From: a virus
Virus genome (UHGV): UHGV-0136052
DNA length: 37,081 nt
Reading direction: 5' to 3' (one strand)
The notes beneath the pieces were generated by a model. The model was not told where the DNA came from, did no database searches, and saw nothing but the letters and a program-made list of their open reading frames with translations. A program made the translations under genes and the position numbers. Shown here piece after piece: positions 1 to 37,081 of this stretch; positions within the stretch are counted from its first letter, which is position 1, and the number at the start of each line of letters is the position of its first letter.

Positions 1-49
1 CCTGTGCGACCACAGCGCAAAGTGCGTGATGAATTGGGGTTTTATCCAT

Positions 50-2644
50 CTACTCTATCTCTTTTGCTTTTTTAATTATCAATTCAAGCTCTGTTAAACG
101 AGATTCAATACGTTCACACCTTCTTCGCTGGAATGCAGCCTCCAACCACAAACATTCATCTGGACGCAATCCCCAACGCTCACCAGCATGTACAACCAGT
201 TCCGTTTCACCAGTATCGTATTCTTCAAAGTATTCGTGAACGATGTCTTCTCCTTCAGGGGATTTAGCTATAAATGACACCTTGCGCTGTGCCATTACAG
301 GTTGGTACTCATCATCCCATTTATCATGACATAGCAAGCCAAATCTTGTTCCATCTATCCCCTTTGCAAGAAACGCATCTCTTACCTGCTGTGCAATTGC
401 TCCGAAATGCCAACGAGCAGTATCCGAACCTTTAGCCTTAATATCGGACAACCACTGGTAAACGATAATATTTACGTCACCCCATGCGTCAAGAATTGCA
501 TCCTGATCCACCTCCATGATTTCTGAAAGTTGCTCTACTGTCAGTGGCTTTGTTTTCAATGTCTGGTCTGAAGTATTTATTGCCCCATTAGTTGCATATA
601 CTTGCGTCCACCGTTTAGATGATGTCCCACATGATGACGTATTATCTTTATTAGCACTTATATAGCCATTAACCTCCGCTGACTGACCGATATACGAATA
701 TGAAGATGTTGATAAGGGAGATTTAAATATCCATTGAGCATTGGTAAAGTCATAAATACCGGTATCACCTTTTTCACTAACATGAAAAGTTACATTCCGT
801 AACGTATTCTTTGCATCATAACGGGCGGCTTGTGTTGTTGCCCTCGAAACAGTGAATCCTTTGTCATCAAGGTTTGCCTGCTCTATGACTTCACCACCAG
901 GCATAATTTTACCAAGGCTTAACAAACCAGAGTTAGTGACAATATCATGGGTTGAATCAATGATAATACCAGGCTGATTTCTTGATGTTGTTTTTACATG
1001 CATGACCTGTTGTGGCATTAATGTGTAAAATGTAGTTTCTCGCCCACTATCACCATCTGGTATGCCATTTGTATTCCCCATTACAAGGTCATACCCACCT
1101 GCAATCATACGGAAAAACATTGCTTCTGGTTCATATGTAAGATTGCTAACATCTGGCGTTCCGGTATCATTTGGATCTGCTATTTCATAGGCTCTTCCTG
1201 CACCTGCCTGTATTTGCTGCACCCCAAGATAAACACCATCAAGTGTGTACTGATGCAAATATTTTCTGGTTGAAGAATATGCAGATCCAGCCTGACAAAA
1301 ATAAATAGCAGTACCGTCACACGCAACTGTTTGCATATCCCTCACAAAATCGGCAATTTCAAATTCAAAAGTTGCTTCATTACGATAATCGTAATTGTAC
1401 GCCTGCGGGTTAATAAATTTGCTGGTATCAAATACTTTTACATAATAGCGAATTTGATCTGGTGTTGATGGGCTCTCACCAGGGCCAACATAACGTTTTG
1501 CTGTAGTAATCAGCCATCGACTCATAGGGTCGGTGCATAAAACATTTACCTGATTCTCGTAACCATCTTCCCATATGAGAAAAAACTCTGGTTCAATTTC
1601 ACCACCATCAGTAGGGGTGAATCTGGTGATATACTTTGCGCGATCCTCTCCTTTAGCTGTGCCAGCTAACCCCCATATCTGTAACTGGCCTCTTGTGTTA
1701 CGAAAACCAACGCGCCCTATGGTTAAACCAAGACATTGATGTCCTAATTCTCTACTACCTTTAGTCTCCCAAAGAGGAGTTAACTCTTCATTCCCAAACC
1801 AATTATAAGCAACAACTTTATTAACTTCGTCACCAGAACTAACGCTGCCACTCACATTTACCAAGCAATAAAGAACACTGTCATAATAATCAAGAACAGC
1901 ACCCTGTATGACAGTATTTTTAATTGTTGCCAGTCGCAACCCTGACTTAACATGATTAGGAGTAGAAGGTCTGAAACCTGTATACATCCCCTTTTTTATA
2001 GTTTGTATTCTTTTTTCAGTAAAATCAGCATCTGGCAGTAATCGATTCTCTGTGCGAAAATAGCCATTTATATACTTATTTCCATCAAAAACTTGATCTG
2101 TTATATATGTATTACCCCTTAGATCAACAATCCTTCCTGTGATTTGTTTTTCTAACTCTTGAAAAGATAATGTGTCATCGGTGATGCCATCACCTTTTGC
2201 TCCCCATCCGCGAGGGTCAGCGTCATCACGCCACCGAGACATCTGCAATTCATGATATTTTTTAGCACCTTCCGGGTCTTCTAATTGTTGTCTTAATTGG
2301 TCAGGATCGTACTTAAGCACATTCGGAAAATAGAACTGCTGCGTACCATATGCATCGTAAACAGCCATAGAATGGCCTTGCACGGTAACGAATTTGGAAA
2401 TCTGTCCGTTGTATACCGGGTATCCAGCAGCATTGATAACGATTGGCTGTGGCACCTGAACATAAGTACCATCTTCTCGTTCCAGATATACTGGAATCTG
2501 GTTTTCTGGATTTACCGGATCTGTGTCAATCTTACCGATATAAATTTTTCCATTTGCTACGGTTTTAAAAGAACTAGCCATTGTGAAGAGTTGCGATGGC
2601 ATACCTATCACAACATTTGGGGTTATATCAGGCATATTAGTCAT
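50..2644 (-). CDS. Tailspike: P22 gp9-like head-binding N-terminus, unassigned central receptor domain, C-terminal intramolecular-chaperone-like domain
   Basis: N-terminus [21 protein letters not shown]...[15 protein letters not shown]...VLKYDPDQ matches recalled P22/Sf6 tailspike; start taken at internal Met (ORF extension upstream judged artifact); S-D-x-x-x-K motif near C-terminal 172 aa. Confidence 0.85.
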
Positions 2645-2989
2645 CCTGTTTGAAGATTTAGATATTGAAGAAAACGGAATGACTGCAGACAACGATGCAA
2701 TTGTTTTGAAAAATAACCTTCTATTCATTTAAAAACCATGCAACATGAACAAAACGATTATTTTACAATACTCAAGAATCTTGATCAACAGGCATATTAT
2801 TTATGCGCTTAATGCGTCACTTACAAAAATAAAAACAAGTAATACCTTTATTCCTATCGTCCATGATTTTTATTTTCAAACATTATTAAATAACAATTCC
2901 TATTTATAATATCTGTCATTTAATTTTCTCCAAATACAAGGAATCGCCGCAGCATTGCCGCAGTGATGTATTATTAATCAAAAAGATAT

Positions 2990-3002
2990 GACCACCGTGG
3001 TC
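2990..3002. promoter_or_regulatory. Perfect palindrome GACCACCGTGGTC, putative Mnt-type operator about 65 bp upstream of mnt
   Basis: Half-sites resemble recalled P22 Omnt core (GTCCACGGTGGAC); position upstream of mnt start. Confidence 0.4.
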
Positions 3003-3066
3003 TTATTGAGGATGCAACCAACAGATAATAAGATGCCGATCCACTCACAAAAGCGAGGCATCAAGA

Positions 3067-3318
3067 ATGGGAAGAGATGACCCGCAATTTAATCTGCGGA
3101 TATCTTACGAATTAAAGGAAAAACTAAAACAGCGAGCCAAATCCAATGGCCGCTCTCTTAATTCAGAATTAGTTCAGATAGTGACTGATGCTGTATCAAA
3201 GCCATCCAAAATTTCAGGCTATTGAGACGATGCGGAACGCATCGCTGATGAGCAGTCCGACCTTGTTAAGAAGATGGTGTTTGATACGCTGAAGGATTTG
3301 TACAAAAAACCCACCTGA
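3067..3318 (+). pseudogene. mnt: Mnt-like ribbon-helix-helix repressor interrupted by in-frame TGA at 3223-3225 (codon 53)
   Basis: Hand translation MGRDDPQFNLRISYELKEKLKQRAKSNGRSLNSELVQIVTDAVSKPSKISGY*DDAERIADEQSDLVKKMVFDTLKDLYKKPT matches recalled P22 Mnt (83 aa) across the stop. Confidence 0.7.
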
Positions 3319-3417
3319 CGGTAGGTTAATTTTTGCATTTACCTGGGCCATATTGACTACTTATAAAATGAGATCAATATTTAATCGCCCAATAACGGGT
3401 GTATGTTGAGGTATATC

Positions 3418-3597
3418 ATGGCGAAAAAACCAGGTGAAAACACAGGAAAAAACGGCGGAATATACCAAGAAGTTGGCCCGCGCGGCGGTAAGAAAGACAA
3501 TTTTGCCACCGTCAAGGACAACGAAAGGCTTCCACCAACAACAAAGCCAGGTCATGGCTGGGTATTAGATAAGCGAACTCCAGACAGCAAAAAGTAA
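3418..3597 (+). CDS. Small hypothetical protein (about 59 aa, Gly/Lys-rich)
   Basis: ORF with GAGGT Shine-Dalgarno before ATG; followed by hairpin terminator; family not recognised with confidence. Confidence 0.45.
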   Translation: MAKKPGENTGKNGGIYQEVGPRGGKKDNFATVKDNERLPPTTKPGHGWVLDKRTPDSKK

Positions 3598-3602
3598 TAA
3601 TC

Positions 3603-3626
3603 AAGCCGGGTCACTCCGGCTTTTTG
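3603..3626 (+). terminator. Rho-independent terminator hairpin (AAGCCGG-GTCACT-CCGGCTT followed by T-run)
   Basis: GC stem plus T5 directly after stop of the 3418-3597 ORF. Confidence 0.6.
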
Positions 3627-3976
3627 ATATGTCGCTCGCAGAACTCAACAAGCCTGCTCATTAAGTAGCAGTAAGTCTCGTTGGCTCTTCCTGGTTCAAC
3701 ATCAACACCGACCCTTGAGCAGATATCGAATGCCATGTGAGCGCACTCATGGGCAATAGTAGATAGTTTGCCATTGAACACGCCTATCACATGCAAAACA
3801 CCATTCTCGCTGCTCATTGTATGAGACGCTCCGTTGGCATCCGAGTCCTGCACGTCCACACCAAGTTTTTGATGCAGGCGTTGCCATTCTGGAAAGTCTC
3901 TACAAAACACAATTGTACCGCTCTCAAAGAGCGGAACGAGCATCTTTGGTACGTTTCCAATATTAACTTTTTTCAT
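3611..3976 (-). CDS. Small protein with HEXXH motif (HECAH), putative zinc metallopeptidase-like
   Basis: ORF with AGGA before internal Met (MKKVNIG...); HEXXH in ...STIAHECAHMAFD...; no family assigned. Confidence 0.5.
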   Translation of the reverse strand: MKKVNIGNVPKMLVPLFESGTIVFCRDFPEWQRLHQKLGVDVQDSDANGASHTMSSENGVLHVIGVFNGKLSTIAHECAHMAFDICSRVGVDVEPGRANETYCYLMSRLVEFCERHIKKPE

Positions 3977-4006
3977 GGTATCCTGCACAAAACTAAGGAG
4001 GTTGGT

Positions 4007-4396
4007 GTGAAGCAATTTCTTGCTGCTATGTTCTTATTCATATCTTTTGGGGCTACAGCAGAGTGCTGGGTCGTTGGAGATATGCGGGGAATAAGCTATT
4101 CAGAACGAAATAATTTCCATCCGGAAGAAGATGGTTTTAGTGGAACATTCATCATTAAGACAAGCGGTGAAGATGCCAGCATCACATATTCTGGGACAGA
4201 TGCGGGCGGCATGGCTTACAAAGCATTGTCTAAAAACTCCATCATAGGAATCGGCGCGAATGGCGAAACTCAACGCGTTATCGACTCATGGGTAATACAT
4301 CCTACTGGAACAGTTTTAATGTCAAAAACCATTTCCGGTTATGGAAATATGGATTCAACCAAAGCTTTTGTTGGAAAAGTAAAAAGAAAATGTTAG
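4007..4396 (+). CDS. Secreted small protein (paralog A), GTG start, predicted Sec signal peptide
   Basis: AAGGAGG 6 nt before GTG; hydrophobic N-terminus ending ATA|ECW; mature about 112 aa with Cys near both ends; about 30 percent identical to 28389-28793 product. Confidence 0.65.
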   Translation: MKQFLAAMFLFISFGATAECWVVGDMRGISYSERNNFHPEEDGFSGTFIIKTSGEDASITYSGTDAGGMAYKALSKNSIIGIGANGETQRVIDSWVIHPTGTVLMSKTISGYGNMDSTKAFVGKVKRKC

Positions 4397-4420
4397 CGAT
4401 TGAATCCAATTTCCCATACG

Positions 4421-6262
4421 TTACTGCTGTGTTGCCTCAGTAGCAAACAGCGGTCTGATGGCATTCGCAGCGTTATTTAGCGCTCTTTCATAGGCTGGTG
4501 TTCCTGCTTTGGTGTTTGCCAAACGAAGAAGCATATTCCTTGCGGCTTTGGACTCATACAAACGCATCATTGCACCAAAGCCAGCCTCAAGCCCCATTGA
4601 TACTCCAAGAGTCGCAGTTGCGCCAATCGTCCTTATCCTGTTGGCTTGTGATTGCCCCGTCTGAGTTACTACATTTGCGGTGTCTGACCTTGCTGTTTGC
4701 TGTAGAACTTCATGAAGAGCATCAAGCTCTTTCATGTGCTTTCCAGAAAAAATAGTGTTGTAAATTTCACCGCCTGACTGAGATTTAAGCTTATTAACTT
4801 CAGTGATGAACTTGGCTGGAGAGTCACCGGCCTTTTCCGCTATTTTGCTGACGTAAGCTGCACGCATAGCATCTTTCCCTTTATCATCCAATGCGCTCCA
4901 GATTCGTTTCACGTCAGATGGCTTTCTGCTTAATACAACGGTATTTATAAGTTCAGGACTGGCTTCACTGCTTGCCTTGTTGAGCTTGTTAGCAATGTTT
5001 TTATTAAGCACCTTATTATAAACGTTTGCATAATCGGAGTTTGCTTTAAGGTATTTTGCTGCGTCTGATGCACCGAGGTTTTTTGCAACTGCGTTACGAA
5101 GATCTTTTGACATTGCATTCTCTACCATATTGGTAGCTGCTTTTGCCTGGTTGGGGAAGACCATAGCATCTCCCTGAACATTGGATCTAAATGCTGTTCT
5201 GTGCTGACGCAAGAGATCAAACGTAACATCCAAATCAGTTGCAGGGTTTGCTAATTCTTCACGTAGGTTACGCAAGGATGTAAGCAGGCTTTGATTGGCA
5301 GACGTCCCAAGCCGTTCCTGTCTTGCGATCGCTGTATTCAGAGCATTCATGGTATTTGTGGTATCAACTGCGGCATTACCCATTTTATTGGTGACGTCAT
5401 TGATAACAGCGCCAGCGGCATCCTTCCGTCCCCTTAACGTGGTGGTCAGAGATTTCACCACATCATCAGGGTTGTACTCACCAAAACGGTCAAAATAATT
5501 GCTTACCAGCTTACTACGCGTTGCATATTGCTCCGCTCGCTTTGAGCCTGTCCCGAGCAAAGCCCCCTCAGCATCCTGAGTAAGTCCGCGAGTGAAAGCA
5601 TTTTTCGGCGGGATAACATCAGATGTCATTGGTGTCACGCCCATCGATTCTGATGTGGCAATTTTCTTCGCCACTTCTGGCGCAATATCACCTTTTATAG
5701 CCGTTATTCCACGCCCTATTCCCTTTGCTGCTGCGGAAAGAACACCCTGAGCGGCAAGGTTAACTCCGGCATTTTTAGCTGCATTTTGTGCGAAATCACC
5801 TTTCTGATTTGCGGCCTCTGCCAGTGATCCAATAGCCATGCTTCCTGCCGTTCCAACTCCTGGAACTAAATACCCGCCAATTGTTTCTCCAGCTTGAGCG
5901 TAGGGGTCTGTCGGTCTGTCTACTGGACGATAGACATCATCCAATACTTTTGGCCCACCAAGCCCCTGACTGATTGCATTAATCAGACTTGCGCCACCCT
6001 GCAATACGTCAAATGGTATGTTTACCAGACCACGACCAGCCTGTTCTGCAATTTGCCCTGCACTTTGACCACCAGTGAGCCAATCGCCAGCTTGTTGCAT
6101 CAATGATGGTTCTTCCCGTGTTGGTGCATTATTGTCCTGATTAACTGTTTTTTGCTGAACAGCCTGACCAGCAAAATACTCATCAATGGCGGTGCCAATA
6201 TCTTCCGTGCTCGTACCATCAGGGAAGGTAAATGTCTTACCGTTTGCAGTTACTTTCATCAT
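4421..6262 (-). CDS. Ejection/internal protein, P22 gp16-like
   Basis: Size (613 aa) and position after gp20 in P22 gene order; Ala/Gly-rich. Confidence 0.75.
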
Positions 6263-7674
6263 TCCACCGTAAATTGAATGCCTGATTTTGAGGTATATGA
6301 TCCAACCTGATTCCGTGGTTCTCCTGAAGGCGTCGAATCTTGTGCTGGCGCTGCGTCAGTATTCATTGACATATACCGCTTAACGGCACTCCCCAATGAT
6401 TCACCTTTTTTAACATCCAACCCCAATATCTGACCGCCATTACGCGATTGTCCAGGGTTGCCATTCGCGCTCATCCACTCGGCTTTAAACTCATTAAACT
6501 GCGCGTTTCGTCGCTCAAGGTTTGCCATTGCATCAAGCCATCTTGCGACCGTCTCAGGGTTATCCATGTCAGTTGGCGCACCCTGTCGAACGATCTCAAC
6601 GTCTTTATCCGTTGCTGGGCCGGGAGGTAGGAATTTAAGAACCTGACTGTTAACAAGGGCATTTTGGCGAATGCGCAAATCACGCAATGTCGTATCACTT
6701 CCGGTAAGTTTTGCGAACATGTTCTGTGCGTTACCGAACAAACCTGTCGTTGGTTTTTCTGCTCTGAACTGTTGAGCAAGCGCACTCATAGAATTGGCTG
6801 AGTTTGATGATGCTGTGGCATTGTTTACAGCCGTCTCGATGCCTTTTTCCATGTTTACTGACAGCTTAGGTGCTTCGCTAATCAACTGCTGAGCCTTTTC
6901 CTGCGCTTGCTGCATCTTAAACCCGAACTCTTGCTGATCCAGAGCCAAGCGTTGTGCTGCGATATTGTGCCCAGTCATTGCTGACTGATAGGAAAGGTTT
7001 TGCCCTCTCGCCTGAAGTGCTTCACCAGCCTGATTGCTGCGGATTGTTTCTGCCAGCCTGCCTCGGTCAATTTCACGACCAGCCATCTTATCCTGAACAG
7101 CAAACGCCTTTTCTGGCCCAAGTGCACCGAGAGACATAGTAGTCAGCATGTGTGATAGCTGCTCTGGATTCTGGATACCTGTCTGAATCATCCAGTCAGC
7201 ATTAGCGCCAACGCGATTTAACCTGTCCTTGTTGTCAGTAATGAATTTACTGTAGGCTTCCGGTCCCTGAGAAAGAGCGACGTTAGCTCTCATGGCTAAA
7301 TCGCCCATATCGTTGCGTTGCTGATCATTAAGACCTGAAAACGCCTGTTGTGCCTGTGCAACAAACGCTGGATTTTCCTGGGCAAACTTAAATAGTCCCG
7401 ATGGATCACCAGAAGCCCATGCATCAGCATGAACCTTATTGAACGCACTAATCGCTTTCTGTTGCTGTTCCTGATTGTAAATATCAGCAACTCCAGCCAG
7501 ACCACGTAACGCGGTCAGACCAACGTTATTTGCACCTGATCGAGCCAATTCATTGTTTTCGCGGATCAGACCAAGCGTTGCGTTAATGTCGCTTGCCTTT
7601 GGCGCATTCTCATTTTGCGTACCGATGCCAGCCAGAAAACCACCAGAATTAATACCCTGTTGCCACGTAGCCAT
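6259..7674 (-). CDS. Ejection protein, P22 gp20-like
   Basis: 471 aa, same length and position as P22 gp20. Confidence 0.75.
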
Positions 7675-7683
7675 GATTACCCC

Positions 7684-8379
7684 TTAAAACAACGAGCCAA
7701 GCAGACCAAGACCGCCACCAACAGCGGCACCGATACCAGTACCAATACCAGGAACAATGCTGCCAAGTTGTGCTCCAGCAATTGCTCCAGAGGCAGCCCC
7801 GCCTATTGCAGATTGAAGGCCGGAAGGTCTATTAGCGTTTGCCGCCGCCAGTGCCGCGCTTTGCTGTGAAATCTGGCTCATGTTGTTGGCATATGTTTGC
7901 CCGGCGTTTGCCTGTCCCTGAAGAGCGCCAAGACCAATATTTGCCAGATTCTGGTAGTTGTTCATTTGTCCAGATAGCCATTGCTGGCCAAGAGTTGGTG
8001 CGATTGTTGCTAACTGATTACTGGTTGCGGTGGAACCTAATCCACCTGTTGCTTCCGCTGCCGCCAGACTCTGATAGCGCGCCTGACCAGCAAGGTCTTT
8101 GTACTGCTGAGAGTTGTAATACTGGTTAAGCGCCTGACCTTGCCCCTCCAGAGACGATAAGTTCTCGAGGCTGCCGACATACTTCTCAGCCAGAGGAGTA
8201 AACGGTTTCAGGTTGTTCATGATGGTGTTGAACTGCTGATTTTGCAGGTCTGCGGCATACTTCTGAGCTTCTGCTGCATACTTTGCGCTTTTATCAGAAC
8301 TGCCACCTTTCCCGCCTTTTTCAGGGTAATAAGGTTCCTCGCCGCGCAGTTTTCTGCCCAGCGTAAATGCATATAACAT
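7684..8379 (-). CDS. Ejection protein, P22 gp7-like
   Basis: 231 aa, Gly/Ala-rich C-terminus, P22 gene order. Confidence 0.7.
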   Translation of the reverse strand: MLYAFTLGRKLRGEEPYYPEKGGKGGSSDKSAKYAAEAQKYAADLQNQQFNTIMNNLKPFTPLAEKYVGSLENLSSLEGQGQALNQYYNSQQYKDLAGQARYQSLAAAEATGGLGSTATSNQLATIAPTLGQQWLSGQMNNYQNLANIGLGALQGQANAGQTYANNMSQISQQSAALAAANANRPSGLQSAIGGAASGAIAGAQLGSIVPGIGTGIGAAVGGGLGLLGSLF

Positions 8380-8381
8380 GG

Positions 8382-8837
8382 CTATCTCCCGTGATTCAGG
8401 AAGTCGATTAGTTCTTCGCGTGTGGCGCTGTAAAACGTCACGTCATCCACGCCTTTGAAGTATTTCTTGATGGTTCCTACACGCTTAAGGCCAATCATTG
8501 CGCAGTACATCTGCCCGTGGCGGAATTTGCGTGCAGCAAATGATGTGACGCACTGAACGGTGGTGTTGGTCAGAATGTATCGCCAGAACGCCAGCCCTAT
8601 TTCCTTGCTGAAGCCGCGAATCTCTGGCAGGTACATGGCGTGGCAATCGAATGTAAGCGGCTGAATCTCCTGATAGTAAACAATGCCGCCAAACTGCCCG
8701 TGCACGTTAACTTCAAAGTAACGGCAATCAGGTTTGTAGCCGTATTCATCACCGTTATTGCTCCCGGCGATAATGTCAGGGTGATTTCCGACTGCTTCTA
8801 TCAGGTCGATGTTTCGCGTTGGTTTGAATGTAATCAT
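8382..8837 (-). CDS. Head assembly protein, P22 gp14-like
   Basis: Position between gp26 and gp7 homologs. Confidence 0.6.
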   Translation of the reverse strand: MITFKPTRNIDLIEAVGNHPDIIAGSNNGDEYGYKPDCRYFEVNVHGQFGGIVYYQEIQPLTFDCHAMYLPEIRGFSKEIGLAFWRYILTNTTVQCVTSFAARKFRHGQMYCAMIGLKRVGTIKKYFKGVDDVTFYSATREELIDFLNHGR

Positions 8838-9538
8838 CAGTCAATCAGCCCATGTAATCTAAGTGCTGTTTCAAGCGCCAGAATACGCTGCCGCGCCTGC
8901 TGCAAACCTGTAGCGAGAGCTGCGACTTCGGATTGTGTGTATGTAGTGCCGACAGTGTATGACTGGTTAGCGTTGAATGAGCCAAGAAGTGGCGTACCTG
9001 TGGCTGCAGTCCATCCGGTATTTCTTGCTCCAACAACCTGAATTCCATCAACTGAATATGATGTTTTTACATCCAGCGGTGACGCAAGAGACTGCGATTT
9101 GGTTACAGTTTTCGATACGTAATCACTCTTAATGTCAGATACATCGCTTTCTACGCCATCCAGTCTTTTGTCAACAGTGACCAGATGCGCCTGAATATCG
9201 ATAACCTCATCCAGCAAGTAATCAACATCGCTACGCAGTACGACTATCTTCCCTTCGGCGGTTGTTAACCTGACCTCAAGGAGATTTATCGCTTTTGTGT
9301 TTGCGGTGATTCTTGCATCGTGGTCAGCCAGTTCGACATCCTGTTCATCGTTTTTTACTTGGGCATCATAAGCGCCCTGACCAGCCTGATTTGCCTTTCC
9401 AGCAATTGCACCGACATCAGCCCCCTGATTAATGACATACAGCAGGTAAGACTGGCTGAAGATATTGCGTGGAAGGATTGATGTATCGAGCCGCGTCGCC
9501 TGAACAATAACCGGTGTGTTGAGATTCGAATCAGCCAT
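8837..9538 (-). CDS. Tail needle, P22 gp26-like
   Basis: 233 aa; N-terminal [18 protein letters not shown]...SYLLYVI and C-terminal ...[14 protein letters not shown]... match recalled gp26; central coiled coil. Confidence 0.85.
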
Positions 9539-10956
9539 TACTCAATCCTTATCTGAGCGCCAGACAGAGTGACAGGTGACTTCGTGATAATGCGCAATTT
9601 GAAGCCGACATTTTTCCTGATGCGCCCGACTCGCTTCCACAAAACGCGTTTGTCGTAAACGAACGGTTCATTCTGCTCAATCATCTGCTCACGACCGTAA
9701 TTGATGCCGTCAGTGGTTGCAGAGAGGAACAGGCGGTCAGCGTACTGAGCGACACCCGTCGATGATTCAACTTCCAGATCGAAGCATCTGCCGTTATCCG
9801 CTTTGAACAACGGAGTAAACAACAGGTGTTCCTGTTGCTTGTCGTACTGGCTGCTGATATCGAACTGCAATTTGCCGATAACCGATTCCAGCTTATCTCC
9901 GCACGTTATCTGATTGCCTTCGTAAATGAAGTCGATAGCGCGGTACACATCGTCATACAGGCCTGTTTTCAGCACACACCATTGCGGACCATTGGCGCTT
10001 GAAGATGCGTCGTACACGAGAACATGGCGCGGAAGGTGGATAATCAGCAACTCATGCGCATCAAACCGCAACGATTCCATCACGCCATCAGCCAGTTCAT
10101 CAGCGGTATAGGAACGGAGGATTTTCTCAATGCTCGCGCTGGCGATTGGTGATACCTGACCGGAGCCGATGATGTATACAGACGGCGCACCTGTTGCCGG
10201 ATTGCTGATGAACGCATAAGAATCAGCGAATGGCGTTTTGCAGTAAGTCCCGGCAATACCTTTCTGCACCATCAATGATGGCTGTGCGACATACAAAGCG
10301 GCACCAACGGTGGTTGCCCCCGTCAGGGAGAAATATTCAATCGTCGATGAACCAAAGCAGACGATGAAGTCTCGCCATGTTCCGATGCCGATGATGCCGT
10401 CAGGCTGAGACTCAGCACGATATTGTGCGCTGTAACGGTCAGGATGAGATTCGTCTTCAAGGTCAGTGATAAACCATGAATCAGTACCGTCTTTTGACCA
10501 CGCATAACGCCCACGTAAGCGCGTAATGTCACGAACCGAACCTAACTCATACTGCGTGAATCCGCTATCTGTAGGCCAGTTTGAGACGGTTTTAACCGTG
10601 CCATCATAACGATACTCTACCAGTTGCCCGTTAACGCCTACCGCCTGTGATGTTCGACCATGCGCCATTGATACGCGACCACTTCCGGCAACATCACCGA
10701 CCTCACTTTCGCCCTTATACAGTTTGCCACCACACACGCGATAAACAGCATTCTGCGCCATGTTGTACTCGACGCCTCGCGATACGCCGTTCACATCAGA
10801 ACGTTTGGCAATGCCCGGGAATGAGCGAAGATATCCGCTGCTGTTCAGGATTTCTTTGGGTGTAGCCAACATATTCACTGGCAGATAGTCGATATAGTCG
10901 GCGTTTCGGAAGTCTTTGCCGACACCTTTCATAAGCGGAAGTTGCTGAATCGGCAT
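9538..10956 (-). CDS. Tail accessory protein, P22 gp10-like
   Basis: 472 aa, same length and position as P22 gp10. Confidence 0.8.
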
Positions 10957-11457
10957 TTATTCGCTCCCGTTATCGCAAGGTTCCTTTCGGTGGAAGTAAT
11001 TCCAACCATTCCACTTCGCCAACTGGTTACCGCTACCAACAGGCATACGGTTTGGATAACCGGACTTACATTTAGCGGCTTTTGCTCTGTCCATTGCAGA
11101 CAGTTTGACGAGTCGCTCTTTCCCGTATCTGGCAGTGGTTATAAGTTTTGCTGACGCTTCCAGCGCATAATCCGGAGCAATGCGGCAGGCAAGGTTGAAA
11201 ATGACAGCATTGATAGCGTTATTTGATAAACCGTGCTCATCTCCCGGATTTGGAGCGACATCTGCATCAGCGAAAATGTAGCCAACATTGATACCTGGTG
11301 ACGCATCACCGCCAAGCCATTCCGCCATCATCATTTCAAGGTCGTTGACACCATCTTCCATGGACTGAGGTTCGACATCGGTTAACGTGGCATTTGATGC
11401 CACACCGAGCTTACGTAATGCCGCAAGAACTAAATCACCCTTCGTTGTCAGGTTCAT
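10957..11457 (-). CDS. Tail accessory protein, P22 gp4-like
   Basis: From internal Met: [32 protein letters not shown]... matches recalled gp4; upstream SQSQSQ extension is an ORF artifact. Confidence 0.8.
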
Positions 11458-11677
11458 CTGCTGCCGCCTTAGGTTTTCGACCAGGCTTTTTACGCTGTTT
11501 TTCTTCTGGCTCTGGCTCTGGCTCTGGCTCTGCAACATCCTTCAGAAGGTCATCCGGATGTGCAAACCAACCAGCATCCAGATATTCCTGAAGCTCTTCG
11601 GCTTTCACGATTTCAAAGTCGTAGCCAACGCCTTTCCACTTCTTCATGTCGCCATGACGAAAGATCATGTGTGTCAT
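11435..11677 (-). CDS. Small ORF between coat and gp4 with EPEPEPEP low-complexity segment
   Basis: Position equivalent to a small ORF after the P22 coat gene; start uncertain. Confidence 0.35.
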
Positions 11678-11721
11678 GCTTGTCTCCAGATAAAAAAGGG
11701 AGCCGAAGCTCCCTCTGGTTA

Positions 11722-13017
11722 TCACGCGGTCTGGTTAGGCAGACCAACACCAATTGCCTCTGGTCGTACAGCACATGCTGAATACCACACAGCAATACGG
11801 CACTTACCAGACAGAGTGTTGATATCACCCTGCGTTGCGAAGATGCCGTTAACACCAATACCAGGAATGCTGAAGGAAGACGTTTTCATACCAGCAAACA
11901 GTTCATGGGTTACCGGGATCGGCTGAGACAGCAGGCGGATTGAGTCATCAGCCCAGAACACGTTAGCGGTGGTTGTTGCCACGTTCAGAACGTTCACCGG
12001 AGTGTTATCAGCAAGAGAGGTGTTTACATTAGCGTAAGCCTTCTCTTCTTTTGTCAGTGACGCGTCATCCAGTGCAATCGGCTTCGGCGTGATTTCGATG
12101 TGAGTACTATCGATCACACGGGTGATTGAGAAAGTCGCATCATCAGTCAGCACGTTCTTCGCCATCTGAGACAGGAATTTCACACCAGTGAAGCTGATTT
12201 TGTCGCCGCGCTTAAATCCGGCGGTGGAGGATACGGTCACCGTTGCAACACGATTGTCGACGTTCTCTTTGTTACCATCGGTATCAAGGGTGTATGCCTG
12301 CGGCTTAAACTTCTGCGCACCAGAAACAGTTACACCAGTAGCGGTTGATTTGGTAACTGCCGGAAGTTTCGGTGAGCGAAGAATTTCATCAAAGCCAGCA
12401 ATCTGACGCTGAATAGTACCGTTGCGATACGCTTCTTCAGGAACTCGCCCGAAGATGTCGCCATCTACCAAGTTGCGGCCTGCTTTGCGGTAATCGTCAG
12501 GGTTCAGGAAGTAACTGATGCCCATGTCGCGGTTGAGTTCGCGGGAGAACATCAGGCGCTCTGCATCAGACACAAAATCCCAGCCAGACAGGCCTGTAGA
12601 TGGACCAATTGCGCGGGTATCGTGAACAACAAGCGAACCCATTTCAGTTGCCTGTTTGGCAATCGCTGACTCAATGTTATTCGCCAGTTTTTTGGCGGAT
12701 GCCTGGATGCGGCGACGGTAAGAACGCTCATCACGCAGGTCATCTGCACGAAGCTCGAAGAAATCGTTATCCGGATCGCCCATGTTGCATTTCACGGAGA
12801 GTTCCAGAATCCCTGTTGCGTTGCCAGTTAAATCCCAGCCAGTCTGGGTTGGCGCTTCCTGCTCAACAGGCATCCACACGGTATTGCTTGAACGCTGCAT
12901 GGATTTTGCCGGAGGGGTGTATTTTGTCACTTTGGACGCCATTGGCGTCAGGTTCTGGACGGTTTCGATGATTTCATCCAGAGCATACGTGACCAGTTGA
13001 CCTTCATTTAATGCCAT
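11722..13017 (-). CDS. Major coat protein, P22 gp5-like
   Basis: 431 aa; MALNEGQ...MQRSSNT.WMPVEQE...[21 protein letters not shown]...ATQGDI.TLSG.CRIA.WY match recalled P22 coat. Confidence 0.9.
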
Positions 13018-13928
13018 TATCGAATTCCTTTATTCAGTTGCGCCTTAAGCTTGCGGTACGTCTCTACATCCCCTTTGTTTGCTGCCGCTTCCATCTGCTT
13101 TTCAATCGCAGAGATATTTGCAGCAACAGCGTGTCCCTGAATTGGTTCATCAGGTAACGGGGCTTCTGAAACAGGCTTGGCTCGAGGCTTGAGAGTTAAA
13201 CGTTCTGACAGTCGAGTGAGTTCAATCAGCGCGGATTGCCCGTCCATCGCCAGCAACTGGCGTGTTTTCTCAGGATTAGCACCAAGGTGATACATGAGAG
13301 CGGCGGATTTCTCCGGGAAGAGGCGCATGATGTCGGCACCGACTGCTGGCGGCACCAGTTGCATGAATGCATCCTCTTTCTCCTGATAGTCAGGGATATT
13401 GAGCTTTTCCGCTGCGTCGTAGTGCTTACGGGCTGCCTCGACGTATTGCGCTGATTGCTGGGTGAACTCCTGAGTTTTGCGCCCCTGCTCGGCGACAGCC
13501 TGGCTTCGTGCGTCCATAGCCTTGATCTGCCATTCACTGTTTGCCTGCTGGAAGGCAGCCAGTGCGCGGCTCTGGTCATAGTCGTACTTAGCCAGTGCAT
13601 CTTCGGAAAGATAATCGTTAGGGTCTGGTTGTTTTGGTAACTCAGGGTTCACCCGCAGGTGTTCCGGCAATTCTCCACGCTTAACCGCTTCCATCTGCTG
13701 CTCAAGCTCACGCTGGCGTTTGCGTTCGATGCGGCGACGGGCAAATTCAGCATTAGTTGCCGGGTCTTGTTTTGGTTTCTCATCGTCTTTCAGGACAATC
13801 TCGAAGCCTTCTTCCTGACCTGCGTTGTCGTTGGCATTATCGACAACTAAGCCATCAGCAGATGCCGCTGCATGATTGCCGGGCAGGGTTAATTCTTCAG
13901 AAGCCTGAATGTCGGTGGTTTGGTCCAT
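13017..13928 (-). CDS. Scaffolding protein, P22 gp8-like
   Basis: 303 aa, charged helical, between portal and coat. Confidence 0.85.
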
Positions 13929-13941
13929 GATTAACTCTCTC

Positions 13942-16107
13942 TTATTGAGGTGTCTCGGCTACTCCGCCGGAGGGGATTTGAACTTGACGCATAAGATTAG
14001 CGAAATCCATGCGTTGTGAATGAGTCTGGTCTGCATCTTTAAGAAGCAGCTCAGCGTTAGCACGAGCATCTTTGCTGCGCTGTTGCTGGAATTGACCTAC
14101 GAGCTTGAGGTACTCACGCAGTTCTGCCTGCTTGTCGAGGTCCATATTGTTGAAGATTTCTGCAATCTTCGCGGCGTTGAGTTGGTTTTGGGCTTCAACC
14201 TTGGCGGCTTCAACCTGAATCTGCGCCTGTTGGTTCTCTGCCTTGAGCAATTCAGCCTGACCTTGCAGAAGGATACCCTGCGCCTGAATTTGCTCTGCTG
14301 ATGGCTGCTGCGGCTGTTGTTGTGCCTGCTGTACCATCTCCATCTCTTCAGGTGTTTCTGGTTTCTTCAGCCCCATCATCACCAGTTGCTTGTTCGCGTA
14401 CTCTCGCATCATCTCGACGCCTTTACCGTCAAGCAGCGTGAAGTATTGCAGCATCAGCATCTGGAACTCTGGAGTACCTTGCGGAACCTTGGTTAGTAAC
14501 TCCTGAATCTCTGCGCGGTTCTGTTCCTTCATGCTCTGGAAGGATGGCCCAACGTCCGTATAGCACTCATAGCGACCACGAATGTCGTTGAGTGTGACCA
14601 CATTGCCGGACTGGTAATCGACAACTTGCGCATAGAGTTGAACGTCTTTCTCGCTTCCATCTTCAAGTGTCAGCGTTACATGACGAGGAACGTCATAAAT
14701 ATCGTTGACCATTGAGGCATAAATCTCGCCATCACGTCGCATTGCGGTAGCCAGGTTATCCTGGAACACGTATGTCTCAAGGTCTGCCCGCATGTTCAGT
14801 TGATTGACGGTATCGAAAGCGACCTGACCATTTGCCGCCTGCGCATCCACACCAAGACTAGCCACCTCTTTCACTGCGTTGGTGGCAGCCTCAAGCATGT
14901 AAGCGTTGGCTTGCGGCACTTCAGGGTTTTCCATGTAGGAGATTGGACCAATCGGCAGGTCGTTACCGTTTTCATCGGTCTTGTTCTGCAGATAGTACGG
15001 ATAGTCATCATTTCCACCGTACATGTATTCGTAGCCTTCGATTTGCTCAGGGAAGAAGGTCGGTTTCTTCTTCGGTGAACGAGCAACAATATCGGCGTTG
15101 AATGACATGATCATGTTACGAAGGCGCTGACCGTCTTTCGTCAGCCTTACCACTCCTTCGTAGCACTCCTTGTCACCAGCGAATGACCATTCGCCATACA
15201 CTGGAACGATTGGAATATGCTCTCCGGCTATCTTCTCGCGGTCTTTCAGTATCTGCGTGCAGGTGATGATCGACTTATACACACGCCGACGCTTCACCTT
15301 GCGCTCTGCTACCTTAATGAATCCACGATTAGCCAGGTCGTCGATGACGTCTTTGATATCCTGCTGGTAATAGCTGACCGGCTCACCTGTCAGCGGGTCG
15401 CGGTAGATGAAGACCTTCTCTTTCTTCTCTTCGACCTCGTAATACTCAGCGACGTAGACGACATCATTCGATACCCAAGGGAACAGCCATGTATCGTTCG
15501 GATTCTGGAAAGATGGCAAGGTATCCGGATCAATACCGTAATCCTCTGCGAACTCTTTCCAGCCATTGCGTGACAAAGCGTTAATCACCGTGCAGTGCTT
15601 AGCGTCGCTCTTATCCATCTGCTTGCTATTGGCGTCCCATATGACGTGTGAGCAGGCTTCATGGATTGGAAGGCGTCGGATTACCTGATTGTTGCTTGTT
15701 GGATCGTTGTCTTCGTACTGCGTGACCAGACGCCATGCACCAACGCCGGACTCTATCTGCTCACGAACGCCAACGTTAACGGCAATCTTTGCCGTGTTAT
15801 GGCGCATATCAGTACGATACATCCCCATCAACACATCGGCAGCATCAGGATTAGCGCCGTCTTTGGGTCGGAAGAGAACGTCGATAGGGTTCCGGCGCAT
15901 CTCTGCGACCAGTTTCCTGACCACCGGGCGAACAACATCGAATTGTCCGCGATATTGCAGAGTCGTGTAGTTTGATAGCCAGTCATCCCATTGCGACACT
16001 CGGCTAAAATACAGGTCATTTGTCGCCTCGGTTCTGGCTTCATCGCTCGCCATCCAGTCTGCGTCAAACTTACACAGAATGGAATTGAGTCTGTTTTCGT
16101 CGGCCAT
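13942..16107 (-). CDS. Portal protein, P22 gp1-like
   Basis: 721 aa; N-terminus [18 protein letters not shown]...[35 protein letters not shown] matches recalled P22 portal. Confidence 0.92.
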
Positions 16108-17607
16108 TTAAGTTCTCCGTGCGATGGGCCTGATTGGGGCTGGTATCTTTTTCTCTTTTGGTTTTTTGATGTCGCGCATCATTTTTGCGAAGCGGCGCAT
16201 CATGTATGCATAGCGAACGGCGGATAGCACGTCGTCGTTAAGCTTGACGATTTTCCCGTTTTCATCACGGTGATAGAGGCGGAACTCCTCAAAGAATGGC
16301 TCACAGGTGTTGAATACTTTGAAGCGACCGTCGAGCATCATGTCTCGCAATTCAGTGATGCCAGGCTCAACAGCATTACCGCCATCAGGCCATGTCGCAT
16401 GCTCCTGCAACATCATAAAACCAGCGTCCGCGTACTGCCCTTTAAGCTGCTCACCGCCGCCCTTCTCATGCTGGTTTCCGTCATGAGGCCATGCGGTTGG
16501 CACTTTATGCGCCCATGATTTAACAGCTCACCACGCCTGAACGGCTGTCTTTTCTTTCGCCTTCCACACGCGTGAAACGTAGATTGTGTCTGCGTCCTTA
16601 TCCCACCAAAGCTGAACCTGCGCCTGAGGGTGATCCCATCCGAAATCCATCCCACCAATTACGTAGAAGTGATCAGGACACTCGAACGGCTGACACTTAA
16701 TCGTCTCTTCCGGTATCTGGAAGATTCGACCGCTACCCATCGTAGGAATACCGCGAGCACGCGCCTCTCTCTCATGCTCTGGATAGGATGCGATGATTTG
16801 CTCTTTCTGCTCGTCGGTATAGTGCTCAGCGTCATAGATGGTCATGTTGACCACTTTCTGCGACTTGCTGGGGTTCTTCAGGAACTTGGTAACAACGTCA
16901 GACATCCCCATCAGCGGGGTAAACGTCAGAATTGAGAATTGCCCGTATTTGTTGGTACGGGTAAGCCCTTCGCCATAAATGCTGTATGGTGGTTCTTCGT
17001 CAAACCACACGCCGTGGATTGTGTCACCCTGCCAGCGAGCACGGCCTTGCGAGTATGGTTTGAAGTAGCAGATTGAAATGCCATCTTCAACGCCATCAGC
17101 CGTGTGATGCTTAACCAGAAGATGATCAACAAGGTTCGGAAAGAAAGGAGACTTCTTCCAGCTAATGATGTCTTCTTTCGGTATGGAACCGTAGCCAGGT
17201 TCACCATTCTCTTCGATACGACCGCACAGGATGCGTTGAGTCGTTTTGGTTACAGTCTCGTTTGTCTCTCCACCAATCCAGAAGACAACAGGCTCATAGA
17301 AACGCTTACCTTTCCACTCACCGCCATATTTACCATCAGCAGGATAGCCTTTTGTGCCCGGATAACGCCCGGTAAGGTGAAACGCGACTTCAGCAGCACC
17401 AGTAAATGACTTACCAAGCTGGTTACCAGCCATAAAACATCGCTCTGGATAGTCATGCCCGGCGTCGATGAACTCACGCTGTTTGCTGTATGGCGTAAAT
17501 TCATATAGCAGGTGTGTGTTACGGTAGTTCTCTTCTTCTTCGAGTAGCTCGAGCAATTCGATTTGCTCTTCGTCGCTCAGGTTATCAAGAATCGCGTCCA
17601 GTTCCAC
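16108..17607 (-). pseudogene. Terminase large subunit, P22 gp2-like, interrupted by in-frame TGA at 16528-16530 (codon 360 of 499)
   Basis: Two ORFs (359 aa and 131 aa) share one frame and are separated only by a TGA; total 499 codons equals recalled P22 gp2 length. Confidence 0.75.
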
Positions 17608-18073
17608 GGTTGAATAGCTCCTTGATACGAGAGCGTCGCTTATCGCGATCTCCCTTATCAGGTGTCACGTCTTCAACTTGCGACTGCTCTTTGAGGCCCA
17701 AATCACGGGCGATGATGTTAGCGTTGAGAAGGTCAGCAGCAGCGCCAGAGAATTTCTGGTCGTAGATGACCTGTTCTGCTCGCGTAACGACTTCAGATAA
17801 ATCTTCTCGCAGGCGATATGTGCGCCATGTTTCAAGCGTCACATCAATGAACAGAGTGAGTCCGGTAATGGTCATCGCTCGCATCTTGGCGATAGGCTCT
17901 TGTATCACTTCACCCTGATACGAGAACGCCTTCATCTCCCATAGCGGGTTAGCTTCCACCCACTCGAAGTATTCACAACAAGCAGCCCACAGCGCCTCAG
18001 GCGATTCGAATTTAGGGTTTCGCCCATGACTACTGCGGGCCTCCCAAAATCGGTTGCCCTTTGGTGCTGCCAT
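17585..18073 (-). CDS. Terminase small subunit, P22 gp3-like
   Basis: [46 protein letters not shown]... matches recalled P22 gp3, 162 aa from second Met. Confidence 0.9.
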
Positions 18074-18096
18074 ATTCATCTCACTTAGTTGTTATT

Positions 18097-18495
18097 TCAG
18101 GCTGATGACTCTTTCGCGCTTTCAATCAGTGACTGCTTCAGCAAGTAACCTTCGAGCATCCAGATTTTGCTTACAGCATTCTGCCGGGCAATCTTCCGAC
18201 CAATTTCTGCATCAAAGTTTTCCGGGCTTGCACAGGCACTCTCTCCGGTGACGGTGAAGCCATTCTTCAGCACCAGTACGCAGAAAGTGAGCAACTTCAA
18301 TGGTGATAAATCACGATCGCCTTCTTCTGGTTTTTCCCTGCCACAATATTCGTTGCTGGAAATGGCACCATTACGTCCATCATAAGCAGTAAAGTAATGC
18401 TCGCTTTTAATCACGTCTTCGATGTGCTGAGGAGTGATTCGCGGGGCTGTTTTGCCTTTCTCAACGATTTCTTTTTCGATTTGCTGGTCGCTCAT
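18097..18495 (-). CDS. Hypothetical phage protein upstream of terminase (possibly N4 gp49 / Sf6 gene 66 family)
   Basis: 132 aa ORF immediately before small terminase; family assignment from memory only. Confidence 0.4.
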   Translation of the reverse strand: MSDQQIEKEIVEKGKTAPRITPQHIEDVIKSEHYFTAYDGRNGAISSNEYCGREKPEEGDRDLSPLKLLTFCVLVLKNGFTVTGESACASPENFDAEIGRKIARQNAVSKIWMLEGYLLKQSLIESAKESSA

Positions 18496-18783
18496 AATTA
18501 TGACCCTGTAGAGTGGTTGCTTGATTAGGATGTCTTTCCATCAGTCCGCCACCACAAAGAATCTTTTTTGCCATAAGGCAGGAGGTTCATCTTTCAGTGG
18601 CTGCCGGTGTTATTTCCCCACTTACTGGCTTGGGTTGCTTCGTGGTACTGCCGTAACTGGTTGCCAAGAATAAATTCCGGTTTCATTATCAAGCCCACCC
18701 GTAGATGGGCTTTGTAATGGATAGCCGTTGCTCAGTTCTCGTAATGCTTTGATTTTTCCGATAACGCAGTTTTGCGTTTGCCA

Positions 18784-19305
18784 TCAGCACGCGATATCGA
18801 GAGTCAACTGCAGTTGCTCGCGCCAGTACTCAACATTTGCTTCAATAACCGGCTTATCCCATCGCCAGCGAGCCATCTCTCTTGCCCCATTGCTGGCTTT
18901 TGATTTCCGGTCATCGCGAATGCGACATGCTTGCTCATATTTCTGCTGCTCAGTCAGTTCACCGCGAAGCAGACTATCAATGTGCAGGTCGCACCACACA
19001 GCAAAACGAGCATCACACCAACGGGCAAATGCAACTGAAAGTTTTGGATGTAGCCACGTACCACCACCCCTGTCCTTTCGTGCCTTGCTGGTTTTTACAT
19101 ACCTCGATTGTGAGGGATGTAAAATTTGAGATTCTTTCCCGGTCAACGCTTCGTCTAAAGCACGAACGTATTCAAGCGTTTCTGCCAAACGCATCCAGTT
19201 ATCAATGCGTTTCCCAAATCTCTCAGCAACACCTGTGACGTTGATCCAACCATCAGTGTTGAAACTGACAATTTCACCTTTGTAATTAAGTGGCACGATA
19301 TTCAT
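18784..19305 (-). CDS. KilA-N-like domain protein
   Basis: 173 aa between lysis cassette and terminase; N-terminal region resembles KilA-N/APSES-type domain. Confidence 0.45.
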   Translation of the reverse strand: MNIVPLNYKGEIVSFNTDGWINVTGVAERFGKRIDNWMRLAETLEYVRALDEALTGKESQILHPSQSRYVKTSKARKDRGGGTWLHPKLSVAFARWCDARFAVWCDLHIDSLLRGELTEQQKYEQACRIRDDRKSKASNGAREMARWRWDKPVIEANVEYWREQLQLTLDIAC

Positions 19306-19506
19306 AACGTTTACCTACCATTTGAAATGAACCTTTGCCGCATAGGAAACCAGCCCACCGAGGCTCGCCAGCACTAACTGGTATCCTCAAAGGCCCATTC
19401 CAAAGGGGCAGGTTCGGTGTAAAAAACATGCGTTGCGGTACGCATTTATTGCAAAAAGCCCCGCATCGCGAGGCTCATTAAATTGACTTTGTGATTTGCA
19501 AAAAAA

Positions 19507-19944
19507 TTATTTCAGGCATTGCGTCCTGATGTATTCTTGCAGGTAGTTAACCTGCGCGGTTATCTTGTCGATTCCACTTCGGAGACGGTAATAATTGAGT
19601 TCAGCATCTGCTGTAAGTCTTGGGCTTTCTCCATCGCCCATGCCGCTGGCTCCGGTCTTTGACTTTGCACAGGAGGCGGCGACTTGCAGCCGCTTACGCC
19701 CAGCAGAAACATCATCACGGAGACTTTCGATAGTCGCGTTAGCATCAGCAAGCTCCTTTGTATATCTGGCATCGAGTTCTGCTACATCACGTTGACGCTT
19801 CTGCATATCAGCGATGATGGATGTGGCTTTATCGCGCTGGTCTTTGTAGGCGATGGCGTTATCACGGTAATGATTAACAGCCCATGACAGGCAGACGATG
19901 ATGCAGATAACCAGAGCGGAGATAATCGCGGTGACTCTGCTCAT
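19507..19944 (-). CDS. Rz: Spanin inner-membrane subunit Rz
   Basis: N-terminus [31 protein letters not shown] matches recalled lambda Rz. Confidence 0.9.
19560..19745 (-). CDS. Rz1: Spanin outer-membrane lipoprotein Rz1, embedded in Rz in another frame
   Basis: Lipobox LLGVSGC followed by Pro-rich region. Confidence 0.7.
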
Positions 19945-20417
19945 ACCTCAATCTCTCTGACCGTTCCGCCCGCTTCTTTGAATTTTGCAATCAGGCTGTC
20001 AGCCTTATGCTCGAACTGACCATAACCAGCGCCCGGCAGTGAAGCCCAGATATTGCTGCAACGGTCGATTGCCTGACGGATATCACCGCGATCAATCATC
20101 GGTAAAGCGCCACGCTCCTTAATCTGCTGCAATGCCACAGCGTCCTGGCTTTTCGGAGAGAAGTCTTTCAGGCCAAGCTGCTTACGGTAGGCATCCCACC
20201 AACGGGAAAGAAGCTGGTAACGTCCGGCGGCTGTTGATTTGAGTTTGGGGTTTAGCGTGACAAGTTTGCGAGGGTGATCGGAGTAATCAGTGAATAGCTC
20301 TCCGCCAACAATGACGTCATAACCATGATTTCTGGTTTTCTGTCGTCCGTTATCAGTTCCCTCTGACCACGCCAGCATATCGAGGAACGCCTTACGTTGA
20401 TTATTGATTTCCACCAT
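19941..20417 (-). CDS. R: Endolysin R (lytic transglycosylase), near-identical to lambda R
   Basis: 158 aa, [39 protein letters not shown]... matches recalled lambda R. Confidence 0.95.
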
Positions 20418-20724
20418 CTTCTACTCCGGCTTTTTTAGCAGCGAAGCGTTTGATAAGCGAACCAATCGAGTCAGTACCGATGTAGCCGATGAACACGCTC
20501 GTTATATAAGCGAGATTGCTACTTAGTCCGGCGAAGTCGAGAAGGTCACGAATGAACCAGGCGATAATGGCGCACATCGTTGCGTCGATTACTGTTTTTG
20601 TAAACGCACCGCCATTATATCTGCCGCGAAGGTACGCCATTGCAAACGCAAGGATTGCCCCGATGCCTTGTTCCTTTGCCGCGAGAATGGCGGCTAACAG
20701 GTCATGTTTTTCTGGCATCTTCAT
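20401..20724 (-). CDS. S: Holin S, near-identical to lambda S
   Basis: [39 protein letters not shown]... with Met1-Lys2-Met3 dual-start motif. Confidence 0.95.
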
Positions 20725-20966
20725 GTCTTACCCCCAATAAGGGGATTTGCTCTATTTAATTAGGAATAAGGTCGATTACTGATAGAACAAATCCAGGCTA
20801 CTGTGTTTAGTAATCAGATTTGTTCGTGACCGATATGCACGGGCAAAACGGCATGAGGTTGTTAGCGCAGCCTCTTGCCACCCGCTTTCACGAAGGTCAT
20901 GTGTAGAAGGCCGCAGCGTAACTATCACTGATGAATTCAGGATAACCAGTGGCTACGGCTCAGTTA

Positions 20967-21042
20967 TGGTGCTGATTAACGGACTTGAACCGCCACCCAT
21001 TCGCTTACAAGGCGACTGCTCTACCATTGGAGCTAAACCAGC
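20967..21042 (-). tRNA. tRNA-like gene, anticodon UGU (Thr) with encoded CCA; some stems contain G-U pairs or mismatches
   Basis: Hand-folded cloverleaf: D-arm GCTC/GAGC, anticodon loop CTTGTAA, T-loop GGTTCAAGTCC. Confidence 0.5.
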
Positions 21043-21047
21043 ATGTT

Positions 21048-21122
21048 TGGCGGGACAGCGTGGACTCGAACCACGATAAGAAGGTTAACAGCCTTCCGTA
21101 ATGACCTTTATACGACTGACCC
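21048..21122 (-). tRNA. tRNA-like gene, anticodon GUU (Asn) with encoded CCA; acceptor and D stems each contain a mismatch
   Basis: Hand-folded cloverleaf: anticodon arm GAAGG-CTGTTAA-CCTTC, T-arm CGTGG-TTCGAGT-CCACG. Confidence 0.55.
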
Positions 21123-21185
21123 AAATAAAAAAAGCCACCGTTGCAACTTAAGAGTCACTAACGGCAGCTTACCCTCTAATTATGG

Positions 21186-21704
21186 CTAAATGGCTAATTG
21201 CATGTCAAGACTTTTAACAGCAATATGCTTAACTTTCTCTACACGTTTACGCATTTTGAAAGCATTTTGCATTGGCTGGTATAAAACAAATAATGACGCT
21301 TTCAGGATGTCGTCAATTTCGTTTCTACAGGTTGCCAGTGAAGGTTTTCGCCATCCCTCGCCACCACGTCCACACATCTTGCGTGGCTTTGCAGTCGCGT
21401 GATAGTAGGATGCAATTGCTCGCTTAGATGAACCATGAGCGTAGTAGCTGAGGAGGATGCCAAAGGCTTTCTTGTCAATGCACATGACGGAATCGACGAC
21501 CTGAGAAATCAACATTCCATCATCATCATTACACATTGGCCTTGTCATAACTCTTCCCGGCTCTACGCTCTCCATGAACTTCGCTATTACGCTGCTCATG
21601 CGCTTTTCCAGACGACCTGAATAAACCCATGCTCCCCACAGTTCAAGCCAGCCACTCAGCCACTCGTGCTGCTCTTTGGTGAGGTTTAGTTCTCTTATGC
21701 TCAT
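21186..21704 (-). CDS. Q: Late-gene antiterminator Q-like
   Basis: 172 aa between nin region and lysis cassette; identity rests mainly on position. Confidence 0.6.
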   Translation of the reverse strand: MSIRELNLTKEQHEWLSGWLELWGAWVYSGRLEKRMSSVIAKFMESVEPGRVMTRPMCNDDDGMLISQVVDSVMCIDKKAFGILLSYYAHGSSKRAIASYYHATAKPRKMCGRGGEGWRKPSLATCRNEIDDILKASLFVLYQPMQNAFKMRKRVEKVKHIAVKSLDMQLAI

Positions 21705-21889
21705 CGTCTTCCCCTCTTGCCCTGTTTGACCATCAGGACGCCGTTAACTATTACGTGACGCTCGCCTTTGCTGTCTCGGTTGTACTTGAGCACTGTTCCT
21801 CTTGCGCAGGAAAGCATCCTCGCCACTTCGGTCTGATTGCCTCGTGTCTGGATAAGAAGCTCTGGTATCGTTTGAATTGTGGCGTTCAT
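21701..21889 (-). CDS. ninH: NinH-like protein
   Basis: Motif YGNQTEVAR...CSRGTV.KY...IVN.VLMV resembles recalled lambda NinH. Confidence 0.75.
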   Translation of the reverse strand: MNATIQTIPELLIQTRGNQTEVARMLSCARGTVLKYNRDSKGERHVIVNGVLMVKQGKRGRR

Positions 21890-22248
21890 ACGTTCTCCAG
21901 TTCGGTGATTTTTATTCCAAGCCTTCCTCCTGGTACTTTCACACCACGAATTACACGAATGTCGTCGAATTGCTCGTCGTCTTCCGCAAATCCGGCATGG
22001 ATAAGGGAGTCGAGTAAACCTTTAAGAATGTTGTCGAGGTCGCGGCGGCGGGAGTCTGGAACGTCTGCGATGACTTTGATGCGGAGTCGTGATTTGGTGA
22101 AAATGTCTAACTTGAGTTGGCGGATTATTTGCTGTACATCTTTTCGGTATTTCTGGCCTTTATCGCTGATGTAGTATTGGCTTCCCCGTCTTCGCCAGTA
22201 GGTATTCACCGACGGCGGGTATGGAAGCACAAACTGATATTCGTTCAT
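21886..22248 (-). CDS. rusA: Holliday junction resolvase RusA
   Basis: 120 aa; PPS.N.Y...DRRRRDLDN..K...D.L..AGF..DD motif of RusA family; occupies ninG position. Confidence 0.85.
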   Translation of the reverse strand: MNEYQFVLPYPPSVNTYWRRRGSQYYISDKGQKYRKDVQQIIRQLKLDIFTKSRLRIKVIADVPDSRRRDLDNILKGLLDSLIHAGFAEDDEQFDDIRVIRGVKVPGGRLGIKITELENV

Positions 22249-22535
22249 GACTTAATCTTCCCCTCCTTCAGCAGTATCGCCTGCGTCCTGATCACGCCTT
22301 CGAGGTGGTAAAGTCTGGCGTCTTTGTTGTCGAGGTTATGGGTGCGTCGGTCGATTTCATCGTGACACGCGCTACAAGCCCATGCGCCGATCAGGTCGTC
22401 AGGCTTCATTCCCGTTCCGCAAATTCCAGCCATCCGGTAATGTGCCAGAACTGTAGTTTCAGGATTGCCATTGCATACGCCGTAAATACGTACCTGGCAT
22501 TCTCTGCCGCGTGCTTCTTTGCGTAGGTTAGCCAT
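22245..22535 (-). CDS. Cys/His-rich nin-region protein (possibly NinX/DUF1364-like)
   Basis: 96 aa with multiple Cys/His clusters; nin-region position. Confidence 0.45.
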   Translation of the reverse strand: MANLRKEARGRECQVRIYGVCNGNPETTVLAHYRMAGICGTGMKPDDLIGAWACSACHDEIDRRTHNLDNKDARLYHLEGVIRTQAILLKEGKIKS

Positions 22536-22804
22536 TATGGTTCACTCCAGTAATTCTCAATTGCAGCAGCCATTCTCTGCATCCACTCAGCCAGCTTTAA
22601 CGCGGCTTCTCTTTCAGAACCACATTTAGGGAAATCCTTCATTTCCATGCTGGCCTTATATGTTCTGAATGCCAGGTCTCCGGTAATAATCAGATTCTGA
22701 TCAAGCACCGAGCGTTTATTCCGGTGTTGAACGTAATAGACAGATTCAGTCCGCATTTCTTCTCTGTCTTTTTTGAAGGAAATAAGCTCAGAGAAATCAC
22801 TCAT
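22535..22804 (-). CDS. Hypothetical nin-region protein
   Basis: 89 aa ORF tightly packed with neighbours; no family recognised. Confidence 0.5.
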   Translation of the reverse strand: MSDFSELISFKKDREEMRTESVYYVQHRNKRSVLDQNLIITGDLAFRTYKASMEMKDFPKCGSEREAALKLAEWMQRMAAAIENYWSEP

Positions 22805-23009
22805 CGTCTTCTTCCTCGTACATTGAGCTATTCGGATCGCTCATCAGTTCTGCGCAGCAGTGCTCACACACGTGAACTTCCAGCACATGCAGCTTCTGAC
22901 CGCAGTTAGCGCACGTTAAAGCCCGCTCGACGCTTTCTTGTTCGTAACTTCGATTTGGGTCAATCACCTTGTTTTCCTCGCACGATGTCTTAGCCACCGG
23001 ATATCCCAC
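22797..23009 (-). CDS. ninF: NinF-like protein
   Basis: [44 protein letters not shown] matches recalled lambda NinF; start uncertain. Confidence 0.7.
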
Positions 23010-23146
23010 AGGTGAGCCGTGTAATTGAAGGTTTTTACGTCAGATTCTTTTTGGATTGGCTTGCGTTTATTTCTGGAGCGTTTCGTTGGAAGGTATTTGC
23101 AGTTTTCGCAGATTATGTCGGTGATACTTCGTCGCTGTCTCGCCAC
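22964..23146 (-). CDS. ninE: NinE-like protein
   Basis: 60 aa, ...[19 protein letters not shown]...[26 protein letters not shown] matches recalled lambda NinE. Confidence 0.75.
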
Positions 23147-23286
23147 ACGTCCTCCTTTTCCTGCGGTAGTGGTAACACCCCTGTTGGTGTTCTTTCACAC
23201 CGGAGACACCATCGATTCCAGTAAGGTTGATTTGGTCGGAAGCGGTTATCTTCTTTGCATTCACCGCACCGATAACATCGCATCAT
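23113..23286 (-). CDS. ninD: NinD-like zinc-finger protein
   Basis: From internal Met: [34 protein letters not shown]...; 57 aa as in lambda NinD. Confidence 0.65.
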
Positions 23287-24155
23287 GCAGCTTCCCTCCC
23301 GAAGTCGAAATAAAGCTGCCCTCCAAATATTTCGCATGACTCAGAACAAGAGCCGGTATCGAATCTTTTAGCTCGTACCATGTCCTGATACAGGGCTTGA
23401 TAATCATTTTCTGAATACATTTTCGCGATACCATCCAGCGACATTCTTCCTCGGTACATAATCTCCTTTGGTGTTTCCCGATGTCCGTCACGCACATGCG
23501 ATCCCGTGATGACCTCATTAAAAACACGCTGCAATCCCTCCTCATCTTTGCAGGCAAGTCCGATTTTTTGCGTTGATTTTTTAATGCAGAATATGCAGTT
23601 ACCGAGATGTTCCGGTATTTGCAAATCGAATGGTTGTTGCTTCCACCATGCGAGGATATCTTCCTTCTCAAAGTCTGACAGCTCAGCAAGATATCTGATT
23701 CCAGGCTTTGGCTTTAGCCGCTTCGGTTCATCAGCTCTGATGCCAATCCACGTGGTGTAATTCCCTCGCCCGAAATGGTCATCACAGTATTTGGTGAAGG
23801 GAACGAGTTTTAATCTGTCAGTGCAGAACGCGCCGCCGACGTATGGAGTGCCATATTTCTTTACCATATCGATAAATGGCTTCAGAACAGGCATTCGCGT
23901 CTGAATATCCTTTGGCTCCCATACCGTATAACCATTTGGCTGCCCAGGCTCTGGGTTGATATCAACCTGCAATACAGTGAGCGGTATATCCCAGAACTTC
24001 ACAACTTCGCGGATAAACCGATATGTCATCGGGTGTTCACAACCTGTATCCATGAAAACGTAATGCACGTCTTCACCTGCCTGTCGCTTTTGCTCCATTA
24101 GCCAGAGCAAATATGCTGACGTCCTGCCACCGGAGAAACTAACGACATTTATCAT
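23283..24155 (-). CDS. ninC: NinC (PAPS-reductase-like fold)
   Basis: From internal Met [24 protein letters not shown]...; 290 aa as in lambda NinC. Confidence 0.85.
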
Positions 24156-24592
24156 GCAGCCTTGTCTCCCCATCTTGCTTTCCACTCCAGAGCCAGTCGC
24201 GCTTCGTCTGACCACTTAACGCCACGTTCTGTACCGAATGCCTGTATAAGCTCTAATAGCTCCGCAAATTCGCCTACCCGCATCCTACTGGTTGACTGGC
24301 CTATTACCACAAAGCCAGTCCCGGCAAGGTTAGGAACAACGTCCTGCTGCTTTAAGGCTGCGGTAAACACACACTTCCAGCTTTCTGCATCCAGCCAGCG
24401 ACCATGCCATTCAACCTGACGAGAGACGTCACCAAGGCAAGCCCAAAGCTTTCGATTCTGGTCTAAGCTGCGGTTGCGTTCCTGAATGGTTACTACGATT
24501 GGTTTGGTTGGGTCTGGAAGGATTTGCTGTACTGCGTGAATAGCGTTTTGCTGATGTGCTGGAGATCGAATTTCAAAGGTTAGCTTTTTCAT
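24152..24592 (-). CDS. ninB: NinB recombination protein
   Basis: MKKLTFEIRSPAHQQNAIHAVQQILPDPTKPIVVTIQERNRSLDQNRKLWACLGDVSRQVEWHGRWLD... matches recalled lambda NinB, 146 aa. Confidence 0.9.
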   Translation of the reverse strand: MKKLTFEIRSPAHQQNAIHAVQQILPDPTKPIVVTIQERNRSLDQNRKLWACLGDVSRQVEWHGRWLDAESWKCVFTAALKQQDVVPNLAGTGFVVIGQSTSRMRVGEFAELLELIQAFGTERGVKWSDEARLALEWKARWGDKAA

Positions 24593-24665
24593 GACTTCCC
24601 TCTCCCCCAAATAAAAAGGCCTGCGATTACCAGCAGGCCTGTTATTAGCTCAGTGATGTAGATGG

Positions 24666-26042
24666 TCATACGTCAGCCCCTTGTGCATATCGTCTGCCAC
24701 GCGCAGCAGGTGCATTTGATGCTGTACAAATCTGTCTGGCTTCATCCTGGTCACATGCAACAAAGTGTCCGTTACAGAACCGCTGGTAAACCGTACCAAG
24801 TGAGCCAAAACGGTTTTTCGTCACGATGATTTCAGCAAATGGCGCGGCGCTACTGTTCTCGTCATATACCGCTTCCCGATAGAGCATGATGATTGAGTCT
24901 GCGTCCTGCTCAATGCTTCCTGAATCACGCAAATCTGCGTTTGTCGGGCGTTTGTTTGGTCGCTTCTCAACATCGCGTGAAAGCTGACTTAGGGAGATAA
25001 CAGGCGTTTTCAGGTCTTTCGCCATCGCCTTAAGGCTTCCGGAGATGTGAGCAATTGCGAGGTCGTTGCGGTCTGCTTTCGGCTTCTCAATCAGGCCAAG
25101 ATAATCCGCCATGATGAGTGACAGGTTTGGATTTTCCTGTTTGTGCCGTTCTGCGATTGAGCGAATTTCTTCGACAGATAACCGCGAGGCATCGACTACC
25201 CATACATCCAAATCTGCAAGCTGACTCATGCCGTTAGCAACGCGCGCCCAGCCTTCGTCATCCATCGATGCAGGATTTCGCAGCACGCTAACCGACATCC
25301 TCCCGGCGTTGGCAATGCTTCGCTCTGCAATCTGCAATGCGCTCATTTCCATCGAGAAAATCAATACTCCGCGCCGGACGTCAGAACCAGGAATAACGCG
25401 GCTTGCAACGCCTTCGGCAATCTTCAGCGCCAGTTCGGTTTTCCCCATACCAGGACGAGCGGCGATAATCACCAGGTCTTCCGCGTTCATCCCTCCGGTG
25501 ATGGCGTCAAGTTCTTCGATTCCGGTCTTCAGGGTATCTGACTCTTCTCCGTTCCTCAGACGCCTGTCAAGCGTGTCAGTGTAGTCAGTGATGATTTCCC
25601 CTAACCGTACAGGTTTAACCTCGTCACGGGGCTTTCTGATGGCTGAGAGCCGTTTTACAAGTTCATCCATCGCCTGACTCGATGCGTCGATGGTTCCGCT
25701 TTGGATTGGTTCACGCATTTCATCCATGATTTCCAGCACCAGACGGCGGTGATAGTTATCCGCGACCATTCCGGCATATCCCTTCAGGTTTGCGGCACTC
25801 GGGCAGTTTTTGCTGGTCATCAGGATTGACATGAAATGCTCCTCTCCGCATTCCTCAGCAACCATCAGCGCGTCGATTAGGTTTCTGTTTCGCGCCTGCT
25901 TGCGGATAACCTCGAAGGCTTTTCTGTAGAGCGGAATTGAAAACGCTTCCGGCTCCAGCGTTGCCAGAACGTCACTGGCGGTTGGAGTTAATCCACCAAT
26001 CAGCAGGCCACCGATAACGCTCGCTTCGATATCCTGTCTCAT
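24666..26042 (-). CDS. Replicative DNA helicase, DnaB family (P22 gene 12-type)
   Basis: 458 aa; Walker A ARPGMGKT; DnaB-like C-terminal domain; follows O-like gene. Confidence 0.85.
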
Positions 26043-26860
26043 GCAATCCCCCTGTCTGCAAACTTCCCTTCCCGAACTCCCGTTAACGAGTCTTCTCTCA
26101 GCAGGTAATCAAAATCAGCCGTCCAGCCCGTGTCGTTGTCTCCGAAGTAAAACGGCTTGGCCTGATGTACAAACGCCCTGACATACACTCTGAAACCGTC
26201 CACGTTTGGCGTTTTCAGTTGCGGGATGATTTTCTTCAGGCGGCGTTTGCGTTTCTCGTTGACCGCAACAGCATGTGGAAGTCTGTCACCGACTTCGGTG
26301 TTGTAGGCGTTCAGGAAGGATTCGTAGTCGATTCGTTCTGCCTTGCGACGTTCAGATTTAACCTGCCCATCGCCGCCCCCGTTAGGGGGTAAGGGGGTAT
26401 TTGTATTTATTGTCTTTTGTATATTGTCTTTTGTGTTTAGCTGACTTGGCTTATACCCATTAGCTGACTTGGCTAATGTTTTATTAGCTGTTTTAGCTAA
26501 TGTTAAGCTGTCCTGGCTAATCCACTGCGAAACCACCTTGTTCACTCCGATTTTCACGCCATCAGCAATGAGGAATTTACGCTCAATAAGCTGGCGCTTG
26601 GCAGCGCAAACATGAGTGTGATGAATACCTGTCATGGCTGCTATCTGCGTGTTTGTGAGTCGATCCATCGGCTTATTGAATCCGTATGTCTTGCGCATGA
26701 TAGCGAGCATCACCTTCAACTGCCGGACGGTTAAATCAGCCATCAGCAGACTGTCGGTAATCTCGTTAGCAACGCGCATGAAACCATCTTCGGTATCTGC
26801 CACGCGATGCTCCACGACCTCCAGTTGAGGCCTGTAATCAGCTAACTTAACGACGCCCAT
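26039..26860 (-). CDS. Replication initiator, lambda O-like N-terminal domain
   Basis: ...[36 protein letters not shown]... matches recalled lambda O N-domain; iterons inside gene. Confidence 0.85.
26395..26530. repeat. Replication origin: AT-rich tract with TTGTCTTTTGT repeats followed by about four approximately 19-bp iterons (TTAGCTGACTTGGCT-like) inside the O-like gene
   Basis: Direct repeats visible in sequence; lambda-type ori architecture. Confidence 0.7.
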
Positions 26861-27042
26861 GTTTCACTCCTGCTTTGGCTAGTCTGTAAACACCAACAAG
26901 GCGCTCTGCGAACGCCCTGTTATTTGCTGCGGCTACCACTAATCCCTCAGGTGAATCAGGGTGTCGAATCTCTTCTTTTTCCTGGTATTTCTTACGACGT
27001 TTTGTCATAATTACTCCTGTAGATTGATCCAGTCTTTCTACA

Positions 27043-27324
27043 TCAGGCCTCGAAGAATTCGCCGTTCTTCGGGGCTTTTTCTTTTGTCAGGTAATCGGCA
27101 AGCCGCTTAGTCAGTTCAGCCATTTCATCGTCTTCGATTCCGTATTCCAGAACAGCCAGCATCATGCTTACCTGCGAGAAGAAACCATTCTTCCATCGGC
27201 TTACCTGGTATTCCGGAACCCCCATCGCGCGAGCGAATGTCTTCTGCCCCATCAGTGCCAGTTTGTTCAGCAAGGCTGACTCGATGCGAGCCGCTTTCTT
27301 GCTTTTAGTTGCAATAGTACCCAT
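27043..27324 (-). CDS. cII: Lysogeny activator cII
   Basis: ...ARIESALLNKLALMG...QVSRWK...FSQ.SMMLAVLEYGIEDD.MAEL... matches recalled lambda CII. Confidence 0.85.
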   Translation of the reverse strand: MGTIATKSKKAARIESALLNKLALMGQKTFARAMGVPEYQVSRWKNGFFSQVSMMLAVLEYGIEDDEMAELTKRLADYLTKEKAPKNGEFFEA

Positions 27325-27400
27325 ACATAATTTCCTTAATGATTAGATAGAGTTGGCTTCGCAAAGAAACGCAAAACCATAGAGATTTTTTTCTGGTAAT

Positions 27401-27432
27401 GCCCTTTTTCAGGGCGGGGATGTATAAGAGCG
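27401..27432 (-). promoter_or_regulatory. nutR: boxA CGCTCTTA and boxB GCCCTGAAAAAGGGC (read on minus strand)
   Basis: Exact lambda-type boxA/boxB motifs between cro and cII. Confidence 0.8.
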
Positions 27433-27440
27433 GGAATGTC

Positions 27441-28793
<1,353 letters not shown>

Positions 28794-28874
28794 TCCCCAC
28801 CTCAATCTCAGTAACCAAAAAACAAACTATTTTCCGTTTAAAAACAATGGAGTTTGTTTTTTGTACCTCCATTT

Positions 28875-28911
28875 ACAGTATTTCTTGTTTACAACATACA
28901 ATCTTTCTTGT
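28875..28911. promoter_or_regulatory. OL operator region / PL: 434-type ACAA-N6-TTGT-like sites
   Basis: acagtatttcttgt and acaatctttcttgt upstream of nutL and N. Confidence 0.6.
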
Positions 28912-28955
28912 AATTTTAAGCCATCAGCAGGACGCACTGACCACCATGAAGGTGA

Positions 28956-28986
28956 TGCTCTTAAAAATTAAGCCCTGAAGAAGGGC
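28956..28986 (+). promoter_or_regulatory. nutL: boxA-like TGCTCTTA and boxB GCCCTGAAGAAGGGC
   Basis: Matches recalled lambda nutL almost base for base. Confidence 0.8.
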
Positions 28987-29096
28987 AGCATTCAAAGCAG
29001 AAGGCTTTGAGTAGCGCGAAATGCAGCTGCAAGACAGCAACCGTGGGGATAAGCATCACGGCGCGTTACTCAAAGCTAACTGACAGGAGAATCCAG

Positions 29097-29423
29097 ATGG
29101 ATGCACAAACACGCCGCCGCGAACGTCGCGCAGAGAAACAGGCTCAATGGAGAGCAGCAAATCCACTGTTGGTTGGGGTAAGCGCAAAACCAGTTAACCG
29201 CCCTATTCTCTCGCTGAATCGCAAACCGAAATCACGAGTAGAAAGCGCACTGAATCCAATAGACCTTACAGTGCTGGCTGAATACCACGAACAGATTGAA
29301 AGCAACCTGCAACGTATTGAGCGAAAGAATCAGCGCACATGGTACAGCAAGCCACGCAGTGAAATGGGTGTGACTTGTGTCGGTCACCAGAAAATGAAAT
29401 TAGGCAGCAAACCACTTATTTGA
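29097..29423 (+). CDS. N: Antiterminator N, lambda-type
   Basis: From internal Met: MDAQTRRRERRAEKQAQWRAANPLLVGVSAKPVNRPILSLNRKPKSRVESALNPIDLTVLAEYH... matches recalled lambda N. Confidence 0.92.
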   Translation: MDAQTRRRERRAEKQAQWRAANPLLVGVSAKPVNRPILSLNRKPKSRVESALNPIDLTVLAEYHEQIESNLQRIERKNQRTWYSKPRSEMGVTCVGHQKMKLGSKPLI

Positions 29424-29431
29424 GGTGATAT

Positions 29432-29518
29432 ATGGAAGAAGAATTTGAAGAGTTCGAAGAGCATCCGCAGGATGTGATGGAACAATACCAGGACTATCCG
29501 TATGACTACGACTATTGA
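29432..29518 (+). CDS. Very acidic 28-aa peptide (MEEEFEEFEEHPQDVMEQYQDYPYDYDY), possibly lambda orf28 equivalent
   Basis: Short ORF between N and ral overlapping ral start; too short for the ORF track. Confidence 0.3.
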   Translation: MEEEFEEFEEHPQDVMEQYQDYPYDYDY

Positions 29519-29702
29519 TAAAAATCAATGGTGTGGACAATTCAAACGATGCAATGGATGCAAGCTGCAATCGGAATGCATGGTTAAGCCTGAAGAAATG
29601 TTTCCTGTAATGGAAGATGGGAAATATGTCGATAAATGGGCAATACGAACGACGGCAATGATTGCCAGAGAACTTGACAAACAGAAAAACAAGGCTGCCT
29701 GA
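29502..29702 (+). CDS. ral: Restriction alleviation protein Ral
   Basis: MTTTIDKNQWCGQFKRCNGCKLQSECMVKPEEMFPVMEDGKYVDKWAIRTTAMIAREL... matches recalled lambda Ral, 66 aa. Confidence 0.9.
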   Translation: MTTTIDKNQWCGQFKRCNGCKLQSECMVKPEEMFPVMEDGKYVDKWAIRTTAMIARELDKQKNKAA

Positions 29703-29838
29703 TGGTGGCCTTTATTTTTGGCATAAACAACAGAATAAACACTGCACTGTGTATTCATTCCAACGAGTGAATACACGGAGCAATGTCGCTCGTAACTAAA
29801 CAGGAGCCGACTTGTTCTGATTATTGGAAATCTTCTTT

Positions 29839-29865
29839 GCCCTCCAATGTGAGGGCGTTTTTTTT
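29839..29865 (+). terminator. Rho-independent terminator (GCCCTC-CAATGT-GAGGGC followed by T8)
   Basis: Perfect 6-bp GC-rich stem plus 8 T, just upstream of RBS of next gene. Confidence 0.75.
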
Positions 29866-29878
29866 GACGGAGTAAACG

Positions 29879-30127
29879 ATGATAAAAACTGATTACCCTG
29901 CAGAGCTTAAACAAAAAGTAATAACAGCAATTAAATGCTCTTTTATCTCATGTCGTACAGATGAAGAACGATATGTCGTTGAGTGTGCAATTGTCGAGTT
30001 TCTCACAGCGATGGAATTTACCGCTGCAGAATCAATAGATGTATTAAAGCAATCAGACGGAAATGATATTGAAACGGATGATGTTATTGACCGACTAATA
30101 AAATCATTCGAAGAAGAAATAGAGTAG
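29879..30127 (+). CDS. Small acidic hypothetical protein (82 aa)
   Basis: ORF with GGAG RBS after terminator; acidic C-terminus DGNDIETDDVIDRLIKSFEEEIE; no family recognised. Confidence 0.55.
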   Translation: MIKTDYPAELKQKVITAIKCSFISCRTDEERYVVECAIVEFLTAMEFTAAESIDVLKQSDGNDIETDDVIDRLIKSFEEEIE

Positions 30128-30210
30128 CCGCCTGAGCGCGGCTTTACCGCATACCAATAATGCTTCACGAGAGGCATTTTCGTTATGCAATCAAATATAA
30201 GGAGTTACCC

Positions 30211-30345
30211 ATGATGCACTTTCAGCTCGCGGGTAGCGGCGTCATGTCCGCTTTCTACCCGCACGAATCTGAATTATCACGCCGAGTTAAACAATTAATC
30301 AGAGCAGCAAAGAAACAACTGGAGGCGTTATGCGCAATGAAATAG
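30211..30345 (+). CDS. cIII: CIII-like small protein (44 aa)
   Basis: AAGGAG RBS; amphipathic ESELSRRVKQLIRAAKKQLE resembles CIII central helix; position before kil. Confidence 0.4.
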   Translation: MMHFQLAGSGVMSAFYPHESELSRRVKQLIRAAKKQLEALCAMK

Positions 30346-30482
30346 CCATTAATCACCAGATGCTTCGTGCTGCACAGAACAAAGCAGTAATAGCCCGATT
30401 TATTGGTGATTCAAAAATGTGGCTTGAAGCAAATAAAGCGATGAAATCAGCTATCAACCTTCCATGGTATCGCAGGAAATGA
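30330..30482 (+). CDS. kil: Kil-like small protein (50 aa)
   Basis: Motif IARFIGDSKMW resembles recalled lambda Kil (ATFIGDEKMF); position after cIII-like gene. Confidence 0.45.
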   Translation: MRNEIAINHQMLRAAQNKAVIARFIGDSKMWLEANKAMKSAINLPWYRRK

Positions 30483-30637
30483 GTTTTACAGATAACTGGT
30501 CAGACGAAGAATTCATTCGTCAGATGAAAGAATTAATCGGTAACGAAGGAGATATGCATGCCACTTGCAACCACAGTGAAGGAGAGCAAGTTACAGAGAC
30601 GCATGTACACGCAGAAAGCTCTCTGGTATCGCCATAA
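30479..30637 (+). CDS. Small hypothetical protein (52 aa), ATGA-coupled to kil-like gene
   Basis: Short ORF filling gap before erf. Confidence 0.3.
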   Translation: MSFTDNWSDEEFIRQMKELIGNEGDMHATCNHSEGEQVTETHVHAESSLVSP

Positions 30638-30738
30638 TGGCGACCGCGAAGGAATGCGGGTATGTCTTAATTTGTCCCGAGTCGAAGTATTAAATCAGCG
30701 TTATTTCCTTGGGTCATGTCCATTCTGAGAACAATCAT

Positions 30739-31344
30739 ATGAGCAAAGAATTTTACGCAAGACTGGCAGCTATTCAGGAGAATCTGAACGCGCCAAAGAA
30801 TCAGTACAACTCATTCGGTAAATATAAATACAGAAGCTGCGAAGATATTCTTGAAGGCGTTAAGCCGTTACTGAATGGCCTGTTTTTATCAATCAGCGAT
30901 GAAGTTGTGTTGATTGGTGATCGGTATTATGTGAAAGCCACGGCAACTATTACCGATGGCGAAAACAGTCATACGGCAACCGCTCTTGCACGAGAGGAAG
31001 AAAGCAAGAAAGGAATGGATTCTGCACAAGTTACGGGAGCTACAAGCTCTTATGCACGCAAGTATTGCCTCAATGGTTTGTTCGGCATTGATGATGCGAA
31101 AGATGCAGATACCGACGAGCATAAACATCAGCAGAACGCAGCAGCAAAGCAATCAAAACCATCACCTACACCTGAACAGGTTCTAAAAGCATTCACTGAC
31201 GCAGCAATGCAGAAAAACACCGTAGAAGAGCTTAAACAGGCGTTCGCCAAAGCGTGGAAGATGCTCGAAGGTACACCGGAGCAGCACAAAGCGCAGGACG
31301 TTTACAACATCAGACGAGACGAATTAGAAGGGGCAACTGCTTAA
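30739..31344 (+). CDS. erf: Single-strand annealing recombinase Erf
   Basis: MSKEFYARLAAIQENLNAPKNQYNSFGKYKYRSCEDILEGVKPLL...GATSSYARKYCLNGLFGIDDAKDAD matches recalled P22 Erf. Confidence 0.85.
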   Translation: MSKEFYARLAAIQENLNAPKNQYNSFGKYKYRSCEDILEGVKPLLNGLFLSISDEVVLIGDRYYVKATATITDGENSHTATALAREEESKKGMDSAQVTGATSSYARKYCLNGLFGIDDAKDADTDEHKHQQNAAAKQSKPSPTPEQVLKAFTDAAMQKNTVEELKQAFAKAWKMLEGTPEQHKAQDVYNIRRDELEGATA

Positions 31345-31727
31345 TGGCACACTCGATTACTGTAAGACTAAACAAGCCAGCAAGAGAGTTTCAGGCCGGG
31401 GAAAATATCGGATTCAATATCCGTGCTGGCGTTCAGTATTACGATCGCCAGACAAAAAAGAAAGAATGGACAAACTACAGCGCCGTTGTATTTGCCAAGC
31501 CGGGAGCGCAAGCGGATTACTACCGTAGTATTCTTGTTGAAGGTGGCATTGTAGAAATTACCGGAGAAAACATCAGGGTTGATGTTTATCAGGGGCAAAA
31601 TGGTCAATCAATCACTCTTGAATTACTGAATGCAAAGATTGGATTTGCAACATCAGGAAACTGCCAACAGCAACAAAGTAGCAATCATCAAAATCATCCT
31701 GAATACGATGATTCAATTCCCTTCTAA
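31344..31727 (+). CDS. ssb: Single-stranded DNA-binding protein-like (short SSB with acidic DDSIPF tail)
   Basis: From internal Met overlapping erf stop; C-terminal ...PEYDDSIPF typical of SSB tails. Confidence 0.6.
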   Translation: MAHSITVRLNKPAREFQAGENIGFNIRAGVQYYDRQTKKKEWTNYSAVVFAKPGAQADYYRSILVEGGIVEITGENIRVDVYQGQNGQSITLELLNAKIGFATSGNCQQQQSSNHQNHPEYDDSIPF

Positions 31728-31750
31728 ATTAGCAATATAAGGATTCCATT

Positions 31751-32044
31751 ATGCCAGCGCCTATGTATGGTGCGGATGACCCGCGCCGCTGTTCCGGCAA
31801 ATCAGTATCGGAGGTGCTGGATAAATTCAGAAAAAACTACGACCTGATAATGTCGCTACCGCAGGAAACGAAAGAGGAAAAGGAATTTCGTCATTGTATA
31901 TGGCTTGCAGAGAAAGAAGAACGCGAGCGAATTTACCAGACATCAATCCGACCATTCCGTAAAGCCACATATACCCACTTCCCTGAAATTGACCCACGCC
32001 TGCGTAATTACCGCTCACGCTATGGCGCTATCAGTAATGACTGA
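31751..32044 (+). CDS. Hypothetical early protein (97 aa)
   Basis: ORF in early-left operon; no family recognised. Confidence 0.5.
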
Positions 32045-32219
32045 GGAATTTACCATGAGAGGACTTGCATACAATCCCGGCATTCTTCCGGCAGAAATGA
32101 TTATTCGCCAACGCGTAAAGCCAATGCCATCGAGAGAGGAATTGCTTAAGAGAAATTCTTTTCCTTCAGTGAATCAAAACAAATATCTGAATGCGATGTG
32201 GCGGAGTGGGAAGAAATGA
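32041..32219 (+). CDS. Small hypothetical early protein
   Basis: Short ORF, start approximate. Confidence 0.25.
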
Positions 32220-32923
32220 AACAAATGTCACTAATTGAGATGGATGGTTTTCTGAAAGGTAAATGCATCCCACGTGATTTAAAGGTTAACGAAACAAACG
32301 CTGAATATCTTGTCCGTAAGTTCGGTGAACTTGAATCAAAACTCAACGAGCAACGCGAGTATTACGAGGGAGTAATCGCGGATGGAAGTAAGCACATAGC
32401 AGAACTGGAAAAACAATGCGCCGAATGGGAGCGAAAAGCATTAAGCAACTTTGAAGAGTGTGCTGCGATGGCTGAACGTATCGAAGAGTTGCAGACAAAA
32501 TCTGCACCAGATTCGTTTGGCATCATCGGTGAAAATATTCGAACACAGGATAATCGAATAACGTCAGACCCTATGTTTTGTGTGTATCAAAAGCGCGAAA
32601 TCGTTGTTGATGCTGATTATGACTATGACCGGATTGTCTGGGTTGATGAAGATGGCAATGAAGCAAATAAACGCCAAAGTCGTCGTCTCGAACTACTTCA
32701 TGAAAACTTTCGAGAACCACCAGAAAAATGGCGGCGCGTTGCTGTGAAAGATATTGATGAGTTCGTTACTTGCTGTTTCACCGAACAGGGGTGTAAAGAC
32801 TACCTGGCAGCCAATGGTCACAATCTTCGCTTGCCATTTATATATGTAAAAAGCGGTTTCAGAAACGCTGAATATATCGGCATCAGAAACTGGCTTGCTG
32901 GCATTCGCATCAAAGGAGAGTGA
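32198..32923 (+). CDS. Ead/Ea22-like early protein with coiled-coil region
   Basis: 241 aa, coiled-coil N-half and C-terminal region typical of ea-type prophage proteins. Confidence 0.5.
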
Positions 32924-33115
32924 GGTGAACGGACAAATATCAATTATTCGCCCTGGCGCTTGTGACGAAGAGATAAGGCTGATTATCCGCCTTGCGATGG
33001 GTAGAACAATAGCTGCTCTCATTACTCCAGAAAATCTCGCATTAGCATTAACCGGAAAGTCAGACCTGCCAGTAGAGCTAAAGCTGCGAAATGTTGAGAT
33101 TAAGGTGAAATAGCT

Positions 33116-33832
33116 ATGACCACTATTACCAAAGAACGTGCGGAGATTAAATCATTCATCAATGGTTTCCTGAGCGACCGGGCGCACGATAACCAATCTT
33201 CAAACAGCCTGCTTGCCAATGTGTTTCGTATCGCGCTGGCATCGCTGGTAGCAGAACCGGTGGCATATCAGTATCGCCAGTGGGATGCAGAATATGATGA
33301 ATGGGGAGAATGGGAAGATTGCGGGGAATATGCTTTCGAAAGATTTGTTGAGGAAGAGAAATGCCAGGGGGCAGGTGTTCAGACCCGTAAGCTATACGCC
33401 ACGCCGCCAATGCTGGTAGTGCCGGATGAACGGGCTGCCTATGAGTTATTTATGGAGAAGCATTTCGGGGATTCTGTAGATCGCCGCAGGGCAAAAAATG
33501 GCGATAGCGAATACATGGCATGGGATATGGCGATTGGCTGGATTATCTGGTGTCACCGCGCCGCTATGTTTCAGGCCGGAAACTTTCGGGAAAATAAGAA
33601 TTCGTCAACCAGCTCCCCGGCAACTAAGGATGGTTGGATAAGCTGTAGTGAGCGAATGCCGGAAGAAACGGGTGACATTATTGTTGTTTCGGATGGCATT
33701 GTAATGTCCGGGATTTCTTATTCTCGTCGTGACGGGTTCTATATAGCCGCATTGGAGTACGACGACGATGAACCAATTGACGGAGTAACCCACTGGATGC
33801 CTCTACCAGAACCGCCGCAGGAGGTGAAATGA
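33116..33832 (+). CDS. Early protein with DUF551-like C-terminal domain
   Basis: C-terminus ...VTHWMPLPEPP typical of DUF551 prophage proteins. Confidence 0.5.
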   Translation: MTTITKERAEIKSFINGFLSDRAHDNQSSNSLLANVFRIALASLVAEPVAYQYRQWDAEYDEWGEWEDCGEYAFERFVEEEKCQGAGVQTRKLYATPPMLVVPDERAAYELFMEKHFGDSVDRRRAKNGDSEYMAWDMAIGWIIWCHRAAMFQAGNFRENKNSSTSSPATKDGWISCSERMPEETGDIIVVSDGIVMSGISYSRRDGFYIAALEYDDDEPIDGVTHWMPLPEPPQEVK

Positions 33833-33893
33833 TGCTTGGCCTGAAGTATTTTATGTAATTGGTATTGCTATATTTTTATCTGGGGATAAACGA

Positions 33894-34136
33894 ATGTTCT
33901 CTCTGATTCAACGTGGTCAGATATACACCGATAGCGCCGGCTATCCAGTAAAAATCATTCGTAGTACTGATCACTCAGTATTCTTCAAGAGGATGGATGG
34001 CTATCCTGGAAGGGTGTGCATCAGAAAATTCAATAATTTATTCGAACACATTGATCACAGAGAATATCACCAGATCCTGGCTGAAACAGAACAGGAGAAC
34101 CATCTGAAAAAATTACGTGCCATGCAAAGGAGATAA
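33894..34136 (+). CDS. Hypothetical early protein (80 aa)
   Basis: ORF in early-left operon. Confidence 0.45.
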   Translation: MFSLIQRGQIYTDSAGYPVKIIRSTDHSVFFKRMDGYPGRVCIRKFNNLFEHIDHREYHQILAETEQENHLKKLRAMQRR

Positions 34137-34254
34137 ACCGGTAAAGGTGTTTGAGATAAAGGTGAATATTGGCAATGAATAACAATCCTCGCACTCGCGG
34201 GGATTTCTTTTATCTGAACTCGTTACGGCGGGTTTTGTTTTATGGAGACAAGAA

Positions 34255-34599
34255 ATGTCAGATTTGGCTATGAAGGTTTTGAAATGGCAATCGACTGGCG
34301 ATGTTGGCATCAGTAGCGCAACTCTTGCCTCAATCGCATGTGGACTGAAAAAGAATATCTATGGTCATAGCTTCGGTGCTCCACATGACGCAGCCGATTT
34401 CCGGCGATGCGTTGCGCTTGTCGAGCAGATTCCAGAAATCAGAGATTCATTCGACAAGGTTGCAAAGCGCGTTCCGGCATTCAAAGGCATCCTCAACGAA
34501 TGGGATTCCCTCGTTGCTCTGTTGAAGTCTGAAATGAAGATACACGGAAACAAAGCACCAGAGACTTACAGAAGAATTAGCGAACTACGCAAGGACTAA
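34255..34599 (+). CDS. Hypothetical early protein (114 aa)
   Basis: ORF in early-left operon. Confidence 0.5.
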   Translation: MSDLAMKVLKWQSTGDVGISSATLASIACGLKKNIYGHSFGAPHDAADFRRCVALVEQIPEIRDSFDKVAKRVPAFKGILNEWDSLVALLKSEMKIHGNKAPETYRRISELRKD

Positions 34600-34720
34600 C
34601 TATGGAATCATACAGCCTCACACTCGATGAGGCCTGACAGTTTCTCAAGATCGCCAGATCTACCGCAACCGACAATAACCGCCACTGAACGGTTTATTTC
34701 TTTATGGAGAAACCATACAA

Positions 34721-34951
34721 ATGACAATCAATATTCAGCCGATTCTAATAAACCGCGAGCGTGTTCAGGAGATGCTTGGTGGTATCTCCAGAACTACTTT
34801 TTACCGGAAGCGTAAACAGTGGGAGCAATCAGGGACACCATTCCCTCGGGAAGTGGAAGAAATCCACCCACCGAAAGGCGGCGCCCTCTTTCGCTACAAG
34901 GAAGTTATTCAGTTTTGCAAAGATAAAGGATTGATTTCCGAACACTCTTGA
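34721..34951 (+). CDS. xis: AlpA-family excisionase / transcriptional regulator
   Basis: ...INRERVQEMLGGISRTTFYRKRK... HTH resembles AlpA/Vis family; adjacent and convergent to int. Confidence 0.65.
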   Translation: MTINIQPILINRERVQEMLGGISRTTFYRKRKQWEQSGTPFPREVEEIHPPKGGALFRYKEVIQFCKDKGLISEHS

Positions 34952-36117
34952 ATTTTCTTAGCCCATAATTCTGCTGCGTCCTGCTGCTCGGGGATGTAGT
35001 CATACTGGTCATAAACAGCCAGCATCCCCGTGAGCTTATGCCCGAGAATTTTCTCCGAAACATGAGGTGCTACTCCAAGTTCAGCCATTTTTGTTTTGCA
35101 CGTTCTGCGCAGATCGTGCAATGACCAGTGCTCGCCCCCCATAACATCTTCTACCTGTTCTGCAATAGAAATTAGGGTGCTGGCAGACATTGGGCGATTT
35201 TCCTGTAACTTAGCCGGAGGAAATACGATTGACAGATCAGGGTATAGATCAAATACCTGCTGCAAATAATCTGCTGCGAGTTTTGAAATACCGCGAACAA
35301 ATCGCTTACGCGTTTTTGAGTTCTCTTTCGGTATAGTCCATTCTCTAGACTTCAGATCAAAATCAGTCTTCTTAGCCAACCGCAATTCAACACCACGACA
35401 ACCAGTTAACGCAACAATTCGAATAAACATTTTGTTTTGCCACGACATTTTCGTTTTGTCGATGGCATTCCAGAATGCGCCTATCTCAACATCGTTAAGA
35501 AAACGTTCGCCATTATTAGGTCTACTGCCGATATCATTAATCTCAAGAAGCATCAGTGCATTTGATGTTATGCGTTTTCTGCGTAACGCATAGCGGATCA
35601 CTTGCTTCATCTTCACCAGTACATTTCCCGCCTGTACGGGTGACCCACCTTTTGTTATGCGAATGAATATTTGCTCCCACTCTACAGGACTCATTTCATC
35701 TGCAATCAGCTTACCGTAATTGTCGGTGATGTGAAGTTTCAGCATCCGCTTCCAGTATTCGTACTTCACCATCTCTTTTACTGAAGGAGTATCAAACCAC
35801 TCGTCAACTAGGGTACTGATGCTTGGGGAACTTGATGCAATATCTTTGGCTTTCTTCCTTTGCATGGCTGGGTCTTTACCCTTCTCCAACCACCCTTTAC
35901 ACTCCTCCAATGCATCGCGAGCTTCCTTAAGCGACATCTTCCCGTACGTTCCGAGCTTTAACCTGGCGGGTTTTCCATTGAAACGATAGCGGTATTGAAA
36001 GGTGATAAGTCCCTTCGGGCTGATCCTGACAGAAAGTCCGCCTCCGTCAGCTATCTCCTCAGGTCCCTCATATGCTTTTCCGGATATACGTCGCAGCTTT
36101 GTATCGTTGAGTGCCAT
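34909..36117 (-). CDS. int: Tyrosine site-specific integrase
   Basis: 402 aa; C-terminal catalytic region with HDLRRT... and conserved Tyr. Confidence 0.9.
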   Translation of the reverse strand: MALNDTKLRRISGKAYEGPEEIADGGGLSVRISPKGLITFQYRYRFNGKPARLKLGTYGKMSLKEARDALEECKGWLEKGKDPAMQRKKAKDIASSSPSISTLVDEWFDTPSVKEMVKYEYWKRMLKLHITDNYGKLIADEMSPVEWEQIFIRITKGGSPVQAGNVLVKMKQVIRYALRRKRITSNALMLLEINDIGSRPNNGERFLNDVEIGAFWNAIDKTKMSWQNKMFIRIVALTGCRGVELRLAKKTDFDLKSREWTIPKENSKTRKRFVRGISKLAADYLQQVFDLYPDLSIVFPPAKLQENRPMSASTLISIAEQVEDVMGGEHWSLHDLRRTCKTKMAELGVAPHVSEKILGHKLTGMLAVYDQYDYIPEQQDAAELWAKKIQECSEINPLSLQN

Positions 36118-36145
36118 CCTAATACCTGTTCGTCATCGTCAAAAT

Positions 36146-36167
36146 TGGTACACAATTTGGTACACAA
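36146..36167. repeat. Tandem direct repeats TTGGTACACAA x2 (further GGTACACAA-like copies near 36380 and 36510): putative integrase arm-type sites
   Basis: Direct repeats immediately upstream of int start. Confidence 0.45.
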
Positions 36168-36791
36168 ATTTTACGACACGAGAACGATTGAGATGAACTA
36201 ATTTGAAACAGATAAATCCAGAAAATCAAGGTGTGGCGCGGGATGTATGAAACAGGCAGAAACAAGAGTGAATGCAATGAAATCTCTGATGTTACTTACA
36301 CGAAAGATCACATACAAAGAAAAATTTGTTTATTAACAGTTCATTGCGAAACCATCTAGCCAACAAATGCTAAATTGGTCCGCAATCAGGTACACAAATG
36401 AAAGACATTAACCTCTCACCTTCCACCCGGTTGAACGATGTTAACACTAAAAAAAGGGAGATTGTACCTTTCCGTTTCACATTGATTCGATTCGCAATTC
36501 GTTTGTAGTGAGTACACCAGCAAAACGCTTAAAGAACCACTGATAACATCACAGAGTGTCTGAAAGGTTTACTACGAGCGGATTTACAGCAGCATAAACT
36601 GAATCCAGCAAAGTTCGTTGCGTGATTTGGCGGTAGTATTTAAACGATCATGAGATTAATGACGAAGTAGTCATATCGCAATGATAAAAGTGACACAATT
36701 CTTATAGCAATTTTTCGTGCGCATTTCGTTCTGGCGATAATAATCAATCATCATCCTCAAAATCTCCAGACATATATAAGGCGAATAGATT

Positions 36792-37031
36792 ATGAGTAAA
36801 AACGATATCATTATCAGAACTCATTATGAGTCTCCTCTTAGAATGCACATCGATAGCGACATACTAACGCCTTCATCAGAGCCTATTAATCAATTTGCGC
36901 GCCAGCTCATCACCCTACTTGATACCTCTTATTTAAGTTCGATGCTGTCATACTGTGTTACTCAGGAATTTACCGCAAGCTGTCGAAAAAATATCACACA
37001 ATTGTTATACCACTGCCCTTTTTATCATTAA
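36792..37031 (+). CDS. Hypothetical protein (79 aa), probably in host or junction flank
   Basis: Complete ORF beyond the integrase/att region; no family recognised. Confidence 0.3.
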
Positions 37032-37081
37032 CTTTGCCACTTCACCCATCCATGCAGAAAATACACTCATTACATTACACT

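Follow-up and report, generated by a model that had tools for sequence, protein, structure and literature searches.

A tailspike of a P22-like Escherichia coli prophage that joins a predicted phi11-type five-bladed propeller to an endosialidase-type chaperone

Introduction

Tailspikes determine which bacteria a phage infects, and they serve as typing and anti-capsule reagents. To our knowledge, the tailspikes of P22-like phages studied so far (P22, Sf6, HK620 and CUS-3) are all enzymes, and the receptor domains described for them to date are of two kinds, beta-helices and the sialidase propeller of CUS-3. The gp9 protein of P22 and gp14 of Sf6 combine a head-binding domain with a right-handed beta-helix and a retained trimerisation domain. 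CUS-3 has a P22-type head-binding domain as well, and the tailspikes of CUS-3 and K1F follow another plan, in which a neck and cap lead into one beta-propeller per subunit (a six-bladed sialidase with an inserted barrel), then a beta-stalk and, at the C-terminus, an S74 chaperone bearing a Ser/Lys pair. A mosaic of head-binding domain and chaperone is, as such, already known.

Propellers of a different type occur in the receptor-binding proteins of staphylococcal phages (phi11 Gp45, 80alpha gp61 and P68 gp17; PF21311), where they are preceded by a coiled-coil stem and followed by “tower” domains, with no S74 chaperone. These proteins bind GlcNAc on the wall teichoic acid of Gram-positive cells, and they have been described solely as carbohydrate binders, with no enzyme activity shown (PMC4901313, PMC7048315, PMC6795507).

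We analysed the tailspike gene of the virus genome UHGV-0136052 (the window, a stretch of 37,081 nucleotides). An earlier note on this DNA had described the product as a mosaic in which a P22-type head-binding domain is joined to an unassigned receptor domain and an autoproteolytic chaperone-like domain, and had proposed that it is a depolymerase that acts on capsule or O-antigen with a different specificity. We found that the tailspike combines known parts in a new way, and that its centre is predicted to be a propeller of the phi11 type.

The tailspike gene and its prophage

The gene lies on the minus strand, in one uninterrupted reading frame at positions 50..2728 according to the program-made ORF list. 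Two ATG codons may start it, one at 2644 (product of 864 amino acids) and one at 2635-2633 (861 amino acids, beginning MPDIT). The start is likely 2635 rather than 2644, a shift of 9 nt, because an AGGA tetranucleotide (2644..2647, minus strand), a putative ribosome-binding site, precedes the 2635 ATG by 8 nt while directly abutting the one at 2644. The coding sequence would then span 50..2635 (minus strand, stop codon at 50-52), which is also the RefSeq annotation of the identical gene of E. coli A26 (start at 2635, 861 amino acids; WP_021516144.1). Residue numbers given below follow the 864-residue version, in which the start at 2644 adds Met-Thr-Asn.

Positions 1-3000 of the window are 100% identical to E. 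coli A26, with WP_021516144.1 in the same place, and the source of the tailspike is a P22-like E. coli prophage, that is, a temperate phage type. According to the A26 annotation, genes for P22-type coat, scaffold, portal, gp4, gp10 and DNA-transfer proteins are followed by Arc and then by the tailspike gene, which closes the late operon and lies behind the immI region and the genes for ejection proteins. The tailspike has this location in common with P22 gp9 and Sf6 gp14, along with the head-binding domain and the presumed role as determinant of host range. The GC content of the tailspike gene is 0.41 (GC3 0.30), compared with 0.50 in the other virion genes.

The window's large-terminase gene contains an in-frame TGA (16528-16530), and therefore this prophage copy may never be packaged into virions; in the A26 annotation the portal and terminase genes are flagged as frameshifted. 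Such lesions could mean that the prophage is defective and that its tailspike gene, too, is decaying and no longer functional. However, the 861-codon reading frame of the tailspike is intact, copies with 99.4-100% identity are present in 14 of the 5426 complete E. coli genomes and at four insertion sites, its 90%-identity cluster has 147 members, and the predicted catalytic residues and those invariant in the family are all present, which makes decay a most improbable explanation.

Parts shared with P22- and CUS-3-type tailspikes

The N-terminal domain (residues 4-116; 2297..2635, minus strand) matches Pfam PF09008 Head_binding with E=4.3e-61 over profile positions 1-113 of 113, the Sf6 tailspike (7sg7) at 2.3e-58 and the P22 tailspike (2xc1/1lkt) at about 1e-46. 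The P22/Sf6 head-binding domain that the earlier note had placed in the first 115 or so residues is thus clearly recognisable. Residues 1-121 are 99% identical to phage JEP4, and no similarity to the P22 or Sf6 tailspikes was found past approximately residue 121.

The neck and cap that follow (residues ~117-199; 2048..2296, minus strand) carry an 11-residue motif and appear to be common to endosialidase tailspikes of the CUS-3/K1F type: residues 4-199 are 69% identical to the CUS-3 tailspike (BLASTP), and Pfam PF12218 End_N_terminal matches residues 149-196 with E=2.6e-5 and 24.3 bits, slightly under the cutoff of 26.3. The End_N_terminal domain is present in 11 of the 30 members of the propeller family described below. 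A match to phrog_8280 (“colanic acid degradation”) was rejected as a clue to the substrate, since it spans only residues 4-250 (head-binding domain and cap plus the very start of the propeller).

The similarity to CUS-3 resumes at the other end of the protein, where residues 659-854 are 36% identical; between residues 200 and 658, BLASTP gave no match to CUS-3. This end begins with a predicted beta-rich stalk (residues 575-691; 572..922, minus strand), in which strands were modelled at residues 575-642 with pLDDT 74-91. The stalk holds a module of about 50 residues (~592-645) that recurs in other tail fibres (unrelated tail-fibre proteins contain from one to four matches to profile positions 396-448) and a putative endosialidase-type stalk end, to which Pfam End_tail_spike gave a weak match (residues 661-691, E=0.11). 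PHROG 1171 “tail spike protein” spans residues 590-854.

The C-terminal part is a predicted intramolecular chaperone (residues 693-864; 53..568, minus strand). PF13884 Peptidase_S74 matches residues 692-758 with 40.2 bits (cutoff 22); the chaperone of the K1F endosialidase (3gw6) aligns to residues 651-854 with E=2.3e-33, and further matches are those of GA-1 (3gud, 1.7e-14) and T5 pb1 (4uw8, 2.3e-8). The domain is preceded by the motif S692-D-Q-T-L-K697 (554..571, minus strand), a Ser/Lys pair in which S692 is aligned with the Ser site and K697 with the Lys of 3gw6, 9vvr and 7y5s. K697 is aligned with Lys of the 3gw6 chain and S692 with Ala, which we take to be the S911A substitution, and the S...K pair is retained in the homologue P0002. 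A dyad of the same spacing has been reported for endosialidases and MYRF (PMC3742443). Self-cleavage is predicted after S692, with release of the chaperone after folding. The chaperone-like C-terminal domain proposed in the earlier note has therefore withstood the Peptidase_S74 search and the comparison of its Ser/Lys spacing with 3gw6, and its length, estimated there at about 172 residues, is exactly 172. Judged by sequence, the stalk end and chaperone, together with the neck and cap (~121-199), are common to the CUS-3/K1F tailspikes, a relationship that the earlier note had overlooked.

We rejected the identification of the protein as a K1 endosialidase, as similarity to the sialidase propeller is absent (Pfam; BLASTP against CUS-3). 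Polysialic acid is not expected to be the substrate, because the centre is unrelated by sequence to the sialidase propeller: it is modelled with five blades of the phi11 type, and no match to GH58 endosialidase (Pfam End_beta_propel) was found in the window protein.

A predicted propeller of the phi11 type

The centre of the protein has no match in Pfam and no sequence match in PDB, a single-sequence PDB search returning nothing but chance matches to antibodies. The propeller is without a PHROG family match and is absent from 50,697 phage genomes (tblastn). A word-indexed search for homologues yielded two relatives with the single sequence and no gain with a 26-sequence profile; the family was revealed by an exhaustive search of representatives. 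Just 41 clusters among 1.84 billion proteins are related to the propeller.

The profile of this family matches phi11-type chains in PDB by sequence (1.1e-5 to 2.9e-4). The window protein itself has no match to PF21311 Phage_RBD_prop at E<=1, and the latter is matched by distant members of the family (P0011 with 29.1 bits and P0013 with 26.5 bits; cutoff 23.7), in both cases exactly on the homologous region. The hhalign comparison gave 87.7% with 80alpha gp61 and 97.8% (E=7.6e-13, 312 columns) with gp12 of GA-1, which is also the top fold match in BFVD (2.6e-18). The AlphaFold2 model of the propeller (pLDDT 80) has five blades, each four-stranded, and is superposable on the phi11 and P68 structures; a model of the full-length monomer, built from 3 sequences, was discarded (pLDDT 37). 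On the evidence of the family profile and the predicted structure, upon which this link rests, we showed that the centre (residues 232-541; 1022..1951, minus strand) is modelled as a five-bladed beta-propeller homologous to the phi11-type platform, and it is the predicted receptor-recognition module. The earlier note had held that the centre does not resemble the P22 and Sf6 receptor domains, and with similarity ending near residue 121 and a propeller as the predicted fold this view stands; structure prediction gave no right-handed beta-helix, so that an ordinary P22/Sf6 endorhamnosidase is not what the centre contains.

The neck appendage gp12 of the Bacillus phage GA-1 contains a true homologue of the propeller, in which the motifs QG, GHQ, QD..CDG..Y and E-x-E are kept. 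After the propeller it has the same stalk end and Peptidase_S74 domain (the GA-1 chaperone is PDB 3gud), although GA-1 is a phi29-like phage of a Gram-positive host and its gp12 has another N-terminal anchor and only ~18% identity. To judge from the sequences, propeller, stalk and chaperone form an ancient module, because in GA-1 gp12, too, the chain closes with an End_tail_spike segment and Peptidase_S74. The window protein differs from the staphylococcal proteins in what surrounds the propeller, with the head-binding domain and cap before it and the stalk and S74 domain after it; it differs from P22 gp9 and Sf6 gp14 in having a propeller and a cleavable chaperone. This would be a third receptor solution for P22-like tailspikes, beside the beta-helix and the sialidase propeller of CUS-3, in which a propeller of Staphylococcus and Bacillus phages appears to have been spliced, with stalk and self-cleaving chaperone, onto a P22 head-binding domain in E. 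coli. One mobile module may thus connect the sets of receptor-binding domains available to phages of Gram-positive and of Gram-negative hosts.

Recognition or cleavage of a surface glycan

The propeller is marked by four motifs (I-Q247-G, G-H302-Q303, M-Q438...D443...Y448 and Y-E505-P-E507). Within the family, in sequences down to ~20% identity, H302, Q303, Y448, G470, E505 and E507 are invariant, and Q247, Q438 and D443 nearly so. According to the DSSP assignment of the model, Q247, H302/Q303, Q438/D443/Y448 and E505/E507 begin the innermost strands of blades 1, 2, 4 and 5, respectively. Three of the motifs align with M164-Q165, H209-G210-T211 and M329-Q330 of phi11/80alpha. These three segments form the walls of the GlcNAc pocket proposed for the phi11 receptor-binding protein, whose cavity residues are Met164, Gln165, Thr211, Met329 and Gln330 (PMC4901313). 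From this alignment we infer a binding site at the mouth of the central channel of the propeller.

On balance, the observations are best accounted for by a tailspike with four exchangeable parts, among them a glycan-recognising propeller and a self-cleaving chaperone, a reading that we hold to be somewhat more likely than not. The head-binding domain, homologous to those of P22 and Sf6, would fix the homotrimer to the tail hub as it does there, while the neck and cap would lead into one five-bladed propeller per subunit. The three propellers, by analogy with the phi11 receptor-binding protein and endosialidase, would be arranged around the trimer axis, each recognising a cell-surface carbohydrate at the mouth of its central channel. 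By homology, the S74 domain would trimerise, nucleate folding of the beta-stalk and then cut itself off after S692 via S692/K697, leaving a mature spike of ~689 residues. We lean slightly towards the view that the propeller site also cleaves or modifies the glycan, which would let the short-tailed virion work its way towards the outer membrane. If the residues at the channel are catalytic, the module would represent a new family of phage enzymes acting on glycans, and the staphylococcal platform domains would merit a fresh look.

Alternatively, the propeller might be a non-catalytic, lectin-like adhesin with the same architecture and maturation, which only binds its sugar epitope; the glycan layer would then be crossed in some other way, or the receptor would lie near the membrane (LPS core or enterobacterial common antigen). 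We regard this alternative as a serious one, if somewhat doubtful. It is favoured by the nearest solved structures and sequence relatives, the staphylococcal proteins introduced above as binders, and by the conserved motifs, which are common to the phi11 and 80alpha binders; because phi11, 80alpha and P68 share these motifs and yet have no known enzyme activity, the motifs may be structural or serve ligand binding alone. Moreover, neither sequence nor profile comparisons linked the protein to a family of glycosidases, lyases or esterases. For the five-bladed glycoside hydrolases of families GH43, GH32, GH68 and GH62, neither a family-profile match nor catalytic Asp/Glu residues in the family positions were found. 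The depolymerase function assumed in the earlier note is therefore not established. On the other hand, the P22-like tailspikes known to us are enzymes throughout, and the conservation of the invariant His, Asp and Glu-x-Glu across phages of Bacillus, Staphylococcus and E. coli exceeds that usual for a specificity pocket. GA-1 gp12 also holds the position of phi29 gp12, which degrades teichoic acid.

Carrier genomes and host specificity

The exact protein occurs on 45 contigs, and the members listed for its 90%-identity cluster are all from E. coli. Typing of the carriers among the complete genomes (MLI114 was left out) revealed four O-antigen clusters: O7 in 9 of 14, as against 99 of 5426 genomes overall, O120 in two (A26 and A3), O15 in MLI121, and an O16 cluster disrupted by IS1 in SW070919, a carrier that is probably rough. 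The O7 enrichment is largely that of one lineage, as 5 of the O7 records derive from a single isolate (EC0026B, ST484), which is also the only O7 carrier whose prophage flank was read. The survey covered O-antigen clusters only, so that the carriers may share a K antigen, and it is indirect, since carriage in a lysogen reflects past infection or recombination.

These data bear on the proposal of the earlier note that the tailspike is a depolymerase of new specificity for one O-antigen or one capsule type. This would agree with the enzymatic nature of all studied P22-like tailspikes, with the layout of head-binding domain, cap, propeller, stalk and chaperone seen in the K1-capsule endosialidase of CUS-3, and with the excess of O7, but not with the O120, O15 and disrupted O16 loci of the other carriers, nor with the clonal origin of much of that excess, and we consider it improbable. 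Because the near-identical gene occurs in O120, O7, O15 and disrupted-O16 genomes, single-O-antigen specificity is unlikely, and the target is probably not one particular O-antigen; O120, which the A26 host would have suggested, was rejected as the specificity, being found in merely two of the 14 carriers. The mosaic architecture of head-binding domain, foreign receptor module and S74 chaperone has thus been upheld, whereas specificity for a single O-antigen was weakened by the comparison of host serotypes.

The four O loci, one of them disrupted by IS1, would also fit an adhesin that uses a common receptor other than the O-antigen, as would the annotation of the stretch of A26 prophage around the integrase, in which no gtr- or oac-type serotype-converting or other O-antigen-modifying genes were present. 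With no tie to one O-antigen, the tailspike may use a receptor that is unusually widespread or of an unconventional kind. A bolder version of the enzymatic reading, which we offer as an unlikely speculation, is that the propeller is the first Gram-negative member of a family of phage carbohydrate-active enzymes that use His302, Tyr448 and Glu505/Glu507 at the channel mouth. The GA-1 neck appendage, and perhaps the “platform” domains of the staphylococcal proteins as well, would belong to this family, and the target in E. coli would be a polymer common to many serotypes (enterobacterial common antigen, LPS core, colanic acid or poly-GlcNAc). Were this true, the host range of a P22-like phage could be independent of O-serogroup.

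Mobility of the receptor cassette

In the genomes whose flanks were read, the prophage occupies four insertion sites (the thrS side, dacD/sbcB, ybhB/bio and torT). The neighbouring immunity genes vary between these sites, while the ORF downstream of the tailspike gene is constant. The same core was also found, at 69% identity, after two other N-terminal anchors, on myovirus-like contigs and contigs of multi-tailspike phages. The receptor cassette, bounded by the conserved head-binding domain on one side and by the small, likewise conserved downstream ORF on the other, would move among prophages by recombination, and these flanks suggest the route by which cassettes are swapped. The low GC content of the tailspike gene relative to the other virion genes is in keeping with such movement.

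The downstream ORF encodes a membrane protein of 97 amino acids (phrog_1443), the start of which is contained in the window as a conserved 3' flank (1..49, minus strand; ATG at 47-49, directly after the tailspike stop codon). It is complete in E. coli A26 and adjoins the tailspike gene at all four insertion sites. A Pfam search with this ORF gave nothing meaningful; PHROG 1443 is matched at 1.3e-55. The ORF occurs in 68 phage records, including that of the P22-like phage JEP4, where it directly follows a differing tailspike.

Modular architecture of the tailspike

The tailspike is encoded by one long open reading frame on the minus strand (window 50..2728). Initiation at 2644 gives 864 residues (the numbering used here), and the start annotated in RefSeq for the identical gene of Escherichia coli A26 (WP_021516144.1), at 2635, gives 861 aa (MPDITPNVV...). 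Since the AGGA sequence at 2647-2644 is placed 8 nt before the ATG at 2635 but immediately abuts the ATG at 2644, the former is the likely start. Public databases annotate the product only as a "phage tailspike protein".

Our analysis bore out the mosaic organization proposed in the earlier note, i.e. a P22/Sf6-type head-binding N-terminus, a centre unlike those of P22 and Sf6, and an endosialidase-type chaperone at the C-terminus. The whole Pfam Head_binding model matched residues 4-116 (E=4.3e-61), which also aligned with the Sf6 and P22 tailspike structures (1e-58 to 1e-42). Peptidase_S74 was recognized at residues 692-758 (40.2 bits, cutoff 22), and residues 651-854 aligned with the crystal structure of the C-terminal chaperone of K1F endosialidase (3gw6; E=2.3e-33), as well as with the chaperones of the Bacillus phage neck appendage GA-1 gp12 (3gud), T5 pb1 (4uw8) and further tail fibres. 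The S-D-Q-T-L-K motif and the 172-residue tail following it were exactly as claimed. In the chaperone alignments, S692 and K697 fall in the columns of the catalytic serine and lysine. 3gw6 has an alanine at the serine position, which we take to be the S911A mutation. A Ser/Lys dyad of this spacing has been described (PMC3742443).

No full-length relative of the tailspike was found among the phage genomes searched; the best matches there were the K1-capsule endosialidase tailspikes of vB_EcoP-720R6 and the P22-like prophage CUS-3. BLASTP comparison with the latter revealed 69% identity at residues 4-199 and 36% at 659-854, with no match between 199 and 659. Because these matches cover both ends, the mosaic of head-binding domain, cap and chaperone is already present in CUS-3, which is closest to the modular plan of our tailspike; the plan itself was already known. 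What sets the two proteins apart is the centre of about 460 residues.

A receptor module related to those of Gram-positive phages

The centre had no match in Pfam, the PDB sequences or PHROG, and tblastn against 50,697 phage genomes found nothing. A word-indexed search of 5.8 billion proteins yielded only two relatives (69% identity), in which the same core follows different N-terminal anchors; one of them has an S74 chaperone and the other a different C-terminus, and they are located on a multi-tailspike phage contig and a myovirus-like contig. When 1.84 billion cluster representatives were searched exhaustively by HMMER with a three-sequence profile, only 41 related clusters were detected at E<=1e-3 (6 at E<=1e-30), and their tail-fibre anchors varied (End_N_terminal, Gp53-like_C, Phage_tail_fib, T7 tail, S74).

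An alignment of 26 cores, down to about 20% identity to the window sequence, gave a confident AlphaFold2 model of the centre (mean pLDDT 80, pTM 0.72), in which residues 232-541 contain twenty strands arranged as five sets of four, the pattern of a five-bladed beta-propeller, followed by a beta-rich stalk segment (575-642). Foldseek matched this model to 80alpha, phi11, P68 and NF5 at about 1e-11, and the family profile retrieved the Staphylococcus phage receptor-binding proteins P68 gp17, 80alpha gp61 and phi11 Gp45 from the PDB at 1e-5 to 3e-4. Moreover, Pfam Phage_RBD_prop exceeded its cutoff in two distant family members (P0011 and P0013), over the homologous stretch, and hhalign of the family with 80alpha gp61 gave 87.7%. 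The kinship with the 80alpha, phi11 and P68 proteins is therefore visible by sequence as well as by fold.

The top match among predicted viral structures was GA-1 gp12 (2.6e-18; hhalign 97.8%, E=7.6e-13, 312 columns). Like the family, it keeps the QG, GHQ, QD..CDG..Y and E-x-E motifs, and its C-terminus, as here, consists of an endosialidase-type stalk end and Peptidase_S74. From this homology and the shared C-terminal parts we infer that the propeller-stalk-chaperone unit is an old module, joined here to a P22 head-binding domain. The novelty lies in a modular tailspike whose receptor module belongs to a fold and family previously described only in Gram-positive phages.

One of the 69% relatives (P0002) was found on a Logan contig (L002; SRR30129133, 761-15292) together with a run of four or more further large receptor-binding proteins; its neighbours are a TIM-barrel NCTSP, a WD40/Big_2 protein and two Tail_spike_N proteins, one of which has a WcaM domain. 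L002 represents a multi-tailspike phage, with the propeller-S74 unit behind a different anchor. A stalk module of about 50 residues (592-645; window about 710-869) is also seen, in one to four copies, in many tail-fibre proteins that the family profile detected and that are otherwise unrelated (P0020-P0043); it is apparently a repeat unit in wide use in the shafts of phage fibres.

Predicted ligand site and possible activity

Across the 26 aligned cores H302, Q303, Y448, G470, E505 and E507 are invariant, and Q247, Q438, D443 and W324 nearly so. The GlcNAc pocket proposed in the phi11 propeller comprises Met164, Gln165, Thr211, Met329 and Gln330 (PMC4901313), which align with I246-Q247, the residue following G301-H302-Q303, and M437-Q438. 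The conserved residues were placed using the model together with the propeller closure described for P68 (PMC6795507). Judging by how the strands are arranged in the model, Q247, GHQ, Q438 and E505/E507 mark where the innermost strand begins in blades 1, 2, 4 and 5. All of them would thus sit on the same face of the propeller, at the opening of its central channel, which is where propeller proteins usually have their ligand-binding or active site; this is the predicted ligand site.

A catalytic activity of some sort is slightly more probable than not for the propeller, since every P22-like tailspike studied is, to our knowledge, an enzyme, and since the invariant His, Asp, Tyr and Glu-x-Glu residues are retained between hosts as far apart as Bacillus and E. 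coli. Both points speak against a pure binder, which we regard as somewhat less likely, with a small share of probability left to other readings, even though the staphylococcal relatives with the same motifs are known only as binders and no carbohydrate-active enzyme family was matched. The tailspike would gain in interest if the conserved channel were catalytic, or its receptor a serotype-independent polymer.

Distribution and mobility of the tailspike gene

Of 5426 complete E. coli genomes, 14 contained near-identical tailspike genes (99.4-100% nucleotide identity). The carriers include strains with O120 wzx/wzy (A26 and A3), O7 (five EC0026B records of ST484, AST19, AST205, E100341 and H1827/12), an O16 cluster interrupted by IS1 (SW070919) and O15 (MLI121); in the genomes whose flanks were read, the gene occupied four different prophage sites with unlike neighbouring immunity genes. 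This distribution speaks, if only indirectly, against a spike specific for one O-antigen. Of the earlier interpretation the architecture stands and the function of "O-antigen or capsule depolymerase" is still conjectural, its O-antigen half being weakened by the several O types among carriers. Around the integrase of the A26 prophage, the annotation contains no O-antigen-modifying genes.

The tailspike region is compositionally foreign: the gene has a GC content of 0.41 (GC3 0.30), compared with 0.50 for other virion genes (portal GC3 0.58), and window 1-3000 ranges from 0.37 to 0.41 versus 0.48-0.53 in other virion genes (5000-27000). The head-binding domain is likewise low (0.42). Directly after the tailspike stop codon begins an ORF for a 97-aa predicted membrane protein (phrog_1443; window 1-49, minus strand, running past the edge, and full at L001 19756-20049), which is found next to the tailspike gene at each of the four chromosomal sites. 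There are 68 phage records with this ORF, including many from lambda-like phages, and it also lies 3' of unrelated receptor domains, e.g. in the P22-like JEP4, which has a different tailspike. Receptor cassettes appear to be exchanged between two conserved flanks, the head-binding domain on one side and this ORF on the other; alternatively, phrog_1443 may be a late-expressed exclusion or conversion factor.

The surrounding prophage

The window corresponds to a P22-like prophage. Annotated in A26 are an integrase, a lambda/P22-type early region, lysis genes, and terminase, portal, scaffold and coat genes of the P22 type; then come gp4-/gp10-like proteins and DNA-transfer proteins, an Arc-type immI region and, at the end, the tailspike.

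The large-terminase gene (16108-17607, minus strand) contains an in-frame TGA at codon 360 (16528-16530; ...AVQAW*AVKSW...), which leaves two ORFs of 359 and 131 codons; barring a sequencing error, this copy may therefore be unable to package DNA. In A26 both terminase and portal genes are flagged by RefSeq as frameshifted; the portal ORF of the window is intact (13942-16107, 721 aa). The Arc-family repressor gene of immI adjoining the tailspike (3067-3318, plus strand) is open for only 52 codons (3067-3225), and its A26 counterpart carries an internal stop and is annotated as a pseudogene. The immI genes of other carriers are quite different (antirepressor, two Arc genes, a PIN-domain gene and ClpP).

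Finally, a truncated, frameshifted gene of a ShET2/EspL2-family type III effector lies beside the A26 prophage integrase (6438-7233 of L020, the A26 stretch at that site), immediately beyond that end of the prophage; the final ~630 bases of the window should overlap it.

What the first reader, a model, noticed from the sequence alone, without database searches (positions are those of the whole stretch)
2729..3318. Decayed immI region: mnt with a nonsense codon, operator palindrome retained, arc and ant absent
The mnt homolog matches P22 Mnt over 83 codons but codon 53 is TGA, which would remove the C-terminal oligomerisation segment. A perfect palindrome GACCACCGTGGTC resembling the Mnt operator core lies upstream, yet no arc or ant ORF exists in the 340-bp AT-rich spacer before the tailspike. 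The region appears to have lost its antirepressor circuit and gained the unrelated cargo genes at 3418-4396.
Basis: partly seen in the sequence, partly recalled or inferred. Interest (0 to 1): 0.45.

Follow-up and report, generated by a model that had tools for sequence, protein, structure and literature searches.

The report
Nonsense-mutated mnt in a decaying P22-like prophage
A small phage repressor gene (mnt) in an E. coli P22-like prophage carries a genuine, inherited stop codon, and this is ordinary prophage decay: public annotation already flags it, and the gene layout around it is already described.

Summary
It arose by one CGA>TGA transition.

The stop is real and inherited:
- It is present in E. 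coli A3 and A26, where PGAP annotates 'internal stop'.
- The exact 52-aa product is encoded on at least 20 public contigs.
- Homologues are normally 82-86 aa.

The stop falls on the first residue of the solved Mnt tetramerisation domain (PDB 1QEY). The product is therefore a bare ribbon-helix-helix (RHH) domain.

The palindrome GACCACCGTGGTC (2990-3002) is the positional homologue of the P22 Mnt operator.

- Absence of arc and ant is the state of a whole clade that includes isolated phages such as ST160 and JEP4, and this 'ant moron' variation is published. mnt is under purifying selection in those phages.
- The first 'cargo' gene is 98% identical to P22 orf59a, which lies next to mnt in P22 itself.
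- The spacer is not an arc/ant remnant. It holds a relic tailspike leader and start codon plus a 272-bp AT-rich insert shared with phage JEP4.

The window also has a second nonsense codon, in the terminase large subunit (16528-16530). This is a recently defective prophage. Interest is low.

The parts
3067..3318 (+). mnt pseudogene (Arc/Mnt ribbon-helix-helix repressor). The translated product is 52 aa. Codons 54-83 still encode the Mnt C-terminal domain.
   Evidence: tblastn with P22 Mnt: 72% over 83 aa. Pfam Arc PF03869, E = 2e-20, covering positions 2-49 of the 50-position profile. PGAP annotates 'internal stop' in A3 and A26.
3223..3225 (+). TGA nonsense codon at codon 53, replacing Arg (CGA in the closest intact relatives)
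   Evidence: Codon alignment. Arg is present in 67 of 68 homologue clusters at this position. PDB 1QEY, the Mnt tetramerisation domain, starts exactly at this residue.
2990..3002 (.). Mnt operator homologue: perfect palindrome GACCAC-N-GTGGTC
   Evidence: Aligns with P22 GGTCCACCGTGGACC at the same distance from the mnt start. The arms are conserved and the central base varies (C/T/G) in ZH063, 720R6 and ST160. It is the only copy in the window.
3006..3034 (+). Putative mnt promoter: TTGAGG, 17-nt spacer, TAAGAT
   Evidence: Read from the sequence. It aligns with P22 TTGAGA-17-TATCAT in alignment A1. It scores 8 of 12, below the scan threshold. Inferred, not shown.
2967..2989 (.). Junction segment between the operator and the gene-9 leader. 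This is where the 1.3-kb arc-ant cassette sits in P22.
   Evidence: Homology to P22 stops at 2966 on one side and resumes at the operator on the other. P22 annotation.
2908..2966 (-). Relic of an ancestral tailspike leader, Shine-Dalgarno sequence (GGAG) and first four codons (ATG ACA GAT ATT at 2919-2908)
   Evidence: 84% identical to the P22 ant-gene 9 intergenic leader plus the gene-9 start. Alignment A2 shows conservation in P22, ST160, 720R6, JEP4 and ZH063, with divergence right after codon 4 in the window, ZH063 and JEP4.
2636..2907 (.). AT-rich insert (GC 26-33%) between the relic start and the present tailspike start
   Evidence: Composition. Among 50,697 phage records it occurs only in phage JEP4, at 99.7%. 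Present at about 92% in ST131-type E. coli prophages. No Rfam match.
50..2635 (-). Tailspike gene: P22-type head-binding domain plus a C-terminal Peptidase_S74 chaperone domain
   Evidence: Pfam Head_binding E = 4e-61 and Peptidase_S74 E = 4e-10. The start at 2635 matches PGAP in A3 and P22 gp9 residue 1.
3418..3597 (+). orf59a homologue, function unknown
   Evidence: 98.3% protein identity to P22 ORF59 and the same 99-bp spacing from mnt. phrog_3202, E = 7e-31.
3611..3976 (-). Gene of unknown function, SE1/ST160 'orf64' family
   Evidence: phrog_1365, E = 1e-39. Annotated at the same position in ST160, A3 and ZH063.
4007..4396 (+). Gene of unknown function with a hydrophobic N-terminus. It occupies the slot where sieA lies in P22.
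   Evidence: phrog_2651, E = 9e-61. Annotated in A3. No SieA homology.

Best explanation
The window is a P22-like (Lederbergvirus-type) prophage of E. coli. Its region between gene 16 and the tailspike gene is the already described 'mnt-only' version of the variable immI / 'ant moron' slot. It contains mnt with its operator and promoter, orf59a and two small genes of unknown function, but no arc, ant or sieA.

In this particular prophage lineage a single C>T transition changed Arg53 (CGA) of mnt to TGA. Translation now stops exactly at the boundary between the N-terminal RHH DNA-binding dimer domain and the C-terminal coiled-coil that makes Mnt a tetramer.

In P22 Mnt the C-terminal domain stabilises the tetramer. 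From memory of Waldburger & Sauer 1995, tetramerisation is needed for tight binding to the operator. The 52-aa product is therefore most likely a crippled or inactive repressor. With no ant gene to keep silent, its loss has no lethal (inducing) consequence, so the allele drifted to fixation in a clonal host lineage.

The operator and promoter look intact simply because the mutation is recent.

The same prophage has since acquired a nonsense codon in the terminase large subunit. It is now a cryptic, slowly decaying prophage.

Shown here: the mutation, its inheritance, the domain boundary, the homologies, and the second nonsense codon. Inferred: loss of function of the 52-aa product, and neutrality of that loss.
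For: - CGA>TGA at codon 53 compared with intact relatives.
- The allele is present in A3 and A26 with the PGAP note 'internal stop', and on at least 20 public contigs.
- Only 2 of 194 complete E. coli genomes with this mnt type are at least 99% identical. The one next-best hit examined (Ecol_AZ159, 98.4%) is an intact 83-aa gene.
- The 68 full-length homologue clusters taken from the protein search (partial entries left out) are 80-86 aa, 67 of them 82-86 aa, and most carry PF03869 plus PF11423.
- PDB 1QEY (tetramerisation domain) begins at residue 53, and 1MNT covers residues 3-77.
- The TGA lineage carries substitutions at otherwise near-invariant positions: P13S (Pro in 68 of 68 clusters) and L12I (Leu in 67 of 68). 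Together with E65D that makes 3 non-synonymous changes, 1 nonsense change and 0 synonymous changes relative to 720R6. In contrast, pN/pS is 0.14-0.19 among intact ant-less phages.
- There is no Arc, Ant or SieA homologue anywhere in the window.
- The mnt-only architecture is shared with isolated phages and is described in PMC2629481 and PMC8022706.
- A second nonsense codon (GGA>TGA) lies in the terminase large subunit. It is absent from A3, H22 and TUM9803, and the truncated product is found on at least 24 contigs, including the scaffold that carries the truncated mnt.
Against: - The 52-aa product retains the complete Arc-type RHH domain, and the cut is exactly at the domain boundary. Residual DNA binding as a dimer cannot be excluded.
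- The promoter, Shine-Dalgarno sequence and operator are intact.
- The substitution counts are too small for a statistical test of relaxed selection. Four changes with none synonymous has p of about 0.3 under neutrality.
- No expression or binding data exist for this allele.
- The statement that tetramerisation is needed for tight operator binding rests on my recollection of Waldburger & Sauer 1995. That paper could be cited through PMC3325190 but not read.
Confidence: 0.85

Rival explanations
1. The truncated 52-aa protein is a still-functional, Arc-like dimeric repressor. Under this reading the nonsense codon converts Mnt into a minimal RHH regulator that autoregulates, occupies the operator, or interferes with the Mnt of incoming phages. 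The allele would then be maintained rather than decaying.
For: - The complete Pfam Arc domain is retained.
- The stop lies exactly at the boundary of the separately folding C-terminal domain.
- The promoter, Shine-Dalgarno sequence and operator are intact.
- The allele persists on at least 20 contigs.
- Arc itself is a 53-aa protein of this fold.
Against: - The allele is rare: 2 of 194 complete genomes with this mnt type.
- The pattern of near-identical flanks fits one clonal origin.
- P13S and L12I hit positions that are invariant or nearly so in 68 homologue clusters.
- All intact homologues keep the C-terminal domain.
- The prophage carries another inactivating mutation.
- From memory, the isolated N-terminal domain of P22 Mnt binds the operator much more weakly than the tetramer.
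Confidence: 0.08
2. The TGA is a sequencing or assembly error, and the gene is intact in the living strain.
For: It is a single-base change. No reads were available here.
Against: - The same base is present in two complete genomes and in the window, which differs from them at other sites.
- The exact product is encoded on at least 20 independently assembled contigs from ENA and JGI.
- It is a substitution, not a homopolymer indel.
Confidence: 0.01
3. The TGA is decoded (selenocysteine, or programmed or leaky read-through), so that both a 52-aa dimer form and an 83-aa tetramer form are made.
For: - UGA is the leakiest stop codon in E. coli (general knowledge).
- The downstream 30 codons remain open, with only one change (E65D).
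Against: - The RNA downstream of the TGA does not fold better than shuffled controls: z = -1.44, and 22 of 200 shuffles fold at least as well.
- There is no Rfam element in the region.
- The next base is G, a context that I recall (not checked here) as terminating fairly efficiently in E. coli.
- Relatives encode Arg here.
- An open downstream frame is expected for a recent mutation.
Confidence: 0.04

Closest known systems
Bacteriophage P22 immI region (mnt - Omnt/Pant/Pmnt - arc - ant) next to gene 9
   Same: - Same position between gene 16 and the tailspike gene.
- mnt diverges from the tailspike gene.
- 72% identical Mnt.
- Homologous palindromic operator at the same distance from mnt.
- Aligned Pmnt-like hexamers.
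- orf59a 98% identical and at the same spacing.
- Conserved gene-9 leader.
   Different: - No arc, ant or sieA, and no sar match.
- The positions of the Pant -35 and -10 hexamers read TCGGCA and TGCATC, so they are not promoter-like (read from alignment A1).
- The operator arms are GACCAC instead of GGTCCAC, and residue 7 is Gln instead of His.
- mnt carries a nonsense codon.
mnt-only 'ant moron' of P22-like phages (ST64T, ST104, L, SE1, ST160; E. coli phages vB_EcoP-720R6, Gally)
   Same: - mnt directly adjacent to the tailspike gene, with the operator and gene-9 leader between them.
- An SE1-orf64-type gene follows.
- 86-96% nucleotide identity over 2907-3420.
- Described in PMC2629481 and PMC8022706.
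   Different: - Those phages have an intact 83-aa Mnt and a spacer of about 135-146 bp.
- The window has the TGA, plus a 272-bp AT-rich insert and a relic tailspike start.
Prophage of E. coli A3 / A26 (NZ_CP028771, NZ_CP028749)
   Same: - 99.8% identical over the whole 37-kb window.
- Same chromosomal neighbours.
- Same TGA in mnt, annotated as a pseudogene with 'internal stop'.
   Different: - A3 has an intact terminase large subunit.
- A3 has a capsid gene annotated as frameshifted.
- The window has L12I in mnt and a patch of dense SNPs at 24226-25482.
P22 Mnt N-terminal domain / Arc repressor (RHH dimers; PDB 1MNT, 1ARQ)
   Same: The 52-aa product corresponds to the RHH domain alone and is about the size of Arc, which is 53 aa.
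   Different: Arc achieves tight binding through cooperative dimer-dimer contacts on its own operator. There is no evidence that this truncated Mnt does the same.

Membership tests
Mnt repressor (Arc/Mnt RHH family, PF03869 + PF11423) | N-terminal ribbon-helix-helix (Arc-like) DNA-binding domain | tested here: met
   Pfam PF03869, E = 2e-20, positions 2-49 of 50. PDB 1MNT, E = 1e-32.
Mnt repressor (Arc/Mnt RHH family, PF03869 + PF11423) | C-terminal tetramerisation domain translated as part of the protein | tested here: not met
   The DNA still encodes it: 1QEY aligns to residues 53-83. However, the TGA at codon 53 precedes it. Homologues are 82-86 aa and most carry PF11423.
Mnt repressor (Arc/Mnt RHH family, PF03869 + PF11423) | Cognate palindromic operator upstream of mnt | tested here: met
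   The palindrome at 2990-3002 aligns with the P22 operator. It is conserved in 10 related loci.
Mnt repressor (Arc/Mnt RHH family, PF03869 + PF11423) | Binds the operator and represses the ant promoter | not testable with these tools
   There is no ant gene. Binding requires EMSA or a reporter assay.
P22-type immI region (mnt-arc-ant-sar) | arc gene next to the operator | tested here: not met
   The only tblastn hit for Arc is mnt itself.
P22-type immI region (mnt-arc-ant-sar) | ant antirepressor gene | tested here: not met
   The best tblastn E-value in the whole window is 0.88.
P22-type immI region (mnt-arc-ant-sar) | Strong Pant promoter overlapping the operators | tested here: not met
   The aligned hexamers read TCGGCA and TGCATC (alignment A1). 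No promoter-like site lies between the operator and mnt (about 3003-3066) on the minus strand, where Pant would be.
mnt-only 'ant moron' of P22-like phages (Villafane et al. 2008) | Variable segment between gene 16 and the tailspike gene that contains mnt but no arc or ant | tested here: met
   Gene order is gp16 (4421-6262), three small genes, mnt, tailspike. The same order occurs in ST160 and 720R6. Literature.

The most novel reading that the evidence does not exclude
The nonsense codon created a natural 'mini-Mnt': a stand-alone RHH dimer, cut exactly at the experimentally defined domain boundary, that still binds the conserved operator.

Such a protein could act as a weak autoregulator, or could compete at the operators of superinfecting P22-like phages.

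Related point: mnt is under purifying selection in phages that have no ant (pN/pS about 0.15). This implies an ant-independent role for Mnt that is still undefined. Candidates are silencing the antirepressor of incoming phages, or tuning late read-through into the tailspike gene.
Probability: 0.08. Interest if true: 0.35.

Novelty: already known. Interest (0 to 1): 0.1.

Why it matters
It matters little on its own. This is a correctly spotted pseudogene in a prophage that is losing function. RefSeq already flags it in near-identical genomes, and the mnt-only layout has been described since 2008.

Two minor points of value remain:
- It is a clean natural example of a nonsense mutation falling exactly on a biochemically defined domain boundary.
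- It draws attention to a small open question: why ant-less P22-like phages keep mnt and its operator under purifying selection.

The double nonsense (mnt and terminase) also gives an ordered record of decay for one clonal prophage lineage.

Tried and rejected
- Rfam scan of 2300-4600 at E up to 1, looking for sar RNA or any other RNA in the AT-rich spacer: no hits.
- Promoter and terminator scan of 2550-3450. Promoter-like sites did not exceed chance (2 found, 3.8 expected). The three terminator-like sites include the operator palindrome itself. None was used as evidence.
- Fold of the RNA downstream of the TGA, looking for a recoding or SECIS-like hairpin: not better than shuffles, z = -1.44.
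- Search for further operator copies that would point to other Mnt targets: none within 2 mismatches.
- Search for the origin of the AT-rich insert. Only phage JEP4 among 50,697 phage records has it, and the ultimate source remains unknown.
- The + strand ORF at 2745-2909 (54 aa) inside the insert was considered and dismissed. It is AT-rich, and neither PGAP nor the metagenome gene callers call it.
- The primary biochemical papers on Mnt domains (Waldburger & Sauer 1995; Knight & Sauer 1989) are not held in the library. They are cited only through reference lists and from memory.
- The second literature search for Mnt domain structure returned mostly irrelevant papers.

Full report
**What the window is.** The window is a P22-like prophage of E. 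coli. It is 99.8% identical over all 37,081 bases to a prophage in E. coli strains A3 and A26, which were isolated from Australian wildlife. The gene order is that of P22, running on the minus strand: portal, scaffold, coat, gp4, gp10, gp26, gp14, gp7, gp20, gp16. A short variable segment follows, and then the tailspike gene. The finding concerns that variable segment.

**Checking the observation.**
- mnt lies at 3067-3318 on the + strand. P22 Mnt aligns over all 83 codons at 72% identity.
- Codon 53 (3223-3225) is TGA.
- The closest intact relatives (the prophage of E. coli ZH063 and phage vB_EcoP-720R6) have CGA there, and ST160 and P22 have CGC. One C>T transition accounts for the stop.
- The palindrome GACCACCGTGGTC lies at 2990-3002 and is unique in the window.
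- In a five-way alignment it falls exactly on the P22 sequence GGTCCACCGTGGACC, at the same distance from the mnt start codon. Its arms are conserved while the central base varies (C, T, G) in ZH063, 720R6 and ST160. I recall that P22 sequence to be the Mnt operator.
- tblastn with P22 Arc, Ant and SieA finds nothing in the whole window apart from the expected Arc-to-Mnt similarity.
The tailspike gene starts at 2635 (MPDITPNVV, aligned to residue 1 of P22 gp9; this is also the PGAP start in A3), not at 2728. The spacer is 431 bp.

**Is the stop real, and is 52 aa the natural length?**
- The stop is present in two complete genomes, where PGAP annotates the gene as a pseudogene with an internal stop.
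- The window is a distinct sequence, with 65 mismatches and several indels relative to A3. It still carries the stop.
- The exact 52-aa product of the window allele is encoded on at least 20 public contigs from ENA and JGI assemblies, with the same neighbours.
- The allele is rare. Of 194 complete E. coli genomes that carry this mnt type, only A3 and A26 are at least 99% identical. The next best hit examined is an intact 83-aa gene.
- In the 5.8-billion-protein collection the homologues are 82-86 aa, apart from fragments labelled partial. Most carry both the Arc domain and the Mnt C-terminal domain PF11423.
- Arg is found at position 53 in 67 of 68 homologue clusters.
The lineage is not naturally 52 aa, and the codon is not an error.

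**Where the protein is cut.**
- A search of solved structures shows that the NMR structure of the Mnt tetramerisation domain (1QEY, 31 residues) begins precisely at residue 53, the TGA codon. 1MNT covers residues 3-77.
- The 52-aa product spans the complete Pfam Arc domain, positions 2-49 of 50.
- The mutation therefore yields a bare RHH dimer domain without the coiled coil.
- That the C-terminal domain stabilises the Mnt tetramer is stated in PMC3325190, citing Waldburger & Sauer 1995. That the isolated N-terminal domain binds the operator much more weakly is my recollection of that paper, which I could not read.

**Signs of relaxed constraint.**
- Relative to phage 720R6, the window's mnt has three non-synonymous changes (L12I, P13S, E65D) plus the nonsense change, and no synonymous change.
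- Pro13 is invariant in 68 of 68 homologue clusters, and Leu12 is present in 67 of 68.
- P13S and E65D are shared with A3, while L12I is unique to the window.
- By contrast, mnt compared among phages that lack ant (720R6, ZH063, ST160) has pN/pS of 0.14-0.19.
- The numbers in the TGA lineage are too small for a formal test, but they point towards decay rather than a newly selected function.

**The absence of arc and ant is not a local event.**
- The same layout, with mnt directly beside the tailspike gene, is present in Salmonella phages ST160 and SE1, in E. coli phages vB_EcoP-720R6, Gally and JEP4, and in the E. coli prophages examined. Across the roughly 270 E. coli genomes matched, the features listed under the match are an Arc-family gene and a tailspike gene.
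- Villafane et al. 2008 (PMC2629481) named this variable slot the 'ant moron' and noted that ST64T, ST104 and Para1 contain only mnt plus one gene of unknown function.
[quoted passage not shown] - The layout is far older than the TGA. Synonymous divergence in mnt is about 0.33 between ST160 and the E. coli phages, and zero between the window and 720R6.
- In the alignment with P22, the positions of the Pant -35 and -10 hexamers read TCGGCA and TGCATC, which are not promoter-like. The hexamers that I take to be Pmnt are preserved: P22 TTGAGA-17-TATCAT against window TTGAGG-17-TAAGAT at 3006-3034. The promoter assignments are my inference from the alignment and from memory of the P22 literature.

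**What the spacer really is.**
- Read on the minus strand, 2966-2908 is 84% identical to the P22 leader that lies between ant and gene 9. It includes the Shine-Dalgarno sequence and ATG ACA GAT ATT, the first four codons of the tailspike gene.
- In 720R6, ST160 and P22 the tailspike coding sequence continues from there.
- In the window, ZH063 and JEP4 it is replaced after codon 4 by 272 bp of AT-rich DNA (2636-2907, GC 26-33%). The present tailspike gene then starts at 2635.
- Among 50,697 phage records this insert occurs only in JEP4, at 99.7%. JEP4 is an isolated phage, so the insert is presumably compatible with tailspike expression.
- The spacer therefore records an exchange of the tailspike module, not erosion of arc and ant.
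- The arc-ant cassette of P22 would sit between 2966 and 2990.

**The 'cargo' genes.**
- The gene at 3418-3597 is 98% identical in protein to P22 ORF59/orf59a and lies 99 bp after mnt, as it does in P22.
- The gene at 3611-3976 (-) belongs to phrog_1365 and corresponds to 'orf64' of SE1 and ST160.
- The gene at 4007-4396 (+) belongs to phrog_2651.
- All three are ordinary, unexplained occupants of this slot. They are not recent acquisitions linked to the loss of ant.

**A second inactivating mutation.**
- The terminase large subunit (16108-17607, -) has an in-frame TGA at codon 360 (16528-16530). Strains A3, H22 and TUM9803 have GGA (Gly) there.
- The resulting 359-aa fragment is encoded on at least 24 public contigs, including the same 562-kb scaffold that carries the truncated mnt.
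- The inferred order of events is: mnt nonsense first (shared with A3 and A26), then terminase nonsense (window lineage only).
- A3 in turn has a capsid gene annotated as frameshifted. That may be real or an assembly artefact.
- The prophage is a recently defective, vertically inherited element.

**Mechanism.**
- In an ant-less prophage, Mnt has no antirepressor to silence, so losing it does not induce the prophage. The nonsense allele could therefore drift to fixation.
- The most likely state of the 52-aa product is a weakly binding or inactive RHH dimer.
- The operator and promoter persist only because too little time has passed for them to decay.

**Rivals considered.**
- A still-functional Arc-like mini-repressor: about 8%.
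- Read-through or recoding: about 4%. The RNA fold downstream of the TGA is unremarkable and there is no Rfam element.
- Sequencing error: about 1%.

**Verdict.** The finding is real but ordinary and already annotated. It is wrong for arc and ant, for the spacer and for the neighbouring genes.

Noticed in passing
window 16108-17607 (-), stop at 16528-16530: The terminase large subunit carries an in-frame TGA at codon 360. A3, H22 and TUM9803 have GGA (Gly) there. The 359-aa fragment is encoded on at least 24 public contigs, including the scaffold that carries the truncated mnt. The prophage should be unable to package DNA.
   Followed up: yes
window 2908-2919 (-) and 2636-2907: A relic tailspike start (SD GGAG, then ATG ACA GAT ATT) is followed by a 272-bp AT-rich insert, upstream of the present tailspike start at 2635. 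Among sequenced phages the insert is shared only with JEP4. It looks like the scar of a tailspike-module exchange. The origin of the insert is unknown.
   Followed up: partly
window 2636-2728 (-): The tailspike ORF is open for 31 codons upstream of the conserved start ([14 protein letters not shown]...). The JEP4 GenBank record and a JGI gene call use this long form, while PGAP uses 2635. The extension lies in the AT-rich insert and is probably not translated.
   Followed up: no
window 3067-3102 and 2990-3002: In the E. coli/ST160-type Mnt, residue 7 is Gln in all 68 homologue clusters, where P22 has His (His6 in mature numbering, which I recall as a specificity determinant). The operator arms read GACCAC instead of GGTCCAC. 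This looks like co-variation of the repressor's recognition strand and its operator.
   Followed up: partly
mnt in related loci L002, L003, L004: mnt is under purifying selection (pN/pS 0.14-0.19) in phages that have no ant gene. This implies an ant-independent function that the literature leaves open (PMC8022706).
   Followed up: partly
window 24226-25482: There is a dense patch of about 40 SNPs relative to the otherwise nearly identical A3 prophage, in the ninB / replicative helicase region. It is probably a recombination patch.
   Followed up: no
window 11505-11516: There is a 12-bp indel (TCTGGCTCTGGC) relative to A3, in a region where the A3 annotation places two overlapping genes (a gp4-family gene and a small hypothetical gene). 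It is an in-frame repeat-number difference.
   Followed up: no
window 20967-21122 (-): Two prophage-borne tRNA genes, tRNA-Thr(TGT) and tRNA-Asn(GTT), lie between the Q-type antiterminator gene and the lysis genes.
   Followed up: no
window 50-2635 (-): The tailspike combines a P22-type head-binding domain with a C-terminal Peptidase_S74 intramolecular chaperone domain, and has a weak match to the endosialidase N-terminal extension. Receptor specificity is unknown.
   Followed up: no

What the first reader, a model, noticed from the sequence alone, without database searches (positions are those of the whole stretch)
3611..4396. Divergent pair in the immI/sieA locus: secreted paralog A and a small HEXXH protein
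P22 carries sieA, mnt, arc and ant between gene 16 and the tailspike. Here that locus holds a GTG-initiated signal-peptide protein (4007-4396, strong AAGGAGG RBS) that is a paralog of the cI-coupled protein. Diverging from it, only about 30 bp separate the start codons, is a 121-aa protein with an HEXXH zinc-binding motif (HECAH). Neither is recognisable to me. The tight divergent arrangement suggests a functionally linked cargo module, possibly exclusion or defence.
Basis: partly seen in the sequence, partly recalled or inferred. Interest (0 to 1): 0.65.

Follow-up and report, generated by a model that had tools for sequence, protein, structure and literature searches.

The report
Hex-like secreted protein in P22 sieA slot
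Two real but unlinked prophage genes sit back to back: hkcC, a conserved small gene with a zinc-protease-like motif and unknown function, and a swappable slot that here holds a secreted relative of phage 434 Hex instead of the exclusion gene sieA, so it probably helps the lysogen keep other phages out.

Summary
The window is a P22-like E. coli prophage with a phage 434 immunity region.

- **hkcC (3611-3976, minus strand).** It is 100% identical to HK620 HkcC and is present, unannotated, in P22. It is under purifying selection. It belongs to a large phage family (PHROG 1365) whose only invariant residues are HExxH plus a Glu 20 residues later. No curated metallopeptidase family or solved fold matched significantly.
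- **Secreted protein (4007-4396, plus strand).** It replaces sieA exactly at the sieA GTG and keeps the P22 upstream sequence and ribosome-binding site. It is predicted to be a signal-peptide-bearing periplasmic eight-stranded beta-barrel with conserved terminal cysteines.
- **The cI-coupled paralog.** It is phage 434 Hex (96% identical), reported to be required for exclusion of P22.
- **No linkage.** In 80 related viral contigs hkcC is constant, while the slot holds 11 unrelated envelope-targeted proteins. The recurrent neighbour of hkcC is the convergent orf59a.

Most likely the secreted protein is a lysogen-expressed exclusion factor. hkcC is probably a late-transcribed, zincin-like protein with an unknown target. 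Neither function has been tested.

The parts
4007..4396 (+). Hex-like secreted protein gene (GTG start, 129 aa precursor, PHROG 2651), occupying the sieA slot
   Evidence: ORF and sequence. PHROG 2651 at E=9e-61. 29% identical to the window's Hex copy. Identity to P22 stops right after the shared GTG. AF2 model pLDDT 88, eight- to nine-strand beta-barrel.
4007..4060 (+). Predicted Sec signal peptide (18 aa, cleavage ATA|ECW)
   Evidence: Basic n-region (K2) and a hydrophobic core (Kyte-Doolittle segment 3-19). An (A/S/V)-x-(A/S) motif precedes x-C-W in 28 of 28 family members. The residue before Cys is E/D/N/Q/K/S in 27 of 28, so this is not a lipobox.
3995..4001 (+). Shine-Dalgarno AAGGAGG, shared with P22 sieA
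   Evidence: Read directly from the sequence. Identical in P22. Conserved in most of the 80 related loci whatever the cargo.
3946..3976 (+). Region homologous to the annotated P22 sieA promoter (PsieA), lying inside the first codons of hkcC
   Evidence: P22-pbi annotation (L001 3220-3250) transferred through the alignment; one substitution at 3962. The simple sigma-70 scan did not call it independently.
3611..3976 (-). hkcC: 121-aa HExxH...E protein (PHROG 1365), on the same strand as the late operon
   Evidence: 100% identical to HK620 HkcC and to the unannotated P22 ORF. PHROG 1365 at E=1.4e-39. 29 synonymous versus 4 non-synonymous variable sites. No hydrophobic segment.
3737..3751 (-). HECAH codons (H76, E77, H80)
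   Evidence: H76, E77 and H80 are invariant in 105 members that are 22-74% (mostly 22-44%) identical to the window protein.
3677..3679 (-). Glu100 codon, the candidate third metal ligand (in ANET), 20 residues after H80
   Evidence: It is the only other invariant column in alignment A5. It lies at the start of the last predicted helix.
3603..3622 (.). Bidirectional hairpin terminator between hkcC and orf59a (t_mnt / tORF59A)
   Evidence: Terminator scan found it on both strands. It is annotated in P22-pbi and HK620.
3418..3597 (+). orf59a (HkcD), the recurrent convergent partner of hkcC
   Evidence: 98% identical to P22 orf59a. PHROG 3202. A convergent hkcC-family gene lies about 20 nt away in 77 of 80 orf59a loci. 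The pair also occurs in five distant siphovirus-type prophage loci.
3067..3225 (+). Truncated mnt (Arc-family repressor pseudogene); similarity to Mnt continues to about 3315
   Evidence: Pfam Arc at E=2e-20. RefSeq flags an internal stop. tblastn with P22 Mnt spans 3067-3315 across the stop.
28389..28793 (+). hex of phage 434 (paralog B); its ATG overlaps the cI stop codon
   Evidence: 96% identical to the phage 434 protein. In Yersinia and Klebsiella homologs the coupled ATG is the only conserved start, because stop codons lie just upstream in frame. Function reported in PMC3564112.
27760..28392 (+). cI repressor of the 434 immunity type
   Evidence: 99% identical to the phage 434 repressor.

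Best explanation
The two ORFs are real genes that meet at a mosaic boundary in the 'ant moron' of a P22-like prophage. They are not a dedicated pair.

**(1) The secreted protein, 4007-4396 (+).** It is a moron cargo gene that replaced sieA exactly at its GTG and inherited the sequence of the P22 sieA promoter region and ribosome-binding site (shown). It encodes a precursor with a signal-peptidase-I-type signal peptide. The mature protein, about 12 kDa, is predicted to be a soluble periplasmic eight-stranded beta-barrel. Its first and last residues carry invariant cysteines, probably disulfide-linked (predicted). It belongs to the Hex family (shown). The phage 434 founder of that family is co-transcribed with cI and is reported to be required for exclusion of P22 (literature). 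I infer that this protein is made in the lysogen and acts in the periplasm as a superinfection-exclusion factor. The most likely mechanism is interference with genome delivery by incoming P22-like phages, whose ejection proteins build a trans-periplasmic conduit.

**(2) hkcC, 3611-3976 (-).** It is the constant flank of that slot. It lies on the late-operon strand, so it would be transcribed by late read-through toward the tailspike gene (inferred). It belongs to a large phage family whose only invariant residues are HExxH plus a Glu 20 residues downstream, with a predicted topology compatible with a zincin. I infer a small cytoplasmic zinc-dependent hydrolase or zinc-binding protein with an unknown target. 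It is often carried together with the convergent orf59a.
For: **Slot architecture**
- Window 3227-4009 is 98.6% identical to P22, and identity ends just after the sieA GTG.
- In 80 loci the hkcC gene (>=99% identical) is constant, and the intergenic region, SD and start are largely conserved. The cargo varies among 11 types with no mutual similarity, and every type has an N-terminal hydrophobic segment.
- One gene 16 C-terminal allele carries five or more cargo types.

**Secreted protein**
- PHROG 2651 and paralogy with the cI-coupled gene.
- The paralog is 434 Hex, next to a 434-type cI.
- hex is on the PRM transcript, and P22 exclusion is reported to depend on it (PMC3564112).
- Signal-peptide and Cys/Trp conservation in 28 of 28 members.
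- Confident beta-barrel model.
- Homologs are translationally coupled to cI in Yersinia and Klebsiella prophages.
- The 16-to-9 region also yields lysogen-expressed exclusion functions in P22 (SieA, PMC10883804) and BTP1 (STnc6030, PMC7067206).

**hkcC**
- Identity with HK620 hkcC; listed among P22 genes of unknown function in PMC2629481.
- 29:4 synonymous to non-synonymous variable sites.
- 551 representatives, with H76/E77/H80/E100 the only invariant columns.
- AF2 topology is strand-strand-helix-strand-strand, then the HExxH helix, then the Glu helix.
- Weak SprT-like hits in 14 of 105 members and a weak myroilysin hit.
- Always on the same strand as late genes in four other genomic contexts.
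- Late transcription is reported to cross the ant moron (PMC2629481).
Against: - No expression or phenotype data exist for either gene in this prophage.
- The simple promoter scan did not find a sigma-70 match at the PsieA-homologous site.
- The only biochemical study of Hex proposes a cytoplasmic role, blocking RecA-stimulated repressor cleavage (PMC3564112). How Hex excludes P22 is unknown, and it could be abortive infection rather than an entry block.
- Within-type polymorphism of the secreted gene is 9 synonymous to 8 non-synonymous, so constraint is weak or selection is diversifying.
- The family consensus matches SprT-like only over the motif helix.
Confidence: 0.6

Rival explanations
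1. One reading: the HEXXH protein and the secreted protein form one divergently transcribed exclusion or defence module, for example a protease that processes or controls the secreted partner.
For: The start codons are only 30 nt apart, and the sieA promoter region overlaps the first codons of hkcC.
Against: hkcC is constant while the partner is one of 11 unrelated genes; the Hex-like cargo is present in 11 of 80 loci. Distant hkcC homologs have no PHROG 2651 neighbour. Hex-family genes next to cI have no hkcC neighbour. HkcC has no export signal, whereas the cargo is exported. sieA alone suffices for exclusion (PMC10883804).
Confidence: 0.04
2. The secreted protein works like the published model for Hex: a cytoplasmic 'repressor protection protein' that binds the prophage repressor and blocks RecA-stimulated autocleavage, which stabilises lysogeny.
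For: PMC3564112 reports three things. A hex deletion raises spontaneous induction 30-fold in a RecA-dependent way. A 6-kDa fragment, sHex, partly complements the deletion. sHex blocks cleavage of the 434 and P22 repressors in vitro. The resident repressor here is the 434 type.
Against: - All 28 family members start with a signal peptide followed by x-C-W and carry a C-terminal Cys.
- The 24-residue N-terminal extension used in that study is broken by stop codons in homologs.
- sHex starts at E43, exactly the predicted signal-peptidase site. It covers only the first half of the predicted barrel.
- Full-length Hex was lethal on over-expression, as expected for an exported protein.
- Paralog A is not linked to cI and is only 29% identical to Hex.
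- Aeromonas homologs lie in islands with no repressor gene nearby.
Confidence: 0.12
3. The secreted barrel is a lysogenic-conversion factor unrelated to phage exclusion. It could be a periplasmic inhibitor or immunity protein (against lysozyme, type VI amidases or colicins), or a small ligand-binding, calycin-like protein that improves host fitness.
Against: The founding member has a reported phage-exclusion phenotype (PMC3564112). Both copies here sit in the two classic prophage exclusion slots, downstream of cI and at sieA. No sequence similarity to MliC/PliC, Ivy or any Pfam family was found.
Confidence: 0.2
4. hkcC is conserved for a DNA-level reason (it carries the sieA promoter and a terminator and acts as a recombination linker), or it encodes a non-catalytic protein in which HExxH is incidental.
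For: hkcC is nearly identical (>=99%) across E. coli and Salmonella phages, while both flanks are mosaic. No fold or family match to a peptidase was found.
Against: Variable sites are 29 synonymous to 4 non-synonymous. Homologs mostly 22-44% identical, in unrelated genomic contexts, keep the same length, and exactly H-E-x-x-H and E100 are invariant. Four invariant residues with zincin spacing are unlikely to be incidental.
Confidence: 0.08

Closest known systems
Phage 434 Hex ('heterologous exclusion'; annotated 'repressor protection protein' in recent 434 records)
   Same: Same family: PHROG 2651, 27-29% identity over the full length. It shares the signal peptide, the N-terminal C-W, the C-terminal Cys and the size. 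The window carries a 96% identical hex copy at 28389-28793. Both genes sit in positions expressed from prophages.
   Different: Paralog A is not translationally coupled to cI. It sits on the sieA promoter region and start codon between gene 16 and the tailspike, and it is a divergent subfamily. Its phenotype has not been tested. My analysis predicts an exported periplasmic barrel, whereas the published Hex mechanism is cytoplasmic (PMC3564112).
P22 SieA (superinfection exclusion A)
   Same: Same slot, same upstream sequence, SD and GTG, same orientation, and both are envelope-targeted. SieA blocks DNA delivery by P22-like phages (PMC10883804).
   Different: There is no sequence similarity. SieA is a polytopic inner-membrane protein of 164 aa with the FxRYPxEAxxFNK motif. 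The protein here has only a cleavable signal peptide and a predicted soluble beta-barrel.
HK620 hkcC / P22 hkcC, in the 'ant moron' of P22-like phages
   Same: The HEXXH ORF is this gene: 100% protein identity and the same neighbours (cargo slot, bidirectional terminator, orf59a/HkcD).
   Different: Nothing differs at the sequence level. The literature lists it only as 'unknown'. The HExxH...E signature, the size of the family and the recurrent pairing with orf59a were worked out here.
Gluzincin-type minimal zinc metallopeptidases (thermolysin-style HExxH plus a downstream Glu; minigluzincins) and the SprT-like family PF10263
   Same: HExxH is invariant, with a Glu 20 residues after the second His at the start of the next helix. 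From my own knowledge, this is the same spacing as thermolysin H146-E166. The predicted order is sheet, backing helix, motif helix, Glu helix. Weak SprT-like and myroilysin hits were found.
Lysogen-expressed defence genes downstream of cI (lambda rexAB, BTP1 bstA)
   Same: Paralog B occupies this position and is co-transcribed with the repressor. The logic of a prophage-expressed protective gene is the same (PMC3564112 introduction; PMC8585504 and PMC7067206 listed).
   Different: Those proteins act in the cytoplasm or inner membrane by abortive infection. The Hex family is predicted to be periplasmic.

Membership tests
Hex family (PHROG 2651; phage 434 Hex) | Significant full-length sequence similarity to 434 Hex | tested here: met
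   BLASTP E=1e-12 and 29% identity to the window copy, which is 96% identical to 434 Hex. tblastn hits 434, lambda imm434, Sf6 gene 38 and HK446. PHROG 2651 at E=9e-61.
Hex family (PHROG 2651; phage 434 Hex) | Family-wide motifs: signal peptide, x-C-W at the mature N-terminus, Cys near the C-terminus | tested here: met
   C20, W21 and C129 are invariant in 28 sequences. The A/S/V-x-A/S cleavage motif is present in 28 of 28.
Hex family (PHROG 2651; phage 434 Hex) | Gene directly downstream of, and translationally coupled to, the cI repressor on the PRM transcript | tested here: not met
   Paralog A lies between gene 16 and hkcC on the sieA start codon. The feature is met by paralog B and by the Yersinia and Klebsiella homologs.
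Hex family (PHROG 2651; phage 434 Hex) | Phenotype: exclusion of P22 and/or lower spontaneous induction | not testable with these tools
   Known only from PMC3564112 and the Susskind and Botstein 1980 paper it cites. It requires plating and induction assays.
SieA superinfection exclusion proteins (types A, B, C) | Sequence homology, including the FxRYPxEAxxFNK motif, and several transmembrane helices | tested here: not met
   tblastn with P22 SieA finds nothing in the window. The only hydrophobic segment is the signal peptide, against about 4 in SieA. The motif is described in PMC10883804.
SieA superinfection exclusion proteins (types A, B, C) | Position between genes 16 and 9, transcribed opposite to the late operon from PsieA | tested here: met
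   Identical upstream sequence, SD and GTG as P22 sieA.
Zincin / gluzincin metallopeptidases | Invariant HExxH on a helix | tested here: met
   H76, E77 and H80 are invariant in 105 diverse members. They lie in predicted helix 71-88.
Zincin / gluzincin metallopeptidases | Third ligand Glu on the following helix, about 20 or more residues downstream | tested here: met
   E100 is the only other invariant column and sits at the start of helix 100-116.
Zincin / gluzincin metallopeptidases | Zincin fold confirmed by structural similarity to solved peptidases | tested here: inconclusive
Zincin / gluzincin metallopeptidases | Zinc binding and peptidase activity | not testable with these tools
   This needs purified protein, metal analysis and substrate assays.
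SprT-like family (Pfam PF10263) | Match above the Pfam gathering score | tested here: not met
   The window protein gives no hit. 14 of 105 relatives hit weakly, best E=1e-4. The family consensus scores 12.4 bits against a cutoff of 25.6, over 17 residues only.
ImmA/IrrE (COG2856, Peptidase_M78) anti-repressor proteases | Sequence match to the family and pairing with an Xre-type repressor | tested here: not met
   No member of alignment A5 hit this Pfam family at E<=0.1. The neighbours are orf59a, Arc/Mnt-type genes or late genes.

The most novel reading that the evidence does not exclude
Hex-family proteins, including the classical phage 434 Hex, are Sec-exported periplasmic beta-barrels that block genome delivery by P22-like podoviruses. 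They would do so by targeting the trans-periplasmic conduit built from ejection proteins. On this reading the published cytoplasmic 'repressor protection' mechanism is indirect or an artefact of using a half-barrel fragment. The sieA position would be a plug-and-play expression site, with fixed promoter, SD and GTG, at which at least 11 unrelated envelope proteins are exchanged as alternative entry blocks. Separately, hkcC and orf59a would be a mobile two-gene unit encoding a minimal zinc protease and its partner, acting during lytic growth.
Probability: 0.3. Interest if true: 0.7.

Novelty: new member of a known kind. Interest (0 to 1): 0.45.

Why it matters
- **A testable origin for the cargo gene.** An anonymous 'hypothetical protein' in the sieA slot is linked to Hex, one of the oldest and least understood exclusion genes. 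This gives a direct hypothesis: a periplasmic block to entry of P22-like phages.
- **A conflict with the published Hex mechanism.** The proposed cytoplasmic mechanism sits badly with a signal peptide conserved across the family. The stable fragment in that study begins exactly at the predicted cleavage site. The unexplained lethality of full-length Hex fits an exported protein.
- **A natural cassette site.** The sieA position has a fixed expression context and at least 11 alternative envelope proteins. It is a ready-made catalogue of candidate entry-blocking factors.
- **A defined family for hkcC.** hkcC, present in P22 and HK620 for decades without a function, becomes a large phage family with four invariant zincin-type residues. 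That gives precise point mutants to test.

Tried and rejected
- **Family libraries.** Pfam, NCBIfam and PADLOC gave nothing meaningful for either protein. The weak lantibiotic hits to hkcC are chance matches over the HEC motif.
- **Profile and consensus searches.** Profiles against PDB sequences and family consensus sequences against Pfam did not connect either family to a known one.
- **Domain fusions.** Longer hkcC relatives carry no Pfam domain. All tested relatives fall in PHROG 1365, 'unknown function'.
- **Cargo and gene 16 co-variation.** Linkage is only partial. One gene 16 allele carries five or more cargo types, so I did not pursue cargo-specific self-resistance.
- **Non-coding RNA.** An Rfam scan of 2500-4700 found nothing, and no sar RNA.
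- **dN/dS against distant hkcC homologs.** dS was saturated, so only the within-clade polymorphism count was used.
- **Literature.** Searches for the PHROG numbers found nothing. Searching 'hkcC' alone returned only unrelated acronyms. The 1980 Susskind and Botstein paper is not held.
- **Remote locus search.** A locus search with the 105-sequence alignment failed for lack of a conserved stretch.
Full report
**Setting.** The window is a P22-like (Lederbergvirus) prophage of E. coli. It is 99.8% identical over the locus to E. coli strains A3 and A26. The late operon is on the minus strand: gene 20 at 6259-7674, gene 16 at 4421-6262 and the tailspike at 50-2728. Between gene 16 and the tailspike lies what Villafane et al. 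called the 'ant moron', a region that varies among P22-like phages (PMC2629481). Here it holds five elements:
- a truncated mnt (3067-3225, internal stop);
- orf59a (3418-3597);
- a bidirectional terminator (3603-3622);
- the HEXXH ORF (3611-3976, minus strand);
- the GTG-initiated ORF (4007-4396, plus strand).

There is no arc or ant.

Both ORFs are genuine genes.
- Across 80 viral contigs the HEXXH ORF shows 29 synonymous and only 4 non-synonymous variable sites.
- A profile search finds 551 cluster representatives at E<=1e-3.
- The secreted protein has full-length relatives at 46-91% identity that keep the signal peptide and both cysteines.

**What the plus-strand gene is.** Window 3227-4009 is 98.6% identical to phage P22 itself. 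The alignment breaks down immediately after the GTG that starts P22 sieA. So the gene replaces the sieA coding sequence and keeps the P22 upstream region, which includes the annotated PsieA, the SD and the start codon.

The protein has several predicted features:
- a signal peptide with a typical signal-peptidase-I site (ATA|ECW);
- C20, W21 and C129 invariant in 28 family members, all 28 of which have an A/S/V-x-A/S site just before x-C-W;
- no lipobox in 27 of 28;
- a confident AlphaFold model (pLDDT 88) that is an up-and-down beta-barrel.

**The paralog is Hex.** A tblastn search of phage genomes with the secreted protein hit the gene that overlaps the end of cI in phage 434, lambda imm434, Sf6 (gene 38), HK446, HK633 and Sf101. 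The window's cI is 99% identical to the 434 repressor. Its downstream gene is 96% identical to the 434 gene annotated 'repressor protection protein'. This gene is hex ('heterologous exclusion').

According to Shkilnyj et al. (PMC3564112):
- hex is co-transcribed with cI from PRM;
- lambda imm434 lysogens of Salmonella exclude P22, whereas hex mutants do not (work of Susskind and Botstein, 1980);
- a hex deletion raises spontaneous induction 30-fold in a RecA-dependent way.

The secreted protein at 4007-4396 is therefore a divergent Hex-family member placed in the sieA slot. Both copies in this prophage occupy classic lysogen-expressed exclusion positions.

**A conflict with the published Hex mechanism.** That study used a 158-aa ORF starting 24 codons upstream, inside cI. 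It found full-length Hex lethal when over-expressed. It worked with a 6-kDa fragment running from E43 to N103. Four points argue against a cytoplasmic role:
- In Yersinia and Klebsiella homologs the upstream extension is interrupted by stop codons. The only conserved start is the ATG that overlaps the cI stop codon.
- E43 is exactly the first residue after the predicted signal-peptidase site.
- The fragment covers only the first half of the predicted barrel.
- The paper never mentions a signal peptide or the periplasm.

I therefore consider a periplasmic site of action more likely than the proposed cytoplasmic one. I could not test this.

**What the minus-strand gene is.** The 121-aa protein is 100% identical to HK620 HkcC ('unknown') and to an ORF in P22 that older P22 records leave unannotated. 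PMC2629481 lists hkcC and 59a as the two P22 ant-moron genes of unknown function.

In an alignment of 105 members, 22-74% (mostly 22-44%) identical to the window protein, the only invariant columns are H76, E77, H80 and E100. That is HExxH plus a Glu 20 residues after the second His. From my own knowledge this is the spacing seen in thermolysin-type gluzincins. The cysteines that stand out in the P22-like clade are not conserved across the family.

The AlphaFold model has pLDDT 83.6, but only 2 of 5 runs were confident. Its order of elements is strand, strand, helix, strand, strand, HExxH helix, Glu helix, which is compatible with a minimal zincin.

Membership in a known peptidase family could not be shown:
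- 14 of 105 members hit Pfam SprT-like weakly (best E=1e-4);
- the profile hits myroilysin at E=0.013;
- the family consensus matches SprT-like only over the motif helix;

All tested relatives fall in PHROG 1365, 'unknown function'.

**Are the two genes a module? No.** I examined 80 IMG/VR loci whose hkcC is at least 99% identical.
- The intergenic region, SD and start are largely conserved. The ORF that diverges from hkcC varies: SieA in 12 loci, the Hex-like protein in 11, a 161-aa lipoprotein in 16, and eight further types in 41.
- The eight further types are two 109-aa proteins with a membrane anchor plus coiled coil (one of them HK620 HkcB-like), and 62-, 75-, 106- and 149-aa membrane proteins, and 68- and 99-aa signal-peptide proteins.
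- None of the 11 types resembles another by BLASTP. All have an N-terminal hydrophobic segment.
- One gene 16 C-terminal allele is found with at least five cargo types.
- The left boundary of the swapped segment is sharp at the start codon. The right boundary runs into a diverged 3' end of gene 16.
- Distant hkcC homologs never have a Hex-family neighbour.
- Leavitt et al. showed that sieA alone suffices for exclusion (PMC10883804).

The divergent arrangement therefore reflects a constant gene abutting a variable expression slot.

**The real recurrent partner of hkcC.** The gene that travels with hkcC is orf59a (HkcD). It is convergent with hkcC and shares the terminator.
- It is present in 69 of the 80 loci.
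- Conversely, 77 of 80 orf59a loci have a convergent hkcC-family gene about 20 nt away.
- The pair also occurs among tail genes of siphovirus-type prophages of Rosenbergiella, Klebsiella and Xenorhabdus, and in Proteus and Pasteurellaceae loci (46-63% identity). In Proteus it sits next to mnt-, arc- and ant-like genes.
- More distant homologs (38-42% identity) lie between the lysis genes and the small terminase subunit without orf59a. Examples are ST64T Orf129, epsilon34 gp70, phage L, mEp021, and prophages of Kluyvera, Citrobacter and Atlantibacter.
- Weaker relatives occur in virulent phages.

In the temperate-phage contexts examined, the gene is on the same strand as the late genes. In P22-like phages late transcription is reported to cross the ant moron toward the tailspike gene (PMC2629481). 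Late lytic expression of hkcC is therefore the simplest inference.

**Mechanism and confidence.**
- Shown: gene identities, the slot architecture, family memberships and conserved residues.
- Predicted: export, the barrel fold and the zincin-like topology.
- Inferred: lysogenic expression of the Hex-like gene from the PsieA region; an exclusion function acting in the periplasm, possibly on the ejection-protein conduit that SieA also affects (PMC10883804); late expression of hkcC and a metal-dependent activity for it.
- Further context: BTP1, another P22-like prophage, expresses an exclusion RNA from the same inter-gene region (PMC7067206). The location is thus a recurrent home for exclusion functions.
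- Caveats: the barrel fold is generic, the way Hex excludes P22 is unknown, and there are no expression data for this prophage.

**Novelty.** The variable 'ant moron', hkcC as a named unknown, sieA and hex are all in the literature. Four points appear to be new relative to what I could find:
- a Hex-family protein sits in the sieA slot;
- the Hex family looks like an exported periplasmic barrel;
- the slot has a fixed start-codon junction with at least 11 alternative envelope cargos;
- the hkcC family is defined by HExxH...E and is often paired with orf59a.

I rate this a new member of a known kind, of moderate interest.

Noticed in passing
window 3977-4006 and the cargo ORF beyond; loci L006-L085: The sieA position behaves like a cassette site. 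hkcC is constant and the promoter region, SD (AAGGAGG) and GTG are largely conserved. Eleven mutually unrelated cargo ORFs follow, and all carry an N-terminal membrane anchor, signal peptide or lipobox.
   Followed up: yes
window 3418-3622; L003, L004, L086-L088, L106-L185: orf59a (HkcD, 59 aa, Gly/Lys-rich, weak YjzC-like hit) is the recurrent convergent partner of hkcC, and the two share a bidirectional terminator. The pair is found in P22-like podoviruses and in siphovirus-type prophages. In three of 80 orf59a loci the gene occurs alone. Its function is unknown.
   Followed up: partly
window 28317-28793: The 158-aa Hex ORF used in the 2013 study starts inside cI. Homologs have stop codons in that extension, so the conserved start is the ATG at 28389 that overlaps the cI stop codon. 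The stable fragment in that study begins at E43, which is the predicted signal-peptidase cleavage site.
   Followed up: yes
window 27760-28392: This P22-like prophage carries the phage 434 immunity region. Its cI is 99% identical to the 434 repressor.
   Followed up: yes
window 3067-3318: mnt is a pseudogene. A stop after codon 52 removes the C-terminal part, and similarity to Mnt continues in frame to about 3315. arc, ant and sar are absent, so the immI circuit is defunct here.
   Followed up: partly
window 4007-4030: RefSeq (WP_063610642.1) starts this gene at the ATG at 4028, which removes the charged start and part of the hydrophobic core of the signal peptide. The GTG at 4007 is supported by the SD, by the P22 sieA start and by 129-aa homologs.
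   Followed up: yes
phage records KR296688, PQ850609, OY978778: Some public annotations of these families look wrong. hkcC is labelled 'GNAT family acetyltransferase'. The Hex homolog is labelled 'PagP lipid A acylation protein'. One hkcC relative lies under a 'tape measure protein' annotation.
   Followed up: no
L188 (ST64T 23069-23458); epsilon34 gene 70; phage L Orf129: Several P22-like phages carry a second, 38-40% identical hkcC-family gene between the lysis genes and the small terminase subunit. Some records have both copies. The window has no such second copy.
   Followed up: partly
L098-L100 (Aeromonas caviae): Hex-family homologs (about 48% identical to Hex) occur in integrase- or resolvase-associated islands with no nearby cI-type repressor. 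The family is therefore not restricted to the cI operon or the sieA slot.
   Followed up: no
window 4397-4640 versus P22: The 3' end of gene 16 next to the cargo is only about 70-78% identical to P22, while the hkcC side is nearly identical. The swapped segment therefore extends into the C-terminal region of gp16, where SieA-escape mutations map in P22.
   Followed up: partly

Follow-up and report, generated by a model that had tools for sequence, protein, structure and literature searches.

Does a prophage whose large terminase (TerL) gene is crossed by a single in-frame TGA still possess a working packaging enzyme, and is that TGA a genuine mutation, an error in the sequence or a codon that translation is able to pass? 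This question is raised by the window analysed here, by which we mean the whole stretch of 37,081 nucleotides presented as UHGV virus genome UHGV-0136052. A prophage of E. coli A3 (NZ_CP028771.1, 2516509-2553581) is collinear with the window from tailspike to integrase and flank; the two align over 37 kb in a single alignment at 99.77% identity (65 mismatches, 8 gaps) and lie at the same chromosomal site. The window is accordingly a P22-like prophage integrated in E. coli. Our data leave us highly confident that the TGA is a genuine, recent and vertically inherited nonsense mutation in the TerL gene of a P22-like (Lederbergvirus) prophage that is intact in other respects.

The interrupted terminase frame

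The list of open reading frames places two minus-strand ORFs, 16528-17607 (359 aa) and 16108-16503 (131 aa), in one frame, and the earlier note had read them as a single terminase gene parted by a lone TGA. Translation of 16108-17607 agrees with this reading, as codon 360, a TGA, is the sole internal stop among 499 codons. The coordinates given for the two ORFs are right as they stand, with the refinement that the sense codons of the N-terminal fragment occupy 16531-17607 rather than 16528-17607, because the end reported by the ORF tool counts the stop, and that the in-frame remnant extends over 16108-16527, the GTG at 16503 being merely a mechanical ORF start. The features of the locus are the following.

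16108..17607, minus strand: TerL (P22 gp2-type) pseudogene, 499 codons plus the natural TAA, GTG start, one interruption (from translation, Pfam and PDB 4DKW)
16528..16530, minus strand: premature TGA at codon 360, the mutated base being 16530 (from comparison with intact alleles)
16531..17607, minus strand: N-terminal translated fragment of 359 aa, the same as EQN85273.1 and STN00712.1 (from the ORF list, Pfam and motif positions)
16108..16527, minus strand: in-frame untranslated remnant, codons 361-499 plus stop (100% identity to the intact allele)
17585..18073, minus strand: TerS (gp3-type), intact (Pfam GP3_package; protein identical to WP_000729922.1)
13942..16107, minus strand: portal (gp1-type), intact, beginning directly after the TerL stop and with its own GGAG Shine-Dalgarno sequence

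On the coding strand the stop lies in the context CAGGCGTGG-TGA-GCTGTT, and at the protein level it falls between AVQAW and AVKSW, so that Trp359 is the last residue translated. The gene begins with GTG and overlaps the TerS gene by 23 nt, and its synteny is that of the gp2-type family, with an overlapping TerS upstream and the portal directly downstream.

That the gene is an orthologue of P22 gp2, as had been suggested from the letters alone, follows from several matches of the read-through translation. In Pfam, residues 57-302 belong to Terminase_6N (E 1.4e-47) and residues 318-470 to the RNase H-like nuclease domain Terminase_6C (E 3.3e-28), while residues 289-497 match residues 1-209 of the chain of PDB 4DKW, the P22 gp2 nuclease domain (E 8e-127). 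A further match is to the N-terminal gp2 peptide of 6VI1. The Walker A motif GNQLGKS is found at 61-67, Walker B (VWFDE) at 200-204, and Asp321 is present. In P22 gp2 an ATPase fold (38-284) is followed by a flexible linker, a nuclease domain (313-482) with the catalytic residue Asp321, and a basic tail (483-499) (PMC11728703). The length given for gp2 in the earlier note, 499 codons, proved accurate, since it agrees with annotated homologues of 499 aa and with the numbering of 4DKW. The window thus has the length, the domain order and the gene order TerS-TerL-portal in common with P22, and differs in having a TGA in place of Gly360 and in belonging to an E. coli sublineage resembling IME10 and SPN9CC rather than to P22 itself. 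At the DNA level its TerL gene shares about 88% identity with P22 gene 2 and 97-98% with the terminase genes of Lederbergvirus phages from E. coli and Salmonella, among them IME10, APC_JM3.2 and SPN9CC, every one annotated as intact.

Origin of the stop codon

The earlier note proposed to identify the ancestral codon by comparison with homologues, and this comparison gives GGA, encoding Gly360. Over 1499 of its 1500 nt the gene is identical to that of E. coli A3 (WP_001404864.1), and the only difference is base 16530, where the plus strand has A in the window and C in A3 and the coding strand accordingly T and G; codon 360 has thus changed from GGA to TGA by one G>T transversion on the coding strand. 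Both halves of the interrupted frame therefore belong to one gene, and because each matches the single intact A3 gene with the exception of one base, their sharing of a frame is not a matter of chance. Locus L015, whose gene neighbourhood on an ENA metagenome scaffold matches that of the window, likewise differs from the window at base 16530 only, and the intact allele of A3, AHB29 and L015 has GGA where the window has TGA. Fourteen comparators were used in all, namely A3, H22, AHB29 and IME10, each with GGA, and ten loci retrieved via the TerS protein, L015 among them. Codon 360 is GGA in 10 of the 14, GGG in one, GGT in two and AGT (Ser) in one; the ten TerS-retrieved loci account for six of the GGA codons and for all of the others. 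As a single base is all that separates the gene from intact alleles over 1500 nt, we regard the mutation as recent.

A difference of just one base is also what a sequencing or assembly error would leave behind, the true genome then having GGA. G>T is a known artefact of oxidative damage, and the related assemblies of E. coli A3 and A26, the two closest complete genomes, hold obvious indel errors in the same prophage. What speaks against an error is the public occurrence of the allele. In an exact-protein index the identical 359-aa truncated product is found on 34 contigs (45 index blocks) drawn from NCBI, ENA and Logan, which come from at least three projects and reach 4.79 Mb in length; the intact protein, differing only by Gly360, is found on 659 contigs. 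In E. coli HVH 24 the truncated protein is annotated as EQN85273.1 and a 102-aa C-terminal fragment carries the adjacent accession EQN85272.1, so the gene was called there in two adjacent pieces, and STN00712.1 is a second NCBI record of the truncated protein. Furthermore, a 561-kb ENA scaffold from a metagenome (L007, SAMN04436698) is 100% identical to the window across the 7080 bp retrieved, the TGA included. Since an error would not recur identically in the assemblies of separate projects, the allele is real and inherited, and we consider an error very improbable. The earlier note had offered a recent inactivating mutation or a sequencing error; the former stands and the latter falls, given the 34 contigs from different projects.

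The TGA allele is nevertheless rare, and it was seen through the exact-protein index only and not in pattern scans. Neither JGI metagenome contigs nor the species-representative genomes of GTDB contained an exact match to a 37-mer spanning the TGA. A 71-bp segment of this region occurs in 193 complete RefSeq E. coli genomes, in none of them with the TGA, and the best identity was 98.6%.

Consequences for packaging and possible escapes from the defect

The 359-aa product retains the region of the TerS-binding N-terminal hairpin, the complete ATPase domain and the linker, together with the first 42 of the 153 Terminase_6C residues, including the catalytic Asp321. It is without the other 111 residues of the nuclease domain and without the basic C-terminal tail (483-499). 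The claim that truncation removes the nuclease region thus holds for those 111 residues and not for the region as a whole. In terminase nucleases the active-site carboxylates are contributed by several strands, a late helix and four loops across the RNase H fold (PMC5389553), and a remnant of 42 residues would not be able to fold the nuclease domain. Without a folded nuclease the fragment should make neither pac-proximal nor headful cuts, and it would probably have no packaging-motor activity either. The ATPase motifs, the encoded nuclease domain and the synteny of the gp2-type family are all present at the locus, and what it lacks is an uninterrupted two-domain frame; because of the TGA, with what little of the nuclease it leaves, we class the locus as a pseudogene of this family rather than as a functional member.

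The large terminase is described as essential to packaging (PMC9611059). In the classical genetics of the Botstein and King era, the phenotype expected of P22 gene 2 amber mutants is an accumulation of procapsids and uncut, unpackaged concatemers and no infectious phage. Taken together, the domain architecture and this classical phenotype make it most likely that the prophage would be packaging-defective. Upon induction it would replicate, assemble procapsids and lyse its host, yet release no, or almost no, DNA-filled virions. The parallel with the classical ambers lies in a premature stop in gene 2; they differ in that the ambers were laboratory TAG mutants grown in suppressor hosts, whereas the window has an opal mutation that arose naturally and became fixed in a lineage of lysogens. 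An inherited inactivating mutation in a virion-essential gene is the mark of a defective prophage, and the TerL nonsense codon, with its allele on 34 contigs, is such a mutation. The lesion would represent the first step of prophage decay, and the defect would stand unless an intact terminase comes in trans.

Three ways around this defect have to be weighed. In the first of these the two ORFs would be meant as they are, either through programmed recoding (selenocysteine insertion or regulated readthrough) or as a functional two-piece terminase whose second part is made by downstream reinitiation. The shared frame and a GTG 8 codons past the stop would suit such a design, but the UGA is not conserved, with Gly or Ser in all 14 comparators, and because the other 1499 nt are those of the intact allele, no recoding signal can have co-evolved with it. 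Nor does the window contain what recoding would call for. Rfam finds no SECIS element there, its only matches being two tRNAs, Thr(UGU) and Asn(GUU), which are the only tRNAs in the window, so that it holds no suppressor tRNA, and the 91-nt stretch that surrounds and follows the stop has no folding advantage over shuffled sequences (z = -1.65), which leaves no significant hairpin. Pairing with the anti-Shine-Dalgarno sequence is weak at the candidate restart codons, GTG 16503 (-2.4 kcal/mol) and ATG 16416 (-3.2 kcal/mol), compared to the true starts of TerL (-7.7 kcal/mol) and portal (-6.6 kcal/mol), and the break falls inside the RNase H fold rather than in the interdomain linker (about 285-312). 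We therefore judge recoding, or a terminase in two pieces, to be next to impossible. Unprogrammed readthrough of the UGA by tRNA-Trp is the related alternative, in which a leaky opal mutant would make enough full-length G360W terminase for virions at a low level. Of the stop codons in E. coli, UGA is read through most readily, and small amounts of terminase are enough, both of which favour this possibility; UGA followed by G is not the leakiest context, which is UGA-C, and that counts against it. Trp would be a radical replacement at position 360, where 14 of 14 homologues compared have Gly or Ser, a pentameric motor would hold mostly truncated subunits, and the same fold score indicates that a readthrough-promoting structure is absent. 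Spontaneous readthrough may thus yield, at most, traces of full-length G360W, probably an impaired protein, and we find it very unlikely that these would suffice for low-level virion production.

The remaining possibility accepts the mutation as real and supposes that it is masked, in that the TerL of a second resident prophage packages the DNA in trans and the stop persists in a polylysogen under relaxed selection. Both A3 and A26 do contain a second Lederbergvirus prophage (in A3 at NZ_CP028771.1 1608311-1616381, locus L010, and in A26 likewise at a second place in the genome), and its TerS protein is identical to that of the window, so the pac specificity is probably the same. Its TerL is intact and differs from the ancestral allele of the window by 34 nt and by one residue (G135D). 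What weakens this explanation is that an exact-protein look-up of TerS for a second prophage in the window's own sample matched other genomes only, and that truncated subunits might poison mixed terminase assemblies. We regard masking in trans as possible, if rather unlikely. An extension of the same idea, in which the terminase-null prophage is a helper-dependent, satellite-like partner of a co-resident prophage with identical TerS and intact TerL and not a case of simple decay, seems to us doubtful. Less likely is a role of the ATPase-only fragment as a dominant-negative inhibitor of packaging by superinfecting relatives.

With the nonsense mutation as the preferred explanation, the locus is an ordinary recent pseudogene in a well-characterised family; it involves no new mechanism, the truncated protein is already in GenBank, and the finding bears on no open question. 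Its use lies in annotation. The prophage should be described as carrying a TerL pseudogene, and until it has been tested it is not to be listed among intact, inducible phages or sources of generalised transduction. Split calls in the databases, EQN85273 and EQN85272 among others, are to be read as the two halves of one broken gene. The prophage also offers a clean and datable first hit in prophage decay, where one substitution has occurred and all else is intact.

Other lesions in the gene and in the rest of the prophage

The same gene has been inactivated independently in E. coli TA054, where the TerL product (OSL75415.1) has 397 aa owing to a frameshift near codon 353 and the C-terminal piece is a separate ORF (OSL75414.1). 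This lesion lies a few codons upstream of the TGA of the window and differs from it in being a frameshift, on a different allele background, rather than a nonsense substitution. As the two arose independently, decay of TerL recurs in P22-like prophages. A further irregularity is found in the A26 assembly, which is without window 16229-16534, a gap of 306 bp that ends 4 bases from the TGA codon. In the same assembly the portal, TerL and TerS genes (locus L006, about 15940-18330, corresponding to window 15456-18170) contain many small indels and are all annotated as frameshifted. Because the gap falls in a stretch so full of small indels, we consider it probable that it reflects a local assembly problem, and not biology, in a genome where two prophages are nearly identical.

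Outside TerL, mapping of the A3 annotation onto window 50-20724 showed that 22 of 22 other tail, head-assembly and lysis genes are open, in keeping with the earlier impression that the remaining morphogenetic genes are intact. These include the tailspike, the ejection proteins, gp10, gp4, coat, scaffold, portal, TerS and the lysis genes. The coat gene of A3 has a frameshift that is missing from both the window and A26, and for this reason it is probably an error of the A3 assembly. Among the genes mapped in this region only TerL and an Arc-family gene, mnt, have internal stops, and the latter stop, as had been noted, is also a TGA.

3067-3318, plus strand: mnt (Arc-family), with a stop at 3223-3225 where CGA (Arg53) has become TGA by C>T

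The intact Mnt homologue of phage vB_EcoP-720R6 has CGA (Arg) at the position of the TGA in the window. The remaining product of 52 aa would retain the N-terminal part, which we take to be the ribbon-helix-helix region as in P22 Mnt, and lose the C-terminal part. The mnt stop is common to the A3 and A26 prophages, where RefSeq records it as an internal stop, and since the terminase stop is not shared with them, the mnt stop is the older of the two. A common cause for the two TGA codons was considered and rejected, as the change in TerL is a lineage-specific G>T and that in mnt is a C>T shared with A3 and A26. In addition, residue 12 of mnt is changed relative to A3 (L12I, 3100).

Several smaller observations emerged from the comparison with A3. 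Of the 85 columns in which the two prophages differ, 38 cluster in 1.26 kb at 24226-25482, a region that comprises ninB and the replicative helicase, which suggests a recombination patch in an otherwise near-identical prophage. A small ORF (11435-11677) between gp4 and coat is 12 bp longer than in A3 owing to an in-frame insertion at 11505-11516 (TCTGGCTCTGGC, a tandem hexamer repeat). In the tailspike gene (50-2635, minus strand) a compensating pair of 1-bp indels and a mismatch occur within 5 bases at 928-932; these may be an error in one of the two assemblies, and the ORF is open in the window. Finally, the Thr(UGU) and Asn(GUU) tRNAs lie at 20967-21122 on the minus strand, between the Q antiterminator and holin genes.

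Follow-up and report, generated by a model that had tools for sequence, protein, structure and literature searches.

Between the late antiterminator gene Q and the lysis cassette of a lambdoid prophage lie two tandem sequences that fold as tRNAs. Are these working genes or decaying copies, and what would a temperate phage gain from this particular pair? The stretch of DNA analysed here (the window; 37,081 nucleotides at its full length) is a P22/Sf6-like Escherichia coli prophage, 99.77% identical over 36.5 kb, with 8 indels, to a prophage of E. coli A3, for which the RefSeq annotation already has tRNA-Thr and tRNA-Asn at the matching spot. In the reading that we consider likely, the pair is a phage-21-type cassette in a swappable slot after the late-leader terminator tR', and it combines a supply of ACA- and AAY-decoding tRNAs with insurance against tRNA-cleaving defence nucleases.

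tRNA calls, structure and position in the late transcript

A first-pass annotation, made from the sequence alone, had folded two minus-strand tRNA genes by hand at 20967-21122, with encoded CCA ends and anticodons UGU (Thr) and GUU (Asn). ARAGORN and Rfam return both genes at the same coordinates with the same anticodons and CCA ends (Table 1), and exactly 2 tRNA genes were detected by ARAGORN in the whole 37-kb window. The matches to RF00005 (58.1 bits, E = 3.5e-10 for tRNA-Thr; 55.3 bits, E = 2e-9 for tRNA-Asn) are far from the absent call or very low covariance score that the annotation had named as counter-evidence; the gathering score of this family is 29 bits, and both tRNAs cover model positions 1-71 of 71. 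The same scoring gave 73.8 bits for host thrU, 72.6 for host asnT, 53.4 for host tyrU and 61.5 for the Thr tRNA of phage HK446, so that the window scores, lying amid those of host tyrU, HK446 Thr and host thrU, fall within the range of working tRNAs.

The imperfect stems that had been noticed by hand are real. In tRNA-Asn they comprise U4·U69 in the acceptor stem (the T-T mismatch of the first-pass annotation) and U13·U22 in the D stem, and in tRNA-Thr they comprise G27·A43, by which the anticodon stem is shortened, and G·U pairs at 5:68, 49:65 and 50:64. The determinants of aminoacylation are intact. E. coli ThrRS recognizes G1-C72, C2-G71, G35 and U36, and E. coli AsnRS recognizes G34, U35, U36 and the discriminator G73. 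Full sets are present in the respective window tRNAs: tRNA-Thr has G1-C72, C2-G71, G35 and U36 (acceptor GCUGGUU...AAUCAGC, anticodon UGU), and tRNA-Asn has a G1-C72 pair and G73 directly before CCA. The tertiary nucleotides U8, A14, G18G19, U33 and the T loop TTCRANY are complete in tRNA-Asn; tRNA-Thr keeps U8, G18G19, U33 and the T loop and has C rather than the near-universal A at position 14. This C14 is a trait of the Thr lineage, and the D loop of the HK446 allele, which is reported to be functional, is identical. Judged from these sequence features, both genes very probably encode functional tRNAs. The window tRNA-Thr is a putative ThrRS substrate, given its identity elements and the ability of the HK446 allele, 2 nt apart, to rescue phages from the P2 OLD nuclease.

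Read along the minus strand, the order is Q, the late promoter PR', tR', tRNA-Asn, a 5-nt spacer, tRNA-Thr, a 241-nt untranslated stretch, holin, endolysin and Rz, which agrees with the earlier placement of the pair between Q and the lysis cassette. The Q homolog of E. coli A3 is labelled 'antiterminator Q family protein', and that of Sf6 'Q-like'. The late-leader elements were placed by mapping from the experimentally annotated phage 21 record OL657228, and PR' and tR' are annotated at corresponding places in Sf6. PR' scores 11/12 matches in a promoter scan and is the sole promoter found near the tRNAs on the minus strand. Between the -35 and -10 hexamers is the Q-binding-element position (21199-21184), where a TTAGCC..TTAGCC repeat is the putative binding site, and the transcription start maps near 21172. 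RNA folding returns the tR' hairpin followed by UUUUUUUAUUU, the U7 tract, and the first base of tRNA-Asn is the base directly after the annotated end of tR'. Because the tRNAs begin one base past tR', with PR' and Q upstream, they form part of the Q-dependent late transcript, as the first-pass annotation had proposed; the precedent it invoked for tRNA genes in the Q-S interval of lambdoid phages also holds, with phage 21, Sf6, SfI and others as examples.

Table 1 Features of the late leader, the lysis cassette and the Gp33 homolog in the window
Feature	Coordinates	Strand	Description or basis
Late antiterminator Q	21186-21704	-	172 aa; Pfam Phage_antitermQ, 89.9 bits
Late promoter PR'	21179-21208	-	-35 TTGACA 21208-21203; -10 CATAAT 21184-21179
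Late-leader terminator tR'	21123-21170	-	Long hairpin then U7; identical to annotated phage 21 terminator
tRNA-Asn(GUU)	21048-21122	-	75 nt, CCA encoded; ARAGORN; Rfam 55.3 bits
Spacer between tRNA-Asn and tRNA-Thr	21043-21047	-	5 nt, AACAU
tRNA-Thr(UGU)	20967-21042	-	76 nt, CCA encoded; ARAGORN; Rfam 58.1 bits
Untranslated stretch upstream of holin	20725-20966	-	241 nt; homologous to lambda 44945-45186, 95.9% identity
Holin S, lambda-type, first lysis-cassette gene	20401-20724	-	ORF and annotated relatives
Endolysin	19941-20417	-	Lysis cassette ORF
Rz	19507-19944	-	Lysis cassette ORF
Homolog of HK446/HK75 Gp33	30479-30634	+	tblastn, 88% identity over 52 of 56 aa

In the proposed scheme, Q would antiterminate at PR' and RNA polymerase would pass through tR', yielding one late RNA that spans tRNA-Asn, tRNA-Thr and the genes for lysis and morphogenesis. 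Both tRNAs would be released by RNase P, trimmed at the 3' end by the host and charged by host synthetases, so that ACA (and ACG) and AAY codons would be decoded during late protein synthesis. Expression can be approached through phage BTP1, whose Q-tRNA region is 97% identical to that of the window. A transcriptomic study of a BTP1 lysogen names five highly expressed prophage genes (TPM > 100) and keeps the two tRNA genes apart from that list; this hints, although the study does not say so, that the BTP1 tRNA genes are also highly expressed. The same study has the lytic operon begin immediately past the two tRNA genes.

Maintenance of the pair and exchange of the slot

Stem imperfections had led the first-pass annotation to leave a choice between divergent phage tRNAs and decaying copies. 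Homologs for this question were distinct copies from 80 IMG/VR loci and from phage records, including Klebsiella phages and a bat-faeces phage; the Q-based locus set contains only loci with 97-100% identical Q and hence little divergence, and divergent copies were added from the phage records. Both partners changed at pairs 6:67, 7:66 and 28:42 among the 13 distinct sequences of the Asn lineage, and at pairs 3:70, 5:68 and 6:67 among the 17 sequences of the Thr lineage. The observed covariation score was reached by 0 of 500 shuffles in each lineage, and 90-94% of paired cells could pair, against 22-56% when partners were slid by one to three columns (both lineages). U4·U69 and U13·U22 of tRNA-Asn and G27·A43 of tRNA-Thr are invariant in every lineage member, Klebsiella phage copies included (17/17 Thr-lineage sequences keep G27·A43). 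Such invariance across a lineage marks the mismatches as fixed traits and not as damage.

Other copies of the genes are damaged: the T stem is disrupted in locus L005, G73U occurs in L052 and L057, the anticodon is GAT in L026 and L038, and L054 has a 1-nt insertion. Damage in some copies is expected for prophages, and the window copy is not among the damaged ones. Taken together, the alignments favour window tRNAs that are divergent and maintained over decaying copies. Thus the first half of the alternative drawn by the first-pass annotation stands and the second does not, in view of the compensatory changes, the invariant mismatches, the conserved identity elements, a functional HK446 allele only 2 nt away, and the match of G27·A43 to a published determinant of nuclease resistance.

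The slot occupied by the pair is exchangeable. In the 80 loci that share a 97-100% identical Q, both the leader and the 241-nt stretch before the holin, which forms the right flank of the slot, are 97-99% conserved with or without tRNAs, and the exchangeable segment is exactly the two tRNAs. The slot holds Asn and Thr genes in 46 loci, an Asn gene with a GAT anticodon plus Thr in 2, Asn with a chimeric Thr and Gly(UCC) in 2, and other cassettes in 30; where the pair is present, its spacer varies between AACAT and AATAT across loci. The chimeric Thr gene contains host thrU sequence, revealing recombination through the Thr gene. The 30 other cassettes are 152-295 nt long and built on a long hairpin (GCACAACAGGTAAGAGCA...TGCTCTT.CGTTGTG), and a 156-160-nt form of them is lambda's own sequence (44785-44940). 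None of these alternative cassettes has an Rfam match at the gathering threshold, and permissive thresholds return only sub-threshold hammerhead type I and tmRNA-like matches. Since 30 of the 80 loci lack tRNAs despite 97-100% identical Q, the pair is dispensable; its interchangeability with a lambda-type segment identifies the tRNAs as accessory cargo, a status that speaks for a conditional benefit rather than an essential role.

Codon demand, tRNA-cleaving nucleases and rival explanations

To our knowledge, tRNA-Thr(UGU) is the only ACA decoder of the host. Codon demand was assessed by comparing ORFs called on the window with annotated K-12 genes as the host sample, a late-gene versus host check that the first-pass annotation had also suggested. 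ACA makes up 18.0 per 1000 codons in late genes, compared with 4.9 in typical host genes and 3.7 in ribosomal/EF genes (odds ratio 3.7, p = 7e-18), and its share of Thr codons is 30% in late genes versus 10% in the host. Asn codons reach 52.9 per 1000 in late genes versus 34.0 in the host (odds ratio 1.6, p = 8.5e-10). One benefit of the pair would therefore probably be supply for late genes rich in ACA (3.7-fold) and Asn codons (1.6-fold) relative to the host. The SfI genome paper describes the same ACA bias, but no Asn bias. The most enriched late-gene codons in the window are AGA and AGG, with ACA third and ATA comparably enriched, and ARAGORN detected no tRNA for AGA/AGG in the whole window. 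Because AGA and AGG are more enriched than ACA yet uncovered, codon demand alone fails to predict the tRNA set; codon supply is a real but incomplete explanation.

A second benefit would probably lie in insurance when defence nucleases cleave host tRNAs, Thr(UGU) and Asn(GUU) being among the targets. The P2 OLD Toprim nuclease prefers host tRNA-Thr(UGU), encoded by thrU, as its substrate. It removes the anticodon arm by cleavage following the C of a paired CNG motif (C28-U29-G30/C40-A41-G42), and it needs a full-length stem. A tRNA resists OLD only if its CNG motif is altered and its anticodon stem is shortened as well, and phage Thr(UGU) tRNAs rescue from OLD by replacing the host tRNA, not by shielding it. 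The window tRNA-Thr reads U28-C29-G30/C40-G41-A42 where the host has CUG/CAG, an alteration of the paired CNG motif, and has lost the 27:43 pair (G27·A43), leaving a 4-bp anticodon stem. It thus carries both published OLD-resistance features, and the exact allele is predicted from its sequence to be resistant. In a 2026 preprint, a plasmid with HK446 Thr(UGU) returned plating of HK97, HK542 and Bas34 on OLD cells to near wild-type, over-expressed E. coli thrU gave no rescue from OLD, and a single Thr tRNA neither rescued lambda nor relieved OLD toxicity in recB-deficient cells. The OLD paper also describes one rescue tRNA ('Thr21') with C28U/G42A and a shorter stem; going by these changes, our guess is that it fits the lineage of the window tRNA-Thr.

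The window phage may itself trigger this nuclease. It encodes a homolog of Gp33, a protein that the same preprint reports to trigger the P2 OLD tRNase; the gene lies within an HK446-like Kil-Gp33-Erf-Gp31-Abc2 recombination locus (30330-32044; tblastn identities to the HK446/HK75 type of 99.5% for Erf, 97.6% for Gp31 and 96.9% for Abc2). A full-length anti-OLD protein Oad2 was not found in the prophage, the match being limited to the first 43 residues. With a Gp33 homolog present and Oad2 incomplete, the phage is expected to provoke OLD and to gain from a resistant Thr tRNA. We note that the preprint raises another idea, in which the HK446 tRNA substitutes for a tRNA disrupted at the integration site; this idea was rejected, as the integration site of HK446 is thrW (Thr CGU) and the cassette lies elsewhere than attP.

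PARIS is a second system with overlapping targets. Its nuclease AriB acts on Lys(UUU), Thr(UGU) and Asn(GUU), Thr being a prime and Asn a secondary target, and cuts at 40|41. The targets share the motif U36-A-A-U39; U39A abolishes cleavage, A41C lowers it and U16C impairs it. The window tRNA-Thr has UAAGCG and A16 (G39/G41) where its host counterpart has UAAUCA and U16, and the window tRNA-Asn has UAACCU and A16 (C39/U41) where its host counterpart has UAAUCC and U16, so that the U36-A-A-U39 motif and U16 are absent from both. The comparison with host tRNA-Thr and tRNA-Asn called for in the first-pass annotation therefore separates the pair from thrU (73.8 bits) and asnT (72.6 bits) at the Thr CNG motif and, in both tRNAs, at positions 39, 41 and 16. 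Of the three main targets of PARIS, the pair covers two. PARIS is neutralized by T5 Lys, Thr and Asn acting together, and bypass of B185 PARIS requires T5 Lys. As no tRNA-Lys(UUU) was detected by ARAGORN in the whole window, the pair is not a complete anti-PARIS kit and should not, alone, neutralize B185 PARIS. No literature linking the lambdoid Asn-Thr pair to PARIS was found. Among other nucleases, the CdiA-CT(EC869) toxin cuts host tRNA-Asn via a weak U1-A72 pair and G73, and G1-C72 variants, the form present in the phage tRNA-Asn, are poor substrates. A role against colicin E5 was discounted by reasoning from sequence, the U33-G34-U35 context being unaltered.

From this evidence we lean towards nuclease evasion as a major selective reason for the Thr gene, and regard it as a doubtful one for the Asn gene; a benefit from the latter is weakly supported, with no Asn bias in SfI and Asn merely a secondary AriB target. 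A broader version of the counter-defence reading is tentative and on balance unlikely. It would make the pair a portable cassette by which temperate enterobacterial phages counter the Toprim tRNases (P2 OLD, PARIS-like) of competing P2 prophages and P4 satellites, with the fixed oddities as resistance determinants (G27·A43, U28-A42 and the C14/A16 D loop in Thr; C39/U41, G1-C72 and U4·U69 in Asn). The site after tR' would then be a general hot-spot for structured-RNA cargo, including tRNA sets and hammerhead-like and tRNA-like elements, sometimes moved by HNH endonucleases.

Several rival explanations were weighed against the combination of codon supply and nuclease insurance. Pure codon supplementation for AT-richer late genes, with nuclease resistance incidental to divergence, is consistent with the enrichment of ACA and Asn codons, with the view of the SfI authors for ACA, and with a late-transcript position that coincides with peak demand. 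It does not account for AGA, AGG and ATA, which are at least as enriched as ACA and are uncovered, or for the convergence of the unrelated P1, N4-like, T4-like and T5 phages on Thr(UGU) and Asn(GUU), both of them nuclease targets. Nor does it explain why tRNA-Thr has both OLD-resistance changes, one of them a conserved stem-shortening mismatch with no obvious decoding benefit, or why the HK446 allele rescued phages from OLD when over-expressed host thrU did not; we regard codon supplementation as the whole explanation as improbable.

That the pair is a pseudogene relic in a degenerating prophage, with its stem imperfections as damage, appears highly improbable. The large terminase gene of the window prophage has an in-frame stop, a nonsense codon that may make this prophage copy incapable of lytic growth, and the capsid gene of its closest relative is frameshifted; the window tRNA-Thr also exceeds the consensus by two G·U pairs, and the damaged copies described above show that decay does occur in this family. 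Against this, the Rfam scores are far over threshold, tRNA-Asn is identical to that of the viable phages 21, HK446 and L, both Thr differences keep pairing, the mismatches are invariant in the lineage alongside compensatory changes, and the anticodon, T loop, identity elements and CCA are intact. A purely non-decoding role, whether as RNase P/RNase E processing signals, as nuclease-titrating decoys or as recombination or integration targets, is scarcely credible. The slot does hold a long hairpin, a hammerhead-like core and a tRNA-like 3' domain in sister phages, the chimera with host thrU records recombination through the Thr gene, and competitive inhibition was raised as a possibility by the PARIS authors; however, the anticodons, discriminators and synthetase identity elements are conserved and would be unneeded for processing or decoy functions, and against OLD the phage Thr tRNAs replaced the host tRNA rather than protecting it.

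The pair among known phage tRNA cassettes

The pair is already known as a phage-21-type cassette that has long been annotated and published. The Sf6 record (NC_005344) lists both genes as 'similar to phage 21' and places PR', qut and tR' upstream of them, and the pair is annotated in phage 21, BTP1, SPN9CC and further phage records. The SfI genome paper reports tandem Asn(GUU) and Thr(UGU) tRNA genes downstream of Q in SfI and one or both tRNAs likewise in Sf6, ST64T, PS3 and p21. The 156-nt pair was detected in 369 of 5426 complete E. coli genomes (about 7%) and, with varying identity, in 172 phage records. Phage 21, HK446 and phage L have the same tRNA-Asn as the window (100% identity), and the window tRNA-Thr is identical at 74/76 positions to that of HK446, phage 21 and Sf6, the differences being the transitions A49G and C68U, each of which turns a Watson-Crick pair into G·U. 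From 21170 on, tR' and tRNA-Asn are 100% identical to phage 21 and tRNA-Thr is 97% identical; the 171-nt tRNA region has 98.2% identity to HK446.

As a discovery the pair has little weight, being annotated in RefSeq for a near-identical prophage and described since phage 21, Sf6 and SfI. Its interest is that a cassette in about 7% of complete E. coli genomes bears published signatures of P2 OLD resistance. This ties an old annotation to phage tRNAs as counter-defence, extends that idea from large virulent to small temperate phages, and makes tRNA-Asn and the conserved U4·U69 candidates within it.

The cassettes of phage 21, Sf6, HK446, BTP1 and SfI share with the window the gene order, the 5-nt spacer and the start right after tR'. 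They differ in their surroundings: phage 21 has a different Q allele, promoter/Q-binding region and putative binding repeats, in HK446 the cassette lies behind a lambda-type Q, PR' and tR', and the window, compared with cassettes of the phage 21/Sf6/HK446 type, is a prophage with a terminase nonsense codon. The 2026 preprint counts one tRNA in HK446, in which both tRNAs are present. In P1, trnA-trnT encode Asn and then Thr with identical anticodons a few nucleotides apart, and the P1 Thr is 80% identical to that of the window. Unlike the window tRNAs, P1 Thr retains the CUG/CAG motif and a 5-bp anticodon stem and P1 Asn retains UAAUCA, and the P1 tandem lies in another operon, downstream of C1-controlled ban promoters. 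N4-like phages (Asn, Thr, Pro) and larger arrays also contain the Asn and Thr combination, and its recurrence in P1, N4-like phages and larger arrays points to a common pressure on these two tRNAs.

The lambdoid Stx phage 933W likewise has tRNAs in its late operon between Q and the lysis genes, ileZ-argN-argO lying between Q and stx; these have other anticodons, for the rare codons AUA and AGA/AGG, and codon usage is their classical explanation. A functional parallel is in T4 and T5, whose Thr(UGU), Asn(GUU) and Lys(UUU) tRNAs have altered determinant positions in the anticodon stem and a shortened stem, and include the same two anticodons as the window. These resistant tRNAs act by replacing the cleaved host tRNA. 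The solutions differ in detail, as T4-type Thr carries G30C/C40G and U43A and the window Thr carries changes of the C28U/G42A type together with G27·A43. They also differ in setting: T4 and T5 have large tRNA arrays that include Lys(UUU), whereas the window is a temperate phage with two tRNAs that are predicted to be expressed late.

Cassettes in the slot after Q

The segment holding both tRNA genes is a swappable slot with conserved flanks on either side. Hairpin-based cassettes of 152, 160, 197, 207 or 294 nt replace the tRNAs in 30/80 sister loci (those sharing a 97-100% identical Q), and the 160-nt type is lambda's own 44785-44940 sequence. Against Rfam Hammerhead_1, the hammerhead-like core of the 294-nt cassette scores 24.7 bits (E 0.042), short of the threshold of 34. 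The 207-nt cassette contains a D-arm-like GCTCAATGGCGAGC, followed by a terminal tRNA-like T arm and acceptor, GGAAGCCGGUUCGAUUCCGGCCGCCA; this end matches the tmRNA 3' domain weakly (20 bits, E 1e-4), and ARAGORN called no tRNA in it.

Coordinates of the slot, altered tRNA genes and other loci (L003-L082, sister loci; L085, L086 and L091, loci from phage records)
Feature	Location	Strand	Remarks
Slot in sister loci	L003-L082, roughly 60-360 nt beyond the Q stop codon		Equivalent to window 20966-21122
Hammerhead-like core, 294-nt cassette	L007 3104-3150; also L033, L063		CUGACGAG…GGACGAAAC…GUC
tRNA-like 3' end, 207-nt cassette	L013 3228-3286; also L015, L028, L030, L042, L046, L064		
Three tRNAs after Q	L043 1135-1365; L078 3083-3316		Asn, chimeric Thr, glyT-like Gly(UCC)
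Asn copy with anticodon GAT	L026 3083-3157; L038 3082-3156		Called Ile
Second gene of pair, Salmonella phage L	L085 789-866		Same in ST64T
Asn-Phe-Thr-Arg(UCU) and Asn-Phe-Thr arrays	L086 701-1020 and L091 601-838		After antiterminator
HNH_3 + AP2 endonuclease ORF, 170 aa	L011 3214-3726; also L047, L076		Pfam 66 and 35 bits
TTAGCC…TTAGCC direct repeat	Window 21184-21199	-	At phage 21 Q-binding-element position
Large terminase gene	Window 16108-17607	-	In-frame TGA at 16528-16530
HK446/HK75-type recombination locus	Window 30330-32344	+	

Altered, chimeric and expanded tRNA genes

In the two three-tRNA loci, the chimeric Thr gene joins a phage Thr 5' half to a host thrU-like 3' half, and the array looks as though the phage Thr gene had recombined with a host thrU-glyT locus. 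Its third tRNA, Gly(UCC), is another reported target of the P2 tRNase OLD. The GAT-anticodon Asn copy carries two further substitutions, reflecting either decay of the gene or a switch of anticodon. In phages L and ST64T, the second gene is a 72-nt rearranged derivative of the Thr gene, annotated as tRNA-Leu(TAA), for which ARAGORN made no call in phage L. The expanded arrays, from Klebsiella and bat-faeces phages, occupy the same position as the tRNA pair.

Recombination, terminase and capsid genes

The recombination locus in the window encodes Kil (100% identity to the HK446/HK75 type), Erf (99.5%), Gp31 (97.6%) and Abc2 (96.9%), together with an 88% homologue of Gp33, the reported P2 OLD trigger; the match to the anti-OLD protein Oad2 is limited to its first 43 aa (32216-32344). 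The terminase TGA (…AVQAW*AVKSW…) stands where the E. coli A3 prophage, 99.8% identical, has Gly, and the window prophage may therefore be packaging-defective, or a sequencing error may account for the TGA. For the capsid gene the situation is the opposite: the window has an intact copy (11722-13017) and the A3 prophage a frameshifted one.

Endonuclease and Q-binding region upstream of the tRNAs

The HNH_3 + AP2 ORF is inserted between the PR' -10 element and tR', just 5' of the tRNAs, and resembles a homing endonuclease riding beside the tRNA cassette. Phage 21 carries the Q-binding elements ATTGAGCA/AATGAGCA, whereas the direct repeat at that position in the window is a different one. The downstream terminator and tRNA-Asn are identical in the two, and tRNA-Thr matches at 74/76 positions. 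This pattern suggests that Q/QBE specificity has been swapped upstream of a common tRNA cassette.

What the first reader, a model, noticed from the sequence alone, without database searches (positions are those of the whole stretch)
29879..30127. Acidic 82-aa protein with its own terminator-RBS unit just downstream of ral
A strong terminator (GCCCTC-N6-GAGGGC plus T8) is followed 14 nt later by a small ORF encoding a highly acidic protein. Its position beside Ral in the N-dependent early-left operon is where anti-restriction and other counter-defence genes cluster in lambdoid phages. I do not recognise the family; a DNA-mimic or other anti-defence role is a speculative hypothesis.
Basis: inference. 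Interest (0 to 1): 0.4.

Follow-up and report, generated by a model that had tools for sequence, protein, structure and literature searches.

The report
Acidic accessory gene replacing lambda ea10
This is a real but uncharacterised small acidic phage gene that sits in the variable slot where phage lambda carries ea10; the terminator in front of it belongs to a conserved phage small RNA, and the database label "anti-restriction protein" traces to an annotation slip, not to any experiment.

Summary
The ORF (29879-30127, 82 aa, pI 4.27, net charge -11), the hairpin plus T8, and the GGAG ribosome-binding site are all present as described. The terminator is not the ORF's own. It is lambda terminator tL2a, the 3' end of the Hfq-bound small RNA LPR1/PreS. 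That backbone segment occurs in 2242 of 5426 complete E. coli genomes; the ORF occurs in only 58.

Homology to lambda breaks right after the T-run and resumes at the stem-loop at the stop codon. The ORF is therefore an exact allelic replacement of ea10, in a hypervariable slot that also holds a P22 gene 17 homologue, three other protein families, or nothing.

The protein is predicted as a four-helix bundle (pLDDT 88). Its family is tiny: 32 representatives among 1.84 billion proteins, all acidic and all in early phage operons. It has no Pfam family and no informative structural relative.

The PHROG/RefSeq name "anti-restriction protein" most likely derives from a mislabel in phage ECP1. The identical protein was gene 194 in the Silas et al. 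accessory-gene screen and gave no reported phenotype, including against EcoKI. It is silent in the Kapi1 lysogen.

Most likely it is an N-dependent early protein that inhibits a narrow host or rival-element target. That function is unproven.

The parts
28972..28986 (+). nutL boxB (exact lambda sequence GCCCTGAAGAAGGGC), preceded by a boxA-like TGCTCTTA. It loads N onto the leftward transcript.
   Evidence: 0 matches expected by chance
29097..29423 (+). Antiterminator N (lambda type)
   Evidence: Pfam N36 E = 1.6e-25, phrog_271
29502..29702 (+). ral, restriction alleviation. This is the genuine Ral.
   Evidence: Pfam PF11058 E = 2.3e-47, full length
29778..29865 (+). Homologue of the lambda sRNA LPR1/PreS. 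The ~88-nt extent is inferred from the lambda northern-blot size, counted back from the T-run. It differs from lambda at about 2 positions.
   Evidence: Alignment by eye with lambda; paper 10.1101/2024.10.31.621285; folds at -27.4 kcal/mol, z = -3.3
29838..29865 (+). Intrinsic terminator equivalent to lambda tL2a (hairpin plus T8). It is the 3' end of LPR1 and the left boundary of the variable slot.
   Evidence: present in 2242/5426 E. coli genomes
29866..30125 (+). Swapped-in cassette (RBS plus ORF) that replaces lambda ea10. GC is 35% against 47% for the window.
   Evidence: Homology to lambda stops after the T-run and resumes at GCCGCCTGAG; GC; megablast finds it in 58/5426 genomes
29869..29872 (+). 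Shine-Dalgarno GGAG, 6 nt before the ATG
29879..30127 (+). 82-aa acidic four-helix-bundle protein (phrog_14587; identical to HK446 gp36, Kapi1_017, ECP1_057 and WP_000597940.1)
30126..30143 (+). Stem-loop AGCCGC-N6-GCGGCT overlapping the stop codon. It is the right boundary of the cassette and is shared with the end of lambda ea10.
   Evidence: -10.3 kcal/mol; not distinguishable from shuffles, z = -1.2
30159..30185 (+). Terminator-like hairpin plus T-rich tail upstream of cIII, conserved with lambda
   Evidence: -8.5 kcal/mol, z = -2.5
30211..30345 (+). cIII (HK97/HK022 type). It is the constant right-hand neighbour.
   Evidence: Pfam PF08134 E = 2e-30

Best explanation
Shown:
- The ORF is a genuine delayed-early gene of the pL operon of a P22-like/lambdoid prophage.
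- It is one of several interchangeable cassettes that fill the slot between terminator tL2a (the 3' end of the sRNA LPR1/PreS) and cIII, which is the slot lambda fills with ea10.
- It has no predicted promoter of its own.
- The identical gene was not detected in RNA-seq of the Kapi1 lysogen.

Inferred from lambda biology:
- It can be translated only from transcripts that read through tL2a, which requires N loaded at nutL.
- It is therefore made for a short period early in lytic growth, together with Ral, cIII, Kil and the recombination proteins.

Inferred (mechanism):
- The product is a compact 9.4-kDa four-helix bundle. Its acidic residues are conserved at specific positions on helices 2-4 (E30, E40, E51, D54, D67, D71).
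- It most likely acts stoichiometrically, binding a basic, probably nucleic-acid-binding, surface of a single host or rival-element protein and blocking it. That would make it a narrow-spectrum host-takeover or counter-defence inhibitor.
- It is not Ral, and it is not a broad Ocr/ArdA-type inhibitor of type I restriction.
For: Anatomy:
- Junctions with lambda lie exactly at the tL2a T-run and at the stop-codon stem-loop.
- The flank occurs in 2242 E. coli genomes, the cassette in 58.
- Among 112 loci with at least 700 nt downstream of the tL2a 26-mer (112 includes the window and the reference phage/prophage loci), the first ORF in the slot is Ea10, this ORF, a P22 gp17 homologue, phrog_8967, phrog_13002, a 322-aa protein, or cIII with no insert.

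Expression:
- No promoter-like site lies between ral and the ATG.
- An exact nutL boxB and a lambda-type N are present.
- tL2a is the 3' end of LPR1 (10.1101/2024.10.31.621285).
- Kapi1_017 was not detected in lysogen RNA-seq, and neither were cIII and kil (PMC12922286).

Protein:
- AlphaFold2 gives pLDDT 88.3, pTM 0.77 and four helices. BFVD models of the Skatevirus homologues superpose at TM 0.77-0.88.
- In the 25 full-length family members examined plus the window protein, net charge is -7 to -20; the one outlier (P0040, -3) has a divergent C-terminus.
- Acidic residues are conserved at specific positions.

Context across phage types:
- It is the first gene of an early operon in Skateviruses.
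- It lies directly upstream of RecT in a metagenomic phage.
- It lies upstream of cIII, RecT and YqaJ in another lambdoid.

Guilt by position:
- P22 protein 17, in the same slot, releases Fels-1 exclusion.
- orf184, from the ral accessory region, triggers gop-beta-cII.
Against: - There is no functional evidence. The identical protein (UDP0194) was among the 200 accessory genes screened in about 20 E. coli hosts against T2-T7, P1 and lambda. It is absent from the list of genes with a lethality or host-sensitising phenotype.
- The fold is a generic four-helix bundle with no informative relative.
- Acidity alone is weak evidence, since many small phage proteins are acidic.
- The target is unknown.
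- The screen used non-lambdoid challenge phages and a limited set of hosts, so its negative result is not decisive either way.
Confidence: 0.4

Rival explanations
1. It is a phage-internal accessory factor, not a defence-related one. For example, it could modulate the neighbouring recombination or lysogeny functions (cIII, Kil, Arf/Erf, RecT) or, in Skateviruses, the ParB-like protein that its two paralogues flank.
For: In lambdoid phages it always sits in the operon that carries the recombination genes, and once lies directly before RecT. Skateviruses have two paralogues, gp63 and gp60, bracketing a ParB-like gene. No defence-related phenotype appeared in the Silas screen.
Against: The recombination module next to it varies (Erf, RecT, RecT plus YqaJ), so there is no fixed partner gene. 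The slot can be empty or hold unrelated proteins, which fits an optional, host-directed function. The distribution is sporadic: 58 genomes against 2242 for the flank.
Confidence: 0.2
2. It inhibits RecBCD or another host exonuclease, as a functional analogue of lambda Gam, T7 gp5.9 or P22 Abc2, protecting linear phage DNA ends early in infection.
For: It is small, acidic and helical, like gp5.9 and Gam (established knowledge). In one phage it occupies the gam position directly upstream of RecT with no other candidate there. It is early-expressed in both temperate and Skatevirus-type phages.
Confidence: 0.12
3. It is an anti-restriction protein, as the PHROG and RefSeq names say: an Ocr/ArdA-like DNA mimic that blocks type I restriction-modification enzymes.
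For: phrog_14587 is labelled 'anti-restriction protein' and RefSeq records repeat that name. The protein has a strong negative charge and lies next to ral.
Against: - The only functional name supplied by a depositor is ECP1's 'antirestriction protein ral'. The ORF has no similarity to Ral (E = 17), and ECP1 carries only a broken ral next to it.
- The other RefSeq product names in HK446 are verbatim PHROG labels, and PGAP calls the protein hypothetical.
- In the MG1655/lambda screen only ardA, ral and ocr were hits.
- Ocr and ArdA do not appear in the listed fold matches.
Confidence: 0.05
4. It is a moron: a lysogenic-conversion gene with its own transcription unit, expressed from the prophage.
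For: GC is low (35% against 47%), and hairpins sit on both sides of it.
Against: No promoter-like site lies upstream. Only 13 nt separate the terminator from the ATG. The upstream terminator is backbone tL2a. Kapi1_017 was not detected in the lysogen transcriptome.
Confidence: 0.03

Closest known systems
Lambda Ea10 (Pfam DUF2528)
   Same: It occupies exactly the same genomic slot, bounded by the same tL2a T-run and the same stem-loop at the stop codon. It is also acidic (net -14, pI 4.28), also pL/N-dependent, and also of unknown function.
   Different: There is no sequence relationship: the ORF does not hit DUF2528, whereas Ea10 hits it at 1.8e-47. The sizes differ (82 against 122 aa). It is a positional analogue, not a homologue.
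P22 gene 17 protein (Pfam PF17420, GP17)
   Same: A gp17 homologue is another alternative occupant of the slot after ral and tL2a. It is acidic (net -14). P22 protein 17 is reported to release exclusion imposed by another prophage (PMC4837284 citing Susskind & Botstein 1978).
   Different: It is an unrelated sequence family, with no PF17420 hit for the ORF. No exclusion-escape phenotype is known for the ORF.
Ocr / ArdA DNA-mimic anti-restriction proteins
   Same: They are small, very acidic, helical, early-expressed phage or plasmid proteins.
   Different: There is no sequence match, and no fold match in the listed results. The ORF was not a hit against EcoKI in the pool where ocr and ardA were. 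It also did not trigger the abortive systems that sense Ocr and ArdA.
Ral (Pfam PF11058)
   Same: It is the adjacent gene in the same operon, and the ORF carries Ral's name in the ECP1 GenBank record.
   Different: The sequences are unrelated (BLASTP E = 17). Ral is basic (pI 8.8), whereas the ORF has pI 4.3.
N-terminal four-helix cap of B12 photoreceptors (AerR, CarH; B12-binding_2)

Membership tests
phrog_14587 (the family itself, whatever its label) | Full-length match to the family HMM | tested here: met
   E = 2.2e-48, residues 1-82 against profile 1-82 of 82
Ral (PF11058) | Sequence similarity to Ral, or a match to the Pfam model | tested here: not met
   No PF11058 hit for the ORF. BLASTP against the window's own Ral gives E = 17.
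Ocr/ArdA-type DNA mimic | Strongly acidic surface | tested here: met
   Net -11, pI 4.27. The aligned full-length family members are net -7 to -20, apart from one C-terminally divergent outlier at -3.
Ocr/ArdA-type DNA mimic | Fold resembling Ocr or ArdA (an elongated, B-DNA-like array of carboxylates, dimeric) | tested here: not met
Ocr/ArdA-type DNA mimic | Relieves type I restriction (EcoKI) in vivo | not testable with these tools
   Literature only. The identical protein is UDP0194 in the Silas et al. pool. The MG1655/lambda screen log lists only ardA, ral and ocr as hits in three replicates. Per-gene barcode counts are not held.
Colicin DNase immunity proteins (Im7/Im9) | Significant sequence or fold match to Im proteins | tested here: not met
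Lambda Ea10 / DUF2528 | Match to PF10800 | tested here: not met
   The ORF has no hit, while Ea10 scores 1.8e-47. Only the genomic position is shared.
P22 gp17 / PF17420 | Match to PF17420 | tested here: not met
   The ORF has no hit. The 103-aa occupant of the same slot scores 7.3e-56.
Moron (autonomous prophage-expressed unit) | Own promoter, and expression in the lysogen | tested here: not met
   No promoter-like site at 29703-29878. Kapi1_017 was not detected in lysogen RNA-seq (PMC12922286).
Known anti-phage defence proteins (PADLOC) | Match to any PADLOC model | tested here: not met
   0 families at E <= 1

The most novel reading that the evidence does not exclude
The 82-aa protein founds a new family of narrow-spectrum counter-defence inhibitors. 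Its conserved acidic face on a four-helix bundle would block one specific host or prophage-encoded immune or exclusion protein not represented in the published screen. More broadly, the tL2a-cIII slot would be a dedicated exchange site for acidic inhibitor cassettes (Ea10, gp17, this ORF, phrog_8967, phrog_13002), each aimed at a different defence.
Probability: 0.25. Interest if true: 0.6.

Novelty: new member of a known kind. Interest (0 to 1): 0.3.

Why it matters
If the protein does disarm a host defence, it would add a new inhibitor family. It would also mark the ea10 slot as a predictable place to look for such inhibitors in thousands of lambdoid prophages.

Two practical points hold whatever the function turns out to be:
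- The name "anti-restriction protein" now attached to this family in PHROGs and RefSeq has no experimental basis. It appears to descend from one mislabelled GenBank record, so it should not be used as evidence.
- The "terminator" next to the gene is the end of the LPR1/PreS small RNA. Anyone engineering or deleting this region needs to know that.

Tried and rejected
- Pfam, NCBIfam and PADLOC gave no meaningful hits. The Pfam DUF366 hit (E = 0.017, 15 bits against a 29.9-bit cut-off) and the NCBIfam sigma-factor hit (E = 0.07) were rejected as noise.
- The word-indexed homologue search found only near-identical copies. I had to seed a second search with the Skatevirus homologue and then run a profile search.
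- Foldseek against AFDB50 could not be run because the library was unavailable.
- Rfam gave only sub-threshold hits to MicX, RyhB and SraG. These reflect the Hfq-type terminator and not family membership, and LPR1 was not matched by any Rfam family at E <= 1.
- A literature search for the protein's accessions and PHROG id found nothing. A four-term search for P22 gene 17 and Fels-1 also found nothing; a looser search gave a secondary citation.
- Per-gene fitness values for UDP0194 are not in the held supplements, so I could not confirm that the construct was well represented in every pool.
- The antisense 94-aa ORF (29893-30177, minus strand) was considered and rejected. Protein-level conservation and the confident model support the plus-strand frame.
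- My first attempt to delimit the slot with a fixed right-flank motif failed for 67 of the 126 matched places. I switched to classifying by the first ORF.

Full report
**1. What is in the sequence**

The ORF runs from ATG 29879 to the stop at 30125-30127 and encodes 82 aa. It has 20 D/E and 9 K/R, net charge -11, pI 4.27 and a mass of 9.4 kDa. Its GC content is 35% against 47% for the window. A GGAG lies 6 nt upstream of the ATG.

The hairpin GCCCTC-N6-GAGGGC with a T8 tail ends at 29865 and folds at -11.4 kcal/mol, z = -3.3. Upstream are a lambda-type N (Pfam N36, 1.6e-25) and a genuine Ral (PF11058, 2.3e-47). Downstream are cIII, Kil, a small Arf-like ORF, Erf and SSB.

An exact lambda nutL boxB (GCCCTGAAGAAGGGC) with a boxA-like element lies at 28972-28986 upstream of N. 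An exact nutR boxB lies on the other strand at 27401-27415. The window corresponds to a P22-like prophage of the kind found in E. coli strain A3.

**2. The terminator is not the ORF's own**

I aligned the region with lambda (NC_001416) and with phages HK446, Kapi1 and ECP1. The 160-odd bases after the ral stop codon, including the hairpin and T-run, are lambda's own ral-ea10 intergenic region, with only a couple of base differences.

Homology to lambda stops immediately after the T-run. Lambda continues 'atctgtgaggatatgaacagATG' into ea10, whereas the window continues 'gacggagtaaacgATG'. Homology resumes at the stem-loop GCCGCCTGAG(C/T)GCGG, which overlaps the stop codon of both genes, and then runs on into cIII. 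The ORF plus its RBS (about 29866-30125) is thus an exact allelic replacement of ea10.

Silverman et al. (bioRxiv 10.1101/2024.10.31.621285) showed the following for lambda:
- The ral-ea10 intergenic region encodes the Hfq-bound sRNA LPR1 (PreS), about 88 nt and processed to about 68 nt.
- Its GC-rich hairpin and poly-U tail are the early-left terminator tL2a.
- The sRNA is made in lytic growth and is conserved in about 2,500 genomes.

In agreement, the left flank (window 29700 to about 29865) occurs in 2242 of 5426 complete E. coli genomes. The stretch that includes the ORF occurs in 56, and the cassette alone in 58, always chromosomal.

**3. A hypervariable slot**

I scanned IMG/VR for a 26-mer of LPR1/tL2a. 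I then classified the first ORF after the terminator in 112 loci that had at least 700 nt downstream; that number includes the window and the reference phage and prophage loci already fetched. The occupants were:
- Ea10 in about 42 loci (DUF2528).
- This ORF in 8 loci (counting the window, the three reference phages and the E. coli A3 prophage).
- A homologue of P22 gene 17 in 4 loci (PF17420, 7e-56).
- A 138-aa protein (phrog_8967) in 4 loci.
- A 106-aa protein (phrog_13002) in 1 locus.
- A 322-aa protein in 7-8 loci.
- One HNH-like ORF.
- Nothing, with cIII following directly.
- In about 25 further loci the first ORF is a 55-aa reading frame that I did not resolve. It may be non-coding sequence or a different arrangement.

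All the small alternatives are strongly acidic, with net charge -11 to -17.

P22 protein 17 is described as releasing exclusion imposed by Fels-1 (PMC4837284 citing Susskind & Botstein 1978). At least one occupant of the slot therefore has a documented counter-exclusion role.

The left-hand neighbour of the cassette varies: ral here, a SieB-like gene in HK446, an Nmad5-domain gene in Kapi1, and orf28 plus a broken ral in ECP1. The right-hand neighbour is always cIII.

**4. Expression**

No promoter-like site lies between ral and the ATG, and only 13 nt separate the T-run from the start codon.

By the established lambda paradigm, translation of this ORF requires transcripts that read through tL2a, that is, N-modified polymerase coming from pL. 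This step is inferred.

Independent experimental support comes from RNA-seq of the Kapi1 lysogen. There the identical gene (Kapi1_017), together with cIII and kil, was not detected above threshold (PMC12922286). The gene is therefore not a prophage-expressed moron.

**5. The protein and its family**

Pfam, NCBIfam and PADLOC give nothing meaningful.

A profile search of 1.84 billion representative proteins returned only 32 hits at E <= 0.001, all 42-100 aa; most are 68-89 aa and a few are fragments.

In the 26-sequence alignment of full-length members (including the window protein), net charge is -7 to -20; the only exception is one member with a divergent C-terminus. Acidity is conserved at specific positions, namely E30, E40, E51, D54, D67 and D71 on helices 2-4. 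The hydrophobic core positions and C25 are also conserved.

AlphaFold2 with a 17-sequence alignment gives a confident four-helix bundle: pLDDT 88.3, pTM 0.77, helices at 8-23, 28-44, 49-58 and 64-81. Independently built BFVD models of the Skatevirus homologues superpose at TM 0.77-0.88.

No informative structural relative was found:
- Foldseek against PDB finds nothing significant (best E = 0.66).
- A weak profile hit to colicin immunity protein Im7 (E = 0.2-0.7) was not borne out structurally.

Genomic contexts outside the lambdoids are all early:
- In Skatevirus-type siphophages of Salmonella, Klebsiella and E. coli it is the first gene of an early operon. A second paralogue lies 1.3 kb downstream, and the two flank a ParB-like gene.
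- In a metagenomic phage it is the first gene of the leftward operon, directly before RecT.
- In another lambdoid it lies before cIII, RecT and YqaJ.

**6. Where the name "anti-restriction protein" comes from**

PHROGs labels phrog_14587 'anti-restriction protein', and RefSeq phage records repeat it. The other RefSeq product names in HK446 ('CIII anti-termination', 'Kil protein for bacterial septation inhibition', 'recombinase') are verbatim PHROG labels.

The original GenBank records say 'hypothetical protein', with one exception: ECP1 calls it 'antirestriction protein ral'. The ORF has no similarity to Ral (E = 17). ECP1 carries only lambda orf28 and a disrupted ral immediately upstream. PGAP calls the protein hypothetical in all E. 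coli genomes listed.

The functional label therefore most probably descends from one misassigned name. This derivation is my inference, since I could not inspect the PHROG curation record.

**7. Existing experimental data**

The identical protein (AFH20664.1, HK446) is entry UDP0194 in Supplementary File 3 of Silas et al. (bioRxiv 10.1101/2023.04.06.535777). That file lists the 200 accessory genes synthesised and screened in MG1655, C990 and about 18 ECOR strains against lambda vir, T2-T7 and P1. The entry numbering matches the orf numbers used in the text: UDP0001 is ocr (orf1), UDP0002 is arn (orf2), and UDP0184 is orf184.

The protein is not among the genes listed as producing any phenotype (orf7, 24, 48, 63, 92, 98, 116, 126, 143, 145, 148, 184), nor among the named counter-defence hits. 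In the MG1655/lambda experiment, which reports EcoKI restriction, the log records 'ardA, ral, ocr are hits' in all three replicates.

This is negative evidence against a broad Ocr/ArdA-like activity. It is not proof of absence of function:
- Per-gene counts are not available to me.
- The challenge phages were not lambdoid temperate phages.
- The host set was limited.

**8. Interpretation**

Shown:
- The gene is real.
- It is an ea10-slot cassette.
- It has no predicted promoter of its own and is silent in a lysogen.
- Its product is predicted to be an acidic four-helix bundle, and it belongs to a very small family restricted to early phage operons.

Inferred:
- The sporadic distribution, low GC, interchangeability with other acidic proteins (one with a counter-exclusion role), early timing and position-specific acidic conservation fit one reading best. 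That reading is a stoichiometric inhibitor that binds a basic surface on one particular host or rival-element protein. I give this about 0.4.
- Alternatives are a phage-internal accessory role (0.2), a RecBCD or nuclease inhibitor (0.12), a type I anti-restriction DNA mimic (0.05), a moron (0.03), and other or unknown for the remainder.

**9. Novelty and score**

The sequence is already in the databases and has already been flagged and screened as a candidate accessory gene. The slot, the terminator and the sRNA are all known. What is new here:
- The exact definition of the cassette boundaries.
- The recognition that the slot exchanges several acidic proteins.
- The tracing of an unsupported functional label.

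I rate it as a new, uncharacterised member of a known kind (lambdoid early-left accessory genes), with interest 0.3. The most novel reading not excluded is a new narrow-spectrum counter-defence family in a dedicated exchange slot for acidic inhibitors. I give that about 0.25 probability and an interest of about 0.6 if true.

Noticed in passing
window 29778-29865 (+): A near-identical copy of the lambda Hfq-dependent sRNA LPR1/PreS, with tL2a as its terminator, lies between ral and the ORF. It differs from lambda only in one loop base and in the T-tail. Rfam 15 returned no family match for it at E <= 1 (only sub-threshold MicX and RyhB hits).
   Followed up: yes
L001 (phage ECP1, KY979108.1) 2768-3016; RefSeq NC_019714, NC_049926, NC_054643 and others: Annotation error chain. 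ECP1 labels the 82-aa ORF 'antirestriction protein ral', although the ORF is unrelated to Ral and ECP1 has only a broken ral. PHROG 14587 and many RefSeq phage records now call the family 'anti-restriction protein'.
   Followed up: yes
IMG/VR loci L012-L131, downstream of the tL2a 26-mer: Every small alternative occupant of the tL2a-cIII slot is strongly acidic (net -11 to -17, pI 4.1-4.5): Ea10, the P22 gp17 homologue, phrog_8967 and phrog_13002. So is orf184 of Silas et al., from the ral accessory region. The reason for this shared acidity is unexplained.
   Followed up: partly
L003 (Salmonella phage SeSz-2) 4001-4261 and 5263-5490: Skatevirus-type phages carry two diverged paralogues of this family (86 aa and 74-75 aa, about 25% identical). 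They flank a ParB-like gene in the same early operon.
   Followed up: partly
window 30160-30345 versus 30211-30345 (+): The cIII start is annotated inconsistently. HK446 uses the 61-aa ORF starting at the equivalent of 30160, while PGAP uses the 44-aa form. The AAGGAG just upstream of the ATG at 30211, and the conserved hairpin at 30159-30178 overlapping the longer start, favour the short form.
   Followed up: no
window 28391-28793 (+), between the cI-like repressor and nutL: At the position of lambda rexAB there is an ORF with an N-terminal hydrophobic segment resembling a signal or lipoprotein leader ([20 protein letters not shown]...). It is homologous to Sf6 gene 38 and HK446 gp39. It could be a prophage-expressed exclusion or envelope protein.
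   Followed up: no
window 30464-30637 (+): The 57-aa ORF between kil and erf is named 'recombinase' by PHROG 2123 and RefSeq. It is far too small to be a recombinase and only weakly resembles the Erf cofactor Arf (phrog_2445, E = 0.06). This is probably another over-named family.
   Followed up: no
window 27401-27415 (-) and 28972-28986 (+): Exact lambda nutR and nutL boxB sequences are present in a phage with P22-type structural genes and a non-lambda (Sf6/HK620-like) immunity region. This illustrates module mosaicism.
   Followed up: partly
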